Shown here: piece after piece, positions 1-59,517 of the stretch | How positions within the stretch are numbered: position 1 is the first letter of the stretch | How the letters are laid out: every line of letters starts with the position of its first letter | Source: an uncultured virus (IMG/VR IMGVR_UViG_3300045961_000160) | Taxonomy: Duplodnaviria; Heunggongvirae; Uroviricota; Caudoviricetes | IMG/VR virus record: IMGVR_UViG_3300045961_000160 | Strand: one strand, 5' to 3' | Length of the DNA stretch: 59,517 bases | The notes under the pieces: generated by a model | Database searches by the model: none | Seen by the model: the letters and a program-made list of their open reading frames with translations, nothing else | Told to the model about the DNA's origin: nothing | Program-made: the position numbers and the translations under genes

Positions 1-121
1 TAATCACTGAACTAGCTGAAGGGATTCCTAACAAATCATCCAAGTTTTCAAATTCAACCTCTTCTGCCGCTGCAGGAGAGCCATTTGCAGCTTCTAAGGC
101 TGCTTTTTCTGCTTCTGTCAT
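1..121 (-). CDS. Partial (N-terminus only) acidic protein downstream of portal; probable crAss-like structural-module gene
   Basis: ATG at 121 reads MTEAEKAALEAANGSPAAAEEVEFENLDDLLGIPSASSVI, open to the window edge; preceded by a TTTTTGCTTATATTA motif. Confidence 0.6.
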   Translation of the reverse strand, partial: MTEAEKAALEAANGSPAAAEEVEFENLDDLLGIPSASSVI

Positions 122-248
122 AATTGTTGGTTTAATACTGACTATAAATAATATAAGCAAAAATATTTAATTGTAAACATATATTGTTTAACTAATTTTA
201 GGTTGCAAAAAACTTTTAACCATCCTATAGTTATAACAACAAAAATTT

Positions 249-2987
249 TTACTTATTAGGTTTTTTCTGATCAAAACGGTTCTTGTTTTCTCTGGCAATT
301 GCAAACTCAGTTTGTTTGTTTGCAGCTTCCATAGTCATCTTTTCTCTCTCAAGATCAAGCTTTTGCTGTTGTAAATCATTTCTAGAACTTTCTTTTGCTC
401 TATTAAAGTTCATTGTATCATTATACTGCTGAGATTGTTTTACATCATTTAAAACATCTTGGAAGTCAGATTGCTGGTTTTGATTAACATCCTGCATGGC
501 ACCATAACCGGCAGCTTTAATTTCAGCTTCAAGTAATCTAGCTCTGCGGTCTTTTTCTTTTTCGCGGGATTCATGATCAAGCTCCATTTGTTTTTCTGCT
601 TTCTTAGCTGCAATTTCTGCTTCTTGTGCTTGTTGTTCTGCAGCCATTTGTTCTTGGCGTTGAGCTTCAGCTTTTTCTTCAATTGCTTTAAGAGCCACAT
701 TAATTGTTCCTAAAGAATCCGTTTGCATTAGTTTACCTAAGTCATACACAGATGCACCAGTAGTATTGTTAGTCATGAACAATTGTTTAAGCTGTTCAAG
801 CATTGTACGGTTGTTTGCATTTGTATTACAGAATACATTTAAGTCAACTAGCAATAAGTCGGTACCATTGATTTCAAAGTTTGTTCTCTCATCTGGAGAA
901 ATCATTCCTTGCAATCTAACAGATGATTTATTTGAATGGTAGTATTGTGCTAAGTCAGTGCGCATTTGATGCACACGCGGCATTAAATGATCACTGTGTT
1001 GAATAAAATAAGTTTCAGTTTGTGCATATGATCCACTAACTGCTTGTTCTACTCCGGTAGCTGTATTTGTTTGTCCAAGTTGTTGACCCATGCGTTGTGG
1101 ATTCAATCCAACTACTTCCATGCATTGTTGTTTGAAGTAATTAGCCAACTGGATTCTTGACATCAAACGTGCAGACTGTTCCATGTTTAACACTTGGTAG
1201 TGTTGGAAGTTTGTTGCACTTTCTGTATTGGCAATACTTGGATCCAATGGTAACATTGAAAAATCTTTCATTGCTACATAGGCTTTGGCCAAATTGTTTT
1301 TACCCCAGTCTTCACCCATAGAGTGTTTAGGAATTGCATTTTGATCTAATACAACTACAGTTCCAATTTCATCAACAAGAATGTCAGCAATCTGGTTATT
1401 GCAAATATTGTAACCAATTTGTGCAGGCTTCATCATATCTACTAATGAAGAAGACTTTGTATTTCTATCAGAGAATACACGTCCTTCAATTGGTAACTTG
1501 GCACCATACATTGTTTTGTCTCCACGGAACTGGAATTTCAATGGTCCGGGTTTTTGTCTATCAATACCAATGTAAATAGGATCAAAATCTGTATCAGTGT
1601 CAGTGTTAAAAATGGTACGGTTGTTTCCAATTTTTACACCACCCCATGTTTGATTAATCCAATACCAATCAACATGGTCTCCAAATACTAAGTTATCTGC
1701 AGTTTCTTTTTTCTCAAATACTTTGTTGTAAAGAGGTTTATTATTGATAATGTAATTCTCATCCACTATCTCTGTAATAACCGCTCCATCCTCATCTATT
1801 GAGGTTAGATGACCAACTTTACGCTGAGTCTTCCAGTAAACTGTAGATACTCTTAATAGTTCTACTGTATGTAAGTAACCAGCATGCTCGCTTTCTCCAA
1901 TGATATAAGACACAACATCATGCGCTGTATAAGCATTCTCTAGGAAAGACATGTGTCGCTTCATGTCCACACCTGAGTCAAGTACATTACTCTTATAGCT
2001 TTGATCAGTATTGTACAATGATCCATCATTAGGAATACCATCAACCATGTATCTAGCAGAACGTGCAGGGTGCAATAGTTCTAATGATTCTAATTGATCT
2101 TCAGTCATTAAGTAACCAAACTTATCAACTACATCTGCAATAGTCATCATGTCAATGTAACCTGCCCAGTTACCTTGAGAAATGTATTGAGTATTTGGTG
2201 ACTTGTGATAAAATGTAAGTGCCGGATTTAATAATTGAATGTCATAATCATCTTCTAACATTCTAAAATGCCAAAATTCACTATCTGTAATAAGTGAATC
2301 TCTAAATGCAACTTCTTCCATTTCATCCATGCGGAATCTGTTAACATCAATTGCATGTTGTTTAACGGCCCACTTTTCAGCAAGAGTTTGATATTTTTTA
2401 GAATAGAACTCTTCAATTTCTGGTAATTTCTTTAATGCTTCTGGATTTAATTGTTGTTGCGCTTCTGGTGAATTAGGGTCCAATCCCATTTCCATCATAT
2501 GAGCTAACAATTTTTGTTGTGCATATTCAACTAAGACCTTACTGATTTCCTCAGTTTTTTTCTCCATAATTTCATTATATGAATACTCATCAACTGCGCG
2601 ATAATCAATCTTTGTATTTCTTTTAGCAAATTCAGATACTAATGTATTAACAACATTAGGAATGATTGGATAAAATTTCAACTCTAATGCTTCATTCTGA
2701 CCTTCAGTAAGAACTTCAAGCATTTCATTCATTTCATTCTCTACTGCAGGAATGTAGTCACTTTTATCAATGGTCCCTTTAGCAAGTTTATAGTTCTTCA
2801 TTATGCGTCTTGCCTTAGCTTGGATCTGTTTAATCCCCTGCCATTCTAACCAGTCCATATTGTGTTTACTCCATTCATCATCCTTCTCTATAGCAGGAAT
2901 GAATTGAATGGGTTGAGTAAATACACCAAATTTATTTTTTTTGGTACGCTTACCCTTTTTTATGTCCATTGCATTTAATAGCTCCAT
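249..2987 (-). CDS. Portal protein (crAss-like)
   Basis: 912 aa directly after TerL with TAATG coupling; YPIIPNVVNTLVSEF and PQRMGQ...TATGVEQAV motifs, C-terminal coiled coil as in Crassvirales portals. Confidence 0.88.
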   Translation of the reverse strand: MELLNAMDIKKGKRTKKNKFGVFTQPIQFIPAIEKDDEWSKHNMDWLEWQGIKQIQAKARRIMKNYKLAKGTIDKSDYIPAVENEMNEMLEVLTEGQNEALELKFYPIIPNVVNTLVSEFAKRNTKIDYRAVDEYSYNEIMEKKTEEISKVLVEYAQQKLLAHMMEMGLDPNSPEAQQQLNPEALKKLPEIEEFYSKKYQTLAEKWAVKQHAIDVNRFRMDEMEEVAFRDSLITDSEFWHFRMLEDDYDIQLLNPALTFYHKSPNTQYISQGNWAGYIDMMTIADVVDKFGYLMTEDQLESLELLHPARSARYMVDGIPNDGSLYNTDQSYKSNVLDSGVDMKRHMSFLENAYTAHDVVSYIIGESEHAGYLHTVELLRVSTVYWKTQRKVGHLTSIDEDGAVITEIVDENYIINNKPLYNKVFEKKETADNLVFGDHVDWYWINQTWGGVKIGNNRTIFNTDTDTDFDPIYIGIDRQKPGPLKFQFRGDKTMYGAKLPIEGRVFSDRNTKSSSLVDMMKPAQIGYNICNNQIADILVDEIGTVVVLDQNAIPKHSMGEDWGKNNLAKAYVAMKDFSMLPLDPSIANTESATNFQHYQVLNMEQSARLMSRIQLANYFKQQCMEVVGLNPQRMGQQLGQTNTATGVEQAVSGSYAQTETYFIQHSDHLMPRVHQMRTDLAQYYHSNKSSVRLQGMISPDERTNFEINGTDLLLVDLNVFCNTNANNRTMLEQLKQLFMTNNTTGASVYDLGKLMQTDSLGTINVALKAIEEKAEAQRQEQMAAEQQAQEAEIAAKKAEKQMELDHESREKEKDRRARLLEAEIKAAGYGAMQDVNQNQQSDFQDVLNDVKQSQQYNDTMNFNRAKESSRNDLQQQKLDLEREKMTMEAANKQTEFAIARENKNRFDQKKPNK

Positions 2988-5209
2988 TATCTAAAATTTT
3001 TAAAAGGATTCCTTGGTTTCTGCATTGAAGATGATTGATTTCCACCTCCAATATGTCTAAACGGACTCCTATTTAATTTATACAAATTTTCTGACTTTTC
3101 CAAATGTTCTTCATTATCAAATTCAGTTCTCTTCTTTAATCCACGACTTGCTTCCTGAATTCTAACAAAAGCAATCAAGGCACCAAGTGAAATTAATCTA
3201 TCCACGTTTATGCCTGGCTGATAGTGTTCCATTTCAACCAAAGCCATGTAATCAGGTATTCTGCTGATACCATAAGTCTTTTTATAGACCTTGCCATTTT
3301 CATCAGTATCCTCATCTAATTCTTCTTTAAGATACTCAATTAAATAACTTAACATGACAGATTTAAAAATTGTTGACACGTTTCTCCAACCATATTGTTG
3401 AAACTGCGTCTTAGATTGTTGGATCTCTTTTGAAAACAACATTTGTGAAGAAGGAACTAAATACTTTTGTTTTCTTTTAAACTGCATGTATTGAATGAAT
3501 AAAGGAACGTTATTTTCCACTATGGTCCATGCTTGGTACCACTCAATCATTAATTCCAGTCTTTCATGAGTTTTATTGATGTCATCAAAACGACCACACC
3601 ATGAAGCTACAATTTTATCTCCTTCAATAAAAGTTTCAACCTCTCCATTTACTTTTACTCTTTGTATTTGAATTGGATTTTTGTAAATATGAATTGAACA
3701 AAGTGAGTCTGAAGTTACTGTTTTACCTTCAGACACGGGGTCAACAGAAGCAAAGTATGTAGTACAGAAGTCCATTTCTTCATCTGGTTCTTCCCATACT
3801 TGTATAGCACCAGTTTTATCTTCTGCAGATTTGTCTACAGGAAAGACTAATATAGGTCTTTTGGTTGTTGGTGATGCAACTATTTCCCCGCGGTTATTGT
3901 ATTCAAGCTTCATACATTTGTAAGGATAATCTCCTTCTTCAATGTCGCGCTTCATTGATTTGACCAGTTCTATAGGAAAGATGCTTTCTCCTCTAAATGC
4001 AAATGCTTCTTCTAGGTTTGTAGGATGCTGTGATATACGGATTTGGTATTGTTCAGGTGTCAAGTCTTTTTTCCACTGCTTTCTTTTTTCTTCAATTGCA
4101 GCAAGTGCAGCATCAATTTGGCTATTGCCAAACTCATCAATGTAAGGAGGCATTGACCATTGTTCTGGAATAAATAATCCAGTTGTCATTACAGTACCTT
4201 TGCTGTCACACCATTTGTTACGCACACCATAGAATCCATTTCCATTTGGTTTGTACATGAACAGTTTAAGAGGTTCACACTGTTTCAAATCACCCACGGA
4301 TCCAGCAGCAATAAAATATCCAGTTGTTATGTCTCCAGATTCCATTGCAGGGCGCATGAACTCATATGTTTTATCCATTGATTTAGCAATACCCGCCTCT
4401 TCATAAAAGAACAAAGTACATAAACCCCCTACACCGGCTGTATCTGATTGCTCAAAGGATAATGATTGCAATACCCCTTTTCTACCTTTTTCAGTTTTGC
4501 GGCCATTCTCAACATACTCAATTTTCTGTTGCCATTCACCTACACCTCCAGGATTCATAGGTCTGTACCATGCAGTATGCTTATTTAGGAATATACGATA
4601 TGCTTGTAAGATTTTCCAGGTTCCGGTAACACCGGTTATATATGCAGAAAGTGACGCACCAATTTTTAAGATTGGTGATTGTTCAAACCAAAGAATATTT
4701 AACAGTTTAGCTGCATGGTATAATGATGATCCAAACTGACGTTTCTTTAATACAACTCCATGATGGTAATCTAATTCCCCAATGAATTCATAAAGAGCCA
4801 TATGCATCTGAGAATCCCAAATGTCTGTAAAGTCATCTTCCTTTTTTACTTTATCTGGAATCTGCAGGAAGTTAATCCAAAAATAGTAATCCCTTGGTAG
4901 ATACCATTTTTTTCCATTGTTCCAAAAGAAACAACCTTTTCTTGATCTTAATTTTTGTTGATCCCAGTAGTTAATAAAATCTCTACTACCTTCTGGTTGA
5001 TCACAGTAATATCCATTCTTTCTAAAGAAGTTACCTTCTTTTTGCCATTCTAAAACTGTTTCATCTAATTCATATTCTCCCGGTTCCTTGAAATAATTTT
5101 TTTGGAGATCAAGTTTAAATTCCTCTCTTGATTTATATGAAACTAAAGTCCATACCCCATTATCATAACAGGGTATGTCTTCATAAATATTTCCAAGTTT
5201 ATCCTGCAT
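2987..5209 (-). CDS. terL: Terminase large subunit
   Basis: VLKKRQFGSS (Walker A-like), FFYEEAG (Walker B), ASVDPV nuclease motif, terminal DRLIS. Confidence 0.93.
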   Translation of the reverse strand: MQDKLGNIYEDIPCYDNGVWTLVSYKSREEFKLDLQKNYFKEPGEYELDETVLEWQKEGNFFRKNGYYCDQPEGSRDFINYWDQQKLRSRKGCFFWNNGKKWYLPRDYYFWINFLQIPDKVKKEDDFTDIWDSQMHMALYEFIGELDYHHGVVLKKRQFGSSLYHAAKLLNILWFEQSPILKIGASLSAYITGVTGTWKILQAYRIFLNKHTAWYRPMNPGGVGEWQQKIEYVENGRKTEKGRKGVLQSLSFEQSDTAGVGGLCTLFFYEEAGIAKSMDKTYEFMRPAMESGDITTGYFIAAGSVGDLKQCEPLKLFMYKPNGNGFYGVRNKWCDSKGTVMTTGLFIPEQWSMPPYIDEFGNSQIDAALAAIEEKRKQWKKDLTPEQYQIRISQHPTNLEEAFAFRGESIFPIELVKSMKRDIEEGDYPYKCMKLEYNNRGEIVASPTTKRPILVFPVDKSAEDKTGAIQVWEEPDEEMDFCTTYFASVDPVSEGKTVTSDSLCSIHIYKNPIQIQRVKVNGEVETFIEGDKIVASWCGRFDDINKTHERLELMIEWYQAWTIVENNVPLFIQYMQFKRKQKYLVPSSQMLFSKEIQQSKTQFQQYGWRNVSTIFKSVMLSYLIEYLKEELDEDTDENGKVYKKTYGISRIPDYMALVEMEHYQPGINVDRLISLGALIAFVRIQEASRGLKKRTEFDNEEHLEKSENLYKLNRSPFRHIGGGNQSSSMQKPRNPFKNFR

Positions 5210-5219
5210 CTTTGATTAA

Positions 5220-5732
5220 TTAATCATCATATGATAATCTACTTCCTCCGCGCGCTCTTGATGATTGTTCCTCTTCAAGATCTTTGGCAACTCCTTTAAA
5301 TGATTTACGGATTGAATCAAAGTTTTTAGCAGCTTGAATGATTGCACTAATGTTACCATCTCTACCATCTGTAATACTTTGGGTCTCCATATAAAATGCT
5401 AGTTTTTCAAGCATGTTAGCAATACCGTTGTATGCTCTTACAGTTGGTGTTTCATACAGAGACCTGCATCTATCCAAAGCTATTCTAACAAGTCTGTCTT
5501 CTGGATCAAAAGTAGCTTCTAAATCTTTTAGAATCTCTTCTTGTATATCATCCTGTGGTCTGTTATAATATGGATTTTCTGAACTTCTACATGTCATGTA
5601 AAATAGATAGGAAAAAATTTGCATGTGTTTTTCCGGATACTCCTCCATAATACGCTTTAGGAAGGGTAGCGTGTGGCAATGTTCTGTTGGAATTACTGCA
5701 TTACCTTGAAGGTCAAATAATTTAATGGCCAT
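5220..5732 (-). CDS. Conserved crAss-like protein upstream of TerL (possible small terminase-related)
   Basis: 170 aa; position and C-terminal ARGG motif resemble the conserved gene preceding TerL in crAss-like phages. Confidence 0.55.
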   Translation of the reverse strand: MAIKLFDLQGNAVIPTEHCHTLPFLKRIMEEYPEKHMQIFSYLFYMTCRSSENPYYNRPQDDIQEEILKDLEATFDPEDRLVRIALDRCRSLYETPTVRAYNGIANMLEKLAFYMETQSITDGRDGNISAIIQAAKNFDSIRKSFKGVAKDLEEEQSSRARGGSRLSYDD

Positions 5733-6561
5733 GGTTCAATATTTTATCTTTGTGTTCTTGTACATATTTAAACATAGCAATCACTTCTTTTTTCATGTAT
5801 GGTAATTCATACGGTGTAACCTTTCTTACCATTGGATCACCTTTAGCATCATGTGCAATAACAGGATACCCGTTGGCATCAATGTGATCAATTTCAAATT
5901 CAACATGATCTAATTGAATTTTTCCAGGTTGTAAATTGAAGTTGTGCTTTTGAATAATATACATATAAGTACTCAATTGTAATGCATACTCATTGTAATT
6001 ACATTCATCTAAATGTGATAAAGGGCCAAGAAGTTTTTTTGATTTTCCATTTTTACCAACAAAGCCAGCCATTTTAATTTCCTTATTTGTTTTGTAATCA
6101 TAGACATCAATCCTGTCATTTACAATTTCAATTCTATCTGCTTGTCCACAAATACCAACTGATTTTAAATAAACAAGGTGCTCTGGATAAATACCCTCAA
6201 CAAGTTGTTGATCCGGTGCCAATTTAACAAGTCCATCCATTAAAGGATTAACAATAGTTAATTCTCTTCCCTGGCGAGTAATTGTGTTGCAGGCAAGCAA
6301 ATCTTTTTCTCTTTGATCATGGTACCATGAACCTAAATTAACTGCTCTTTTGTTTTCAGAATCCCAAAGAGCAATAATATCTTTAGGTTTCATTTTGTTG
6401 TACTTAGGATTCTTTCCTTTAGAACAAGCCTCAGCCATTGCTACAGTGTCAAATGGCTCTTTGAAAAAGTGTATTAACCGAGTAACACTAATCCAATCTA
6501 TTGGATCTGTCTCATCAATACTGATGTATTTATGATCATCTGCATAAAATTTTACACTCAT
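5722..6561 (-). CDS. PD-(D/E)XK family nuclease
   Basis: SVTRLI, GSWYH, GQADRI...VYDYKTN, YALQLSTY motifs. Confidence 0.85.
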   Translation of the reverse strand: MSVKFYADDHKYISIDETDPIDWISVTRLIHFFKEPFDTVAMAEACSKGKNPKYNKMKPKDIIALWDSENKRAVNLGSWYHDQREKDLLACNTITRQGRELTIVNPLMDGLVKLAPDQQLVEGIYPEHLVYLKSVGICGQADRIEIVNDRIDVYDYKTNKEIKMAGFVGKNGKSKKLLGPLSHLDECNYNEYALQLSTYMYIIQKHNFNLQPGKIQLDHVEFEIDHIDANGYPVIAHDAKGDPMVRKVTPYELPYMKKEVIAMFKYVQEHKDKILNHGH

Positions 6562-6896
6562 ATTTCCAGTTTAGATTTTTCTTCTATAAATTTTAAACCA
6601 AGTTGACGCACTTCTGGATCTGGAGATTGCATTAATGCTTTTAATTTAAAATAATTATCAGAAGTAATAATTCCTGCAGCTAATAAATCAGCTACAGTTT
6701 CAATATAACCATTCCAAGACATTAGTGGTATTATTCCTGAAGAACCTGATGTTCCAGGATTACCTGCCATAATACCTATATTTCCTGGATGACTCGCATT
6801 TCCGGGATTAGGTGTAAAAATAGGATGACTTGCATTTCCCGCATGCCCTCCAAACAAATTTTGATTAGAAGCATTTATTTTTCTTGCATCACTCAT
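6558..6896 (-). CDS. Hypothetical protein with low-complexity N-terminus and C-terminal S-x-D-x-E helical module
   Basis: GNASHP repeated twice (DNA repeat 6787-6803 and 6823-6839); C-terminal LMQSPDPEVRQLG; coupled to neighbours. Confidence 0.6.
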   Translation of the reverse strand: MSDARKINASNQNLFGGHAGNASHPIFTPNPGNASHPGNIGIMAGNPGTSGSSGIIPLMSWNGYIETVADLLAAGIITSDNYFKLKALMQSPDPEVRQLGLKFIEEKSKLEI

Positions 6897-7209
6897 TGTC
6901 TTCTTTTTTTAAATTTTGTTGTAATAAGTAATTTTCTTCATGTGACAAAACAGCATCCCATTTTTTTAATGGGCACTCAGATCCAAGTGATCTAAGTTTT
7001 AATTGTAGTGAACAACCGCATTCACCACAACATGGTGAAGTTCCCGGAACCAAGCATTCAGTTCCTTCTAAGTCAAGTTTATCACACTTTTGACAAGCGG
7101 AATATCTTTCAGTTGCAATTTCTTCAACATGTTCTTTTTTAAACACATTGTTTTTAATCCCGTCCAGAATCTCCCCTTTGTTTTTCCAGATTGCTATGAT
7201 ATTTTTCAT
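6889..7209 (-). CDS. Cys-rich putative zinc-binding protein
   Basis: CQKC...C...CCGECGC...CPLKKW; start reassigned to ATG 7209 to reduce overlap. Confidence 0.65.
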   Translation of the reverse strand: MKNIIAIWKNKGEILDGIKNNVFKKEHVEEIATERYSACQKCDKLDLEGTECLVPGTSPCCGECGCSLQLKLRSLGSECPLKKWDAVLSHEENYLLQQNLKKEDNE

Positions 7210-7543
7210 GAATTCCTTTATAATAAATTTCACATATCTCTAAAGCTTTTACTTTCTTATCTAGCAGAGCTTTAGAGAGATTGTACTTTACCACTTTCTT
7301 AAAGTCTTCTTGGTTGTTGCTGGCAAGAAGTTTTTGCAAACCTTCAATATCTCTTTTTAGTTTTCTTTTACTTAATCTTAATGTTCCAAGACCATGTAAA
7401 AAAATAGTAGGATGCTCTAGTGATTCTATTTTAGCGCGTACACACTTGTAATAGAAGTTGACCACATCAGCAACTACTTCTTCAGAGATATTTAAATCCT
7501 GAGCTGTTTTTTTAATAAGCTCTTTACCCTTCGTTGGCCTCAA
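7154..7543 (-). CDS. IHF/HU-like DNA-binding protein
   Basis: KELIKKTAQDLNISEEVVADVV...IFLHGLGTL pattern of the HU/IHF fold; usual position in crAss-like genomes. Confidence 0.7.
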   Translation of the reverse strand: MRPTKGKELIKKTAQDLNISEEVVADVVNFYYKCVRAKIESLEHPTIFLHGLGTLRLSKRKLKRDIEGLQKLLASNNQEDFKKVVKYNLSKALLDKKVKALEICEIYYKGIHEKYHSNLEKQRGDSGRD

Positions 7544-7895
7544 CGTGATAAACTTTTAAGTTAAGTAAAATTGTACCTTGAGTTAAAACATTCAAGTCTT
7601 TGTTTAAAGAAACAACTTTGTTCCCTAATCCACTTCTTGATACCAAACCTTCTTTAACTGATTTTGTAATAAAATTCCTAGTTGTTTGAACATTTCCAAA
7701 AATTTCATTCATTACAACCTGCTCACAAAAATCAGACATGTTCATATCACCATACATGCCTAACAATGATAGACAGTCTAGTTGAGCCGGACTCAATCTG
7801 ATTTTATTTGTAAAGCAGTGCATGTTAATCTGAAACTTTATCACATCAAATAAAGATAGCGGCACTTGCTTATTTACTACTAATGCCTTTGCCAT
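7524..7895 (-). CDS. Hypothetical protein, possible winged-helix
   Basis: 123 aa in operon; LSPAQLDCL...VQTTRNFITKSVKEGLVSR resembles wHTH. Confidence 0.5.
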   Translation of the reverse strand: MAKALVVNKQVPLSLFDVIKFQINMHCFTNKIRLSPAQLDCLSLLGMYGDMNMSDFCEQVVMNEIFGNVQTTRNFITKSVKEGLVSRSGLGNKVVSLNKDLNVLTQGTILLNLKVYHVEANEG

Positions 7896-7897
7896 AA

Positions 7898-8170
7898 TTA
7901 TTCAGTAACTGGTTTTTCTTCTGAGTTTTCTTTTTCTTGGTCTGTTTCATCAACTTCTTTAAAAGCCATATTAAGTTGCATCATTTTCCAAGTATACTCC
8001 ATGGATTCAAATTTTGCTTTATTAATTCTAGCTCTAAGTTCTTGAACATCACATTCAGCAGTAAGCATTTTTTTCTGCTCTGCATAAAACTTTAATGTTT
8101 CCATGCGCATTGCATGTAATTCAGCTTCTGTGTACTCTCTGTCTGAATTTTGGTTGGTTTTTTCTGACAT
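7898..8170 (-). CDS. Hypothetical coiled-coil protein
   Basis: 90 aa; preceded by TACATTTG promoter-like element. Confidence 0.6.
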   Translation of the reverse strand: MSEKTNQNSDREYTEAELHAMRMETLKFYAEQKKMLTAECDVQELRARINKAKFESMEYTWKMMQLNMAFKEVDETDQEKENSEEKPVTE

Positions 8171-8190
8171 AACATTTTTTATTTACTGGT

Positions 8191-8198
8191 CAAATGTA
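8191..8198 (-). promoter_or_regulatory. Bacteroidota-type -7 promoter element (TAnnTTTG)
   Basis: TACATTTG on minus strand just upstream of the ATG at 8170; similar sites at 13801, 25076, 25445, 26276, 26682 (minus) and 29970, 54469 (plus). Confidence 0.55.
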
Positions 8199-8230
8199 AC
8201 AAAAAATGTTTAACTAATTAATGTTTAAAT

Positions 8231-8258
8231 AAAAAAAAGCCCTCAGTTTGAGAGCTTT
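8231..8258 (-). terminator. Intrinsic terminator
   Basis: Imperfect hairpin aaagctctc/gagggcttt followed by a T run on the minus strand, after gene 8289-8582. Confidence 0.55.
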
Positions 8259-8288
8259 AATTGATGATACGCAAACTAATAAATTAGA

Positions 8289-8582
8289 TTATCTTCTTCT
8301 AGGATTATTGCCTTTTCCGTTTCTGGCGCGGTTTGTAGATGCTTTTTCATTCACCAAAGCTCCTTTCTTTGTGTGGGATTTATCTTTACCATCTCCATTA
8401 CCATAAGTACCTGATTTACGGTTTGCAGCATTTAATTCTTCTCTGTATTTAACACGAGAAGGTGCTGCATGATATTCAGTGTTGTATGCATTTTTTTTCT
8501 TGCGGGCTTCTGGGTGTGAAGCAAAATATTTTGCAGATTTGCTGGTACCTGTAGATTTGCCTGCTAATGAATTTCTAGCCAT
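8289..8582 (-). CDS. Small basic protein, HNH-like
   Basis: GNGDGKDKSH...ASTNRARN resembles a compact HNH motif. Confidence 0.55.
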   Translation of the reverse strand: MARNSLAGKSTGTSKSAKYFASHPEARKKKNAYNTEYHAAPSRVKYREELNAANRKSGTYGNGDGKDKSHTKKGALVNEKASTNRARNGKGNNPRRR

Positions 8583-8740
8583 TACTTATTTTTTATTGCA
8601 AAGTTTAATAGTGTAAACATATAAAACTTTTTAGAAAAATCTAGTTCAATCCAAAGGAAATCAACAAATGAAAGTCTTATTCTAATTTTAAACTTATCAA
8701 ATTGCTTGTTAGTTACTTTCCAGTTATTTCTAAATTTCAT
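8582..8740 (-). CDS. Small hypothetical protein (52 aa, absent from ORF track)
   Basis: MKFRNNWKVTNKQFDKFKIRIRLSFVDFLWIELDFSKKFYMFTLLNFAIKNK; stop overlaps next start (TAATG). Confidence 0.6.
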   Translation of the reverse strand: MKFRNNWKVTNKQFDKFKIRIRLSFVDFLWIELDFSKKFYMFTLLNFAIKNK

Positions 8741-8757
8741 GATAAAACGGATTTAAA

Positions 8758-9276
8758 TTAAGCTTCATTTTTACTAATGACACCCTTAGCATCTAATAAA
8801 ACTTTGCGCACATTAGTTGGTTGTGCAACTTTCCATGCAGTTCTTCTTGCCTGATGTAATCTTGATTTTAATATTCTTGTCACTGAAACTGAGTTTCCTT
8901 GGTTTCCGCCAAGTACATGATAACAATCTTTGTCTTCTCCAACATAAATGCCTACATGACCTCCTCCATTTCTTTTAAATGTAAGAATATCTCCTAACAT
9001 AGGTTCAGTTGATTTAGTGCCGTATTTGGCCCAATTTAAAGCCCAAAGAGGTGCATCTACAACCTGTACACTAGCTTTGTGTGCACAATATGCAATAAAT
9101 AGTCCACACCATGGAATTTCATCTGCCGTATAAACTTTATTTAGATCAAGTTCTTTAGCCCAATCCATGATTACAGGATTGTGTTGTTTACCTACAATCT
9201 CTTTAGTGCCAAGCAACTTTACTGCTTCAACTAAAATTTTGGGGGATTTTTCCTCCTGTAAAAAACTATAACTCAT
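8758..9276 (-). CDS. TIGR02594-family (NlpC/P60/CHAP-like) peptidoglycan hydrolase, probable endolysin
   Basis: DEIPWCGLF...GGGHVGIYVG...VLGGNQGNSV; next to holin. Confidence 0.85.
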   Translation of the reverse strand: MSYSFLQEEKSPKILVEAVKLLGTKEIVGKQHNPVIMDWAKELDLNKVYTADEIPWCGLFIAYCAHKASVQVVDAPLWALNWAKYGTKSTEPMLGDILTFKRNGGGHVGIYVGEDKDCYHVLGGNQGNSVSVTRILKSRLHQARRTAWKVAQPTNVRKVLLDAKGVISKNEA

Positions 9277-9279
9277 ACA

Positions 9280-9777
9280 TCAATCTTTAATATTCTTGTA
9301 AGTTTCTGATACTTTTTCTATAGTACCTCTTATTTTTTTAACCACTCCAAAAACAGATTTAAGCATATTATTTCCGGTAATATCAAACCAGTTTTCATTA
9401 ATTGAAGATAACTCCATTATTGAAAATATGCAAAGTAAAATGTTTGTATAAACAGCTTGTGTAGGAACGCTAAATGAATATCCTAATACTTTAATTAACC
9501 CATTGCTAAATGGAGTTAATGCATAATAGTCTAATGGAAATAAAGCCAAAGCCAAAATGTAATATCCAGCAGCTTTAAAAATATACCCTCTTCTTAATAT
9601 TTTAGATCTAAAGACATCTTTGTATTTTTTGCTTTCAGTAATGGCAATTTTCTTTAATGAAATTAGTTTTACAATTGTGTCTATAAAAATGATAACCATT
9701 AATATAATTGCACATAATTCTATTGGGGCAAAAAATGAAAAAAGAGACACTATAAGGAGAGTTATTTTAGTTTTCAT
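9280..9777 (-). CDS. Holin-like membrane protein
   Basis: Several TM segments, IFIDT and ELSSINEN motifs typical of Bacteroidota phage holins. Confidence 0.7.
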   Translation of the reverse strand: MKTKITLLIVSLFSFFAPIELCAIILMVIIFIDTIVKLISLKKIAITESKKYKDVFRSKILRRGYIFKAAGYYILALALFPLDYYALTPFSNGLIKVLGYSFSVPTQAVYTNILLCIFSIMELSSINENWFDITGNNMLKSVFGVVKKIRGTIEKVSETYKNIKD

Positions 9778-10262
9778 AGTACTTTACTTGAAATAATTTT
9801 AAATACAATGTAGAGGATTATAATCAGCAAACTGATGCCGCCTACATAGGCTAAAAAGATTACCCAAGAAGGAATGTACTTTATTCTCTCCGGTTTAGAT
9901 GTTTTTGTAACTACTTTAGTGTGGTATACATCATTTCCTTTTATGACTTTGATAATTGGATCCGTGGTAGCTTTAGAAGTATAGACATTGTTTTGAAGTT
10001 TGGTCTGAAGACTTAGGATTTTACCATCTTTGTCTCTTAGAATTCCATTAAGTTTAGAAACAACATTGCCTAAAGAGTCACAATATAATGTGTCTTGAAT
10101 ATAAAGTGTTTCTCCAGGAATATTTATTGTTGTGTCTCTGTACTCAATAATTTTTTCAGTACTGTCTTTTTGTGTACACAACGGGCAGTATTTAGCCAGT
10201 CTCTTTTCTAATGAACAAGAGGTAACTGAAATAAATAACAATATGTATAATAAATTTTTCAT
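9774..10262 (-). CDS. Lipoprotein with C-terminal TM helix; candidate unimolecular spanin
   Basis: Lipobox ISVTSC at the N-terminus, beta-rich middle, C-terminal hydrophobic helix; adjacent to holin and endolysin. Confidence 0.6.
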   Translation of the reverse strand: MKNLLYILLFISVTSCSLEKRLAKYCPLCTQKDSTEKIIEYRDTTINIPGETLYIQDTLYCDSLGNVVSKLNGILRDKDGKILSLQTKLQNNVYTSKATTDPIIKVIKGNDVYHTKVVTKTSKPERIKYIPSWVIFLAYVGGISLLIIILYIVFKIISSKVL

Positions 10263-10270
10263 TTGAATTT

Positions 10271-10435
10271 TTATGAAGGATTAGCTTCTTTTAATGCTTG
10301 TAATTCATTATACATTGCTAACAACTCAGCTTCTTTTTGAGCAATGAGTTCTTCAACAGTAGGTCCATCTACTTCAATGAATTCAACAGAAACTAATCCG
10401 TTTTCATCATATATTTCATTTCTTACTTGTGCCAT
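10271..10435 (-). CDS. Small acidic protein (54 aa, absent from ORF track)
   Basis: MAQVRNEIYDENGLVSVEFIEVDGPTVEELIAQKEAELLAMYNELQALKEANPS; fills the gap between genes. Confidence 0.65.
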   Translation of the reverse strand: MAQVRNEIYDENGLVSVEFIEVDGPTVEELIAQKEAELLAMYNELQALKEANPS

Positions 10436-10437
10436 AA

Positions 10438-11088
10438 TTATATTGCTCTAAATCTTATTGTTACAGGTTGCAATGCAAGTGCATTACTATTAGGTGAAAT
10501 AGTAATTGATGAGGGAATGCTTCCGAATGTTTGAGATTGTCTATACTGCACATTTACAGCAGATGAAGATGCATGGTGCTGCAATGCAAAAGATGTGTTA
10601 TTAGAACGAAAACCAATATTAGCATTTACTGACACCCCTAACCAATAAGTTGTACCTGCATTAAACGTATAATTAGCAGTATATGTTTTCATTCCAGATG
10701 TAGAACAATCTAAGTTAGTGCTTTCCAGTAGTTTGTTTTTAGGTAATCCGTTTAAATCATCAAAAATCAAAATTGTAGCTAATCCACCTGCCACAATAGT
10801 ATTTACTTCAATTCTAAATTCATCAACACTAATCGTATTTTTAGGAGTAAATGGAAATAAATCTATGTTGTTTGCAGCGGTTGTTGTTGTACCTCCTGAG
10901 CCACTTAACGGATTAGTAGAATAATAAACACCTGTTTGAGGTTTAACTACAATTTGTGTTCCGTATGTACCACTACCACCTGCAATTACTAAATTACCAG
11001 GACCTAATAGTGAATCACCATTGATAGTTTTAATATTAACACCACTTTCTAATGGTTCTTGTTTTGGAAGTTCTATTTTTGATCCCAT
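10438..11088 (-). CDS. Putative virion/tail accessory protein
   Basis: LESGVNIKTINGDSLLGPGNL fibre-type motif then a beta-rich domain ending AGTTYWLGV. Confidence 0.55.
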   Translation of the reverse strand: MGSKIELPKQEPLESGVNIKTINGDSLLGPGNLVIAGGSGTYGTQIVVKPQTGVYYSTNPLSGSGGTTTTAANNIDLFPFTPKNTISVDEFRIEVNTIVAGGLATILIFDDLNGLPKNKLLESTNLDCSTSGMKTYTANYTFNAGTTYWLGVSVNANIGFRSNNTSFALQHHASSSAVNVQYRQSQTFGSIPSSITISPNSNALALQPVTIRFRAI

Positions 11089-11093
11089 GATGT

Positions 11094-11483
11094 TTATTTG
11101 TTATAGGTGATCATTAATTTTGCTCCAGGATATGTTCCAAAAGAGGTATTCCAAGAAAATTTTCCGGCAGCATAAAAATTATTAACGCCACCAGCATCCA
11201 TGTTTACCACACTTCCATTTTTTAATTCATAAAATGTAGCACCTCCATCAAAAGAAATACCAGCAGGTCCAGTTCCAATACTAGCAAATGTAATAGACTT
11301 AACAGCTTCATTTAATAAGCTAGGTGTATTTTCTTCAACTCTTATTACCGGTGTAATTTCAATAGGTACAATCGGGTTGATTTTATTAGAAAGTGTAGTC
11401 AATAAATTACTTAAAGACTGAAGACCTTTTAGCACATTAAATTGCCAATTGGTGTTTTTATCATCTGACTTAATAATAGACAT
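11094..11483 (-). CDS. Hypothetical structural protein
   Basis: 129 aa, N-terminal WQFNVLKGLQ; preceded by late-type motif. Confidence 0.5.
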   Translation of the reverse strand: MSIIKSDDKNTNWQFNVLKGLQSLSNLLTTLSNKINPIVPIEITPVIRVEENTPSLLNEAVKSITFASIGTGPAGISFDGGATFYELKNGSVVNMDAGGVNNFYAAGKFSWNTSFGTYPGAKLMITYNK

Positions 11484-11560
11484 AGTGTATATTTTTTGAC
11501 ACTAAAAGTTCAGTGTCATTTTATATAATATACACAAAAACTTTCAGTTATCCAAACAAA

Positions 11561-13780
11561 TTATATTTTTCCAAACATGTATTTCTCAGCATTTTTAATT
11601 GAGTCATCTGCAGCTAACATGATTTTGATAATTTCTTCTTTTACATGTTTTGGATGCACATACCAATCTTCATAACAACTGGTCTCATTTGGTGCTATAT
11701 TACTTGCTACTAATACATATCCACGGCTTAATAAAAAATCTCTAGATTTCTTTCTATAGGACCCAGAAACATCAGTATAATGATCATGTTCATAAGTGAT
11801 TACACCAAACGTACATTGATCCCACGGTAACATTGTAAGAATCAAAAATGTTGTTGAAGGTGGTTCACAGTCTACTTGCAAGTAATCAATATGTCCTCTT
11901 AATACTGAATAATCAAACTTAGTTGCATCACATAGAATGATTTCATTTTTTCTGGTCGCTTTAAATTTTTCAACTTCATGTGGTAGAATTTCTAACGATG
12001 TTCCAGTCCAACCCCATTCTTCCAATAATGCAGTGTTGCTTCCTTTAAATGGATCAGCGGCACCAATTTCAAAATATGTTCCCTTTTTCTTACCATCAAG
12101 CATTGTTAATGTAAACATATCTTGATAAGTCTGAGAATAATTTTTTTCAATTGTTTCTGCTCCAGGAAATTTGTATTTTAAATCATTGTAGAAGCCTTTA
12201 TGGTATCTAAGGAAAGGATCAGGTCCAGAACCAAGAGAAGTGATGTTAGATTGTACCAATTTTTGGTATTTTGGACTCAGTGTAGTTCCTTTGTTTACAA
12301 GTTTAATAAACTCATCTCTTGATTCTTGTGATCTTCCAATCCACCAAGCCATAACTGCTTTTTGAAACTCCAATTGATAAAATCCAAGATACTCTGCATT
12401 TTTGGTAATTGTTTTTGAGTTATCCTTAAACATTAAACCAATACAAGCATTTGTATATGCTTCATGATACTGTTTGTTAGATTCTGCCCATTGACTTAAA
12501 AATAAATAAGCCTCTGGTCTATTTGGACTATGGATAATTGCATTTAACCACAATCCTTTTTCAGTAGTTCCTCTTCGTCCTTGTGTGGCAATACAACGGG
12601 CCACCATTAACAATGATTCATAAGTTAAATCATTATTTTTAGAGTATTCTGCAGATCTTAAATAAAATGACAATGCTGAAGCTGTGTGCCCATGGTTAAA
12701 ATAAAATTCACCCAGTTTAAAATTATTTGCTGCATTAAATGGATCCTTGATGAATTGTTCTACACTACTTGGTGTAATTCCTTTGGAAACATATTTTGTT
12801 TCTCCAAATAAATAAACATTTGTCATTTCTTCAAATACACCTCTTGGTAGTCTTAAAATAAAAGCTGTAGAATCTTGGAAACCAAAAGGAATAATAAAAT
12901 CATTTCCATCAAAGGTTAGCCCACAAGAGAATTCAATATTTGCAGTCATAAACTTGAACTCTTCAGATTGAGAAATAATAATCCAATCTTTATCCCAAAC
13001 AATAAACCGGTGATAATAATGAGCATCTTTTTTACCTTGCTCATTGTGCCAAAGATCAACTTCATGAGTAATAGCAATTCTATAGTCTCCTACAGCGATT
13101 ACCTGTGACCCTCCCCTTAAATCCCTTGGAAATTTTGCTATTTGCTCTTTTACTAAAACTGTTTCTGTTTTATTAGTTTCTGGAATTATTTTGACTATCT
13201 CTGTAGGAGAGGTCCACTTGACAAAGTGATCTGGCATATCAAGGATTGGCATCCAGTTCTTTTCACAATAAGATGGTGTTGGCGGTTCCAGTCTAGTGCG
13301 AGAAATCTCTTCCCAGTTATCATTGACAACTGAAATTTCCATTCTTCCTTCACCGTTGGTAGTTGTATCTCTACGGACCCCAATTAAATTGGTTTGGTTA
13401 TTCCAAGTAGTTAATCTAGCATCTTCTAGTCCAATAAATTCCCAAACAGGTTTAACATCTAACTTTGTTGTATCAACTTTGTGTACTTGATCAATAGCTA
13501 ATGTATTTTTATCAAGTTGACACAAATAATTTGTAGTTCTTAATGAAATATCATCTTCTGGATTTAAGTAAGCCAATGGACCCCATAAAGTTTGAAAGTT
13601 TTGATGATTCTCACTGTGATATAATGAATATTGAACATGTCTTAAATTCAATAAATATTCACCATTATTTAAAACAAGAGAAGGATTAGTAAGTCCTAAT
13701 CCTTCAGTCATGTTTGCTGGAATTAAAAGTTGGTTCACAGAACCTCCATTTTCCAGAGCAACTTTGCATAAGTTATTCAT
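11561..13780 (-). CDS. Fusion: glycosidase-like beta-propeller + TPR + FkbM-like methyltransferase
   Basis: GLEDARL, EKNWMP, LRGGSQ, IEFSCGL (propeller); TPR-like helices (PNRPEAY); SQTYQD, YFEIGAADP..GSNT, IDYLQVDCE, EDWYVH (FkbM-like). Confidence 0.7.
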   Translation of the reverse strand: MNNLCKVALENGGSVNQLLIPANMTEGLGLTNPSLVLNNGEYLLNLRHVQYSLYHSENHQNFQTLWGPLAYLNPEDDISLRTTNYLCQLDKNTLAIDQVHKVDTTKLDVKPVWEFIGLEDARLTTWNNQTNLIGVRRDTTTNGEGRMEISVVNDNWEEISRTRLEPPTPSYCEKNWMPILDMPDHFVKWTSPTEIVKIIPETNKTETVLVKEQIAKFPRDLRGGSQVIAVGDYRIAITHEVDLWHNEQGKKDAHYYHRFIVWDKDWIIISQSEEFKFMTANIEFSCGLTFDGNDFIIPFGFQDSTAFILRLPRGVFEEMTNVYLFGETKYVSKGITPSSVEQFIKDPFNAANNFKLGEFYFNHGHTASALSFYLRSAEYSKNNDLTYESLLMVARCIATQGRRGTTEKGLWLNAIIHSPNRPEAYLFLSQWAESNKQYHEAYTNACIGLMFKDNSKTITKNAEYLGFYQLEFQKAVMAWWIGRSQESRDEFIKLVNKGTTLSPKYQKLVQSNITSLGSGPDPFLRYHKGFYNDLKYKFPGAETIEKNYSQTYQDMFTLTMLDGKKKGTYFEIGAADPFKGSNTALLEEWGWTGTSLEILPHEVEKFKATRKNEIILCDATKFDYSVLRGHIDYLQVDCEPPSTTFLILTMLPWDQCTFGVITYEHDHYTDVSGSYRKKSRDFLLSRGYVLVASNIAPNETSCYEDWYVHPKHVKEEIIKIMLAADDSIKNAEKYMFGKI

Positions 13781-13800
13781 ACTGTTGGTTTATTGTCCAA

Positions 13801-13808
13801 CAAATATA
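13801..13808 (-). promoter_or_regulatory. Bacteroidota-type -7 promoter element
   Basis: TATATTTG 20 nt upstream of the ATG at 13780. Confidence 0.6.
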
Positions 13809-13811
13809 CAA

Positions 13812-14006
13812 TTATACTTCTAGTGTATTTGCAGTATTTTGTAAAATTTCAACTTTTGTAAATTCACCATCTTTGTAAATACAACCGGTATATATTGATT
13901 CATCAACCTCAACACATAACAAATTAGTCATTGCTGTTGGATCATTTTCAGATGTAATAATGTTAACAACTGTTTCATTATCAATTAAAGCATATCTTTT
14001 TTTCAT
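13812..14006 (-). CDS. Small tail-fibre-associated protein
   Basis: MKKRYALIDNETVVNII...GCIYKDGEF; start coupled to upstream stop. Confidence 0.6.
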   Translation of the reverse strand: MKKRYALIDNETVVNIITSENDPTAMTNLLCVEVDESIYTGCIYKDGEFTKVEILQNTANTLEV

Positions 14007-14914
14007 TAAAAATGTGTTATAATTAAACAAAAACCATCACCTCCTCTACCACCAGCTCCGGAATCAGCTCCATTGGCAGAAGCTCCACCGCCACCGCCTC
14101 CTGCACCGGGACCACCATCGCCACCTTTACCTCCTCTTATTGTTCCAGCCGCATTTCCTGTTCCACCACCACTTCCACCCATGGCATAAAAAAGTCCTTG
14201 TGCAGCAGGATACAGCAATGATCCATTTCTTCCAGAATTTCCTAATGTTCCGCCACTATTGGCCATGATAAACGCACCCGATACTGCATTTTGTATAACT
14301 AAAGTTTGACCATTTCTAGTTGTATTTGTTGTATCTAAACCACCACCCATTCCTCCAGGCATTAACGCCCTTAGTATATATGTTAAACTTGAAGGTGCAA
14401 ATGCATTAGCTCCTACAGTAGGACTAGAAAAATTATTAGCACCTAATACAGTATTAAAATAATAAGAGGTATTATAACTACCACTGCCGTTAGCAGCAGC
14501 AGTTCCACCGGCACCACCTACACCTAACGTTGTTGATAAATATGCCGTTGCAGCACTTCCATTGCCACCAAATAATGAAAAATTTCCAGCTGTACCATAT
14601 GATCCATTTGTATCATTAGTTATTATAGCTCCACCTCCTGCTCCCCCGCTTCCAATCCATACATTTTCTGTAGCACCTAGCATAGACGCAGAAATTTTAG
14701 CAGAGTTCAAAACACCAGATGAACCACCACCTCCTCCATAACGAGCAGTTCCAGCGGCACCTCTTCTACCAGAACCACCACCACCTCCTCCACTGACAAG
14801 GTAAACTTCAACTAAAACAGCTCCTTCAGGTTTAGTCCACATTCCTGAAGATGTAAAAAGTTGAATATCTAGTGGTGTATTTCCACCAGATACCGCAATA
14901 CCATTTATTTTCAT
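14006..14914 (-). CDS. Glycine-rich tail fibre-like protein
   Basis: FTSSGMWTKPEGA...VSGGGGGGSG...GGRGGDGFCLII glycine-rich domain. Confidence 0.75.
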   Translation of the reverse strand: MKINGIAVSGGNTPLDIQLFTSSGMWTKPEGAVLVEVYLVSGGGGGGSGRRGAAGTARYGGGGGSSGVLNSAKISASMLGATENVWIGSGGAGGGAIITNDTNGSYGTAGNFSLFGGNGSAATAYLSTTLGVGGAGGTAAANGSGSYNTSYYFNTVLGANNFSSPTVGANAFAPSSLTYILRALMPGGMGGGLDTTNTTRNGQTLVIQNAVSGAFIMANSGGTLGNSGRNGSLLYPAAQGLFYAMGGSGGGTGNAAGTIRGGKGGDGGPGAGGGGGGASANGADSGAGGRGGDGFCLIITHF

Positions 14915-14918
14915 AATT

Positions 14919-17900
14919 TTATATTTCTATCCAGTTATTATCTGGGTTAAACCTTATAATGCATAAATTGCTAGGATGCGTACCACTATTCCAAAAACAA
15001 TGACCAATTAATCTAGCAATATCGCCAGAAGTTGCAGGTACGTTTTCTGAAACATACCCTGTATTTGCATCACTTATAAATAATGGCACTGCAGGATTTT
15101 CAGAACCATATTGGTCATGAAATTCTGTTGAATAAAAACCTTGAATAAGAATATCTACATCCATGTCTGGATCAGTAACACTTCTTAAACAAATACCCAA
15201 TAAATTAACAGAACCTCCATTTCCTGCAATTGCACGATACCATTTTCTATCAGTTCTATCCATATAAACAACTTGCCCAACAGTCAATTGTTCACCAGAA
15301 GTTTGTCTATATAATATGTCTCCTGTAGCTGTAGGAGAATTCCAACCCGCTAAGTTAGATAGTGTTGATGTAATTCCAGAATCAATAGTAACACCAAATG
15401 CTGCAGGATCTCCTACTGTACCTGCAATCATTGTTCCAGTTGCTGCATCATACTGTGCACCATTTTCAGCATTTACGCCTCCTGCACCATTAGATGTTAA
15501 TAACTCATTGTCGCTTCCTGGTACACTAATTGAGCCCGTACTACCTTGCGCACCGGTAGCTCCTTGAGGACCTAATCCTCCAGTTGAACCAGTAGTTCCT
15601 TGTGGTCCAATAGGTCCAGTAGAACCTGTTGTTCCAACAAAACCTTGTACGCCTTGAGAACCTGTTGCTCCCGTATTACCAGTTGTACCTTGTCTACCTT
15701 GCACACCTTGCACACCTTGGGCTCCTGTAGCACCAGTAGATCCGGTAATACCTTGGGCTCCAGTTGCTCCAACTGAACCTTGACTTCCAGTAGCGCCAGT
15801 AGCGCCAGTAGAACCCTGACTACCTGTTGCACCAGTATTTCCTGTAATACCCTGAATTCCCTGTACACCTTGTATTCCTTGTGTTCCTTGAGGGCCAATT
15901 GCTGTACTAGGAGTTATGTCTATAAATGTGCCTGTAGGAGAAGAAACTAAACTTGCGCTATTAGTCCATCCTGTACTTGGAGAATTTAAAACTGTATAAA
16001 ATGAACCGTAACCTGTGTATGTACTAAAATTGCCGTAAACTTCATATGATGTAGTACTGACCTGAACAACACGTATTGTTGACGGAGCCGCACTCATTGG
16101 TCCTAAAGCTGTATTTCTAAAAGCTAAACCATCTCCATAAAAACCACCTTGATTACTTGAACCATTAGATGTTTTAAAATAGAATTCGGTAATTTGATTT
16201 TGAGATGTATCGGCATTGTATCCACTTTTAGATGCAATCTGAATGTATAAAGATTGTCCTTGTTGTGATGTAGCCCATGTACCAAGTTTAATCCACGATG
16301 CGCTACTTGCTGTTTCTGGAAGAGCATAAGTTGTAGCACCTACAAGACCTTGAGTTCCTTGGATTCCTTGTACTCCTTGAGAACCGGTAGCACCAATTGC
16401 GCCTTGACTTCCAATTGCGCCTTGTGCACCTGTGGATCCAATTGCACCCTGTGATCCAGTGTTCCCTGTAGATCCTTGACTTCCTACAGCACCCTGACTA
16501 CCAGTACTTCCAGTTACACCCTGTGAACCCGTTGCACCAGTTGATCCAGTTGTACCTTGTCTGCCCTGTACACCTTGCACACCTTGTGATCCGGTGGCTC
16601 CAGTTGTACCTATAATACCTTGAATACCTTGTGAGCCAGTTGCACCTGTGTTACCTGTAATACCCTGTATACCTTGAATTCCTTGAACGCCTTGTGCGCC
16701 AGTAGCTCCAGTTGCTCCGGTACTTCCTTGGGAACCAGTTGCTCCGGTACTACCAGTTGCTCCAGTGGTTCCTTGTTGCCCTATGGCACCTTGCGACCCA
16801 GTAGAACCAATTGATCCTTGGGAACCGGTTGCTCCAATACTTCCTTGTGATCCAATAGTACCTTGTCGTCCTTGTAGACCTTGAATTCCCTGTATGCCCT
16901 GTATACCCTGGGCTCCTGTTGCGCCTGTATTACCTGTTATTCCTTGAATACCTTGCGCTCCTGTTAATCCAGTACTGCCTTGAAATCCAGTTGTGCCTTG
17001 GGCTCCGGTAGATCCAACGGCACCTTGACTACCAGTATTTCCAGTAGATCCTTGTGCACCTACGGCACCTTGACTTCCGGTTGCCCCTGTAGTCCCTTGA
17101 CTTCCAGTTGCTCCAATTGCGCCTTGTGATCCAATTAACCCTTGGATACCTTGAGTTCCCTGTGCTCCAATTGCCCCAGTAGAACCAGTAGCCCCTTGGC
17201 TTCCTGTAAACCCTTGTGCACCAATGCTTCCTTGACTTCCTGTAGCACCAGTTGAACCAGTAAATCCTTGTAAGCCAGTTGTTCCTTGTGCGCCAGTTAA
17301 ACCAATAAAACCTTGTATGCCTTGTGCCCCGGTAGCACCAGTACTTCCTTGAGCACCAGTAACTCCTTGAGATCCTGTACTACCAGTACTTCCTTGACTA
17401 CCTGTTGCACCAATAGAACCTTGAATACCAGTTGTTCCTTGACGACCTTGGATTCCTTGTATTCCTTGAAGTCCTTGAATTCCGGTTATGCCTTGTATGC
17501 CTTGTATGCCTTGTAATCCAGTTGTGCCTTGAATACCTTGCGGTCCTGTAATATTTCCTACATCATCCCAATTGGCACCATCCCAAACCCATAAGTGTCC
17601 TGTATCAGTTGTAATGTAACCATCACCTATAGCCCCTGTATATGAATTTGGCCAACCGGGTAAAGCTGTAGAAGTAGAGACACTGCCAATTAATGTTATA
17701 GAATTTCCAGATGTACCTTGTGAACCAAGTAAACCTTGAATGCCTTGCACGCCTTGTAAGCCAGTAATACCTTGGATTCCTTGAAGTCCAGTAGTTCCTT
17801 GTGCTCCAGTTAAACCGGTAATGCCTTGTATCCCTTGAGATCCATTTAACCCTGCAGTACCTTGACTACCCGTTGTACCTTGACTACCGGTAGATCCGGT

Positions 17901-19484
17901 TGAACCTTGAGATCCAGTGTTTCCTATTGCACCTTGTGCTCCAATTGCTCCCTGTAGTCCAGTTAAACCTTGTGCTCCGGTATTTCCTTGTATACCGGTA
18001 ATTCCTTGGATACCTTGTATTCCCTGTATTCCTTGAAGGCCTTGTATTCCCTGTGGTCCTTGTGTACCTTGTGAGCCAATTAACCCTTGGATACCTTGAA
18101 TTCCCTGCAAACCAGTAACACCTTGAGATCCTGTTTGACCAGTTTGTCCCTGGATACCAGTAATACCTTGAACTCCTTGGGATCCGGTAATACCTTGGGA
18201 TCCAGTTGCGCCAGTTGTACCTTGACTTCCTATTGCTCCTTGAGATCCAGTAGAACCGGTGCTTCCCTGTGAACCTGTATTTCCAATTGCACCTTGACTT
18301 CCAATCGAACCTTGAGTTCCTTGAATACCATTTATTCCTTGGATTCCTTGAGTGCCTTGGACACCCTGTAATCCTTGGATACCCTGTGCTCCAGTAATAC
18401 CTTGAGCACCTTGTGACCCAGTAAATCCAGTGGTTCCTTGTTGTCCTATAGCACCCTGTGCTCCTGTAGATCCAATTGATCCTTGAGCTCCAGTATTACC
18501 AAGTACACCTTGAGTTCCTTGAATTCCCTGCAAACCTTGAATTCCTTGTAAACCTTCGAGCCCTTGTATTCCTTGGACACCTTGTAAACCAATTTCACCT
18601 TGAATACCTTGCAGGCCTTCTAATCCTTGGATTCCCTGAATTCCATCTGTACCTTGAATGCCTATTAATCCTTGTATTCCTTGACTGCCAATAAGACCTT
18701 GTATACCTTGGGCTCCAGTTAAACCTTGTAAACCAACCGTACCCTGTGCTCCTTGAGAGCCAGTAATTCCTTGTGATCCTGTAGCACCAACCGATCCTTG
18801 TAAACCAATGGCACCTTGTGAACCGGTACTACCAATGGCTCCTTGAGAGCCAGTATTTCCAATTGTACCTTGAACTCCTTGAGTACCTTGAACTCCAGTT
18901 TCTCCTTGTACGCCTTGAATTCCTTGAGCTCCGACTGTCCCTTGATTTCCTATACTACCTTGGATGCCGGTTTTTCCTTGCACGCCTTGACTACCAATGA
19001 TTCCTTGTGAACCTTGGCAACCCATTGCGCCTTGAATACCTTTTCCTCCTTGTATGCCTTGGATACCCTGCGGTCCTTGAATTCCTTGAATACCTTGGGC
19101 ACCGCAACATCCTTGTACACCTGTAAGACCAAGATCACCTTGAATACCTTGCAATCCTTGCAAACCAAGTGGTCCAGTTAAACCTTGGACACCAAAACTA
19201 CCTTGAACTCCTTTAAGTCCTTGTACACCTTGATTTCCGGTTATACCTTGGTGTCCTATATTACCTTGAACACCACCTGTACCTTGTACGCCTTGGGGAC
19301 CTTTGTATCCTTGAATACCAGTATTTCCTTGAATACCAGTTGTACCTTGAATACCTTGAGCTGCATATAGACCATCAAGACCTTGAATACCTTGTATACC
19401 AAGATCACCCTGGATACCAGTTGTACCTTGAGGTCCGCGCAATCCTACGGTTTTTAAAAAACCATTTTTATCTACAACTTTCAT
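14919..19484 (-). CDS. Giant collagen-like fibre protein (1521 aa)
   Basis: Hundreds of Gly-X-Y triplets (mostly G-X-Q and G-X-T) interrupted by two globular inserts, with a C-terminal globular domain. Confidence 0.85.
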   Translation of the reverse strand: MKVVDKNGFLKTVGLRGPQGTTGIQGDLGIQGIQGLDGLYAAQGIQGTTGIQGNTGIQGYKGPQGVQGTGGVQGNIGHQGITGNQGVQGLKGVQGSFGVQGLTGPLGLQGLQGIQGDLGLTGVQGCCGAQGIQGIQGPQGIQGIQGGKGIQGAMGCQGSQGIIGSQGVQGKTGIQGSIGNQGTVGAQGIQGVQGETGVQGTQGVQGTIGNTGSQGAIGSTGSQGAIGLQGSVGATGSQGITGSQGAQGTVGLQGLTGAQGIQGLIGSQGIQGLIGIQGTDGIQGIQGLEGLQGIQGEIGLQGVQGIQGLEGLQGIQGLQGIQGTQGVLGNTGAQGSIGSTGAQGAIGQQGTTGFTGSQGAQGITGAQGIQGLQGVQGTQGIQGINGIQGTQGSIGSQGAIGNTGSQGSTGSTGSQGAIGSQGTTGATGSQGITGSQGVQGITGIQGQTGQTGSQGVTGLQGIQGIQGLIGSQGTQGPQGIQGLQGIQGIQGIQGITGIQGNTGAQGLTGLQGAIGAQGAIGNTGSQGSTGSTGSQGTTGSQGTAGLNGSQGIQGITGLTGAQGTTGLQGIQGITGLQGVQGIQGLLGSQGTSGNSITLIGSVSTSTALPGWPNSYTGAIGDGYITTDTGHLWVWDGANWDDVGNITGPQGIQGTTGLQGIQGIQGITGIQGLQGIQGIQGRQGTTGIQGSIGATGSQGSTGSTGSQGVTGAQGSTGATGAQGIQGFIGLTGAQGTTGLQGFTGSTGATGSQGSIGAQGFTGSQGATGSTGAIGAQGTQGIQGLIGSQGAIGATGSQGTTGATGSQGAVGAQGSTGNTGSQGAVGSTGAQGTTGFQGSTGLTGAQGIQGITGNTGATGAQGIQGIQGIQGLQGRQGTIGSQGSIGATGSQGSIGSTGSQGAIGQQGTTGATGSTGATGSQGSTGATGATGAQGVQGIQGIQGITGNTGATGSQGIQGIIGTTGATGSQGVQGVQGRQGTTGSTGATGSQGVTGSTGSQGAVGSQGSTGNTGSQGAIGSTGAQGAIGSQGAIGATGSQGVQGIQGTQGLVGATTYALPETASSASWIKLGTWATSQQGQSLYIQIASKSGYNADTSQNQITEFYFKTSNGSSNQGGFYGDGLAFRNTALGPMSAAPSTIRVVQVSTTSYEVYGNFSTYTGYGSFYTVLNSPSTGWTNSASLVSSPTGTFIDITPSTAIGPQGTQGIQGVQGIQGITGNTGATGSQGSTGATGATGSQGSVGATGAQGITGSTGATGAQGVQGVQGRQGTTGNTGATGSQGVQGFVGTTGSTGPIGPQGTTGSTGGLGPQGATGAQGSTGSISVPGSDNELLTSNGAGGVNAENGAQYDAATGTMIAGTVGDPAAFGVTIDSGITSTLSNLAGWNSPTATGDILYRQTSGEQLTVGQVVYMDRTDRKWYRAIAGNGGSVNLLGICLRSVTDPDMDVDILIQGFYSTEFHDQYGSENPAVPLFISDANTGYVSENVPATSGDIARLIGHCFWNSGTHPSNLCIIRFNPDNNWIEI
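15530..19440 (-). repeat. Degenerate 9-bp periodic (GGN NNN CAA/ACN) collagen repeat
   Basis: Recurrent ccttg at 9-nt spacing on the plus strand, with synonymous variation. Confidence 0.9.
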
Positions 19485-19783
19485 TAATTCAATCCGTGTA
19501 TGTAAAAACTTGTTGTTGCTGAAGTTGTTTCTACAATTAACTGATCACCTTGATTAAATACATAATCCAGTTCATCTGTTAAAGTATCACCGCCATCAAG
19601 TTCTTGTTGATAAAGTAAAATTGTATTCTTTGTTGCCCAATCAAAAATACTCACTCTAAGTGTATATCCATTTGGGTCATGAAATTGTAAATCTAGAATT
19701 TTACCAAGGGTAGTCCTAGAAAGATTGTTATATAAAACATTCTTTCCTACAGTCAATACACCTTCATTAGAAAATTCACCCAT
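19484..19783 (-). CDS. Small putative structural protein
   Basis: Start reassigned to ATG 19783 (MGEFSNEG) because a promoter-like motif and terminator lie in the upstream ORF extension. Confidence 0.6.
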   Translation of the reverse strand: MGEFSNEGVLTVGKNVLYNNLSRTTLGKILDLQFHDPNGYTLRVSIFDWATKNTILLYQQELDGGDTLTDELDYVFNQGDQLIVETTSATTSFYIHGLN

Positions 19784-19879
19784 AACCTTTAATATACAAA
19801 AAAAGATCAAGTTAAGCAAGCAATAATACAAAAAAAGGCCTTGTGTTAGCAAGACCTTTAGAAGAGATTTGATTGCTGA

Positions 19880-20818
19880 TTAAGTATGCTCAACCATGCG
19901 TACTCTGTTAATTGTAGCAGTCTCTGCAGGATTGGTTTGCAATATTGTAAAAATGATGTACAAATCAACTGTTGGATCAATAGTTACAACATCTCTGGTA
20001 TTGTTTGTAAATGATATATCATTTGCAATTTGTTGATTGAAATTAAAACCAAAGATTTTATTTCCAATTTTTTGGAAATCTCTTTCATTTCTAAACCAAC
20101 CTCCATCATTTGTTCCATTGGCACCTGTTGCAATTCTTGTTGCACCAACTAATGAGTTCACAGTATTAATGAAAATTCCTGTTTGCACTGTATTCCAACC
20201 TATACGATAAACACCCCATGAAGTTTGAATTACTGAATTAGTAGCTAAAGAGTTTGCAGGAACCAAAATACTTGCAGAAGCATAATGCTGATTGGCAACA
20301 CCTCCAGTTACTGGATTTCCTTCTACAATTGTACCAATGTTTCGTATACCTGCAGCACTTGCCCCAGCAGGACCTTGAGGACCTACTGCCCCTTGTGACG
20401 CTAACAATGCCCAATGAGTTGTATCAGTTGCAGGATTGGTAGTTCCATTTGTTGCCAAAATACAAAAGTAAGAAGCACCACCGTAACCAACAGCATCATC
20501 AGCTACATAACTTGTACCTGAAACCCAAGCACCTTGCCAAGTTAATCCTGCTGGACCAACTGCTCCTTGTGGACCTGCGGGACCTTGAAGTCCTGTGGCA
20601 CCGGTTGCACCAGTAGCACCTGGAGGAATAAAAATAACATCCAGAACATTTTCTGTAATGTTATTTACAAAATCTTCACCGGTTATGACAACTGGTTTGT
20701 AGTCATTGTTAAAATTTGTATCGCGAACACCAAGTGTAATCAAGTCTGATTTATCTACAGTCTTTTTGATCATTTTGTTTTTGATCAAATTGAAATAATT
20801 AATGCTGTTATTTAACAT
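19880..20818 (-). CDS. Short collagen-containing fibre/decoration protein
   Basis: Short GXY runs flanking a WQGAWVSGTSY...YGGASYFC...HWALLASQG module. Confidence 0.7.
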   Translation of the reverse strand: MLNNSINYFNLIKNKMIKKTVDKSDLITLGVRDTNFNNDYKPVVITGEDFVNNITENVLDVIFIPPGATGATGATGLQGPAGPQGAVGPAGLTWQGAWVSGTSYVADDAVGYGGASYFCILATNGTTNPATDTTHWALLASQGAVGPQGPAGASAAGIRNIGTIVEGNPVTGGVANQHYASASILVPANSLATNSVIQTSWGVYRIGWNTVQTGIFINTVNSLVGATRIATGANGTNDGGWFRNERDFQKIGNKIFGFNFNQQIANDISFTNNTRDVVTIDPTVDLYIIFTILQTNPAETATINRVRMVEHT

Positions 20819-20870
20819 CTTATAATTTTTTAGTCTTTAGTACAATATACAAAATATAGTTCAATAAAGC

Positions 20871-20903
20871 AAAAAAGCCCCGCTAAAATTTAACAGGGCT
20901 TTT
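20871..20903 (-). terminator. Intrinsic terminator
   Basis: aaaagccc...gggctttt hairpin with A/T tails downstream of groES. Confidence 0.6.
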
Positions 20904-20921
20904 ATTTACTTGTAGTAGTTA

Positions 20922-21206
20922 TTAATACAATCCAATGATGTGAGATTCTTGAGCTACAAATTTAATCTTACCTTCTACTTCTACAGTATCGCAGTAAGAC
21001 AATTGACGTGGTGTGATTAACACTTCATCACCAGCTTTACAGAAACTTACATCTTCTCCTACAGCATGCACTCTAAGGCGTGTGTAATGTTTTACTAGAT
21101 CTGCTTCCATTGAAGCTTGTGCTTCTGGACTTAACTCTAGTCCTTTGATTGCTGACTCATAAACTGGTTTATCCAGTAATACAAGTTTTCCTTGCCATTT
21201 TTGCAT
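20922..21206 (-). CDS. groES: GroES/Cpn10-like co-chaperonin
   Basis: GKLVLL...RVHAVGEDV..CKAGDEVL...ESHIIG; 94 aa. Confidence 0.7.
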   Translation of the reverse strand: MQKWQGKLVLLDKPVYESAIKGLELSPEAQASMEADLVKHYTRLRVHAVGEDVSFCKAGDEVLITPRQLSYCDTVEVEGKIKFVAQESHIIGLY

Positions 21207-21215
21207 AACTTTTTT

Positions 21216-21530
21216 TTAAAATAATTTGTGTTGAATGTGGCGAGCTATAACTTCACCATTTTCTTTAATTTCTACTATTTCTGCATTTTCAACTGTTGTC
21301 AATGCATCTGAAATAGAATAAGATCCATTAGCATTGCGCTGTTGTGTAGTTACTTGTACTACTACTGAATGTCCAGCCTGCATTGCTTTAGTTGATTTCA
21401 TCCATCCTTCTGCTTCAGATGAAGCTTTAGAAATAAGTTTGAATGTATCACCATCTCCCCAAAAAACAATATCCTTGACATTTTTTCTGGCACCGTTGGC
21501 TGTGGTGTTATGTAATGATTTTGCTTCCAT
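21216..21530 (-). CDS. Putative nucleotide-signal sponge, Acb4-like
   Basis: GDGDTFKLISKASSEAEGWMKSTK...VVQVTTQQRN resembles the Acb4 family as recalled; adjacent to an Acb2/Tad1-like gene. Confidence 0.5.
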   Translation of the reverse strand: MEAKSLHNTTANGARKNVKDIVFWGDGDTFKLISKASSEAEGWMKSTKAMQAGHSVVVQVTTQQRNANGSYSISDALTTVENAEIVEIKENGEVIARHIQHKLF

Positions 21531-21778
21531 TATTGTTTCAATCCTTTAGCAATTCCTTTTACTCCATACATCTGTGCTGTTTCCAACTCAGTCATTGCAA
21601 TGCTAAAGCAACGTTTTGCCTCTGGATCAGTTGAAGCATTCGACTCATCATTCATAAAGTCAATAGCATTAGCCATCATTCTTTTAAATTGACTGATCTT
21701 GTCATCTGCTGACGGATTGAAGTTTACGTGACATCTCTTTTCTCCAAGTGTCACTTCTCTGTTTTTCATTTCTTCCAT
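21530..21778 (-). CDS. Acb2/Tad1-hairpin-like protein (putative anti-CBASS/Thoeris sponge)
   Basis: 82 aa helical hairpin; KRCFSIAMTELETAQMYGVKGIA matches the A..T.LE.A.MW.V.A pattern of Acb2/Vs.4/Tad1. Confidence 0.65.
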   Translation of the reverse strand: MEEMKNREVTLGEKRCHVNFNPSADDKISQFKRMMANAIDFMNDESNASTDPEAKRCFSIAMTELETAQMYGVKGIAKGLKQ

Positions 21779-21783
21779 TTTTT

Positions 21784-22389
21784 TTATTTATTTGGTGTTA
21801 AAGATACATCTTTTAAACGGTCTAGCACATCTTGCGCTGTATGACCATCATACGGGTATTTCACAATCATTTCTTCAGGGCATTGGAATAAATCCCAGTC
21901 TTCCATACGATAGTGGTTAGAAACTTGTCCTGTAGGAAGAATTGCCATTACAATAAACCATCCTCCTCCAAAACATTCTATACCATCACTGTGGCGAATT
22001 GATTTGTGAACATCATACAATCCTTCTTTTGCCCAAGCATTGAATGCAGCAGCATTGTACATTTTTCTGAATTCATACAATTCATCAAATGTATGGTACC
22101 CATCTGAAAGTTGACCAATATTCTCTTCAGAAATATAAGTCTTTTCAAAGATGTCTGGTTTACACGGATAGAACTCACCATTAACACCCTTGATAATAAA
22201 ATCACCAAGTGATGCTGTCATGGTACCTTCTAAAGTTTCAATTTCAAGTTTAGGTTCACCAGAACTATGAACTATTGCTTGAGTACCATTCATAAATTCT
22301 GAAAGCTCATCCATGCATGCCAAAGAAGCGTCCTTAAATTGAACGGCTTCAATGGCTACTGTTTTCTTAACATACTTCATGTTAATCAT
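21784..22389 (-). CDS. Two-domain fusion: TLEG/YPCKPDIF phage domain + WDGH-like domain
   Basis: N-terminal KYVKK..IEAVQF...TLEG...GDFIIKGVNGEFYPCKPDIFEKTY; C-terminal SDGYHTFDELY...GWFIV...LPTGQVSNHY...YDGHT. Confidence 0.7.
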   Translation of the reverse strand: MINMKYVKKTVAIEAVQFKDASLACMDELSEFMNGTQAIVHSSGEPKLEIETLEGTMTASLGDFIIKGVNGEFYPCKPDIFEKTYISEENIGQLSDGYHTFDELYEFRKMYNAAAFNAWAKEGLYDVHKSIRHSDGIECFGGGWFIVMAILPTGQVSNHYRMEDWDLFQCPEEMIVKYPYDGHTAQDVLDRLKDVSLTPNK

Positions 22390-22487
22390 TTTTAATTTTG
22401 TCCATTACATACTCTACAACAAAGACAATTCCTATTGTTGCTAAAGTTCCTAGACATACGCCTGTTGCAATTACTAAAACATTCATG

Positions 22488-22997
22488 TTATTTGTTTTTT
22501 TGGTTAATATACGATTTCAAAATTGCCAAGTAATTGATAGCATCCTCAATTGTGTCTGTGATTGCTTCATCTTTTACCATAGCTTCTTTTTCCAACAAAG
22601 TGGAAATGCGTGACATCTTGTCCATTAAGCGAACTAAGATCCCTCTTTCTACAGTCACACCGGCAACTGTTGCATTTTCAAAATTGGCAAACGGATTGTT
22701 GTTAGACCCTCCGTAGTCATTATTCTTTCTGATGGCTACTTCCATACATCTTTCAAATGTTTGATGCATGTCATCTAACAATACATTTTGATGTACTGAT
22801 CCTGGTTCATGATATTTGTATTTACTACCAGATTCCCAGTGAGAATTTTCATTGTTTCTTACCCAAACATTATCTTTAGAAATCCAAAATTCTCCTTCAT
22901 CAAAAGCCAATTTGTATTGACAACCGTTTTCATCTAAGATTTCATTGAAAATTTGTAGTTGATCTTTTTGAGATCTGTGCATTACTTTAACTTGCAT
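22488..22997 (-). CDS. DUF1599 / nucleotide-modification-associated domain protein
   Basis: KNNDYG...NPFANF...GILVRLMDKMSRI...DEAITDTIEDAINY; start reassigned to ATG 22997. Confidence 0.7.
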   Translation of the reverse strand: MQVKVMHRSQKDQLQIFNEILDENGCQYKLAFDEGEFWISKDNVWVRNNENSHWESGSKYKYHEPGSVHQNVLLDDMHQTFERCMEVAIRKNNDYGGSNNNPFANFENATVAGVTVERGILVRLMDKMSRISTLLEKEAMVKDEAITDTIEDAINYLAILKSYINQKNK

Positions 22998-22998
22998 A

Positions 22999-23415
22999 TC
23001 ATTTTTGTTTATAGAATTTACCGAGTATGTTCCCATTTAGGAATTCATCTTTTTCCAATACACCCAATACAAATTGGTATTTGCATTCTGAATAAGATAG
23101 ATTTAATTTACTAAAGCAGATCTCTAGAATTTCTCTTCTAATCAAAACTCCATTCTTCTTAGCCTGCTTTAACACTTCATTACTACTGAAGTAGTTTTGA
23201 TAAGTAGCTTTGCGCACGCGCTTGTAAGTCTTTTGTCTTTTATCTGTAGGAAGATCCTTCTTTGCCAATTTGGTTTTTACATCTGCATAGAAGTTTTTCT
23301 TGCCAATGTAACGCACCGGTTTGCCATCAATGATTGCCATCATTTCATAGACAAATCCTACGGCACCTTCCGGGATCATCTCATCAGTAAATTCTTTTCC
23401 TTCAAATATCCACAT
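22999..23415 (-). CDS. GIY-YIG nuclease-like protein
   Basis: GFVY...RYIGKK, REIL, E.KYQF, NGNI motifs. Confidence 0.65.
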   Translation of the reverse strand: MWIFEGKEFTDEMIPEGAVGFVYEMMAIIDGKPVRYIGKKNFYADVKTKLAKKDLPTDKRQKTYKRVRKATYQNYFSSNEVLKQAKKNGVLIRREILEICFSKLNLSYSECKYQFVLGVLEKDEFLNGNILGKFYKQK

Positions 23416-23416
23416 A

Positions 23417-23665
23417 TCAATTCTTATTTCTTGCGCGTTTGTTATAATTTTTGGTCTGCAAACTCTTAGAATTTTCTTTGATATTCTTGACCTCTTTTTC
23501 TTTTTGGTGATTGATGATCTCCTGTTTAAGTGAACCTATGATTCTGTAATTTTTGAATCTGTAGTACTCCGGAGTAATTTGATCAATACTAATCCCAATG
23601 CAAAATGTAACTCTGTAAAATCTTACTCGGTAGCCATTAACAATTTTTATAAAGCTGTTCAACAT
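23417..23665 (-). CDS. Hypothetical protein
   Basis: 82 aa ORF packed tightly in the operon. Confidence 0.4.
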   Translation of the reverse strand: MLNSFIKIVNGYRVRFYRVTFCIGISIDQITPEYYRFKNYRIIGSLKQEIINHQKEKEVKNIKENSKSLQTKNYNKRARNKN

Positions 23666-23667
23666 CT

Positions 23668-24048
23668 CTACTTATTTAAATTTTCTAAATGTATTCTAAC
23701 TAGGTTTACAGCTTCAGCATCTTCAGAGTTAATCATTTGCTCTAATCTAGCATATTCCGCATCTGTTATTTTTTCTTCTTCTTTTGCAATCTTCAATTTT
23801 ATTACTAACCACTCTTCAAAAACAGATCCCATTTTGTAAAACAAATCCTCTGGTTTTGGTGTCCATTCTTCAAAATCACTTCCTGTAGTAATTTTAGAAA
23901 GTTTGCCCGAATTTAAATACCATTGAACACTTGGTTCAGTTGCAGTTACCAGAATATCTCCATCATTAAACCACTTTACTGGCAGACCTTGTTTTATTTG
24001 TTGCATGGCTCCGGATTGTTTCCAAGTTTGCTGAAGTAGGCCAGACAT
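23668..24048 (-). CDS. Hypothetical protein with C-terminal S-x-D-x-E helical module
   Basis: Ends ITDAEYARLEQMINSEDAEAVNLVRIHLE. Confidence 0.6.
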   Translation of the reverse strand: MSGLLQQTWKQSGAMQQIKQGLPVKWFNDGDILVTATEPSVQWYLNSGKLSKITTGSDFEEWTPKPEDLFYKMGSVFEEWLVIKLKIAKEEEKITDAEYARLEQMINSEDAEAVNLVRIHLENLNK

Positions 24049-24545
24049 GTTTTGTCAATGGTTTTTCTTTTGCGCGCAAGGTTAGGGTTCAACATGATGT
24101 ACTTATACTCTTTACCGTCAATGACAGTTTCTATTTTTAAAACTTGTGATTTTTTAATTAATTTTTTTAATTTATCCATTAACTCAAGCAACGGTCTAGG
24201 TGTTAATCCAATAATGTTAATAACTGTCTGATCAAAAATAAAATTATAACACAAGTCTTTTGTTGTATTGTATAATATTCCTTCTTTAAAAGAATATAAG
24301 TCAGTACATGTATCTTTAAAATAATCTAATATTGAACCATGTGGAAAAAACCATTCGCCTTGCAATCTATATAATTTAAATAAATCATGTAATTTTTTTT
24401 CTTCATCACGTTCACCCAAAATACATCCAAGTAAAGTCAACTCTGCACCAGTTGTAAAAGAAACAGATTTCATTCTTGATGGAATATTATTTGAATGACC
24501 TATTTTAACATTCCCGCTTTCATTATTTAAGAACAAGTAAACCAT
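23994..24545 (-). CDS. GIY-YIG (T5orf172/MUG113-like) domain fused to a RepL-like C-terminus
   Basis: VYLF...VKIGHS...R...EKKLHDLF..YRLQGEWF; C-terminal YIMLNPNLARKRK. Confidence 0.7.
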   Translation of the reverse strand: MVYLFLNNESGNVKIGHSNNIPSRMKSVSFTTGAELTLLGCILGERDEEKKLHDLFKLYRLQGEWFFPHGSILDYFKDTCTDLYSFKEGILYNTTKDLCYNFIFDQTVINIIGLTPRPLLELMDKLKKLIKKSQVLKIETVIDGKEYKYIMLNPNLARKRKTIDKTCLAYFSKLGNNPEPCNK

Positions 24546-24547
24546 GA

Positions 24548-25057
24548 TTATTCACTAAATTTTTTAAAAACTTCAAATACTTGTTCTTCAAAAACTTTAC
24601 GCTTTCTGGATAAAAATGGATTAAGCATGTAGCACACGCGCACACTACCGTAAATATTTCCTTTAATTTGATACAATACACCTGCTGCAATCAATCGCTT
24701 GATTAGTTTCATATACATTGCTTCAGACTTTATTTCTAAGTACTTCATCAATGTGGTATTGTTGTGAGGAGTATTATTATTATAAACAATGTTAAAACTT
24801 GTTTTAGTTACAATTGACATCTTTAAAACATTAGCTAAATCACTATTGTTTAGAACACTCATCAAGGCTGTCATTGCATTAGAATCTAATACAGCATAAT
24901 CTTCAGAAGTAATGCTTTTAAGACCTGTTTCTTCAACAGCCTTTATTTTAACACCGTGGTCAACCTTAGCATATATAGTAACTTCGCCTGTTTCTTCATC
25001 TATGTGTTCGGCTAGATCTAATTCTACGGGTTTATTAATCTTATTTACTTTAGACAT
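24548..25057 (-). CDS. RepL-like winged-helix DNA-binding protein
   Basis: IKRLIAAGVL...CYMLNPFLSRKRK; start reassigned to ATG 25057 downstream of TATATTTG. Confidence 0.6.
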   Translation of the reverse strand: MSKVNKINKPVELDLAEHIDEETGEVTIYAKVDHGVKIKAVEETGLKSITSEDYAVLDSNAMTALMSVLNNSDLANVLKMSIVTKTSFNIVYNNNTPHNNTTLMKYLEIKSEAMYMKLIKRLIAAGVLYQIKGNIYGSVRVCYMLNPFLSRKRKVFEEQVFEVFKKFSE

Positions 25058-25111
25058 TTTAATGTGTTTATTGAACAAATATAGTATTATTTATACAATA
25101 AACATCAAATT

Positions 25112-25194
25112 CTACTAAAAATAAAAGTAATAATTTTTTAAACACTACTAAAAATAGTAGTATTACCTAGCATTTTACTACTATTTTTAGTAGT
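25112..25194. repeat. Palindromic operator-like sites in inverted arrangement
   Basis: actactaaaaatagtagta (25144-25162) and its exact reverse complement (25176-25194); degenerate copy at 25112-25129. Confidence 0.85.
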
Positions 25195-25280
25195 ATGCCA
25201 AATTCACCCTAATTCAATACCAGTAAGGTTTAAAAACCGGATTTAGAAGAAAGCTCTTTATTATTATTTAGGGGGAGTAA

Positions 25281-25421
25281 TCACTTACCTTGTCCGCGGT
25301 ACGCTTTCTTGTAGTTTTTACTACCTTTTGACTTAGATGTTTTAGTCTTTGCGTGGACTCCTGGACGTGAAACTTTAGGAGAAACTAATTTCGCTGATGT
25401 TCCATTGCTAACTTTTGCCAT
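25281..25421 (-). CDS. Small highly basic protein (46 aa, absent from ORF track)
   Basis: MAKVSNGTSAKLVSPKVSRPGVHAKTKTSKSKGSKNYKKAYRGQGK; own TATATTTG at 25445-25452. Confidence 0.7.
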   Translation of the reverse strand: MAKVSNGTSAKLVSPKVSRPGVHAKTKTSKSKGSKNYKKAYRGQGK

Positions 25422-25463
25422 GTTGTTATGAGTTTTGATTCAAACAAATATAAAGAATTTCTC

Positions 25464-25943
25464 CTAAAGGAAAAGCGAATAGATTTTTTCCATTAGGTAC
25501 GAATGAAAGTAAGCTTCAGCTTCCTTTTCCAAACTCCTATCTAGAAATTTAGGTAGAAACTCTTGACATAGATGCAGCACCTCATGAGCTAGTGTAGTCA
25601 TGTTATGTGGATTAGATGGGGTAAATCCGTATTTGAGAATAATCATTCTAAATGTAGATCCTGGATAACTTTTAAGTTTCTCCCACACGTACATTCCATT
25701 AGTAGAAGACCCACCATCTTTATCCATCCCAGCTAAATCTTCTCTACAGTCCTCTATATGACCAATCATTTCATTGACCCATGCAAAATGTTTTTTGATT
25801 TCTTTGAGATTATTGCTTCCGGGATCACTGTTATATTCTTTAAACCATGCAATGACCTCATCTGCATTATGGCCAGACACTACAATTACTCTATCATGAT
25901 CATAGGGTTGTAACTCTACAGTATCAATTACAATTGTATTCAT
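25464..25943 (-). CDS. Zincin-like HExxH protein
   Basis: TLAHEVLHL...EKEAEAY. Confidence 0.65.
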   Translation of the reverse strand: MNTIVIDTVELQPYDHDRVIVVSGHNADEVIAWFKEYNSDPGSNNLKEIKKHFAWVNEMIGHIEDCREDLAGMDKDGGSSTNGMYVWEKLKSYPGSTFRMIILKYGFTPSNPHNMTTLAHEVLHLCQEFLPKFLDRSLEKEAEAYFHSYLMEKIYSLFL

Positions 25944-26272
25944 TTGGTCTGTTCCATAAAATTCTTAATCAACTTTTCAGCTAGTACATTAGATTCACCA
26001 TCTGAACTGATAGCCATTTTATATAAAACAATCATCTTTTCTGTAGTGATGATACCTCTCATCTTTAAGAATTTGAGTTCTCTTATAGTTGCTGCTGCAG
26101 TCATAAGATTAAATATACCAGGTGAAGGAGCATCATACTTTTTACAGAAATCTGTTACTCTTGAAAAAGGACTGATAAAATCATTGTGGGCTTGTTGCTT
26201 TGCCAGGTTAGGATCAGTATACCAGTAATCACTGTTATCCATCTCATGTTGTAGCAATTCAGAATATTCCAT
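25940..26272 (-). CDS. Hypothetical protein with C-terminal S-x-D-x-E helical module
   Basis: Ends GIITTEKMIVLYKMAISSDGESNVLAEKLIK; ATG 26272 lies 3 nt after TATTTTTG (possibly leaderless). Confidence 0.6.
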   Translation of the reverse strand: MEYSELLQHEMDNSDYWYTDPNLAKQQAHNDFISPFSRVTDFCKKYDAPSPGIFNLMTAAATIRELKFLKMRGIITTEKMIVLYKMAISSDGESNVLAEKLIKNFMEQTK

Positions 26273-26319
26273 AGACAAAAATACAAATCTAAATCACATT
26301 ACCAAAAAATATCATGGGT

Positions 26320-26347
26320 AAAAAAAAGCCCACTCCGTAAGTGGGCT
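26320..26347 (-). terminator. Intrinsic terminator
   Basis: agcccact/agtgggct stem with T8 tail on the minus strand. Confidence 0.8.
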
Positions 26348-26680
26348 GCTCAACTTTAGGTATTGAGTTTGCAAGGACTTGCCTCTGACCAGCTACACCT
26401 ACAATTTTTGCAGGGAGAAAAGAAACCCCTAGTAGTTTCTGTTGATCAAGCAGGCTTGCTAGGGGGTGTTAATGGTTATAGAGGTGAGCAGTTATGACTC
26501 GTCAGTCAGATGCTGCAGCAGAGCTCATTTCCCATTAACGAGAAGACCAGAGGCTGGTGCGCAGTTCTTATGAGATGCGTCCCTGGTTCTATAGCCTATG
26601 TAATAAAATACACAGGGCGGTTTTGAGTTCCATGGCAACGGTATTACCACGGGGTTCCGTCACAAGTGGCGGTGGAGTAC
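26320..26680 (-). ncRNA. Candidate structured non-coding RNA
   Basis: GC-richer ORF-free segment between TACATTTG (26682-26689) and a strong terminator; several hairpins. Confidence 0.45.
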
Positions 26681-26749
26681 ACAAATGTAAAAACATTTAC
26701 ACAAACAACAATACCATCCTCTGGGTATATTGAAAATCAGATGTATTAT

Positions 26750-26985
26750 GGTGTGGGAGGGTCCCTCTATTCCAGACCCCCCACCCTTCTCGGCAAGTGG
26801 GGGTACCCCCTGGGTAAAAAAGACAGGCAGGAATGTTTCAGGCAGGGGTGAACCAAAATGTTGCAGGGGGAAGAGATGTTCATGGAGAGAGCCAAGGAGA
26901 CCACAGGCAGGGCACGGAGAGCCACACGCAGGGAGGAGGAAGACCAGGAGGAGCGGAGGCAGGCCGGACCCAGAGAGAGTGTTGT
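26750..26985. other. GC-rich strand-switch region (candidate origin or genome terminus)
   Basis: GGGGGTACCCCC palindrome at 26799-26810 and a purine-rich tract; gene orientation flips here. Confidence 0.45.
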
Positions 26986-27076
26986 ATTAGCATTGTATAA
27001 AGAGTCATCTATGGCATCCTTTATCCTAAACTCAAATTCACAAGTGAATTTATTCAAACCCTTTAAAGCTTTTAGT

Positions 27077-27250
27077 ATGAAAAACAATCTGTTTATGTTG
27101 TTGGTTGTCATTATGGCCGCAACAAGTGCTTACCAAGTAGTCATCTCTACTAACAATGAACAACTGTTCTTAGGTGTATATCTATTTGCGTTGAGCACAG
27201 GGATCTTCTTCCTCAACATTAAGTATCCATTGTTCAAAGAGAACAAATGA
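27077..27250 (+). CDS. Small two-TM membrane protein
   Basis: MKNNLFMLLVVIMAATS...; start reassigned from the ORF track. Confidence 0.55.
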   Translation: MKNNLFMLLVVIMAATSAYQVVISTNNEQLFLGVYLFALSTGIFFLNIKYPLFKENK

Positions 27251-27319
27251 ATTCAGTATTAATCACAGTATTGGTTATGGCGTTGTTATATAGCCAATAC
27301 TTATTAAATCAAAAAAGCC

Positions 27320-27487
27320 ATGACTAAGAGATCAGCTTCAGTTGGAATGTACTACTTGTACACAATGATTGTCATCATTGTCTTCCTATTCTTAACCTCT
27401 TGTGGTACATCTAAACAGTGTCACACAAAAGGAGTCTATGTTTCAAAAGACATTAAGCGCGCACAGGCTAAGCCTCACGCTCATTGA
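27320..27487 (+). CDS. Small putative lipoprotein (55 aa, absent from ORF track)
   Basis: Hydrophobic stretch ending FLTSCG; followed by a terminator. Confidence 0.6.
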   Translation: MTKRSASVGMYYLYTMIVIIVFLFLTSCGTSKQCHTKGVYVSKDIKRAQAKPHAH

Positions 27488-27493
27488 CACTAA

Positions 27494-27519
27494 AGGGTGG
27501 GCTTCGGCCCTACTCTTTT
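27494..27519 (+). terminator. Intrinsic terminator
   Basis: gggc-ttcg-gccc hairpin with extended stem and T run. Confidence 0.7.
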
Positions 27520-27758
27520 ACTTATCACCACTGTTACACAGGCAGGAGTGTGGGTAGTGGTGGTGGTAGTGGTGTTTACTATCATCACACACACCCAGGC
27601 AAAACCCATCACCTCTATCCTAAACCAAATGCCTTCGGCTTTAGTGCTATCGCACCTTGCTTCGCAGGTCAATGCCAAGCCAACGTTCAGTCCACTTGCG
27701 TGAATAGTGGACACCATTTTTAAACTTGCTCATTTCATGAGCGCAAATCTTTTTAGTT

Positions 27759-28373
27759 ATGCAAACTTTAAGTGCAACCCGTCAATTTGTTATTGCTAAC
27801 AAATCTTTTTTGTCAACCAACATGACAAAAACAAAAATCAATTCTCTTTCAGAGGGGGAATTGAATGATTTGGTATCTGAAATCCGCAGTCATGCTGATT
27901 TTACAGAACCAGAAGTTGTTACACCACCTGTAGCAACATCTACTGTGGCACCTGTTGGTGTTACTACCTCTGAGGAATTCGGTGCTTTGCTCAACTTGCC
28001 TTATGCAGGTCGTTCACGCAAGGGATTCAAGTTCACCTATGGTGATACCAATGTATATTGCAATGACAGCCGTCTATTTGCAATTGAGTCTAAACTTGAA
28101 ATTGGCACAGTTATGCCATTCAAAGCAGACTCATTGGAATCTTTACCATATGGTGGGTTCTCTGCGCGCTTGAACTATTCAGCTTCAGAGATCATTTCAT
28201 CTGTTAACCAACAGATTGATAATGTTCAGTCCAAGCTTGAAACAGAAATCAAGAAGCGTATGCTCTTGTTGGGTGTTTCTCGCAAGCAAGCTGAAGCAGA
28301 TGTTCACGGCCTGTACACTCAGGACATGGATACAGCATTCAAAGCAAGTCTTCCTAAAGTTGACTTGTTCTAA
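27759..28373 (+). CDS. Hypothetical early protein
   Basis: 204 aa with its own terminator. Confidence 0.75.
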   Translation: MQTLSATRQFVIANKSFLSTNMTKTKINSLSEGELNDLVSEIRSHADFTEPEVVTPPVATSTVAPVGVTTSEEFGALLNLPYAGRSRKGFKFTYGDTNVYCNDSRLFAIESKLEIGTVMPFKADSLESLPYGGFSARLNYSASEIISSVNQQIDNVQSKLETEIKKRMLLLGVSRKQAEADVHGLYTQDMDTAFKASLPKVDLF

Positions 28374-28388
28374 CATGCTCTAAACACG

Positions 28389-28413
28389 GGGGTCTTCGGA
28401 CCCCTTTGTTTTT
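28389..28413 (+). terminator. Intrinsic terminator
   Basis: ggggtc-ttcg-gacccc followed by T-rich tail. Confidence 0.8.
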
Positions 28414-28726
28414 ATGATGCCCACTGTAGGAAGAATTGGTTGTCTCCACCGTGTGGAGCAAGTAGACTCACACCCTGATTATCAAGGTGTTAGAAATTAC
28501 AGTTCCCACAGTGTTTTAGTAACAGTTCCCATGGTATGCATGGTGTCGGCTCATTTAAACCTCCGGTTTAAGCCGCCTAGGCTAAATCCCTGATACTCCG
28601 TAGGTTGAACCTCTTCGGTTCAAACTCCCGCGGAGCAACAGTCCCACAGTATGCAGGATTGGCTCTCCAGTTACTATCATCAGCCACAATAAACGTAGAT
28701 TGTATAACTCTTTTACTATCATAACT

Positions 28727-28924
28727 ATGTCACAACCAGTAGATTACACCAAACAACTTAAAGTAGATGTTCAGATGACTCCACGTGAGTACTATCAGTT
28801 CAGACTATTAGCATTACAATACAATGTACAATTCCTAGTAAAATGGGAAAAAGATCACTGCATTGTAACCACTGAACTCCCGTTTATTATCTCTCAAGGA
28901 TACATACAAGGGATAGATTTTTAG
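28727..28924 (+). CDS. Hypothetical protein
   Basis: MSQPVDYTKQ...; ATG start within track ORF 28700-28924. Confidence 0.55.
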   Translation: MSQPVDYTKQLKVDVQMTPREYYQFRLLALQYNVQFLVKWEKDHCIVTTELPFIISQGYIQGIDF

Positions 28925-29115
28925 TTAAATAAGGGCTTTAAATAAGGCATCTTAACGGATTAATAATCAATCAGTTACATATTAAACTCTCATGGTAGGT
29001 TTTTTACATATTATGAGGGTTTTTATGTGTATGAGAGGGACCACCTACCCCTCTATTCATCATTATTCCAAAATCCCCAAATTCCATTATCAATTTTATT
29101 AATATAGTTAAATCT

Positions 29116-29436
29116 ATGAAAACAATCCTTCACATCACCAAATATGCCACAGGTTCTTTACTCCTTGGCTACGCTGTAATGCAAGCAATATGCTATGCCC
29201 TTACACAAACTCCACTCAGTGCTCAAACATTCTCTACAACAGAGCTAATCTTCATAGCACTCTATTACATCTTCCTCTTATCTTCTTCTCTCTTATATGC
29301 TTCTTCTAGTACAGAAGCTTTAGGACCAGCGGAACCTACTGAAGATGACCTATTCAAAAAGCTCACAAGTGAACCAGCCTACAAGCGTAGAACTCCTACA
29401 AACTTCAATGACAATGATCCTGCAATAGGCATATGA
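29116..29436 (+). CDS. Hypothetical membrane protein
   Basis: Two hydrophobic segments; ATGA coupling to next gene. Confidence 0.6.
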   Translation: MKTILHITKYATGSLLLGYAVMQAICYALTQTPLSAQTFSTTELIFIALYYIFLLSSSLLYASSSTEALGPAEPTEDDLFKKLTSEPAYKRRTPTNFNDNDPAIGI

Positions 29437-29675
29437 TCACAGTTGAGGAAATTGAACCAAAACTCAAAGCCTTAGAAGCTAAGCTCCTGGTCAATGAATT
29501 TCAAGCAGCTAATCTTGCCAACGTTACAGTATATGTAGCAGGAAGTTCTTTTAAGTATTATCCTGCATCATCATGGGCAAGAGTAACAGTTGTTAATACA
29601 GAAATGGCAGAGTTAACAAGAGTGGAAGCTTTAGAGCGCATCAAAAATGCATTCAATGAAAGATACTTTAGTTAA
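29433..29675 (+). CDS. Hypothetical protein
   Basis: 80 aa, coupled; hairpin terminator follows near 29685-29713. Confidence 0.6.
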   Translation: MITVEEIEPKLKALEAKLLVNEFQAANLANVTVYVAGSSFKYYPASSWARVTVVNTEMAELTRVEALERIKNAFNERYFS

Positions 29676-29725
29676 CAAATGTACAGGAGGGTGAATCAAG
29701 TAGCCCTCCTTTTATATCAACGCTT

Positions 29726-29968
29726 ATGAATATCGTAAACCTCATCGGTAAAGTAACAGATACACATCCAGTAATAAACAACACTAAAATGTTTACTCTG
29801 AATACAGATAACTGTTCACATGTACTCAGTGCAAGGGGAAAATACAAAGCAATCGCTGAATCATTACAGATCGGCCAACGCATAGCTGTACAAGGCAGTT
29901 TAACCAATCACAATCTTAAAGGACATACAGTAACTATAATAAGCATAGAAGATTTGTTGATTTTATAG
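29726..29968 (+). CDS. Minimal OB-fold SSB-like protein
   Basis: MNIVNLIGKV...AESLQIGQRIAVQGSL resembles the SSB OB fold without acidic tail. Confidence 0.55.
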   Translation: MNIVNLIGKVTDTHPVINNTKMFTLNTDNCSHVLSARGKYKAIAESLQIGQRIAVQGSLTNHNLKGHTVTIISIEDLLIL

Positions 29969-29997
29969 TTATATTTGAAAATTCTTAATCTATTAGT

Positions 29998-30192
29998 ATG
30001 AAAAATGAAGCAACAGGACTAATCTTAACGGTCCTAATTATCGGAGCAATTGCATTCGGAGAAATTCGTTGCATTTACAAAGCTGTTACTTGTAACTGGG
30101 AGCCAGTTGGTAAAGCTGAAATTATATACACAGCTAGTGCCTTTACAGGTCTAGGTGTTATTGTTGGATACATTAATATTGAGGACAAGTAA
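29998..30192 (+). CDS. Small membrane protein
   Basis: 64 aa; TATATTTG at 29970-29977 upstream. Confidence 0.6.
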   Translation: MKNEATGLILTVLIIGAIAFGEIRCIYKAVTCNWEPVGKAEIIYTASAFTGLGVIVGYINIEDK

Positions 30193-30194
30193 TC

Positions 30195-30440
30195 ATGGTT
30201 ATTCTATTTTTATTCGTAATGCTTGCAATATTTGCAGTTATGCTATTGATGTATGCACTTGATGAACAACGTGAATATCTACTTCTATTTGGATTTGTTG
30301 GAATAATTCTAATGATAATGGCAATTGGATTAGGTGATGCATCAGTAACCAAACGTGAATACAAATACAAAAAGAAACCTATTGTACACATTGAGTGCAA
30401 TGGTAGCAAGTGTGATACTACTTACATTTATAAATTCTAG
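30195..30440 (+). CDS. Small membrane protein
   Basis: Two TM segments. Confidence 0.6.
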   Translation: MVILFLFVMLAIFAVMLLMYALDEQREYLLLFGFVGIILMIMAIGLGDASVTKREYKYKKKPIVHIECNGSKCDTTYIYKF

Positions 30441-30442
30441 TC

Positions 30443-30817
30443 ATGACAGTTGTATTTATCAAGCACATAGCTCACATAGAAATGTGTGAAAAGAAAAGAG
30501 CAAGCCGTTGGTTGTACTATGGCACCAATAAAGTAAAGGTTGGTAAACAATTCTTTGGACTAGTTCCAATGTATGAAACAAAGACCGGTGTCTTTGAACT
30601 TCGCTTCATGGATGGTGATAAGTTTGTTGATACTATTGAAGACTTTAATAATAAAAACAAAAATATCTACTGTGACGGTGAAGATGTTTACCAACGCCCA
30701 CATATTGTTATGACAATGAATAACAATAACACCATCAAACAATACTTTTCTACAGTAGATGAGATGCGTAACTTTGTACATGCATTAAAAACGCAAGACA
30801 CAATTACATTACCGTAA
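30443..30817 (+). CDS. Hypothetical protein
   Basis: 124 aa in operon. Confidence 0.65.
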   Translation: MTVVFIKHIAHIEMCEKKRASRWLYYGTNKVKVGKQFFGLVPMYETKTGVFELRFMDGDKFVDTIEDFNNKNKNIYCDGEDVYQRPHIVMTMNNNNTIKQYFSTVDEMRNFVHALKTQDTITLP

Positions 30818-30837
30818 CCAATTAACAATTACATAAA

Positions 30838-31260
30838 ATGAAAAAGAGTGTATTTTTTATCTTAGCCTTAATGGCATTAAGTCTTACATCATGTCGCGGA
30901 TATGAGCGTGAGCAGGACAGACTGGATCGTGAAAGTGAAGGTAAAGGAGAGTTGCTTAAAGCAGAGTCAACTAAGAAAGTTCAGATTGAACAAGCAAAGG
31001 CAGACCTTGAGTCAGCTAAGCTTAATGCTCAAACTAAATTGGAAAAGGTTAGAGCTGAAGCTGATGCAAAAATCATCTCTTCTAAAGCTTACGCTGAAGC
31101 AACTGTAGTCAGTGCTAAAGGTGAGGCAGAAGCCAATCGTTTATTAACACAATCTTTGAATCCATTAATCCTGGAGTATATGAAGATTAATAAATGGAAT
31201 GGTAAGCTTCCTACTACAGCTGTTGGTGGTGGTACCAGTGCAATCATTAACATTAAGTAA
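30838..31260 (+). CDS. Lipoprotein with SPFH/prohibitin-like C-terminal coiled coil
   Basis: Lipobox LTSC; AKGEAEANRLLTQSLNP...KWNGKLP. Confidence 0.7.
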   Translation: MKKSVFFILALMALSLTSCRGYEREQDRLDRESEGKGELLKAESTKKVQIEQAKADLESAKLNAQTKLEKVRAEADAKIISSKAYAEATVVSAKGEAEANRLLTQSLNPLILEYMKINKWNGKLPTTAVGGGTSAIINIK

Positions 31261-31372
31261 TGAAGTACATTATCATTTGTGCTATTGCAATACCTGTGGT
31301 ATTAATTATCTGGGCTGGTGCAATTAGATTAATCAGAGAAATCTTTAGGAAGGATCACTAATCATAATTAAC

Positions 31373-31609
31373 ATGGCAAGATACGCAATTAAGCACACCG
31401 AGTCAGGTAAGATTTTAGAATATGATCACTGTTGCGAAGAAGGTGCAATGGTAGATGAGAAAGAACAAATACTTTCATGGGCAACCAAGGAAGAAGCTGA
31501 GAACCAGTTAAAAAGTATTCCTGATACAATATCTGTATGGGATGCTCAAGATGAAGCTGTTCCACCATATAAATGTTCTGCATCTGAATTTGAAGTAGCT
31601 GAATTGTAA
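31373..31609 (+). CDS. Hypothetical protein
   Basis: 78 aa, acidic. Confidence 0.6.
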   Translation: MARYAIKHTESGKILEYDHCCEEGAMVDEKEQILSWATKEEAENQLKSIPDTISVWDAQDEAVPPYKCSASEFEVAEL

Positions 31610-31722
31610 ACTACAGCTACACCCAGCTATGGGTTACTTGGATGATACAGTTACAGAGATTTGGTTAGACTAACCTCTGTTATAAAAAGAGACGTGACTG
31701 AATGCTGAGTAGTAATAGCAAA

Positions 31723-31841
31723 TGTGTTGTTCCCTTGAGAAAGGAAGACTGAACAGACGCTAAGTATGAAACTGATTACAATAAAAGTAATGGCCTAGAA
31801 ATAGGTGGGTAAAACAGTTCAGACAACACAGAGGGGTTCTC
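31723..31841 (+). ncRNA. Candidate structured RNA (three-way junction + pseudoknot)
   Basis: tgtgttgt/acaacaca, tcc/gga, ctgaac/gttcag stems; loop gagaa complementary to downstream ttctc. Confidence 0.5.
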
Positions 31842-31939
31842 TCCCTTAAAACATACCAATGAGATTTTTAAATCTCCTACTTACTTACGCAAGGAAGGAT
31901 TTGGTAGGTAGCACCATATAGTAGTGACGGTGCTAATAT

Positions 31940-32022
31940 AACCCTGTAGTGTAATGTAACACGGTCCTAATTTAATATGGTGTATTCCAGGGCTAGTGTC
32001 AGTTCAAGTCTGACCAGGGTTA
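31940..32022 (+). tRNA. tRNA-like element with 20-nt anticodon loop (no assignable anticodon)
   Basis: Acceptor aaccctg/cagggtt, D stem gtgt/acac, stem gtcct/agggc, T arm gtcag-ttcaagt-ctgac; no encoded CCA. Confidence 0.65.
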
Positions 32023-32267
32023 CAAACTTCGCTGGTTAAAGAGAGAGGTTGGTATCTTACCCCTCGCGTTGGTCGGGGGCTGCAAATAATATTGGATACA
32101 ATCTGATTGATGCAAGCCGCAACATCTACCTCTGCAAGTTTGATCGAACTGCTGTATGCTGGCAAAGATGGATCATGAAGAGTTTACTCTTGAAGGTACT
32201 ATGTGAAATTTAGCACAGTTTATAAGTGTTCTCTGAAGTTTAAGTGCATACGTTAGTAAGAGAAGGG

Positions 32268-32359
32268 AGTCAGGTGTATGGGTATACATAAGGTAGTGTT
32301 GAAGAAATTCATGTAATTCTGTAAAATCCTTATCACATGTTCGAATCATGTCCTGACTA
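32268..32359 (+). tRNA. tRNA-like element with enlarged anticodon arm (no assignable anticodon)
   Basis: Acceptor agtcagg/cctgact, tgtat/ataca arm, taagg/cctta stem closing about 34 nt, T arm acatg-ttcgaat-catgt. Confidence 0.6.
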
Positions 32360-32369
32360 CTAAAAAATA

Positions 32370-32748
32370 TTTTCCCCTGCTTAGTGGATTGGAGTTATGT
32401 AATCAGGTAGATGCTCCCCTCAAACGGTATGAGAGAATGAGTGGCTAAACAATAGTCAGACAACCGGAAAATAGTGACAGTCGGGAAAGTACCGGCACGT
32501 AATGCACCATTCTCATGTGGATATGGAGACTTCTAGTATATGCGGTAGGACATCAACCTACATACTAAGATGTGAAACCACCTGATTAATAATGCTAGAA
32601 ATAGATATTACAGTTAAATGTAATAGAGGATTAATCAGCTCCCAAGGATGAGCAGTTGTAATAGTACGGATACCAGCTCCTAAGTAAGTAGTCAATCCAT
32701 CTGGTAGGACGTGCTACTCCTATTACAACTGAGTGCAGAGGGGGAAAA
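32370..32748 (+). ncRNA. Candidate large structured ncRNA
   Basis: End-to-end pairing ttttcccctgc/gcagagggggaaaa; internal taatcaggt/acctgatta and 12-bp cagttgtaatag/ctattacaactg. Confidence 0.5.
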
Positions 32749-32840
32749 GGATTACGTGTGGTCCTAAAGCGGCACGGTGCTGTTGTAGTGTAGCCTATAA
32801 CTACAAACAAATAAAACAAAAAGGCATTATTAACTTGGAG

Positions 32841-32872
32841 TAAAGGGGTAGCAATGCCCCTTTATTTTTTTT
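32841..32872 (+). terminator. Intrinsic terminator closing the ncRNA array
   Basis: taaagggg...ccccttta + T8. Confidence 0.8.
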
Positions 32873-32899
32873 ACAAACCCCTTTAACACATTTTGCATC

Positions 32900-33700
32900 A
32901 TGATCTTTGATACAATAAAACAAACAGCAAAAAACAAGGTTTCTGTAGGAGATGAGTTCATCATTGAAGATGGTCATCGCACAGTAACTAAGATTAGCAC
33001 ACAGTATGTGTACCTAGACAATGGCCGGTATTACATCAAGAAGCATTTCAATAGTTGGGTCCGGATAGATAGGAACATCAAAGACAATCAAGAGAGTAGC
33101 CTGCGTATTAAGAATGATCTGGCTCTCCTAAAGAAAGAAGCCAAGAAAGAGTATGACAAGAAGTACAAGCTACCAAGCAAAGACTACTTAGCAGAGAACA
33201 CAATACTCAAGTTTGTAGTAATGACTCAGTCTAACAATGTCAACAATGAGATACCTAAGTTTTATTTCTCGCCAACAATCAAGGCAGACTATGATGACTT
33301 AGTAGCTTCATACCGGTCATTGCATGGCTTAGGTTACATGGCAATTGCTGAAGGTGAGTACATCTTACAAGAAGACAAGCTTGTGTTGATTGGTCTTAGA
33401 CCTTTCAAGAATTTAAGTAAGCTATTGTCAGACAAGCGCAAGAACTTTATTCTTATAAATCTTGTCAAAGAAAAGAAGTATAGAGTGTACATAGCTGAAT
33501 CTTACAGTAAACTTTTATGGCATGGAGCAATTGAGTATACGGTAAAGGATTTACTATCATCACCTCATCAATCCTCCACTCAATCACCAACTCAACCAAC
33601 AGTCGTAAAACACTGGTCAGGACTCAACGGTGACATCGCGCAAGACATGCTAGACAAAGGTCTAGAAAACATGTATGCAGATGATGACTTTCCTTTTTAA
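32900..33700 (+). CDS. Hypothetical protein
   Basis: 266 aa, ending in an SSB-like acidic tail DDDFPF. Confidence 0.7.
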   Translation: MIFDTIKQTAKNKVSVGDEFIIEDGHRTVTKISTQYVYLDNGRYYIKKHFNSWVRIDRNIKDNQESSLRIKNDLALLKKEAKKEYDKKYKLPSKDYLAENTILKFVVMTQSNNVNNEIPKFYFSPTIKADYDDLVASYRSLHGLGYMAIAEGEYILQEDKLVLIGLRPFKNLSKLLSDKRKNFILINLVKEKKYRVYIAESYSKLLWHGAIEYTVKDLLSSPHQSSTQSPTQPTVVKHWSGLNGDIAQDMLDKGLENMYADDDFPF

Positions 33701-33762
33701 TCAAACTAGGGGTGGCACCAGCGATAACTTCAACGGTGTCCACCCTATAACATTTAACAATT

Positions 33763-34134
33763 ATGAAAAGTGAATTTGTACCTTATGAGTTGGCGGTAAA
33801 ACTCAAACAACTTGGATTTGATGAACCTTGTTTTGCTAGATTTAACAATGATGATGATTTGTTAATTGCTCACACTGAAAAATACATTATTGATAATGGT
33901 GTTGACAGAAGTGAGTTTTTTACATTGGCACCACTATTCCAACAAGCATTTAGATGGTTTAGAGAGGAACATAATCTAGGACACATGATCAATGGTATTG
34001 GATATGAGTCATTTCTTTTTAACATAGGTGGTCTTGTAACAGTATTTCCAATGTTTAAAACCTATGAAGAAGCAGAACTTGCTTGCCTTGACAAATTGAT
34101 TGAAATTGTAGAACTTAAACAACAAGAACAATGA
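33763..34134 (+). CDS. Conserved Bacteroidota-phage hypothetical protein
   Basis: FVPYELAVKLKQLGFDEPC...APLFQQAFRWFRE...TYEEAELACL. Confidence 0.7.
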   Translation: MKSEFVPYELAVKLKQLGFDEPCFARFNNDDDLLIAHTEKYIIDNGVDRSEFFTLAPLFQQAFRWFREEHNLGHMINGIGYESFLFNIGGLVTVFPMFKTYEEAELACLDKLIEIVELKQQEQ

Positions 34135-34430
34135 AAGAAGAAACACTAGAAGAAGCTGCTGAAAAATGGTTATTTGAAACCAATGGTCATAAATGGTCAA
34201 ACAATGATGATACAGCAGGTGACAATTACGGATCATTTATAGCAGGTGCTGAATGGCAATCTAAAAAAATGTATACAGAGAAAGATTTGAGAAGAGGTAT
34301 TGAATTAGCTAGAGAAACTGCAAGAAGAGATGAGTTTTTACATTCTGATAATGAAATCATCAAATCCATAAACCAATCTAAACAACAAAAAACAAACACA
34401 AGTGAATGGAATGGTCCATACGCACATTAA
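34131..34430 (+). CDS. Hypothetical protein
   Basis: ETLEEAAE...FIAGAEWQ..MY motif frequent in Bacteroidota phages. Confidence 0.65.
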   Translation: MKEETLEEAAEKWLFETNGHKWSNNDDTAGDNYGSFIAGAEWQSKKMYTEKDLRRGIELARETARRDEFLHSDNEIIKSINQSKQQKTNTSEWNGPYAH

Positions 34431-34441
34431 ACAAAAATAAT

Positions 34442-34681
34442 ATGGAAAACGGAAACAGAGGAGCATTTGCAATGCTAGACTCAAATGGAAGTTACACTCA
34501 ATATGGTTTAACCAAACGTGAATATTTTGCAGCATTCGCTATGCAAGGACTATTAGCAAATCAAAATGGAGGAAAGCAAAAAGGAGGCGGAATGACTTTT
34601 TCACCAGTTGGAATATCTGAATTAGCAGTATTACATGCTGATGCTACACTCGCAGAACTTGAAAAAACTGAGAAACCATGA
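34442..34681 (+). CDS. Conserved phage hypothetical protein
   Basis: GLTKREYFAAFAMQGLLAN...AV..ADA.LAEL; start uncertain. Confidence 0.65.
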   Translation: MENGNRGAFAMLDSNGSYTQYGLTKREYFAAFAMQGLLANQNGGKQKGGGMTFSPVGISELAVLHADATLAELEKTEKP

Positions 34682-35028
34682 CAATTACTTTAATTACCCA
34701 AAATGAATATCAAAGGCTGTTAGGAATGCAGCAATCTTTTCCTGTATTAACTTATCAGCAAAAAGATTATGACAACATTGACCGTTCTAAATTAACATCA
34801 ATGGAAAAAAGAGCTGATGATGCAATCAACGCTATCCTACAGAAATCAATCAAAGGGTTTAGTAAATTTCAAAACTTTAACATTGACAAAAACGGTGATG
34901 TGAAACTTAGATTTCAATATTCCTGGACAGCTGATGAAGAAAATCCAGGTACTCCATTTACCGGAGTAGGATATATCTATGCAGATGAGTTAGTTAATGG
35001 CTTTAGGAAAGGAGGGATCAAGTTATGA
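34678..35028 (+). CDS. Hypothetical protein
   Basis: 116 aa, ATGA-coupled. Confidence 0.65.
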   Translation: MTITLITQNEYQRLLGMQQSFPVLTYQQKDYDNIDRSKLTSMEKRADDAINAILQKSIKGFSKFQNFNIDKNGDVKLRFQYSWTADEENPGTPFTGVGYIYADELVNGFRKGGIKL

Positions 35029-35210
35029 ATCCACATGTAAAAACAATCATTACTATTTTAACCGTTGCATTAATCATTACTGCTGTATGTTGGTTTCCAA
35101 TTATAGGTATGGTCATACTTTTAACTTCACTATTTGTACTTGCGTACTATTGGATATACTTATTTTGGAAAGGTGACTTAGATGATGACGATGATCCTAA
35201 CTACTATTAA
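35025..35210 (+). CDS. Small membrane protein
   Basis: Hydrophobic core with acidic tail. Confidence 0.55.
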   Translation: MNPHVKTIITILTVALIITAVCWFPIIGMVILLTSLFVLAYYWIYLFWKGDLDDDDDPNYY

Positions 35211-35344
35211 ATTCAAATACCATGAAACTAAATAAAGATGACCGTAGAGAAGAGATGGGTGCGTATGGCACCATGATCTTTATAGGAACCGTATTAGTTG
35301 CTGTATTGTATGCAATATTTTCAAAAATTTTTTAACCAATTATT

Positions 35345-35578
35345 ATGGCAAAGTATATCAAAACAAAAGGTGGTGACATCATTGTATTCAGTGAAGCAAT
35401 GTTTCACAATGAATTCCAAAGTAAAAACCCTGTAAGTGCAGGATTCATTAAATTCTATGTAAACAAAGAAGGTGAAATGGATTGTCGTTGTTATGGACAA
35501 AGCGTTTCTCTTGGTTTAGTAAGTGATGAAGAAGATGATACAACTGCTGCAAGATTTCAATTACTAAATCTTTATTAA
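35345..35578 (+). CDS. Hypothetical protein
   Basis: KYI...IIVF...H...VSAGF...CYGQSVSLG conserved-looking phage motif. Confidence 0.65.
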   Translation: MAKYIKTKGGDIIVFSEAMFHNEFQSKNPVSAGFIKFYVNKEGEMDCRCYGQSVSLGLVSDEEDDTTAARFQLLNLY

Positions 35579-35580
35579 TT

Positions 35581-36225
35581 ATGAAGAATACAGCAGAACT
35601 TATAGGATTCTACGGATCAGATACCATCCATGCATTATCGGCATGGACCAGTACATCCAGAGATTTATCACCAGATAAATTTGAACGCATACCTGCATTG
35701 CTAAAGATGTTAGCAAGTGAAGGGCACCACACACCCTTTGAAAAGTCTTCATTGCACTTCTTAGTAACAGTAGACCAAGCAACTCACATTCATCTCCTAA
35801 AGCACCGGATCGGTGTATCAATCAATGGTGAATCAGCAAGGTATAAAGAACTCAAAGAAGACCGTTACCTTATTCCTAATGACTGGGCTAATGCTGGTGA
35901 AAATGAAATAGGTAAAGACTGGCAAAAAGTGTTGATTCAACACACTCAAAAGAGTAACAGATTGTATCATCAGTGTCTCGAAGACTTGACACCACATATT
36001 GGACGCAAGCGTGCTAAAGAGTCTGCAAGATTCTTTAAGACATTTAATTCACAAATCACTATGGATGTAATGTTTAACTGGCGCAGCTTTTACCACTTCC
36101 AGCAGCTCCGTAACAGTGAGCATGCACAAGTGGAAGTGCGTGAGTTAGCACAACAGATGCTTGACTTAGTTAAGAACATTGAAGGTAATCCATTCAAAGA
36201 CACAATTAACGCATTCAATCTATGA
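35581..36225 (+). CDS. thyX: Flavin-dependent thymidylate synthase
   Basis: GHHTPFE, KHRIGVSINGESARY (RHR-x7-S-R-Y variant), NWRSF..F..LR...HAQ.EVR. Confidence 0.92.
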   Translation: MKNTAELIGFYGSDTIHALSAWTSTSRDLSPDKFERIPALLKMLASEGHHTPFEKSSLHFLVTVDQATHIHLLKHRIGVSINGESARYKELKEDRYLIPNDWANAGENEIGKDWQKVLIQHTQKSNRLYHQCLEDLTPHIGRKRAKESARFFKTFNSQITMDVMFNWRSFYHFQQLRNSEHAQVEVRELAQQMLDLVKNIEGNPFKDTINAFNL

Positions 36226-36416
36226 AAAAGTTATTTATCCTGATCATATTGATCACTGCAAGTACCAGCATTGTACTTAATGCAAATGCAAAAAAGAAAA
36301 CTGTTGTAAAAAAAGAACCGGAGAAGATTCATTTTACTAAGGTTGATGACTGGTCTAACATTAAAAACCAAGCTAAACTTAGATACTATGACAGACTCTA
36401 CAACCTCAGCAAATGA
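36222..36416 (+). CDS. Small protein with signal peptide
   Basis: MKKLFILIILITAS... Confidence 0.55.
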   Translation: MKKLFILIILITASTSIVLNANAKKKTVVKKEPEKIHFTKVDDWSNIKNQAKLRYYDRLYNLSK

Positions 36417-36786
36417 CAATACTCCTGTAATATTAATTAAATATTTTGGAGTTAATGCTGATGGTGAAAAAGCAACGCGCATAATATTTTATGACACAGC
36501 TTTAGAGAATGGTGCTGAATACATTGAAAATGGATTTGTATTTACACTGTCACCATTATCTGAACTTGCATTTTACATGCATAAGCATGCTCCAAAAATG
36601 AATGTAAAAATTCACAGCACTTACCGTAAAACTATCAAAGAGTTGTATGAATTTGATTACAGCATTCTGTATGACCTGCTCCTTTCTAAAGGTGGCAAAA
36701 ACTTTCTGGGCCAAGTGTTGATTGGTCTAGAAGAATTAACAAATCAACAACAAAAACTAGAACAATGGGAAAACGATCTAATGTAG
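36343..36786 (+). CDS. Hypothetical protein (true start probably downstream)
   Basis: 147 aa ORF in operon. Confidence 0.55.
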   Translation: MMTGLTLKTKLNLDTMTDSTTSANDNTPVILIKYFGVNADGEKATRIIFYDTALENGAEYIENGFVFTLSPLSELAFYMHKHAPKMNVKIHSTYRKTIKELYEFDYSILYDLLLSKGGKNFLGQVLIGLEELTNQQQKLEQWENDLM

Positions 36787-36959
36787 TTGAACTGCAACCC
36801 CTAGTTGCATGTTTAAAAGGCCATGAGAATGTATCTCCAGGCCCAATTGTGCGCAGACTAACGCGTAGATTCTACCACAAGTCAGGTTCAGAACTAAGAC
36901 TTGAGCAAGAACAGAAAATTAAATTACTAACCATGTCAGATTTAAATTATGGGAGCTAG
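36765..36959 (+). CDS. Hypothetical protein
   Basis: 64 aa bridging neighbours. Confidence 0.45.
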   Translation: MGKRSNVVELQPLVACLKGHENVSPGPIVRRLTRRFYHKSGSELRLEQEQKIKLLTMSDLNYGS

Positions 36960-37542
36960 TAATTTTCACAATGTAAATGCTCACAACATCTATGCTGTAC
37001 TCATGAGTTATGAAAGACCTGTAATCAATGATTACGGAGATGAGACAGGAGAAACAGAAATGCATTCACCTGAAGGATGGGAATGGTCTGATCTAAAAGC
37101 TGAGATTCGTAATGGCATGAAGGCAAAAGCTGAAGAAAAAGGTTATGATTACTATGCTAATGGAAGTATCTCAGATCCCCATGAACTTAGATCATATCCT
37201 TCTCAAGTTTTATTCACTGTAGAACACAGCAAAACTTACGCTGATGTTGATGTTATTGTTAGCATCAGTGGTGTGTTGAGAAGTGGTTATCATGACGGTG
37301 CCTGCCTTGATTGGTGGATACATAATGATGAGCCAGAGGTATCTTTAGGAGAATCTATGGACTTCAAATCTAACTTACCTGCAGGGTTAATCAAAATACT
37401 AAGCAAACATGCTACGAATTGGTACAATAAAACCAAAGATGAGATGATTGCTTTAGTTGAAGAGCATTACAAAGAACACGCACAAGGTTTCAAAGTTGTT
37501 GCCCAGTTCAGTAACGGGGAAACAATGTATGAAAAAGTTTAA
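36949..37542 (+). CDS. Hypothetical protein
   Basis: 197 aa; MGASNF...RSGYHDGACLD...AQFSNGETMY. Confidence 0.7.
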   Translation: MGASNFHNVNAHNIYAVLMSYERPVINDYGDETGETEMHSPEGWEWSDLKAEIRNGMKAKAEEKGYDYYANGSISDPHELRSYPSQVLFTVEHSKTYADVDVIVSISGVLRSGYHDGACLDWWIHNDEPEVSLGESMDFKSNLPAGLIKILSKHATNWYNKTKDEMIALVEEHYKEHAQGFKVVAQFSNGETMYEKV

Positions 37543-37653
37543 GACAGCAGGGATAGACTTGCAACTGGTTGTACAAAAGGGAGGGTAAGATTGTGACATT
37601 TCTTATCCTCTCACAACAGTAACTAAAAAATGTTTAACTAACTATTATTACCT

Positions 37654-37803
37654 ATGAAAACATTTCATATTTGCTATTTAATTGGAGAAGAATTGTGCAG
37701 CGGAATAAACATTTTAGCTAAAAGTTATTCGGATGCTGAGTCTAAATTCTTTAAACTGTTTCAGAAAAAAGAAATAGTTTACATATCAAAGCTTGCAAAT
37801 TAA
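37654..37803 (+). CDS. Small hypothetical protein (49 aa, absent from ORF track)
   Basis: MKTFHICYLIGEELCSGINILAKSYSDAESKF... Confidence 0.55.
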   Translation: MKTFHICYLIGEELCSGINILAKSYSDAESKFFKLFQKKEIVYISKLAN

Positions 37804-37830
37804 ATATAATTTATTAATTTAGAATAGCTC

Positions 37831-38010
37831 ATGAAGAAATATTTTACAATAGCTTGGCTTTCTTTGATCGCACATTTCTGCGCAATGGCTCTATGGATTC
37901 TTATAGACTTCAGTCTGTCATTGGTTTTGCTACCATTTTCATTTTTCTGTTTATTCATTTGTGCTTCCATGATTTTTTTAATTGGATACACTTTAACTGC
38001 TAAAGATTGA
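37831..38010 (+). CDS. Small membrane protein (59 aa, absent from ORF track)
   Basis: MKKYFTIAWLSLIAHF...; stop overlaps next gene start. Confidence 0.55.
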   Translation: MKKYFTIAWLSLIAHFCAMALWILIDFSLSLVLLPFSFFCLFICASMIFLIGYTLTAKD

Positions 38011-38420
38011 TGAGAAAAGATGTAGAAATGGATCTCTTACTTACTAAATTTAAGAGTGCAACCAAAGAAAAACAAGAAGGATTATTAACTTTTTTATTAA
38101 AAGATAATTCTAACTATGACAGCATAGTTGATTACTTAAATAATAAAAAGTTAAGACATGAAGGAAAAGATGTAACTGAAGGTGAATTTATATTAGTTGA
38201 TCCTTTAACTCTTAATTCATATCCAGAAATTAAGCTGAGTTACTACAAAGAAAAAGGTTTGCTTATCAATGAGACTCATCTTCAATTAAGAGTCACACAT
38301 ATCAATCCTATAACTAACTACATAGGTTTAGAATTCTACACTAAAAACAATAAGTTTGAAATTGTAGACATTTACCCTAGTTATATTCCAGATCAAAAAT
38401 CATTTGAAATAATACTGTAA
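38007..38420 (+). CDS. Hypothetical protein
   Basis: 137 aa. Confidence 0.65.
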   Translation: MMRKDVEMDLLLTKFKSATKEKQEGLLTFLLKDNSNYDSIVDYLNNKKLRHEGKDVTEGEFILVDPLTLNSYPEIKLSYYKEKGLLINETHLQLRVTHINPITNYIGLEFYTKNNKFEIVDIYPSYIPDQKSFEIIL

Positions 38421-38421
38421 A

Positions 38422-38655
38422 ATGATTTACCAACTACCAAATGGCCGCGTTGTTAAGCTAAGCATTGAGACTTACTTAAAGATGACAGATGAAGACCTGC
38501 GGTATCTCAATGAGATTAACATTGGTAGTACTGGTAGTGATGATCCTTTTGTTTCAGAAGATGAAGCAGAATCTTTGGACATCATTGAAGAAGAATACAT
38601 TGAAGATCTTCCTCCGGATTTTGATATTCCAGATGAAGGTACATTTGAAGATTAA
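38422..38655 (+). CDS. Small acidic protein
   Basis: MIYQLPNGRVVKLSIETYLKMTDEDL with D/E-rich tail. Confidence 0.7.
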   Translation: MIYQLPNGRVVKLSIETYLKMTDEDLRYLNEINIGSTGSDDPFVSEDEAESLDIIEEEYIEDLPPDFDIPDEGTFED

Positions 38656-38677
38656 TCCCCCAAAAAATTTATTTACT

Positions 38678-39133
38678 ATGAAAACTAATAGCTTTGAAGG
38701 CTTACAGGAATTAGTATATTCTGGCCAAATGGAACACAAACAATTCCCTACAATATCTATTGTAGATTACACCTATCTATCACCGGTGCAAACAGAATTG
38801 TATATGCGCTTAATCAAAGGACTTGACAAGTATACACCACAAGAGTTGTATGCAATGAACAGTGCCAAAAAGATTAAGATCAAAAAGAAACACTTGCAAG
38901 CTCAACGCATTTTAAATACTTGGAAACAAGAATTAACAAATGAGTTAACTAACAAGCTATTACTTAGTCTTTTTCCTAAGTCTAAGTTGGTTAAAGATTT
39001 AACTGATGGTACATTTACAAGTACAAACTTTGTAAATACATTATCATTTAAAGACCTCCGTATTACTAAGGCAGATGTGATTAATAAATTTATTCAATCA
39101 AATTTATTACCGCATAACTTTGCAACATTATGA
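38678..39133 (+). CDS. Hypothetical protein
   Basis: Start reassigned to ATG 38678; ends FIQSNLLPHNF. Confidence 0.7.
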   Translation: MKTNSFEGLQELVYSGQMEHKQFPTISIVDYTYLSPVQTELYMRLIKGLDKYTPQELYAMNSAKKIKIKKKHLQAQRILNTWKQELTNELTNKLLLSLFPKSKLVKDLTDGTFTSTNFVNTLSFKDLRITKADVINKFIQSNLLPHNFATL

Positions 39134-39525
39134 AACTGAAGGAATGTGATGGGTGTAAGAAACTTGCACCCATTTTTAAAAATCAAACAGTTAATGGTGT
39201 ACGGTACCGGTTATGTCAATCATGTGCAAGAAAAGGACATGTTGCCCTTAAACCCAACAAGACACAGATTAAAAAACTTAGTGAAAAGAAAGTACTTGAA
39301 GGTAGATTGTATTCAATTAAACACAAGCAATACATGGCAGTACATGACCGCTGTGAAATTAATACGCCAGGGTGCACATCTGTAGCTGTAGAGATACATC
39401 ACACAGCATATCGCACTGGTGCTAATTACTTGGATACAAATACTTGGAAAGCAACGTGTAGAGCATGCCACAATTGGGTACATGCTAACCCCAAAGAAGC
39501 CAGGGATTTAGGCTTCCTTATTTAA
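39130..39525 (+). CDS. Zn-finger HNH nuclease-like protein
   Basis: CDGC...CQSC; CE...GC...EIHH...CRACHNWVH. Confidence 0.75.
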   Translation: MKLKECDGCKKLAPIFKNQTVNGVRYRLCQSCARKGHVALKPNKTQIKKLSEKKVLEGRLYSIKHKQYMAVHDRCEINTPGCTSVAVEIHHTAYRTGANYLDTNTWKATCRACHNWVHANPKEARDLGFLI

Positions 39526-39535
39526 TTTACTTACC

Positions 39536-39754
39536 ATGGAAAATAGTAAAGTATTTATTGAAGAAATTGAAGTGACTATAGATCACTTAGGTGCACCTGT
39601 ATTATATGTACCCAGACATGTAGATAACAATCAAGACCATCCAGATTGTGAGGTAGGATTCATCTCTACAGTAAATGAAAATGGTATATGGGCTAGGTTT
39701 CATGAAGGTGACACCGGTGCTAAGTGTGACCCTGAAACATTACGCTGGCTATGA
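39536..39754 (+). CDS. Hypothetical protein
   Basis: 72 aa, YVPRH...HPDCEVG. Confidence 0.65.
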   Translation: MENSKVFIEEIEVTIDHLGAPVLYVPRHVDNNQDHPDCEVGFISTVNENGIWARFHEGDTGAKCDPETLRWL

Positions 39755-40839
39755 ATAAGAAATCAATCATACAGCAAGAGTGTTTAGAAGCTATAGGAAA
39801 CAAAGAATTAGCCGGTGCAGTATTAGGTACAGGTGCCGGCAAAACTTTGCTTGGTCTTAAGCACATGGCTAAGAACTATCATGATGTAGCAATGTTTCTT
39901 GTTGTGGCTCCAAAGAAATCAATCTTTAATGAGTGGGTTAACCAAGCAAAAGAACATGGTCTAGAGTATTTAATTCCTCACATGACCTTTAGTACTTATT
40001 TAAGTTTGCACAAACAACCTTACACATTTGATGTTGCTTATTTTGATGAATGTCATAATGCTAAAACAAAACATGGTGAATGGATGAAATGGTTCAATGG
40101 AAAACTCATTGGTCTTACCGGAACATATCCTAAATACAAATCATCTGAGAGTTACAAAGTTTGCAGTAAATACTTTCCAGTAGTATATAAATACACTGTT
40201 GCTGATGGTATTAGCGACCACTTGCTTAATGATTACAAGATCTATGTGCATTTATTATCATTGGATAAAGCTAAGACATTCAGAACATCAAGAGGTGCGC
40301 TTACATCTGAAGAACTAAACTACTGGCAATGGTGTAAAATCATTGAGAATGCCAAGCCTGCTGATGTGATGCTTAAAAGAATCATGCGCATGAAAGCTAT
40401 TCAGTCCTATAGGACAAAGGTTGTTTATGCCAAACGCTTATTAGCAAAGCAAACAGAGAAAACTTTGGTGTTTACTGACTTCACTACACAGGCAGATGAA
40501 ATTTGTGATCATGTGTATCATAGCAAGGAATCTAAATCAAAAGAGAACTTAGAGTTGTTTAGGTCAGGTAAAATTAGTAGATTAGCATCTGTGCTTCAGA
40601 TTGCTGAGGGTGCAAACATACCAAACCTCAAGGTAGGTATTATCATGCACGCATATGCAAATGAAAAGAAACTGAGTCAAAAGATTGGTAGGTTTTTAAG
40701 ACTTAATCCTGATGATAAAAGTGTAGTACATGTTCTATGTTACAAAGACACAGTTGATCTGGATTGGTGCAAGAAAGCGTTAAAAGATTTTGACCCTAAA
40801 AAAGTAATTAAGTACAATGGCAGAGTTAATCCTATATAA
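39751..40839 (+). CDS. SF2 (DExH) helicase
   Basis: GTGAGKT, DECH, LTGT, EGANIP, QKIGRFLR. Confidence 0.9.
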   Translation: MNKKSIIQQECLEAIGNKELAGAVLGTGAGKTLLGLKHMAKNYHDVAMFLVVAPKKSIFNEWVNQAKEHGLEYLIPHMTFSTYLSLHKQPYTFDVAYFDECHNAKTKHGEWMKWFNGKLIGLTGTYPKYKSSESYKVCSKYFPVVYKYTVADGISDHLLNDYKIYVHLLSLDKAKTFRTSRGALTSEELNYWQWCKIIENAKPADVMLKRIMRMKAIQSYRTKVVYAKRLLAKQTEKTLVFTDFTTQADEICDHVYHSKESKSKENLELFRSGKISRLASVLQIAEGANIPNLKVGIIMHAYANEKKLSQKIGRFLRLNPDDKSVVHVLCYKDTVDLDWCKKALKDFDPKKVIKYNGRVNPI

Positions 40840-41038
40840 CGATGAGCACAACAGCTACATGAAAGTTAAAGCTTGCTTAATCAGATATTGTGAACACACG
40901 CCTATACAAGCAGAACAGTGTACATTAATTGCTCACAATGCAGGCAAGTGCCAGATTAAAAGTGGAGACTTCATGGATATGTTTGAAATGAAATCTGAAT
41001 TAGAACAACACAACTTAAAAGTTGAATTAATATCTTGA
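40817..41038 (+). CDS. clpS: ClpS-like protease adaptor
   Basis: LILYNDEHNSY..V..CL...C.H...QAEQC.LIAH..GKC matches Bacteroidota ClpS. Confidence 0.8.
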   Translation: MAELILYNDEHNSYMKVKACLIRYCEHTPIQAEQCTLIAHNAGKCQIKSGDFMDMFEMKSELEQHNLKVELIS

Positions 41039-41364
41039 ATATGAAAAATAAAGATCAAGATCCAGTAGATGAAACTCTATTGCATTTAAGACCACAGTCT
41101 CCGGAAGAGAAACTATTGTGGGCTGATTCTCATATAGCTAAGCTTAAAGCTCAAGTTACATCTTGTCAAATTAAAAATGGTGAGTTGCAATCTGAATTAG
41201 ATGAGCTAAGACATGAGATGAAACACAGTGAAAAAGATGCACTTATCCTTAAAACAAGGAATCAAAAGGTTCTCCTACAGGACAAGGACAATCGCATCAA
41301 GGATCTCAAAAAAACCATAGAGCAGTTAATGGATAAAGTAATCAGACTACAAGTAAACAAGTAA
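41035..41364 (+). CDS. Coiled-coil hypothetical protein
   Basis: 109 aa with heptad pattern. Confidence 0.6.
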   Translation: MNMKNKDQDPVDETLLHLRPQSPEEKLLWADSHIAKLKAQVTSCQIKNGELQSELDELRHEMKHSEKDALILKTRNQKVLLQDKDNRIKDLKKTIEQLMDKVIRLQVNK

Positions 41365-41365
41365 C

Positions 41366-41575
41366 ATGAAAATACAAATAGACATCCCAGATTTCATTTG
41401 CAGTAAGCTATATGAACTAGGTATAGGTAAGGCTAAGATGGCCAATGTGTTTAGAGCATACCTCAATACACTAATGGAAGATGACTATGAAGCATTTGAA
41501 ACAGAGTTTAATAGTTGGCTTGAAGATTTGACAGAAGAAGAATTAACTGACATTCAAAACGGAAATAATTTATGA
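41366..41575 (+). CDS. Hypothetical protein
   Basis: 69 aa, acidic. Confidence 0.6.
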   Translation: MKIQIDIPDFICSKLYELGIGKAKMANVFRAYLNTLMEDDYEAFETEFNSWLEDLTEEELTDIQNGNNL

Positions 41576-41651
41576 ACAGAAATTATGAAAGAGTAATCCT
41601 ATTCCTGGCAGGAGTAGGTGCCGCTGGCGTAGTTTATTTATTGGAAAGCTT

Positions 41652-41888
41652 ATGAACATAACAGCAGATGAAGCGCGCATCCTTAGCGCAGTATTAGTAG
41701 ATGGTAAATATAATCTTACCAAATATGCTACTAAACATTCCGGTGTTGAATCAATGCAAGCTTTAGAAGAGCTTGAAATAAAACTCCGCACTGGGAGTAA
41801 AGACATGCGCAGAAATGGTAGGAAATCAAGCAATGGTTTCAGTGATTGCTTAAACAGATTTGTTTCAAAACATAAAAAAACAGCATGA
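41652..41888 (+). CDS. Hypothetical protein
   Basis: 78 aa, ATGA-coupled. Confidence 0.55.
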   Translation: MNITADEARILSAVLVDGKYNLTKYATKHSGVESMQALEELEIKLRTGSKDMRRNGRKSSNGFSDCLNRFVSKHKKTA

Positions 41889-42163
41889 GTCTACCAATGA
41901 AAATCATGTGCATCAATGATGCCAATAAACCCGCTGAAATTCCAGCAAGCAAATGGGTTAAGAAAAATCATATCTATACACTTGTAGAGGTTCAGAATTT
42001 ACTATCATCACAATCATTTGGCTTTGTCCTAGCAGAGATTACTTTAGATGAGTCATGTTTTCCTTATCATTATTTTAATCCAGATAGATTTGTTCCAATA
42101 GATGCCATACAAGAAGATTTATTAAATCAGGCAGAGGAAATTATCAATCCAATAATCGCGTGA
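41885..42163 (+). CDS. Hypothetical protein
   Basis: CINDANKP...YT...LAEI...F..DRF. Confidence 0.65.
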   Translation: MSLPMKIMCINDANKPAEIPASKWVKKNHIYTLVEVQNLLSSQSFGFVLAEITLDESCFPYHYFNPDRFVPIDAIQEDLLNQAEEIINPIIA

Positions 42164-42471
42164 GTAAAAAATGGAAAAGAGTAAAATCTAGAAGTCAAAA
42201 AGAAACTGTCATTCATATGTACCTAGCCGGATGTTCTCCAAAAGAAATATCCCAAGCAAAAGACTATTACATTTCAGATGTTGAATACATTATTCATCTA
42301 TTCGCAATAAATGAAATGCCAGAGTTAATGCATAAAAACCGCGCTCTAGGACATAAGTCAGTTCCTTACTACAAGACTGAAGATGAAATGCTCAAAGAAC
42401 CTGTGTATACTTATGATTCACTAAGCCCATCAGAAAAAAAGATATATGATGAATCACGGAAGAATAAATAA
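42160..42471 (+). CDS. HTH-like protein
   Basis: MYLAGCSPKEISQAKDYYISDVEYII. Confidence 0.5.
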   Translation: MSKKWKRVKSRSQKETVIHMYLAGCSPKEISQAKDYYISDVEYIIHLFAINEMPELMHKNRALGHKSVPYYKTEDEMLKEPVYTYDSLSPSEKKIYDESRKNK

Positions 42472-42943
42472 ACAATACTACGGTGAACTTACAAAGGACA
42501 TTGAAAGTATTTATTCTGCATATCCTGATTTATATAAGATGTACTTATACTTTAGGAGATGTAGAAGAAGAGATGCTTACTATGTTGCTCTAAAAAGACA
42601 TGCTGTAAGTATAATTAGAGAATTAAAAGTGCCAATTGTTCTTAGACAAGTTGCAGACATAATCAATGTAACTAATCATGCTACAGTAATCAATCTTGAA
42701 AAGAACTACAAGAAAGTTTATAATTATGATGAGTTTGTAAAAGGATTTGATTACTACTTGGAAAACTATTTGTATCCATTAACAGAGAAAAATGAACATA
42801 AAAGAAACACAATCGGCTTCTACAACCTTGTCCACATTCCAGACAAGAATCCAGAGAAGAAAACACAGTTTATTGTTGTCGGGAAAAAAAGAAAAATCTC
42901 ACCTGCAACGTTTAGCAAAGCAAGTAAAATTGCGCAACATTAA
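42446..42943 (+). CDS. Putative DNA-binding protein (DnaA C-terminal-like HTH)
   Basis: LRQVADIINVTNHATVIN resembles the DHxTV motif. Confidence 0.5.
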   Translation: MMNHGRINKQYYGELTKDIESIYSAYPDLYKMYLYFRRCRRRDAYYVALKRHAVSIIRELKVPIVLRQVADIINVTNHATVINLEKNYKKVYNYDEFVKGFDYYLENYLYPLTEKNEHKRNTIGFYNLVHIPDKNPEKKTQFIVVGKKRKISPATFSKASKIAQH

Positions 42944-42961
42944 TCCAGAAACAGAAGCGTA

Positions 42962-43489
42962 ATGGCTAACTGGTGTTGGAATTGTGTATCATTTACAGGT
43001 GAAGAACAAAATCTCAAAAGCTTTGCTAGAATGATGAATAAAACCATCAAGCAAGAAGAAAAAACCGGTCTTGGGCAAATACTTTTTGGATTAGAAGGAG
43101 AGTTAGATGGTTACATGTTTCAAATTACATGGACTAATGATGGAGATTCAATAACATTTGAAAGCAGATGGAGTCCTATTCCACAAGAAATGGTACGCAT
43201 AGCGCAACTATTTAACTTAGAGTTCACCTATGAGTATGAAGAATCTGGAAACAATCTGTATGGTCAATACACTTATGAAAATGGACATTTGTATGATCAA
43301 CAACTCTCAGATGATGATGTAGATAGTTGTCGTTGTAAAGATGAAGATGATGATCCAGATGATCCAAATGAACAAAACGGTTTTGACTATGAGAAATGTT
43401 GGGATTTAGTAGCTAATGCAGAAATGCAAACTATTGATCTACACTCTGCCCTTAAACAACCTGAAAATGAAGAAAACCTGTGTTATTAA
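42962..43489 (+). CDS. DUF1281/YubB-like ferredoxin-fold protein
   Basis: MANWCWN...FESRWSP...YEYEESG. Confidence 0.7.
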   Translation: MANWCWNCVSFTGEEQNLKSFARMMNKTIKQEEKTGLGQILFGLEGELDGYMFQITWTNDGDSITFESRWSPIPQEMVRIAQLFNLEFTYEYEESGNNLYGQYTYENGHLYDQQLSDDDVDSCRCKDEDDDPDDPNEQNGFDYEKCWDLVANAEMQTIDLHSALKQPENEENLCY

Positions 43490-43859
43490 ATTCAAAAAAG
43501 TAAATGGTAAACTCTCTCCTAAAGATGGAATAATGAAGCACCGGCTTCAAGAGTTTATTAGAAATCTTTCTGATGATGATGAAATAGAATGTTTGCTTGA
43601 AGCAAATGAGCCAAACAATACTAAGGCTCAGCTGGCAAAGATTCATGTCATGATTAAAGAAATATCTGACGAGACAGGAGAAGATGTAAAGAAGACTAAG
43701 AGAGACATTAAAGATCAATGTGGACTAACAACATACATTGATGGTCAAAAGATCTACAAATCCTTTGCAAATGAATCCAAAGAAAGTCTGTCCAATGTTA
43801 TTGAAAAGATTTACCTCATCGGTGATTTCTTGAATATAAACTTTAGGAAGGATCTGTAG
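43467..43859 (+). CDS. Hypothetical protein, NinB-like
   Basis: TKAQLAKIHVMIKEISDETG...KSFA...LS..IE; start reassigned to MKKTCVIK. Confidence 0.5.
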   Translation: MKKTCVIKFKKVNGKLSPKDGIMKHRLQEFIRNLSDDDEIECLLEANEPNNTKAQLAKIHVMIKEISDETGEDVKKTKRDIKDQCGLTTYIDGQKIYKSFANESKESLSNVIEKIYLIGDFLNINFRKDL

Positions 43860-44151
43860 CTGAATCTTCTGGTTCAGGAGCTTTGAGCTCTAATGCATCA
43901 GTAAGACTGTCTAAGTCATGTTTAGTTGCATCTTCTACAGATTTCATGAGCATCATGAAAGTTTGAATGACTGCCTCATCAAGAGTTAATGCAGTATCTG
44001 GAGTATCAATATTCTCCAATGCTTTTTTAACATCTTCTTGACGATCAAGCAATCTCATTACTTGATCATATACCCGGTGATAATATGCACCAGAAACTTC
44101 AATGCTAACTATAGCATCTTTTTTAATTACATTAACAATTTTTGTAGCCAT
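43843..44151 (-). CDS. Hypothetical protein; lone minus-strand gene in the replication block
   Basis: MATKIVNVIKKDAIVSIEVSGAYYHRV... fills the gap exactly; start codon overlaps the divergent gene at CATG. Confidence 0.65.
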   Translation of the reverse strand: MATKIVNVIKKDAIVSIEVSGAYYHRVYDQVMRLLDRQEDVKKALENIDTPDTALTLDEAVIQTFMMLMKSVEDATKHDLDSLTDALELKAPEPEDSATDPS

Positions 44152-44746
44152 GAGTTCAAAAATAAACATTAAAGACATAATAATCAAACAAAAAGAAAAA
44201 TTTTCAGCTACAAGTTGGGGTGAAATATTAAATACAGAATTTGATAAACCAGCATTTGAATCATTCATGCAAAAGCTAGTTAATCAAGTAGAAAAAGGAA
44301 TTAAGTTTGCACCTCCAATGAAAGATTGGTTTGCTGATCTACAAGCTGTAGAGTTAGACAACCTAAAAGTTGTAATCATTTCCAAAGAAAGAGTGGAACA
44401 GCTACCTCACTTCATGTCTATTGAAGGACTTGAAAAACAAGGTGTATTGTTTTATCCTTTAGAGAGAACTGCATCCAATAATGTTGGACACATAGAAGAC
44501 TGGAGAATGTTTAACATTTCTTTTGTTGACTATTTAGTTACTCAAAAACCTAATCTCATCTATGTATTTATAGGCTTTGATGCTAGTCAATTTTCTGACT
44601 TAGTAGGTGATGAATCAGAAGCTTCTAAAATCTTTTTACCAGAACTCACTCATGATATTTATCAGAAACATGTAGTTCATGAATTGTTTTCAACAAATGT
44701 AAATGAATTGCTAGAAAAGCATGACATTTCTGCTGTTAATTGGTAA
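44150..44746 (+). CDS. Uracil-DNA glycosylase-fold protein, apparently inactive
   Basis: SWGEIL..EF, P...WF, KVVII, EKQGVL, GH..W, YVFIG, terminal VNW align with family-1 UNG, but GQDPY and HPSP are absent. Confidence 0.7.
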   Translation: MSSKINIKDIIIKQKEKFSATSWGEILNTEFDKPAFESFMQKLVNQVEKGIKFAPPMKDWFADLQAVELDNLKVVIISKERVEQLPHFMSIEGLEKQGVLFYPLERTASNNVGHIEDWRMFNISFVDYLVTQKPNLIYVFIGFDASQFSDLVGDESEASKIFLPELTHDIYQKHVVHELFSTNVNELLEKHDISAVNW

Positions 44747-44772
44747 ATAATTAGTATTTTAGTAGCCTTTCT

Positions 44773-45360
44773 ATGAAAAAAAATCTCAAGCAAACAAGCT
44801 TATTTGATAGGCTCAAATTCTTTAAAGTTACAGTAAAAGAATACCTGCTGATTTATCAAATTTATATTGGCAAAGACTTACCAACTGCAGTAAAATGCAC
44901 ATTGCGTACAGAGTTATATGCCGGTGATAAATTAACTGACTACAGTGTTCGGATTATTGAAAGTGTTGATGAATTATTTGTAGCCAAAAAGAAAATCAAG
45001 TTAGATGTTTTGATGGGTGTAGATTACAGTGAGCAGATTGATGCTTACATTGAATGCTTTCCTACAGCTAAACTTCCTAATGGTAAATACGCTAGAGGGA
45101 ATAAGAAAAACATTGAGACCAACTTCAAATGGTTCTTTGAGAATTACAATTACTCTTGGAATGTTATACATGCAGCTGCTGTTATGTATGTTACAGAATA
45201 CAGAGCAAAGAACTATTTGTATATGAGAACAGCAATGTATTTCATTAGAAAAGATGATGGAACTAGAACAGTTCATTCAGATTTAGCTGACTATTGTGAC
45301 AAGATTGTTAACAATGAAAGCTACACACAAGAGAAATACTTTAAAACAAAAGTCCTATGA
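44773..45360 (+). CDS. Putative replication initiator/helicase loader
   Basis: Directly upstream of DnaB with ATGA coupling; FP..KLPNGKYAR...YMRTAMYFI. Confidence 0.5.
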   Translation: MKKNLKQTSLFDRLKFFKVTVKEYLLIYQIYIGKDLPTAVKCTLRTELYAGDKLTDYSVRIIESVDELFVAKKKIKLDVLMGVDYSEQIDAYIECFPTAKLPNGKYARGNKKNIETNFKWFFENYNYSWNVIHAAAVMYVTEYRAKNYLYMRTAMYFIRKDDGTRTVHSDLADYCDKIVNNESYTQEKYFKTKVL

Positions 45361-46355
45361 AGTGGAAAAGTCATAAAGACCATTACTTAGAAGCGTTGCA
45401 TTATATGAAGGGTAAGCAACAAGGAATTATTTCCAGCTACAAAACCCCATGGCCAAAGTTTAACCGCGCAACCTTGAATGGCTTAGAGTTTAACACTATT
45501 ACAGTAATTGGAGCAAGACCTGCATCAGGAAAAACCTTAATGGTTGATCAGATTGTAAGGGAAGGTTTTGATTTGAACCCAGGACTTAACATACGGGTGT
45601 TGCAATTTCAATTGGAAATGTTTGGTAGAACATCTAAGATCAGAGAGTTCTCATCAGTTACAAAAGAATCTTACAGATACTTATGTAGTGCTGAAGAAGA
45701 AGGTATCGTGGTTACAGATGCAGTAATTAAACAGTGCCATGATTATGCAAAATCCGCGGCAAAGTATCCTATTGACATTATTGATGAAGCAGTAACAGTA
45801 AAACAATTCAAGCAAGAAATTCTTGAGTACATGAATAAGTTTTCTGTGACAGCTGAAGATGGTAAAGTCAAATACCAAAATACTATTGTCACCCTTGACC
45901 ACTCCGTTCTTATTAAAAAAGACAGTACAGAAGCTAACAAACAAGAGATGCTTGCAAATCTTGGTGAAGTATGTACTGAACTCAAGAAGAAATTTCCTAT
46001 TGCATTTATTCTACTTACACAATTAAACAGGGACACTGATAGACCTGAGCGAAATGAAAATGGTAAGTATGGTAATTACATTCTTGAGTCTGATATTTAT
46101 GGGGGTGATGGACTTTTACAACACGCAGATTTAGTTGTAGGAATTAATAGACCGGCCAAAAGATTTATCAAATACTATGGGCCAGATAGATTTATTATTG
46201 AAGATGACAATACACTAGTATTCCATTGGATTAAATCTAGGAATGGTGAAGTAGGTATGAGCTTCTTTAAAGCTGAATTCCATAACATGTTAATCAGTGA
46301 AATGGATACACCTGGCCAAGACATTCAACAACCAATACAAACTAAAAAGAAATGA
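45357..46355 (+). CDS. dnaB: Replicative DnaB-like (SF4) helicase, C-terminal domain only
   Basis: GARPASGKT, FQLEM, LDH, LTQLNR, HAD, KSRNG. Confidence 0.9.
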   Translation: MKWKSHKDHYLEALHYMKGKQQGIISSYKTPWPKFNRATLNGLEFNTITVIGARPASGKTLMVDQIVREGFDLNPGLNIRVLQFQLEMFGRTSKIREFSSVTKESYRYLCSAEEEGIVVTDAVIKQCHDYAKSAAKYPIDIIDEAVTVKQFKQEILEYMNKFSVTAEDGKVKYQNTIVTLDHSVLIKKDSTEANKQEMLANLGEVCTELKKKFPIAFILLTQLNRDTDRPERNENGKYGNYILESDIYGGDGLLQHADLVVGINRPAKRFIKYYGPDRFIIEDDNTLVFHWIKSRNGEVGMSFFKAEFHNMLISEMDTPGQDIQQPIQTKKK

Positions 46356-46879
46356 ATGGAATAAGAACAAAAAAAGGTCCAGTAAATGAAACGCTAGACA
46401 AGAAAACAAAAATCAGTCTGCTGTTAGACTACCACAAACCATTACTTTCTAAACTAGGTGTAAGTAATCCAAACTATTGCCCTAAGATGGCATACTTTGA
46501 TCAAGGAGAAAGAGTTGTATCATTCTTTCCCAGTGAGATTGAAAGAGGTGAAGATATTTACACAGAGTTTGTAAGTAGGGATTATGATTCAGAAGATGAA
46601 ACAAGGACGCTGTACAAATGGAAGTACAATCCTCATTACAAATCTGAATACAGAGTAACAGAACCACATAGTGCTAACCATACAATTAGGTATATCATTC
46701 CTGTAGAAGAGCTCATCGTTGTTGAAAACACCAGTGATTCTTTTGATGAGTTTGACATGCCTGATCCGGATACAGATTTACCAATCAGTCAGTTAACAAT
46801 TAGAGATCTAGCTGCTATTATGACTGGCAAACCAGTAAGTATGAAACCATGGTTAAATGAAATAGTAAAAAGTAAATAG
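46352..46879 (+). CDS. Hypothetical protein of the replication module
   Basis: 175 aa; C-terminal LTIRDLAAIMTGKPVS.KPWLN. Confidence 0.7.
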   Translation: MNGIRTKKGPVNETLDKKTKISLLLDYHKPLLSKLGVSNPNYCPKMAYFDQGERVVSFFPSEIERGEDIYTEFVSRDYDSEDETRTLYKWKYNPHYKSEYRVTEPHSANHTIRYIIPVEELIVVENTSDSFDEFDMPDPDTDLPISQLTIRDLAAIMTGKPVSMKPWLNEIVKSK

Positions 46880-46886
46880 TGTTTAT

Positions 46887-47687
46887 ATGAGTAATGACAA
46901 GAACATGGATGATTTAATTCTTCCAACTAAGCCTACAAAAAGTAAGCTTAAAAATCCAAGTCCATTACTGGTTTTTGGTAAGCCAAAGATTGGTAAGACA
47001 ACTTCAATTGCAGGATTAGAAAACTGCTTAGTAATTAATTTTGAAGATAAGATTCAAACTGCTGACGGTATGGTTATGTATGTACCAACCTTAGAAGATT
47101 TGAAAAAAACTCTTTTAAAAATTAAGCAAGCAGGTAAGCCCTACAAATACATTGCAATTGATACCTTAACAAAGCTTGAGGACATGTGTGTATCTGAAGC
47201 AGAACGCATCTATATGCGCACACCAATGGGCAAAGATAGCTGGATTAAAAAGGATGAGAAGGGAAGATTGCTACCGACATGTGGCAAATCTAAATACACC
47301 AATATTTTGTTCTTGCCAAATGGTTCCGGTTATCAATATTTACGCCAAGCATTTAAGCAAATCACCAAGATGATTGAAGAATGTGCTGACAATATCATCT
47401 ATATTGCACACGTAAAAGAAACAAATATCTTGAAAGAAGGTGCGGAAATTACATCACATGATGTAAATTTGATTGGTAAAAACAAGCAATCTATTTCTGC
47501 AGACGCGCAAGCAATTGCTTACATGACAAGAATTGGAAAGGCTAACTACCTTTGTTTCTTGCCAAGTGATGATGTCTTAGCTGGTTGTAAAATCAAAAGA
47601 CTAGAAGGAAAAGAAGTTCTCATTTCAGAGTATGATGAGAATGACAATTTGATAACCCACTGGGATCAAATATATATTAAAGAGTAA
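46887..47687 (+). CDS. AAA_24 / Sak4-like ATPase
   Basis: GKPKIGKTT, IAIDTLT, GSGY..LR, YIAH. Confidence 0.8.
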   Translation: MSNDKNMDDLILPTKPTKSKLKNPSPLLVFGKPKIGKTTSIAGLENCLVINFEDKIQTADGMVMYVPTLEDLKKTLLKIKQAGKPYKYIAIDTLTKLEDMCVSEAERIYMRTPMGKDSWIKKDEKGRLLPTCGKSKYTNILFLPNGSGYQYLRQAFKQITKMIEECADNIIYIAHVKETNILKEGAEITSHDVNLIGKNKQSISADAQAIAYMTRIGKANYLCFLPSDDVLAGCKIKRLEGKEVLISEYDENDNLITHWDQIYIKE

Positions 47688-47713
47688 GTTTAACAGTTAA
47701 AAAAAAAGAAATC

Positions 47714-48472
47714 ATGTCAGGAATTTCAACAAAAGGAGTAAAGAAAAGTTTTGTTTCTAAAGAATTAAAACCAGGAAATGTTGTTGCACGTATTGTAAAC
47801 ATTTCAATTGAAGAATCACAGTCACCAAAAGATCCAGCTAATCCAGAATACAAAATGTGGATTGAATTAGAAGGTAAACCTATGGGTGCTGACTTCATTG
47901 GCTTTGATAAAGTATTTGGAGATCCTTCTAAAGGACAGTACAAAGGTCAATACAAAAAGATTCAGCTATCTAATTGGCCAATCCGTACCTTTAGTGGTAC
48001 AAGCAAGAAATCAGGTAAGGATTTTGAATACACTGCAGCTCAGCAGATGTTAGACTTCTTACAAAAGATTCTTGACTTAGCTGGTCAAACAAGTTGGTTA
48101 GAAGACAACGATGGTAAGTTCAACACATGGGCACAGATGACATCTGCAATCATGCGTAGCAAAGCATTGAATGATGTTTACTTCTCATGGTGTATTGCTG
48201 CTACACAATCTGTTAATGCAGCTGGCTATCCTGTATACTACATGTACTTGCCAGACAAGAAAGATGCAAGTGAAGTGGTGGCTTTAGAAGGAGGTCTTGT
48301 TACCAAGTTTGATCCTAATGTTCACATCAAAAAGGATTCACGCTTAACTGAAAACAGTGAAGCATTGAACAATGGTGAAGATGAAGATGGAGATGACTTC
48401 GGTAATGCTCCAGAAGATGATCCATTTGATGTAGATACAAATGACGAAGAGTTGTTTGAAATGGAGGACTAA
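47714..48472 (+). CDS. Putative single-stranded DNA-binding protein
   Basis: Follows the Sak4-like gene; beta-rich N-terminus and acidic C-terminal tail. Confidence 0.55.
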   Translation: MSGISTKGVKKSFVSKELKPGNVVARIVNISIEESQSPKDPANPEYKMWIELEGKPMGADFIGFDKVFGDPSKGQYKGQYKKIQLSNWPIRTFSGTSKKSGKDFEYTAAQQMLDFLQKILDLAGQTSWLEDNDGKFNTWAQMTSAIMRSKALNDVYFSWCIAATQSVNAAGYPVYYMYLPDKKDASEVVALEGGLVTKFDPNVHIKKDSRLTENSEALNNGEDEDGDDFGNAPEDDPFDVDTNDEELFEMED

Positions 48473-48492
48473 TCTTCACTAAATAAAAAACC

Positions 48493-48526
48493 AAAGCGGG
48501 TTGTGTATTATCAGCCCGCTTTTTTT
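48493..48526 (+). terminator. Intrinsic terminator
   Basis: aaagcggg...cccgcttt + T run. Confidence 0.75.
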
Positions 48527-48536
48527 ATAACCAGAT

Positions 48537-49523
48537 ATGATACAAACAATTACTTATACCAATAAGAACTTTCCAATTCCTAGCAATTTAATATTTCAAA
48601 AGATATTTAAGTTAACAGAAACATTGGAAGGTCAATCTGTAAAAATTAAATCTGTATTCAATAAAAAAGACAAGGACCCTTCAATGATTTTATTCCTTGA
48701 TGACAAGGAAAACATCTACAGATTTAAAGACTTCTCTTCTGGAAACTATGGTGATGCTGCAGAACTAGTACAACTGTTGTATAATATCCCGTCAAGACAA
48801 GACGCATTTAGAAAAATCATTGAGCTGTTTAAAGATGATGATTTTCAATTTACCCCACAAAATTACCAGAAAGAACTGAAAGAAGTCACATCATTCAAGG
48901 TACGCAAATGGTTGTTGCTTGATTCACAATTTTGGAAACAATATGGAATCAGTGGTTCCTTCCTAAAGAAGTATAACATTAAACCTCTTTCTGAATATGT
49001 AATAACAATAACCAAAGGAACAGATCAAAAGCATATGAAGTTTGAAAACCCTATGTGTTATGGTTATTTTAATAATGCCGGAGAGTTATGCAAAATCTAT
49101 AACCCAGCAAGAAAGACGGCCAAGTTCATTAAGGTAAAAGAATTCACACAAGGTGAAGAGCAAATAACTTATGACAAAAAATGTTTAATCATTGCCTCAT
49201 CTTTAAAAGACATTGGTGCATTTCAAGCAATGAAATTTAAAGACATAGATTTAGTTGCACCAGATAGTGAGAATGTAACCATTACTCAAGAACAAATAGA
49301 TAAGTATCGCCAGTGTTATGAACTTGTTTTCACCATGTTTGACAATGATGTAGCCGGCATGAAAGCAATGAAACTCTATGAAGAGAAATACAAAATACCA
49401 TACATCTATTTCAATGTAGAAAAAGATATGGCTGACTGTATTAAAGAACACGGAGTTGTCAGTACTAAACAATTATTTATTCCAGTATTTAAAAATGCAC
49501 TCAAGAAATCAAAGGTTAATTAA
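48537..49523 (+). CDS. DNA primase (crAss-like, TOPRIM)
   Basis: YRFKDFSSG..GD, SSLKD, APDSE, FDNDVAG, KDMAD. Confidence 0.85.
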   Translation: MIQTITYTNKNFPIPSNLIFQKIFKLTETLEGQSVKIKSVFNKKDKDPSMILFLDDKENIYRFKDFSSGNYGDAAELVQLLYNIPSRQDAFRKIIELFKDDDFQFTPQNYQKELKEVTSFKVRKWLLLDSQFWKQYGISGSFLKKYNIKPLSEYVITITKGTDQKHMKFENPMCYGYFNNAGELCKIYNPARKTAKFIKVKEFTQGEEQITYDKKCLIIASSLKDIGAFQAMKFKDIDLVAPDSENVTITQEQIDKYRQCYELVFTMFDNDVAGMKAMKLYEEKYKIPYIYFNVEKDMADCIKEHGVVSTKQLFIPVFKNALKKSKVN

Positions 49524-49893
49524 CTTACTCACATCTGAAGATCCTGAAACAAGAAATTTAGGTATACAGACATTAAAGGGTACGTTAACTGAGCAAAATG
49601 CAATTTATTGGTACATACAATTAAGTAAACTTCATGTAGACATTAATGATCTTCATGTAAGTTTTGCAAAAGCTTCATTAGGCTGTACTTTTTCTTCACC
49701 AATGGAGAATATTAAATATATGTTTGAATACATTCAAACTTATAAAGTAAGTAGTCAATCATTATTTGAATTCTTAATGCTGCATGAAACATATTTAATG
49801 ATAAAAGCATTAGATGGAGAGGCTTATTTAGATATACAAAACAAACTATATGAGTACAACAAATACAGAAACACCCACCACTCCCACAATTAG
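49495..49893 (+). CDS. Hypothetical protein with N-terminal S-x-D-x-E helical module
   Basis: MHSRNQRLINLLTSEDPETRNLGIQTL; immediately upstream of the VWA gene. Confidence 0.6.
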   Translation: MHSRNQRLINLLTSEDPETRNLGIQTLKGTLTEQNAIYWYIQLSKLHVDINDLHVSFAKASLGCTFSSPMENIKYMFEYIQTYKVSSQSLFEFLMLHETYLMIKALDGEAYLDIQNKLYEYNKYRNTHHSHN

Positions 49894-51103
49894 TAAACAA
49901 TTTTTACAACAGAACTTAACTAAAATATGTAAAGACATCATGCTTGATGAACCATTCTATGGTTTGTTACTATTGAATCTTAACAAAGAATGGACAACCA
50001 AAGTTGAAACAGCAGGCGTAGGTCTCAATGGAATTAATTACAAACTGTATATTAATCCAAACTTTTGGGAATCATTATCTGAATTACACAAAAAAGGATT
50101 GATCATACATGAGTTAATGCACATTGCATTCTTTCACATCACAGAGTTCAAGCATCTTGAAAATCATGAGCTTGCTAACATGGCTCAAGATATAGAGATC
50201 AATCAAAAGATTAATCAAAGTTGGTTGCCACCGGATGGTTGTACTATTGATAAGTTTCCAGAATCAAATTTGTTACCTAATGAAGGTACCAATATTTACT
50301 ATGAGAAACTTAAAAAAGATGCAGATCAAAACAGTGGTAGTGGAGGAAGTCAAATGATGCAAGCAGTAATGCAGGCTTTAGGAAACGGACAGTCTTCAGC
50401 AAACAATCCGCAAGGTGGACAAATGCAATTACCTAAGCATGACTGGAGTGACTTTGATAACATCTCTGATACAGAACGCAAGCTTGTAGACAAGCAGTTA
50501 GAAGTGATGTTAAGTGAAGTTGTTGAGCAAGTTCAAAAGATGCGTGGAACAGTTCCTAATGAGGTCTTACAGAAACTTGAAAAGCTTAAACATATTGAGC
50601 CGCCTAAGTTTAACTGGAGAGCATACTTGCGCAGATACATTGGCAACTCAGCTAAGACTACAATGCGCAAGACAAAAAGGAAACAGAGTAAAAGATTTGA
50701 ACATGACTTTGGTATCCGGGTCCAAGAACATTCACACATCTTAATTGCAATTGACAGTTCAGCTTCTGTATCTGATGCGGAAATCAAAGAGTTTATGAAT
50801 GAGATACACCACATGTATAAAAGTGGACATGATTTCACCATTACTTTTGCTGACACTAGGATGCAACAACCTGTAAAGTACAGACCTTCTATGGAACTTG
50901 TAATTAAACAGCGAGGAGGTACTGATTTTAATCCAGTAGTTGATTACTTCCTTGCCTATAGGAAGAAATACACCACGCTTATCTACTTGACAGATGGTGA
51001 AGCTCCGGCTCCTGATGCAACAATTAAAAATGTATTGTGGGTTTTATCCACTAAATCAGGAGAAACAGATCACCTTCCAGGTAAGACAATCAAGCTTAAC
51101 TAA
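49850..51103 (+). CDS. DUF2201-type metallopeptidase-like + VWA domain protein
   Basis: IHELMHI, AQDIEIN; MIDAS DSSAS, GGTDF, YLTDG. Confidence 0.88.
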   Translation: MSTTNTETPTTPTISKQFLQQNLTKICKDIMLDEPFYGLLLLNLNKEWTTKVETAGVGLNGINYKLYINPNFWESLSELHKKGLIIHELMHIAFFHITEFKHLENHELANMAQDIEINQKINQSWLPPDGCTIDKFPESNLLPNEGTNIYYEKLKKDADQNSGSGGSQMMQAVMQALGNGQSSANNPQGGQMQLPKHDWSDFDNISDTERKLVDKQLEVMLSEVVEQVQKMRGTVPNEVLQKLEKLKHIEPPKFNWRAYLRRYIGNSAKTTMRKTKRKQSKRFEHDFGIRVQEHSHILIAIDSSASVSDAEIKEFMNEIHHMYKSGHDFTITFADTRMQQPVKYRPSMELVIKQRGGTDFNPVVDYFLAYRKKYTTLIYLTDGEAPAPDATIKNVLWVLSTKSGETDHLPGKTIKLN

Positions 51104-51321
51104 TGGACCAAAAGCAAATAGATTTCAGAAAATTAAAGGCACTGAAAGAAGATTTTGCACACATCACTAGACACTTTGATCATATAGATTGGAGAACAGT
51201 GCGTACAGAATATTATTGGAGGGCAGATAAGATGCCTCCAGCACAAGCCTTAGAACACAAAATAGAATTAGTAGAGTATTATAATCGGTACGGTGTACCA
51301 AAAGATAGCAGTTATGAATAA
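51103..51321 (+). CDS. Hypothetical protein inserted between VWA and AAA+ genes
   Basis: 72 aa, TAATG-coupled. Confidence 0.55.
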   Translation: MDQKQIDFRKLKALKEDFAHITRHFDHIDWRTVRTEYYWRADKMPPAQALEHKIELVEYYNRYGVPKDSSYE

Positions 51322-52510
51322 AGTACAGTTAAACAGTAAAGAGTTAAAAGAAACATTAACACACATCATCCAAAACAACCGTGTGTTACAAGAAGAAAAC
51401 TTAAAACCAATTGCGGTTTCTATATGTGGAGCTGCAGGTTTAGGTAAGACTTCAGTAGTAGAACAATTAGCTGAAGAGTTAAACATCAACCACGTAGAAG
51501 TAATCAACTTGGCACAGCTTGATGAGCTTGGTGACTTAGTTGGAATTCCTGTTAAGGAATATTTGATGGTTGCTAAGCAAGGTGAAAAACAAGTTGCTAA
51601 ATGGGTTGATGAAAAAGTCATGAACTCCTTTGCAGAACAGGGCTGGAAAGCTAATGGCCAAAGCCGAATGAACTATGCTAAGCCATCTTGGATTGCTGGT
51701 AAGGGAGAAAATGGTGTGCTTATTTTAGATGACTACACGCGTGCTGCTCCACGTTTCATGCAAGCAGTAATGGAAATCATTGACAAGCAACGTTACATTT
51801 CATGGTCTCTTCCTAAAGGTTGGACTATTCTTTTAACAGAGAATCCAGATGACGGCACCTATAATGTAACAGACATTGATGCTGCTGCAAAATCAAGATA
51901 CATTACTTTTGATATGCGCTGGGAGCCAGAAGTATGGGCTGAGTGGGCAGAAAAAGCTAAGATTGACCAACGTGCAATTAACTTTACTTTGTTACATGGT
52001 AAAGAAATTATCAAGGATGAGAACCCTCATGTAAATCCACGTAGCTTAGTGAAGTTTTACAATTCATTAAGAAGTATCAAAGACTTTAATGCAAATCTTC
52101 CATTGATTCAAAACATTGGTGAAGGTGCTGTGGGTCCAGAGATTACTACAATGTTCACATCATTTATCCACAACAAGTTGGACAAGATGATTTCTCCTAC
52201 AGAAATCCTAGACACCACAGTTGCATTTGATACAGTCAAACCAAAGATTGTTGATCTTATTAAGAAAGACACAGATTACAGATCTGATCTTGCTTATGTA
52301 TTAACAACGCGTTTGATTAATCACATGGTTCACAATGTAGAAAGCAAAGAGATTACACCTAAATTCATTGAGCGTGTAAAAGATTTGATTACAAGTGAAG
52401 TACTTGGTGCAGATTTGAAATTTGTATTAGCTAAGAAAGTTATCAATGCAAACAATAAGTATAATGTATTGATGCTTGAAGATTCTGTAATTGATGTAAT
52501 TTTAGAATAA
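51314..52510 (+). CDS. MoxR-like AAA+ ATPase
   Basis: GAAGLGKT, GDLVGIP, ILDDYTRA, ENP, KSR, NPRS; start reassigned to MNKVQLN. Confidence 0.88.
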   Translation: MNKVQLNSKELKETLTHIIQNNRVLQEENLKPIAVSICGAAGLGKTSVVEQLAEELNINHVEVINLAQLDELGDLVGIPVKEYLMVAKQGEKQVAKWVDEKVMNSFAEQGWKANGQSRMNYAKPSWIAGKGENGVLILDDYTRAAPRFMQAVMEIIDKQRYISWSLPKGWTILLTENPDDGTYNVTDIDAAAKSRYITFDMRWEPEVWAEWAEKAKIDQRAINFTLLHGKEIIKDENPHVNPRSLVKFYNSLRSIKDFNANLPLIQNIGEGAVGPEITTMFTSFIHNKLDKMISPTEILDTTVAFDTVKPKIVDLIKKDTDYRSDLAYVLTTRLINHMVHNVESKEITPKFIERVKDLITSEVLGADLKFVLAKKVINANNKYNVLMLEDSVIDVILE

Positions 52511-53439
52511 TGATTACAACATTAAATGCTGTATTGCTTCCGGATAGTTTTTTTCCGGAGGCAGTGCACCTTTATTCCAATCCAACAAGTGATATAAAAC
52601 TTGTAAAAATAAACATGCGTAAAGCAGGAGTTGATGAATCAATCCATCAATATATAAACAATCCAAGCAATAAAATTCATGTTGCTTCTCATCTTAAAAA
52701 GATTATTCAAGTTGAAGCTGAATTAGTTTCTAGTGATAAAGAATTAGATGTAGCTAAGTTCATAGTACCTATAAAGAAAGATTTCAAATCAATTAGAGCA
52801 ATCACAGTAGAGCATTTATTGTTGTCTCAAATTCCAGTAAACTTGAGAAACTTATTAATGGATAAAATTGATTGGGATCTAATTGATAAAGAAGATTATG
52901 TTATTATGCCTGTGCAAAAATATACGTGGCAATCAAATACTAAATCTCAATGGTATACCGAAAGACCAGTATTAACAGGAATAGATCATCATGCTGAATC
53001 AATTTTATCATCAAGAGATGTAACTGTATTTGATTACTTGAGTTTGATTAATTGTTCTAACAACAGACCTATGTCTGAAGAAGAACTATATAAAATCAAA
53101 AAGCTTTTAAGTATTGAAGACACAAAGCAATTAGCATTAGATGTAATGAACGTGCTTAATCCTGTAACATCTTTTATTGAATTGATGATTGCATTCAATA
53201 CAATTCCAGATGAAATGAAAAAGAAAAATAAACCAAAAATTCTTCCATTGATGCAGGAGTTATACAACATAGATGTAACTCACGCATCTTACTCTCTTCA
53301 ACAGATACTTGATTTGTATGAAAGATTTTTTGGTATGAAACCTTCACAAGAACAACTTGAATTTATCTGTGATCATTATGACAGCAGATATGTAGAAAAA
53401 TCCTCAATTTTTGAATTTAAATTAAAACTTAAAGACTAA
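52510..53439 (+). CDS. Hypothetical protein of the MoxR operon with internal helical module
   Basis: MSEEELYKIKKLLSIEDTKQLALDVM; TAATG-coupled on both sides. Confidence 0.65.
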   Translation: MITTLNAVLLPDSFFPEAVHLYSNPTSDIKLVKINMRKAGVDESIHQYINNPSNKIHVASHLKKIIQVEAELVSSDKELDVAKFIVPIKKDFKSIRAITVEHLLLSQIPVNLRNLLMDKIDWDLIDKEDYVIMPVQKYTWQSNTKSQWYTERPVLTGIDHHAESILSSRDVTVFDYLSLINCSNNRPMSEEELYKIKKLLSIEDTKQLALDVMNVLNPVTSFIELMIAFNTIPDEMKKKNKPKILPLMQELYNIDVTHASYSLQQILDLYERFFGMKPSQEQLEFICDHYDSRYVEKSSIFEFKLKLKD

Positions 53440-54479
53440 TGAACACAGAACATTTAGATGAATTGCAACGTGTAAATCATGACACATTCTTTGCAGAAAT
53501 TGAAAACTTAAACTTGAGTGCATCTGCATTGAAGTTATTGATTGAAAATCCTAAGACTTATTACAAGCATTATGTCTTGAATGAAAAAGAAGTCAAGAAA
53601 GGAAAACATTTTGATGAAGGGTCTTTGATTCACTGCATGGTTTTGGAGCCGGAAATGCTGCATGAGAAATTTATTAACATGGGAATCTCTACACCAAGTG
53701 ACAGCACTAAAGCATGCATTGATCATTTACTTACACTGGAAAGAAGTGCATCTGAAATTGAAGAGTATCATGAAGAAATCATTGCATACTTGAAAGAAAT
53801 CAATTTGCATCAGTCATTAGTTGATGACAAGAAACCAGATAAAAATGGCAACACGTATACAGGTGATGAAAAGCGTTTAGCAAAAATCATTAATGAAAAC
53901 TCTAAAGAGTATTTTAGATTAATGGTTGAAGGCAGAACTAAAACTATTGTTGATGTTGCAAGCTGGGATAAGTGTTATGCTAAAGCTCAAGCAATTTTAG
54001 CAAATGAAAAAGCTAACTTCTTGTTAAAAGCAAATGCAGACACAGAAGAAATCCGCTATGAGTTAGAATTATCTGACAGACCAGATGAATTACAATTCGG
54101 TATCAAAGGAATTCTTGATGTCATTAAAGTAGACCGTGCAAACAAAACCATTTATGTAAGTGATGTAAAGTCACACGGTGGCAAATTAAAAGATTTCAAA
54201 GACTCTGCTGAAAAATATGACTACTGGTTACAGCCAGTCATTTATAAGCTCTTAGCGCAAAGCTTATTGCGTAAGCAAGCATTTGATTTTAAAATTGTAT
54301 TCCACTTCATTGTAGTTGATCAAACAGATGCTGTTTACTGCTTCCCTATAGAAGAAGAAACCTATGCAAAATGGATGGAGCAATTAGTCTACATGATTAA
54401 TACAGAAGCCAACTATCACCTTACAACTCAAGACTTTACATTACCTTATCAATTTGCAAACAATTTAGTATCTTTGTAA
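53439..54479 (+). CDS. PD-(D/E)XK exonuclease (RecE/DUF3799-like)
   Basis: LSASALK, GSLIH..VLEP, KGILD...SDVKS, YWLQ..IY. Confidence 0.85.
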   Translation: MNTEHLDELQRVNHDTFFAEIENLNLSASALKLLIENPKTYYKHYVLNEKEVKKGKHFDEGSLIHCMVLEPEMLHEKFINMGISTPSDSTKACIDHLLTLERSASEIEEYHEEIIAYLKEINLHQSLVDDKKPDKNGNTYTGDEKRLAKIINENSKEYFRLMVEGRTKTIVDVASWDKCYAKAQAILANEKANFLLKANADTEEIRYELELSDRPDELQFGIKGILDVIKVDRANKTIYVSDVKSHGGKLKDFKDSAEKYDYWLQPVIYKLLAQSLLRKQAFDFKIVFHFIVVDQTDAVYCFPIEEETYAKWMEQLVYMINTEANYHLTTQDFTLPYQFANNLVSL

Positions 54480-54492
54480 AAAATAATTATTT

Positions 54493-54885
54493 ATGTCAGT
54501 AGAAATCCAACCAAAAAACATGATGATTGTTGTTCAAGAACATAGAGGTATGCCTACCTTTAGCTTGATTCCAATCATTGAAGAATGTCCATATGTAGAA
54601 TGCATCTATGTCCCGGACATGAAACAATTAGCAGTCATTAGCAAAACAACTAAAGACACCTTTCATTTCTTACCAAGAATTGATGACAATGGTGATGTTG
54701 TTCAAGCCAGAGCTAGAAAAGTACAAGGTCGTATGTACAAAGAAGAGCGCAAGCAAATCAAAACATACTATGAGTATACTCTAGTAAATGAAGATGACAT
54801 TGTTTCTTTCATTGAAATGTTTGCGGTTAATGCTGGTTCATTCCCTTATAAGAATGTAATGAACCCACCAGCAGCAAAAAAATAA
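54493..54885 (+). CDS. Hypothetical protein
   Basis: 130 aa with own promoter TATCTTTG (54469-54476) and terminator. Confidence 0.75.
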   Translation: MSVEIQPKNMMIVVQEHRGMPTFSLIPIIEECPYVECIYVPDMKQLAVISKTTKDTFHFLPRIDDNGDVVQARARKVQGRMYKEERKQIKTYYEYTLVNEDDIVSFIEMFAVNAGSFPYKNVMNPPAAKK

Positions 54886-54903
54886 TAAGATACTACTAAA
54901 TGT

Positions 54904-54938
54904 AAACCGTGTGTTTCTAGCAAGCACACGGTTTTTTT
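54904..54938 (+). terminator. Intrinsic terminator
   Basis: aaaccgtgtg...cacacggttt + T run. Confidence 0.8.
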
Positions 54939-55397
54939 ATGTTTATTATGGAATTATTTCGTGAATTAAACTTATGGTGTAACACACGTAGATCAGACAA
55001 AGTGTACAATATTTACTTGTACAAAGATCCAGAAACAGAAAACTGGATAGTTGATGTAACATATGGAAGGCGCGGTTCCACCTTAACTAAGGTAACTAAG
55101 TGCACAACATGTTTTTATCACCAAGCATACAAAGAGTTTAACAAACTTCGCAATGCAAAAGAAAACAAAGACTATGCTGAATTTGATGCACATACTGCAT
55201 GGGCTAGACCAAAGTCTACAAAGTTAGATTACTACAAACTTTATCTTAAAACTTTAGCTTTTGATCAAAGCATTGATCAGCATGCGTTGACAAGAGTTAA
55301 ATCTTTATTGGCTGGTGATAATGAATCAATCAATTTAGGAATCGGAGTATTAACCAATTTAATAAATAAACAAGATGGGTGCAGAATTAGTGCATAG
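54939..55397 (+). CDS. WGR-domain protein with C-terminal helical module
   Basis: SDKVY...WIVDVTYGRRG...FNKL..AK..KDY. Confidence 0.7.
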   Translation: MFIMELFRELNLWCNTRRSDKVYNIYLYKDPETENWIVDVTYGRRGSTLTKVTKCTTCFYHQAYKEFNKLRNAKENKDYAEFDAHTAWARPKSTKLDYYKLYLKTLAFDQSIDQHALTRVKSLLAGDNESINLGIGVLTNLINKQDGCRISA

Positions 55398-55926
55398 ACA
55401 AGCAAAAGGAAAAGATATTCAAGAGGCATTTAGCAATGCTTATGATGAAGCTTTAAACTATTCCGGTCATCAAGAAGGTTATAGTGGAGATCTTAACAGT
55501 TGTTCTTTTACTCAAGATGTTACACCAATGCTTAAAACAATGAGCATAAGACAACTTGAAAACTACATGGAAAATAATTGTCCTAAAGGTGAAGCATGGG
55601 GCTACTGTATAATTAACCCTGTACTTAACAACAACAAAATTAAATCTACAGTTTCTGTAAATCCACAAAAAGGTGCGCGTAAATGGGAGACTGTTTATAA
55701 AGCCGTAGATCCTTGGACAGACAAAGTAATTGCTTTGGATAAAAGCCAAACACAATGCATTAAAAAAGCAAGAAACTACGTAGAAAAAAATCCAACTGAT
55801 AGTTTAAAAGTTATCATTACTAAAGAATTAGTTAGCGGTACTGCTGAATGCGCTAGTGTAAGATACAAGGCATCAAAAACAGAAGCTTTAGGTAGATATA
55901 AATTCATTGGATTAGCAGCTTCTTAA
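55375..55926 (+). CDS. Hypothetical protein
   Basis: GH.EGYSG...KWET.Y...Y.FIG.AA. Confidence 0.7.
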   Translation: MGAELVHRQAKGKDIQEAFSNAYDEALNYSGHQEGYSGDLNSCSFTQDVTPMLKTMSIRQLENYMENNCPKGEAWGYCIINPVLNNNKIKSTVSVNPQKGARKWETVYKAVDPWTDKVIALDKSQTQCIKKARNYVEKNPTDSLKVIITKELVSGTAECASVRYKASKTEALGRYKFIGLAAS

Positions 55927-55935
55927 AATAAAATT

Positions 55936-57924
55936 ATGGCAAAAGCATATGTATATGACTATGAAACTGTAGTCAATTGTTTTTTAGCAGTGTTCATTAA
56001 TGTGAAAGATCCTAATGACATTATCTCATTTGAGATTAGTGATTATGAAAATCAATTAAAAGAATACATTCAGTTTCTAAATGAGTGTCTAAAAAACAAA
56101 ACAATGCTTGTATCATACAATGGTTTAAAGTTTGACAATCAAATCTCCAGATTTATTCTATTACAAAAATCAGAATATTATCAAATGACTGGAGGTGCCA
56201 TAGCTGCAGATATTTCTAAAACCGCACAAGAAATTATCAGAAGAAGTAACTCCAAAGAATTCCCATTACTTCATCCTAAAGATAATCGGTTTAGAGAATG
56301 TGATATTCTTGCTATCAATAACTATGATAACCCAGCTAAGAGATGTAGTCTTAAATGGCTCCAATACAGCATGGATTGGCATAATGTTGAAGACATGAGT
56401 ACACGGTTTTCAAAACCACATAATCAGAAAGAAATACTAATGCTGTTTAAGTATTGTATCAATGACTGCTTATCAACCAGAGAATTATTCTTCAGGAATA
56501 AAGCTGAAATTCTTTTGCGGGGAAATTTATCCAAGCACTTTAAATTAGATTTATCAAATGCCTCAGAGCCAAAACTTGCCAAAAGTATTTTCTTAAAATT
56601 ACTTTCTGAAAAATTAAATATCCCTCAGTATGACTTAAAGAAAATGAAGACATACAGAAAGGTAATTGATTTGAATGAAGTAATTCTACCATACATTAAG
56701 TTTCAAACACCAGAACTTAAAGCTACACTAAGCAAGTTCAAGAAACTTAAACTGGATGGAGAAAATTTAAAAGGCTCATTTAAACATGAAGTTACATACA
56801 GAGGATTGACACTATCTTTTGCTTTAGGAGGAATCCATGGCGCAAAGAAAGGGATCTATAAGTCTGATAAAAACTTCATCATTAAATCATTTGACGTAAC
56901 ATCATTTTACCCTAACCTTTCAATTAGAAATAAATGGGCCCCGGCTCACATCAACAAAGAAGCATTCTGTGAAATTTATGAAAGCTTCTTTGAAGATAGA
57001 AAGAAGTACAGCAAAAAAGATCCACTAAATTATGTGTATAAAATTTTGCTGAACTCAACGTATGGTCTATCAAATGAAGACAACTCTTTCCTAAAGGACA
57101 GCATGTTTACAATGCGGATTACCTGTAATGGTCAATTGCTATTAGTAATGTTGATGGAAGAGTTGTGTGAAGCAATACCAGGTGCACGTCCAGTAATGGT
57201 AAATACAGATGGTGGTGAGATTATTATTCCTAGGGAGTATGAAAAAATCTATCATGACATCTGTACCAAATGGGAAGAACTTACAAAACTACAACTAGAG
57301 TTTGAAGTGTATGATAAGCTAATCATTCCTGATGTAAACAATTACATTGGCATATTTGCTGGTAAAGAAATTGCAAAGGAAGATGCTTATCACTTAATGA
57401 AAACTGAGTTCCCTAGACCGTTAATTAAAAAGAACAGCAAGGGTCAATACTTTTTACACAAGACAAAAAGTAAAGGTAGGTTTGAAGTAGATAAACCGCT
57501 GCATAAAAACAAAAGTTTTAGAATTAAGAGGTTGGCTTATTACAACTATTTTGTCCACGGACAATCTCCAGAAAAAACAATTGCCGAGTCTAAAAACATT
57601 TATGACTATTGCGCAGGTGTAAGAGCAGTAGGTGGATTCTCATTTGATTTTAGTTGCTATTCAGATGGTGCCATGAAAAGCGATGCATTGCAAAAAACCA
57701 TACGCTATTTTATGTCTAAAAAGGGTTGTAAGATCCTCAAGGTAAAAGATACCAAAGTCATTAAAGTTGAAGCATCAAAAAGCTTAGAAAGGATTATGAA
57801 TAAATATGATCCTACTATTCCATTTGAAGCATATGAAATTGATACACAGTATTATCTTCAACAAATCAAAAAAGAGATCAATAATATTGATCCAATTGTA
57901 GTACAAGCAAAATTAAATTTATGA
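55936..57924 (+). CDS. polB: Family B DNA polymerase with 3'-5' exonuclease
   Basis: Exo DYET, YNG..FD, YCIND; pol DVTSFYPN, KILLNSTYG, NTDG. Confidence 0.9.
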   Translation: MAKAYVYDYETVVNCFLAVFINVKDPNDIISFEISDYENQLKEYIQFLNECLKNKTMLVSYNGLKFDNQISRFILLQKSEYYQMTGGAIAADISKTAQEIIRRSNSKEFPLLHPKDNRFRECDILAINNYDNPAKRCSLKWLQYSMDWHNVEDMSTRFSKPHNQKEILMLFKYCINDCLSTRELFFRNKAEILLRGNLSKHFKLDLSNASEPKLAKSIFLKLLSEKLNIPQYDLKKMKTYRKVIDLNEVILPYIKFQTPELKATLSKFKKLKLDGENLKGSFKHEVTYRGLTLSFALGGIHGAKKGIYKSDKNFIIKSFDVTSFYPNLSIRNKWAPAHINKEAFCEIYESFFEDRKKYSKKDPLNYVYKILLNSTYGLSNEDNSFLKDSMFTMRITCNGQLLLVMLMEELCEAIPGARPVMVNTDGGEIIIPREYEKIYHDICTKWEELTKLQLEFEVYDKLIIPDVNNYIGIFAGKEIAKEDAYHLMKTEFPRPLIKKNSKGQYFLHKTKSKGRFEVDKPLHKNKSFRIKRLAYYNYFVHGQSPEKTIAESKNIYDYCAGVRAVGGFSFDFSCYSDGAMKSDALQKTIRYFMSKKGCKILKVKDTKVIKVEASKSLERIMNKYDPTIPFEAYEIDTQYYLQQIKKEINNIDPIVVQAKLNL

Positions 57925-59453
57925 CATCAAAAACTCAAACAGAACAGTATTTAAGAAATGTTGCTTTACCAGAACAAACAAATTCATATACAGTAATTTC
58001 ACATGGTGTAATTATTGACACTGTAAGACAAATGCTTACAGACAACGGCTTTACTATTAAAGAAGAGCTATATAAAGGAGAGGCAAATGGAAACATTGCT
58101 TTAGGTTTCATGCAGCTGGAAAACAGTTTGGATCCAGACATGAGCATGACATTTAACTGGGCTAACAGTTACAACAAACAAGTTAGATTCAGTTGTGCAA
58201 TTGGAGGTTTCATTTATGACAACAGCACACCATTTGTTTCTGGTACCAGTCAAGGTAAGTGGAATCGCAAACACACTGGTACTGCATTAGATGAAACTAA
58301 AGAAGTGATTGAAGCAATGATTGTTTCTGCACATGATCACTTTGCTGAAATCATTGCAATGAAAGAACAATTCAAATCAATTAAGCTTTCTCGCAAAGAG
58401 TATGCAAAATTGAGCGGGTTGTTTTATTTTGACAAAGCTTTAATTTCTCCAGAACAAGCATCTATTCTTAAAAGAGAATATGATAACTCATCATTTGATT
58501 ATTCTGACAAAGGAACATTGTGGGAGTATTACAAGATGCTGATGTTTGCAGTAGTAGATCAATCTCCTAAAGCTTGGTACAAACAACAAGCTGAGATTAG
58601 TAACTACATCAACATTATGTACAATATCTCTAAAACACTGGTGGCTCCAGGTGAAGCTAATTTAAATTCAATGCATTTTGCAGAACAAGAAGCAAATGTA
58701 TCTGATATTAGTTTTGAACCTAATGTTTCAGCACAACATCCGGTAACACCTGAAGATGCTCATGATACTGCAGTAACAGAAGATCCAATGAAAAACATTG
58801 ATAAACTCATTGATGCTCAAAATCTAATCAAAGAACCAATGAGAGGTCCTGTAGAAGAGATGACTAAGGAAGTTGAGGTTACTGAAGAAGAAGACACATT
58901 CAACTGGGATATTTCTGCAACTGAAGAAGTTGAACTTACGGATGCTAGTCCAGAGTTTGAAGAGGTTATTCCTACAGAACAAAAGACTATTGATCTATCA
59001 GACATAGAAGGAGAATACTCACTTGATGAACTACCTACTGTAATAGAAACCATTGAGAAAAGAATTGAAGAAGCAAAGGCTCCTGTAATGTCCGAAGAGC
59101 AAATTGAAATGGTCAAAGAAGAACATGGTATCATCGAAACAGGAGAGCCAGACCAAGAAATGGTAGGTGCTCAAATAATAGAAGAAGATTCAGAAATTGA
59201 AGCCATGTTTGAAATGATTGAGGATGAAGTAGAAGAAGTGGAAGAAGAAACTCCATGGTACACAGGAGAAGAACCAACACAACAAGATACTTCAGTATCA
59301 CCAACCATCATACCTGCAAGCATGCGTGAAGCAGTAGCAGACATCTTGGAAAACTCATACGGTAATAAACGTCAAGTTGTTGATTCAGTAGAAGACACTG
59401 ACTCAGTAATGTTTATTCTTGATAGCCAGGAGTTTTTCCATGTAGACAAGTAA
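57921..59453 (+). CDS. DUF932-like protein with long acidic extension
   Basis: YTVISH, NSYNK, KHTG, TLWEYY motifs in the first ~235 aa; following ~230 aa very E/D-rich. Confidence 0.65.
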   Translation: MTSKTQTEQYLRNVALPEQTNSYTVISHGVIIDTVRQMLTDNGFTIKEELYKGEANGNIALGFMQLENSLDPDMSMTFNWANSYNKQVRFSCAIGGFIYDNSTPFVSGTSQGKWNRKHTGTALDETKEVIEAMIVSAHDHFAEIIAMKEQFKSIKLSRKEYAKLSGLFYFDKALISPEQASILKREYDNSSFDYSDKGTLWEYYKMLMFAVVDQSPKAWYKQQAEISNYINIMYNISKTLVAPGEANLNSMHFAEQEANVSDISFEPNVSAQHPVTPEDAHDTAVTEDPMKNIDKLIDAQNLIKEPMRGPVEEMTKEVEVTEEEDTFNWDISATEEVELTDASPEFEEVIPTEQKTIDLSDIEGEYSLDELPTVIETIEKRIEEAKAPVMSEEQIEMVKEEHGIIETGEPDQEMVGAQIIEEDSEIEAMFEMIEDEVEEVEEETPWYTGEEPTQQDTSVSPTIIPASMREAVADILENSYGNKRQVVDSVEDTDSVMFILDSQEFFHVDK

Positions 59454-59467
59454 TCAAACAGATAGTA

Positions 59468-59497
59468 GCCTCCTCCCCGGAAAGGGAGGGGGTTTTT
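59468..59497 (+). terminator. Intrinsic terminator
   Basis: cctcctccc...gggaggggg hairpin + T5. Confidence 0.75.
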
Positions 59498-59517
59498 ACT
59501 ATCATCATATCATCAAC

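What the first reader, a model, noticed from the sequence alone, without database searches (positions are those of the whole stretch)
31610..32872. 1.25 kb ORF-free array of structured RNAs in the early region
Seen: no credible ORF between 31609 and 32900 in an otherwise gene-dense arm. The segment has raised GC, many long-range complementary segments and two tRNA-like folds, and ends in a strong terminator. A further domain may be closed by aaacttc (32025) / gaagttt (32235). Inference: a polycistronic ncRNA cassette in which tRNA-like units act as RNase P/Z processing punctuation releasing several novel RNAs. Large phage ncRNAs such as GOLLD and ROOL are known to sit near tRNAs, but I cannot assign these to any family.
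Basis: partly seen in the sequence, partly recalled or inferred. Interest (0 to 1): 0.78.

Follow-up and report, generated by a model that had tools for sequence, protein, structure and literature searches.

The report
Phage chain of small folded RNAs
The gene-free stretch of this freshwater crAss-like phage is a chain of separate small folded RNAs (two tRNA look-alikes that cannot read codons, a probable self-cutting twister-type RNA and several uncatalogued RNAs) that related phages swap in and out, and a relative of one of them probably lies in an unexplained abundant transcript of a cultured phage, where the idea can be tested.

Summary
The 1.29-kb gap is real and non-coding, but it is a mosaic of about eight RNA modules, not one large RNA; long-range complementarity is at chance level. 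No module matches Rfam. Three belong to large phage families: a kissing-loop RNA (31724-31847), two anticodon-less tRNA-shaped units (31940-32022, 32268-32359) and an expanded twister-like element (32500-32742). Four more (U, B, C, E) show structure-preserving changes in one to three relatives; D is untested. Relatives delete, add or swap whole modules. The 240-nt module C starts at a tRNA-shaped 3' end in all four copies and ends at another such unit or at the twister cut site, which supports cutting into separate RNAs by host RNase P/3'-trimming plus self-cleavage. No cut, end or strand was measured. The units' fixed acceptor sequence and weak EF-Tu-type T-stem suggest they are also products, perhaps decoys. 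Cultured Cellulophaga phage phi14:2 carries a long form of the kissing-loop RNA, probably in a region reported as abundant, stable and unexplained.

The parts
31610..31720 (+). Module U: nested hairpin domain directly after the stop of a 78-aa ORF; weakest-supported conserved module
   Evidence: Helix 31636-31641/31705-31710, 6/6 pairs; close relative L642 turns its two G-U pairs into A-U and changes otherwise mostly loop bases. No distant homologue among 639 loci.
31724..31847 (+). Module A (short class): P1 stem, hairpin with UGAGA loop, variable arm (31746-31822), 3' hairpin whose loop can kiss the UGAGA loop
   Evidence: 167 unique copies in 158 loci; P1 and P2 covary, 69 doubly changed cells against 12.0 in shuffles, 0 of 500; partner loop fully pairable with UGAGA in 99 of 116 short copies, 4/5 in the window. 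The variable arm is replaced in close relatives.
31854..31935 (+). Module B: three-way junction plus a hairpin with a conserved 13-nt loop
   Evidence: One distant homologue (L070), also right behind module A; 3 of 23 pairs changed on both sides, none broken. Missing together with A in an RNA-library contig of a 99%-alike relative.
31940..32022 (+). tRNA-shaped unit T1, 20-nt loop in place of the anticodon loop, discriminator A32022, trailer CAA, U(-1) A(-2) leader
   Evidence: The same middle occurs in L073/L076 and L260 with different, fully paired acceptor and T stems.
32024..32263 (+). Module C: about 240-nt multi-branched RNA whose 5' end pairs into the loop of its 3' hairpin (pseudoknot)
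   Evidence: 4 copies (window, L640, L641, L642; 3 clearly distinct); 15 of 61 predicted pairs changed on both sides; the 3' hairpin has three covarying versions. No Rfam match on these loci other than tRNA.
32268..32359 (+). tRNA-shaped unit T2 of the AGTCAGG-acceptor family, 34-nt loop, discriminator A32359
   Evidence: Family of 161 unique copies in 99 loci, 127 clusters of middle sequence; canonical anticodon arm in 4 of 161 against 135 of 143 ordinary tRNAs. T2 has U52-A62 where 157 of 161 have G-C.
32368..32473 (+). Module D: multi-branched domain closed by an 8-bp helix; structure not tested by comparison
   Evidence: 8/8 closing pairs; no homologue among 639 loci and unchanged in L642; folding z -0.44.
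32500..32742 (+). Expanded twister-like element; inferred cut between U32500 and A32501; about 120-nt two-arm insert in loop L4; variable P5 (32653-32731)
   Evidence: 136 copies, 108 compact and 28 expanded; UAA in 127, GA in 134, T1 98-99% paired, P4 covaries at all 5 pairs. Window: P2 5/5, P4 5/5, T1 3/3, P5 12/12, P1 1/5.
32749..32825 (+). Module E: two small H-type pseudoknots in tandem
   Evidence: Pairs 3/3 with 5/5, and 7/7 with 4/4; 3 pairs changed on both sides in L640.
32841..32872 (+). Intrinsic terminator-like hairpin with GNRA loop and U8 tail
   Evidence: 10/10 pairs; L640 has a hairpin plus T run of different sequence at the same place.

Best explanation
One rightward transcript runs out of the small early genes through the array to the terminator (inferred). 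Host RNase P cuts at the 5' ends of the two tRNA-shaped units, host 3'-maturation enzymes trim behind their discriminator bases, and the twister-like element cuts itself at U32500/A32501 (all inferred). This frees a leader piece (U-A-B), T1, C, T2, D and twister-plus-E, each capped by an end-closing helix or pseudoknot that resists decay (folds of A, T1, T2 and the twister shown by comparison; B, C, E, U supported by few relatives; D untested). The tRNA-shaped units are both cutting marks and stable products kept out of translation. The freed RNAs most likely act in trans during infection as abundant ligands or decoys for host RNA-binding proteins, such as tRNA-directed nucleases or translation factors (least supported step). 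Constant ends let phages exchange modules by recombination.
For: Modules move as units: a 99%-alike relative lacks 31720-31937; L642 has another A arm and one extra module plus an extra tRNA-shaped unit behind T2; L640, at the same locus, has unit-C-compact twister-E-terminator only. C starts right after a unit's 3' trailer in 4 of 4 copies and ends 4-6 nt before another unit (3) or 2 nt before the twister UAA (1). Short module A has a tRNA-shaped start within 15 nt downstream in 67 of 114 copies (57 at 4-6 nt) against 24 of 415 random positions. The family keeps a 7-bp acceptor, T arm and U8 (partly by the search definition), a D-loop GG in 123 of 161, U(-1) in 129 and A(-2) in 123 of 161, the leader bases that bacterial RNase P prefers (PMC4919922, section 5.1 read). 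A49-U65 with A51-U63 in 103 of 161 against 11 of 143 ordinary tRNAs, pairs described as weak for EF-Tu (PMC7826273, passages). Not found in 401 Bacteroidota genomes. phi14:2 carries a long-class A and a tRNA-shaped element in its two early gaps, and two such intergenic regions are reported as rightward, early, abundant and stable (bioRxiv 10.1101/2020.03.07.982082, passages).
Against: No processed end, strand or level was observed: all runs laid were contigs. U/A, A/B and twister/E junctions have no cutting mark; 43 of 114 short A copies have no tRNA-shaped start or second A behind them and 92 of 113 have no tRNA end in front. T2 has G(-1) G(-2) and T1 lacks the D-loop GG. The window's twister has P1 1/5, a 5-bp P2 and no shown T2 pseudoknot, so it may not cut. 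Family copies share descent, so the acceptor and T-stem counts are not independent events. Only 26 of 99 loci with the family also show an ordinary tRNA, and the window has none. The decoy role has no direct evidence. The match of the paper's gene numbers to the GenBank gaps is my inference.
Confidence: 0.55

Rival explanations
1. The tRNA-shaped units are mainly effectors: aminoacylated or protein-bound tRNA mimics with a constant handle and exchangeable middle that jam or distract tRNA-directed defence or stress sensors; release of neighbours is a by-product.
For: Acceptor 5' strand AGTCAGG in 127 of 161 copies while the middle falls into 127 clusters; weak EF-Tu-type T-stem; up to 5 copies per 5-kb locus; the same middle survives a full swap of acceptor and T stems in T1, L073 and L260, so middles are selected too.
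Against: The family was defined by that acceptor, which inflates its constancy; long units with other acceptors exist, T1 among them. No charging, binding partner or target was tested.
Confidence: 0.2
2. The region is a recombination hot spot that collects semi-selfish structured repeats; folds give stability or mobility, and most modules do nothing for the phage.
For: Strain-level gain and loss; tandem A copies in 5 loci; an HNH gene has entered the twister's P2 strand in L642; window copies show decay (kiss 4/5, P1 1/5).
Against: Compensatory change across distant phages in A, twister, C, B and E; fixed spacing to tRNA ends; the same order unit-C-twister-E-terminator in a diverged relative; no transposase or reverse transcriptase among the 48 window proteins scanned.
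Confidence: 0.13
3. Constant scaffolds carry variable guide or antisense segments against host or rival-phage RNAs.
For: Constant ends with highly variable middles in A (104 clusters among 148 arms), the units and twister P5.
Against: Variable parts mostly fold as hairpins of 23-127 nt. In the window 10 of 11 segments have no outside match clearly beyond shuffles; the eleventh is a 16-nt same-strand repeat, not antisense. Matches of 288 variable parts in the fetched loci fell almost all in the same kinds of element. Host genomes were not searched for targets.
Confidence: 0.06
4. The whole 1.25 kb is one large ornate RNA of the GOLLD/ROOL kind, closed by an end-to-end helix.
For: 31607-31623 can pair with 32776-32792 (14/17) and the single-sequence fold joins the ends.
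Against: Long-range complementarity is at chance; L640 keeps E but lacks U; modules occur separately in other phages; no Rfam match.
Confidence: 0.04

Closest known systems
t-elements of plant mitochondria (PMC1920247, passages read)
   Same: Non-canonical cloverleaves with acceptor stem and T arm placed at RNA boundaries, proposed or shown to direct RNase P and RNase Z cuts.
   Different: Here phage-encoded, repeated, with a near-constant acceptor, a long exchangeable middle and non-coding neighbours; cleavage not shown.
Twister ribozyme type P1 (Rfam models; review PMC5408937, passages read)
   Same: Order P1-UAA-P2-P4/L4-P5-P2'-GA-T1', T1 of three pairs, conserved A at the cut site and G before T1, optional P0 and P5.
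   Different: P2 is 5 bp by compensatory change (canonical 3), the GC/GC T2 pseudoknot is absent and no substitute covaries, the invariant G-C closing P4 varies, about 120 nt sit in L4; Rfam does not detect compact or expanded copies.
Abundant intergenic RNAs of Cellulophaga phage phi14:2 (bioRxiv 10.1101/2020.03.07.982082, passages read)
   Same: Early region of a crAss-like phage; its gaps hold a long-class module A (about 3131-3360) and a tRNA-shaped element (about 1760-1850).
   Different: phi14:2 has the long class and no twister core; the paper gives no structure or function; which gap is which junction is inferred.
T4 RNAC and RNAD (PMC3014915, PMC9697503, passages read)
   Same: Small stable phage RNAs of unknown role made from a tRNA region.
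   Different: No match to T4-type phages at these genes in the phage collection; here the flanking units are not decoding tRNAs.
Theta (HDV-like) ribozymes (PMC10879173, passages read)
   Same: Small folded RNA that can start next to a phage tRNA 3' end.
   Different: Only 20 of 113 short A copies do so; A has a variable arm where HDV needs a conserved loop (topology recalled); A is tied more to the downstream tRNA start.
YrlA Y RNAs (PMC4201824, passages read)
   Same: tRNA mimic with D and T arms; one is cut by RNase P and gets CCA.
   Different: YrlA sits near Ro60 and has another arm order; no Ro60 hit among the window proteins scanned and no Rfam match.

Membership tests
Decoding tRNA | 7-bp acceptor stem, D arm, T arm | tested here: met
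   T1 and T2
Decoding tRNA | 5-bp anticodon stem with 7-nt loop, U33 and purine 37 | tested here: not met
   Loops of 20 and 34 nt; 4 of 161 family copies pass against 135 of 143 ordinary tRNAs
Intron-containing tRNA | Constant exon halves that rebuild a 7-nt anticodon loop around the insert | tested here: not met
   No constant anticodon stem or loop halves across the copies printed; no intron family in Rfam scans
t-element | Non-canonical cloverleaf with acceptor and T arm at an RNA boundary | tested here: met
   the boundary is inferred from module limits
t-element | Cleavage by RNase P or RNase Z at its ends | not testable with these tools
   Only contigs were available; leader bases fit in the family and T1, not T2
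Twister ribozyme | U-A cut site with following A, and G-A before T1 | tested here: met
   UAA 127 of 136, GA 134 of 136; part of the set was found with a pattern that fixes the 3' strand
Twister ribozyme | Pseudoknot T1 of three pairs, and stem P4 | tested here: met
   T1 98-99% paired with 2 compensatory cells; P4 covaries at all 5 pairs
Twister ribozyme | P2 of three Watson-Crick pairs | tested here: not met
   5 pairs, with compensatory change at pair 3 (11 copies) and pair 5 (5 copies)
Twister ribozyme | Pseudoknot T2 (conserved GC of L2 with L4) | tested here: inconclusive
   GC is absent; a CC/GG substitute is pairable but its first C changes with P2, not with L4
Twister ribozyme | Stem P1 | tested here: not met
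   1/5 in the window; 0-5 contiguous pairs across the family; the review says P1 is dispensable for cleavage
Twister ribozyme | Self-cleavage | not testable with these tools
   Needs an in vitro assay
Theta / HDV-like ribozyme (module A) | First base within 5 nt of a tRNA 3' end | tested here: inconclusive
   20 of 113 short copies; not the window copy
Theta / HDV-like ribozyme (module A) | Nested double pseudoknot with conserved L3 and catalytic C | tested here: not met
   The arm next to P1' is hypervariable; no Rfam HDV-type match; topology recalled
GOLLD / ROOL large RNAs | Match to the Rfam model | tested here: not met
GOLLD / ROOL large RNAs | One continuous fold inherited as a unit | tested here: not met
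YrlA Y RNA | Ro60 gene nearby | tested here: inconclusive
   None among 48 proteins against PHROGs and 13 against Pfam; the window is part of a genome and not all ORFs were scanned
RNase P RNA / tmRNA | Match to the Rfam models | tested here: not met
   tmRNA is detected as a separate neighbour in L027, L029 and phi14:2

The most novel reading that the evidence does not exclude
Bacteroidota phages keep an exchangeable toolbox of RNA effectors: a constant tRNA-shaped handle, kept away from EF-Tu, displays over a hundred different folded middles, and with kissing-loop, pseudoknotted and twister-derived RNAs it is cut from one early transcript to neutralise host tRNA-directed defence or stress sensing. 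That would be an RNA-only counter-defence island.
Probability: 0.17. Interest if true: 0.9.

Novelty: new variant of a known kind. Interest (0 to 1): 0.66.

Why it matters
It puts several widespread, uncatalogued phage RNA families and a likely processing logic into one locus. It offers a structural reading for the abundant, stable, unexplained intergenic RNAs of the cultured crAss-like phage phi14:2, so an open question becomes testable in a laboratory system. It adds a twister variant that breaks two consensus rules and a natural tRNA scaffold with exchangeable middles. Standard annotation (ARAGORN, Rfam) misses all of it.

Tried and rejected
ARAGORN and Rfam on the window: nothing; only six junk matches at E up to 10. 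BLAST of the whole gap against 50,697 phage records: no match. Exact T1 pattern in viral contigs: 0. Relatives of the downstream 266-aa protein: none confirmed. No whole genome is held for the window. The module A core in 185,579 genomes: 31 hits, near the chance level; 8 carry the flanking stem by eye and are MAG contigs of mixed labels. L035 as a homologue of C: dropped (short, opposite strand to its module A, apparently coding). RNase P specificity-domain reading of the window's A arm (recalled resemblance): no Rfam support, and the arm is replaced in close relatives. SAM-I, pistol, hatchet and group I resemblances (recalled): no Rfam match, dropped. RNA-library depth in the bin with the A core (7764, 3851, 2971 against at most 549, 471, 149 elsewhere) sums contigs of many phages and was not used as an expression level; three RNA contigs stop inside T2, which the repeat itself explains. 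Terminase search in five virus records behind loci: empty, uninformative. Twister queries against cultured phages: only chance-level hits.

Full report
Setting. The window is part of a crAss-like phage: portal and terminase match PHROG families 6547 and 6681, and the terminase's best relatives are crAss-like and Flavobacterium phages at about 24% identity. The stretch is held by 20 listed runs from 17 studies, 19 labelled freshwater or aquatic and 1 unlabelled; 6 are RNA libraries and one may be the source. The finding lies near the head of the rightward arm, between small unknown ORFs and a 266-aa ORF.

Observation. The gap, the local GC rise, both cloverleaves, the aaacttc/gaagttt pair and the terminator are real; long-range complementarity is not above chance and folding energy is unremarkable. 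ARAGORN and Rfam find nothing. The three small ORFs that could be compared break in relatives.

The array is modular. Contigs of near relatives lack 31720-31937, replace 31747-31822 or skip 32663-32721, and one joins the twister's end to the start of module A. L642, 89-98% alike, has the same order with another A arm, an extra module and an extra tRNA-shaped unit. L640, a more distant phage with the same flanking genes, has only unit, C, compact twister, E and terminator. L641, with other neighbours, has A, unit, C and further units. The end-to-end helix of the single-sequence fold cannot form in L640.

A tolerant parse gave 167 unique copies, 116 short, 49 long, 2 other. Among 100 unique long-anchored hits, 94 have the upstream stem and hairpin. 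On 65 aligned rows 93.3% of cells pair and 10 of 16 pairs change on both sides, far above shuffled and slid controls. The UGAGA loop is nearly invariant; its partner loop varies mostly in ways that keep pairing (99 of 116 fully pairable), so the kiss is likely but shows no two-sided change. The variable arm is a linker plus hairpin, 104 clusters among 148. Short copies sit 4-6 nt before a tRNA-shaped start in 57 of 114 cases; the window copy is followed by B instead.

tRNA-shaped units. 161 unique copies share the AGTCAGG-type acceptor, a D arm resembling that of leucine tRNAs (recalled) and a T arm, with median length 102 nt and 127 clusters of middles. ARAGORN of 161, with scattered anticodons; a strict anticodon-arm test passes 4 of 161 against 135 of 143 ordinary tRNAs. 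Ordinary tRNAs in these loci also mostly lack encoded CCA (14 of 145 have it), so the CAA/CTA trailers are normal for them. U(-1) and A(-2) are commoner than in the ordinary tRNAs (129 and 123 of 161 against 89 and 71 of 143), matching RNase P preferences (PMC4919922, section 5.1). A49-U65 with A51-U63 occurs in 103 of 161 against 11 of 143; such pairs mark the non-proteogenic, weakly EF-Tu-bound tRNA-Gly of Staphylococcus (PMC7826273, passages). These counts reflect shared descent. T1 shows that the shape is selected: three versions of acceptor and T stem, all paired, surround one middle. The family's 3' half was not found in 401 Bacteroidota genomes; its only cellular hits were on one contig of a MAG that also carries module A.

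Twister-like element. Two scans gave 136 parsed copies. It has twister's order and key bases, a strongly covarying P4 and a T1 pseudoknot, but a 5-bp P2, no GC/GC T2 and a variable P1. By the review's definition (PMC5408937, passages) it is built like a twister but fails or leaves open three features, so I call it twister-like. The window has the expanded form; its P4 closes with U-A, where most copies have C-G. In L642 an HNH endonuclease gene sits on the opposite strand inside the P2' strand.

Smaller modules. B and E have one distant relative each, with only structure-keeping changes in the predicted pairs. U rests on L642 alone; D has no support beyond an 8-bp helix.

Mechanism. The strongest hint for punctuation is C: it always begins at a unit's 3' end and ends either at a unit's 5' end or at the twister's cut site, two different cutting devices at the same boundary. 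Precedent is the t-element (PMC1920247, passages). Everything about cutting and about what the pieces do is inferred; RNA-library contigs span 30713-32295 and 31033-32353 but cannot show strand, ends or a single transcript. I put processing cassette with stable products at 0.55, units as effectors first at 0.2, selfish hot spot at 0.13, guides at 0.06 and one giant RNA at 0.04.

Link to a cultured phage. A long-class query hit phi14:2 best, weakly (E 3); the region shows the full motif with a compensated hairpin, and a tRNA-shaped element with an enlarged middle lies in the gap before it (folding z -1.6, weak partial tmRNA-model match). The phi14:2 preprint reports two long intergenic regions transcribed above most genes, early and persistently, function unknown (passages). 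It uses another gene numbering and its supplements are closed, so the match of gaps to junctions is inferred. Phages phi4:1 and phi17:2 match the 3' half of the long class, and phi4:1 lacks the 5' half at that place.

Novelty. Ten paper searches (listings, with passages read where stated) found no description of these families; the library lacks most subscription papers. In Fremin 2023 (PMC10690425; passages, and the four supplement files held as text searched without hits) the alignment archives could not be read, so parts may be listed there as unnamed candidates. PMC10879173, PMC4201824, PMC3014915, PMC9697503 and PMC13573597 were seen as passages. This scan's earlier notes already describe the tRNA look-alikes, the twister variant, kissing-loop RNAs and similar arrays on other DNA; I tested the main claims here. 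The sequence look-up for C and D returned nothing. Verdict: a real array of uncatalogued phage RNAs, a new variant of known kinds, with a testable processing model.

Noticed in passing
window 31765, 32202, 32571: The word TRTGAAAY occurs once each in the A arm, module C and the twister's extra arm (3 in 1263 nt against 9 in 28,526 nt of the arm). It may be a shared T-loop-type or protein-binding element; noticed after the fact.
   Followed up: partly
L642 1749-2231 (minus strand): A 160-aa HNH endonuclease gene inserted in the twister's P2' strand; a 3-bp P2 and the GA-GGG end remain on the downstream side.
   Followed up: partly
L020 and L115, just after module A's P1': Long-class module A is cut short and followed by an ORF start that looks like a homing-endonuclease gene (recalled resemblance).
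   Followed up: no
window 26420-26680: Non-coding stretch at the point where the two arms diverge has 74-84% matches in L019, L164 and L161; probably another conserved element.
   Followed up: no
window 28440-28492 and 33705-33761: Two more short intergenic stretches with homologues (L287/L320; L640).
   Followed up: no
window 32682-32697 and 49745-49760: Exact 16-nt same-strand repeat between the twister's P5 interior and a coding region; probably chance given the number of positions tried.
   Followed up: partly
L168, L178, L220, L237, L245: Tandem copies of module A with different variable arms.
   Followed up: no
L179, L192, L045, L031, L028: A second family of about 140-155-nt tRNA-shaped RNAs with other acceptors and a conserved internal segment.
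   Followed up: no
L646 2480-2600 (Cellulophaga phage phi4:1): The 3' domain of long-class module A stands alone between two genes, so the long class is itself a two-part RNA.
   Followed up: partly
L398 3106-3431 (phi14:2): Three tiny annotated minus-strand ORFs (gp007-009) overlap the long-class module A and are probably miscalls.
   Followed up: no
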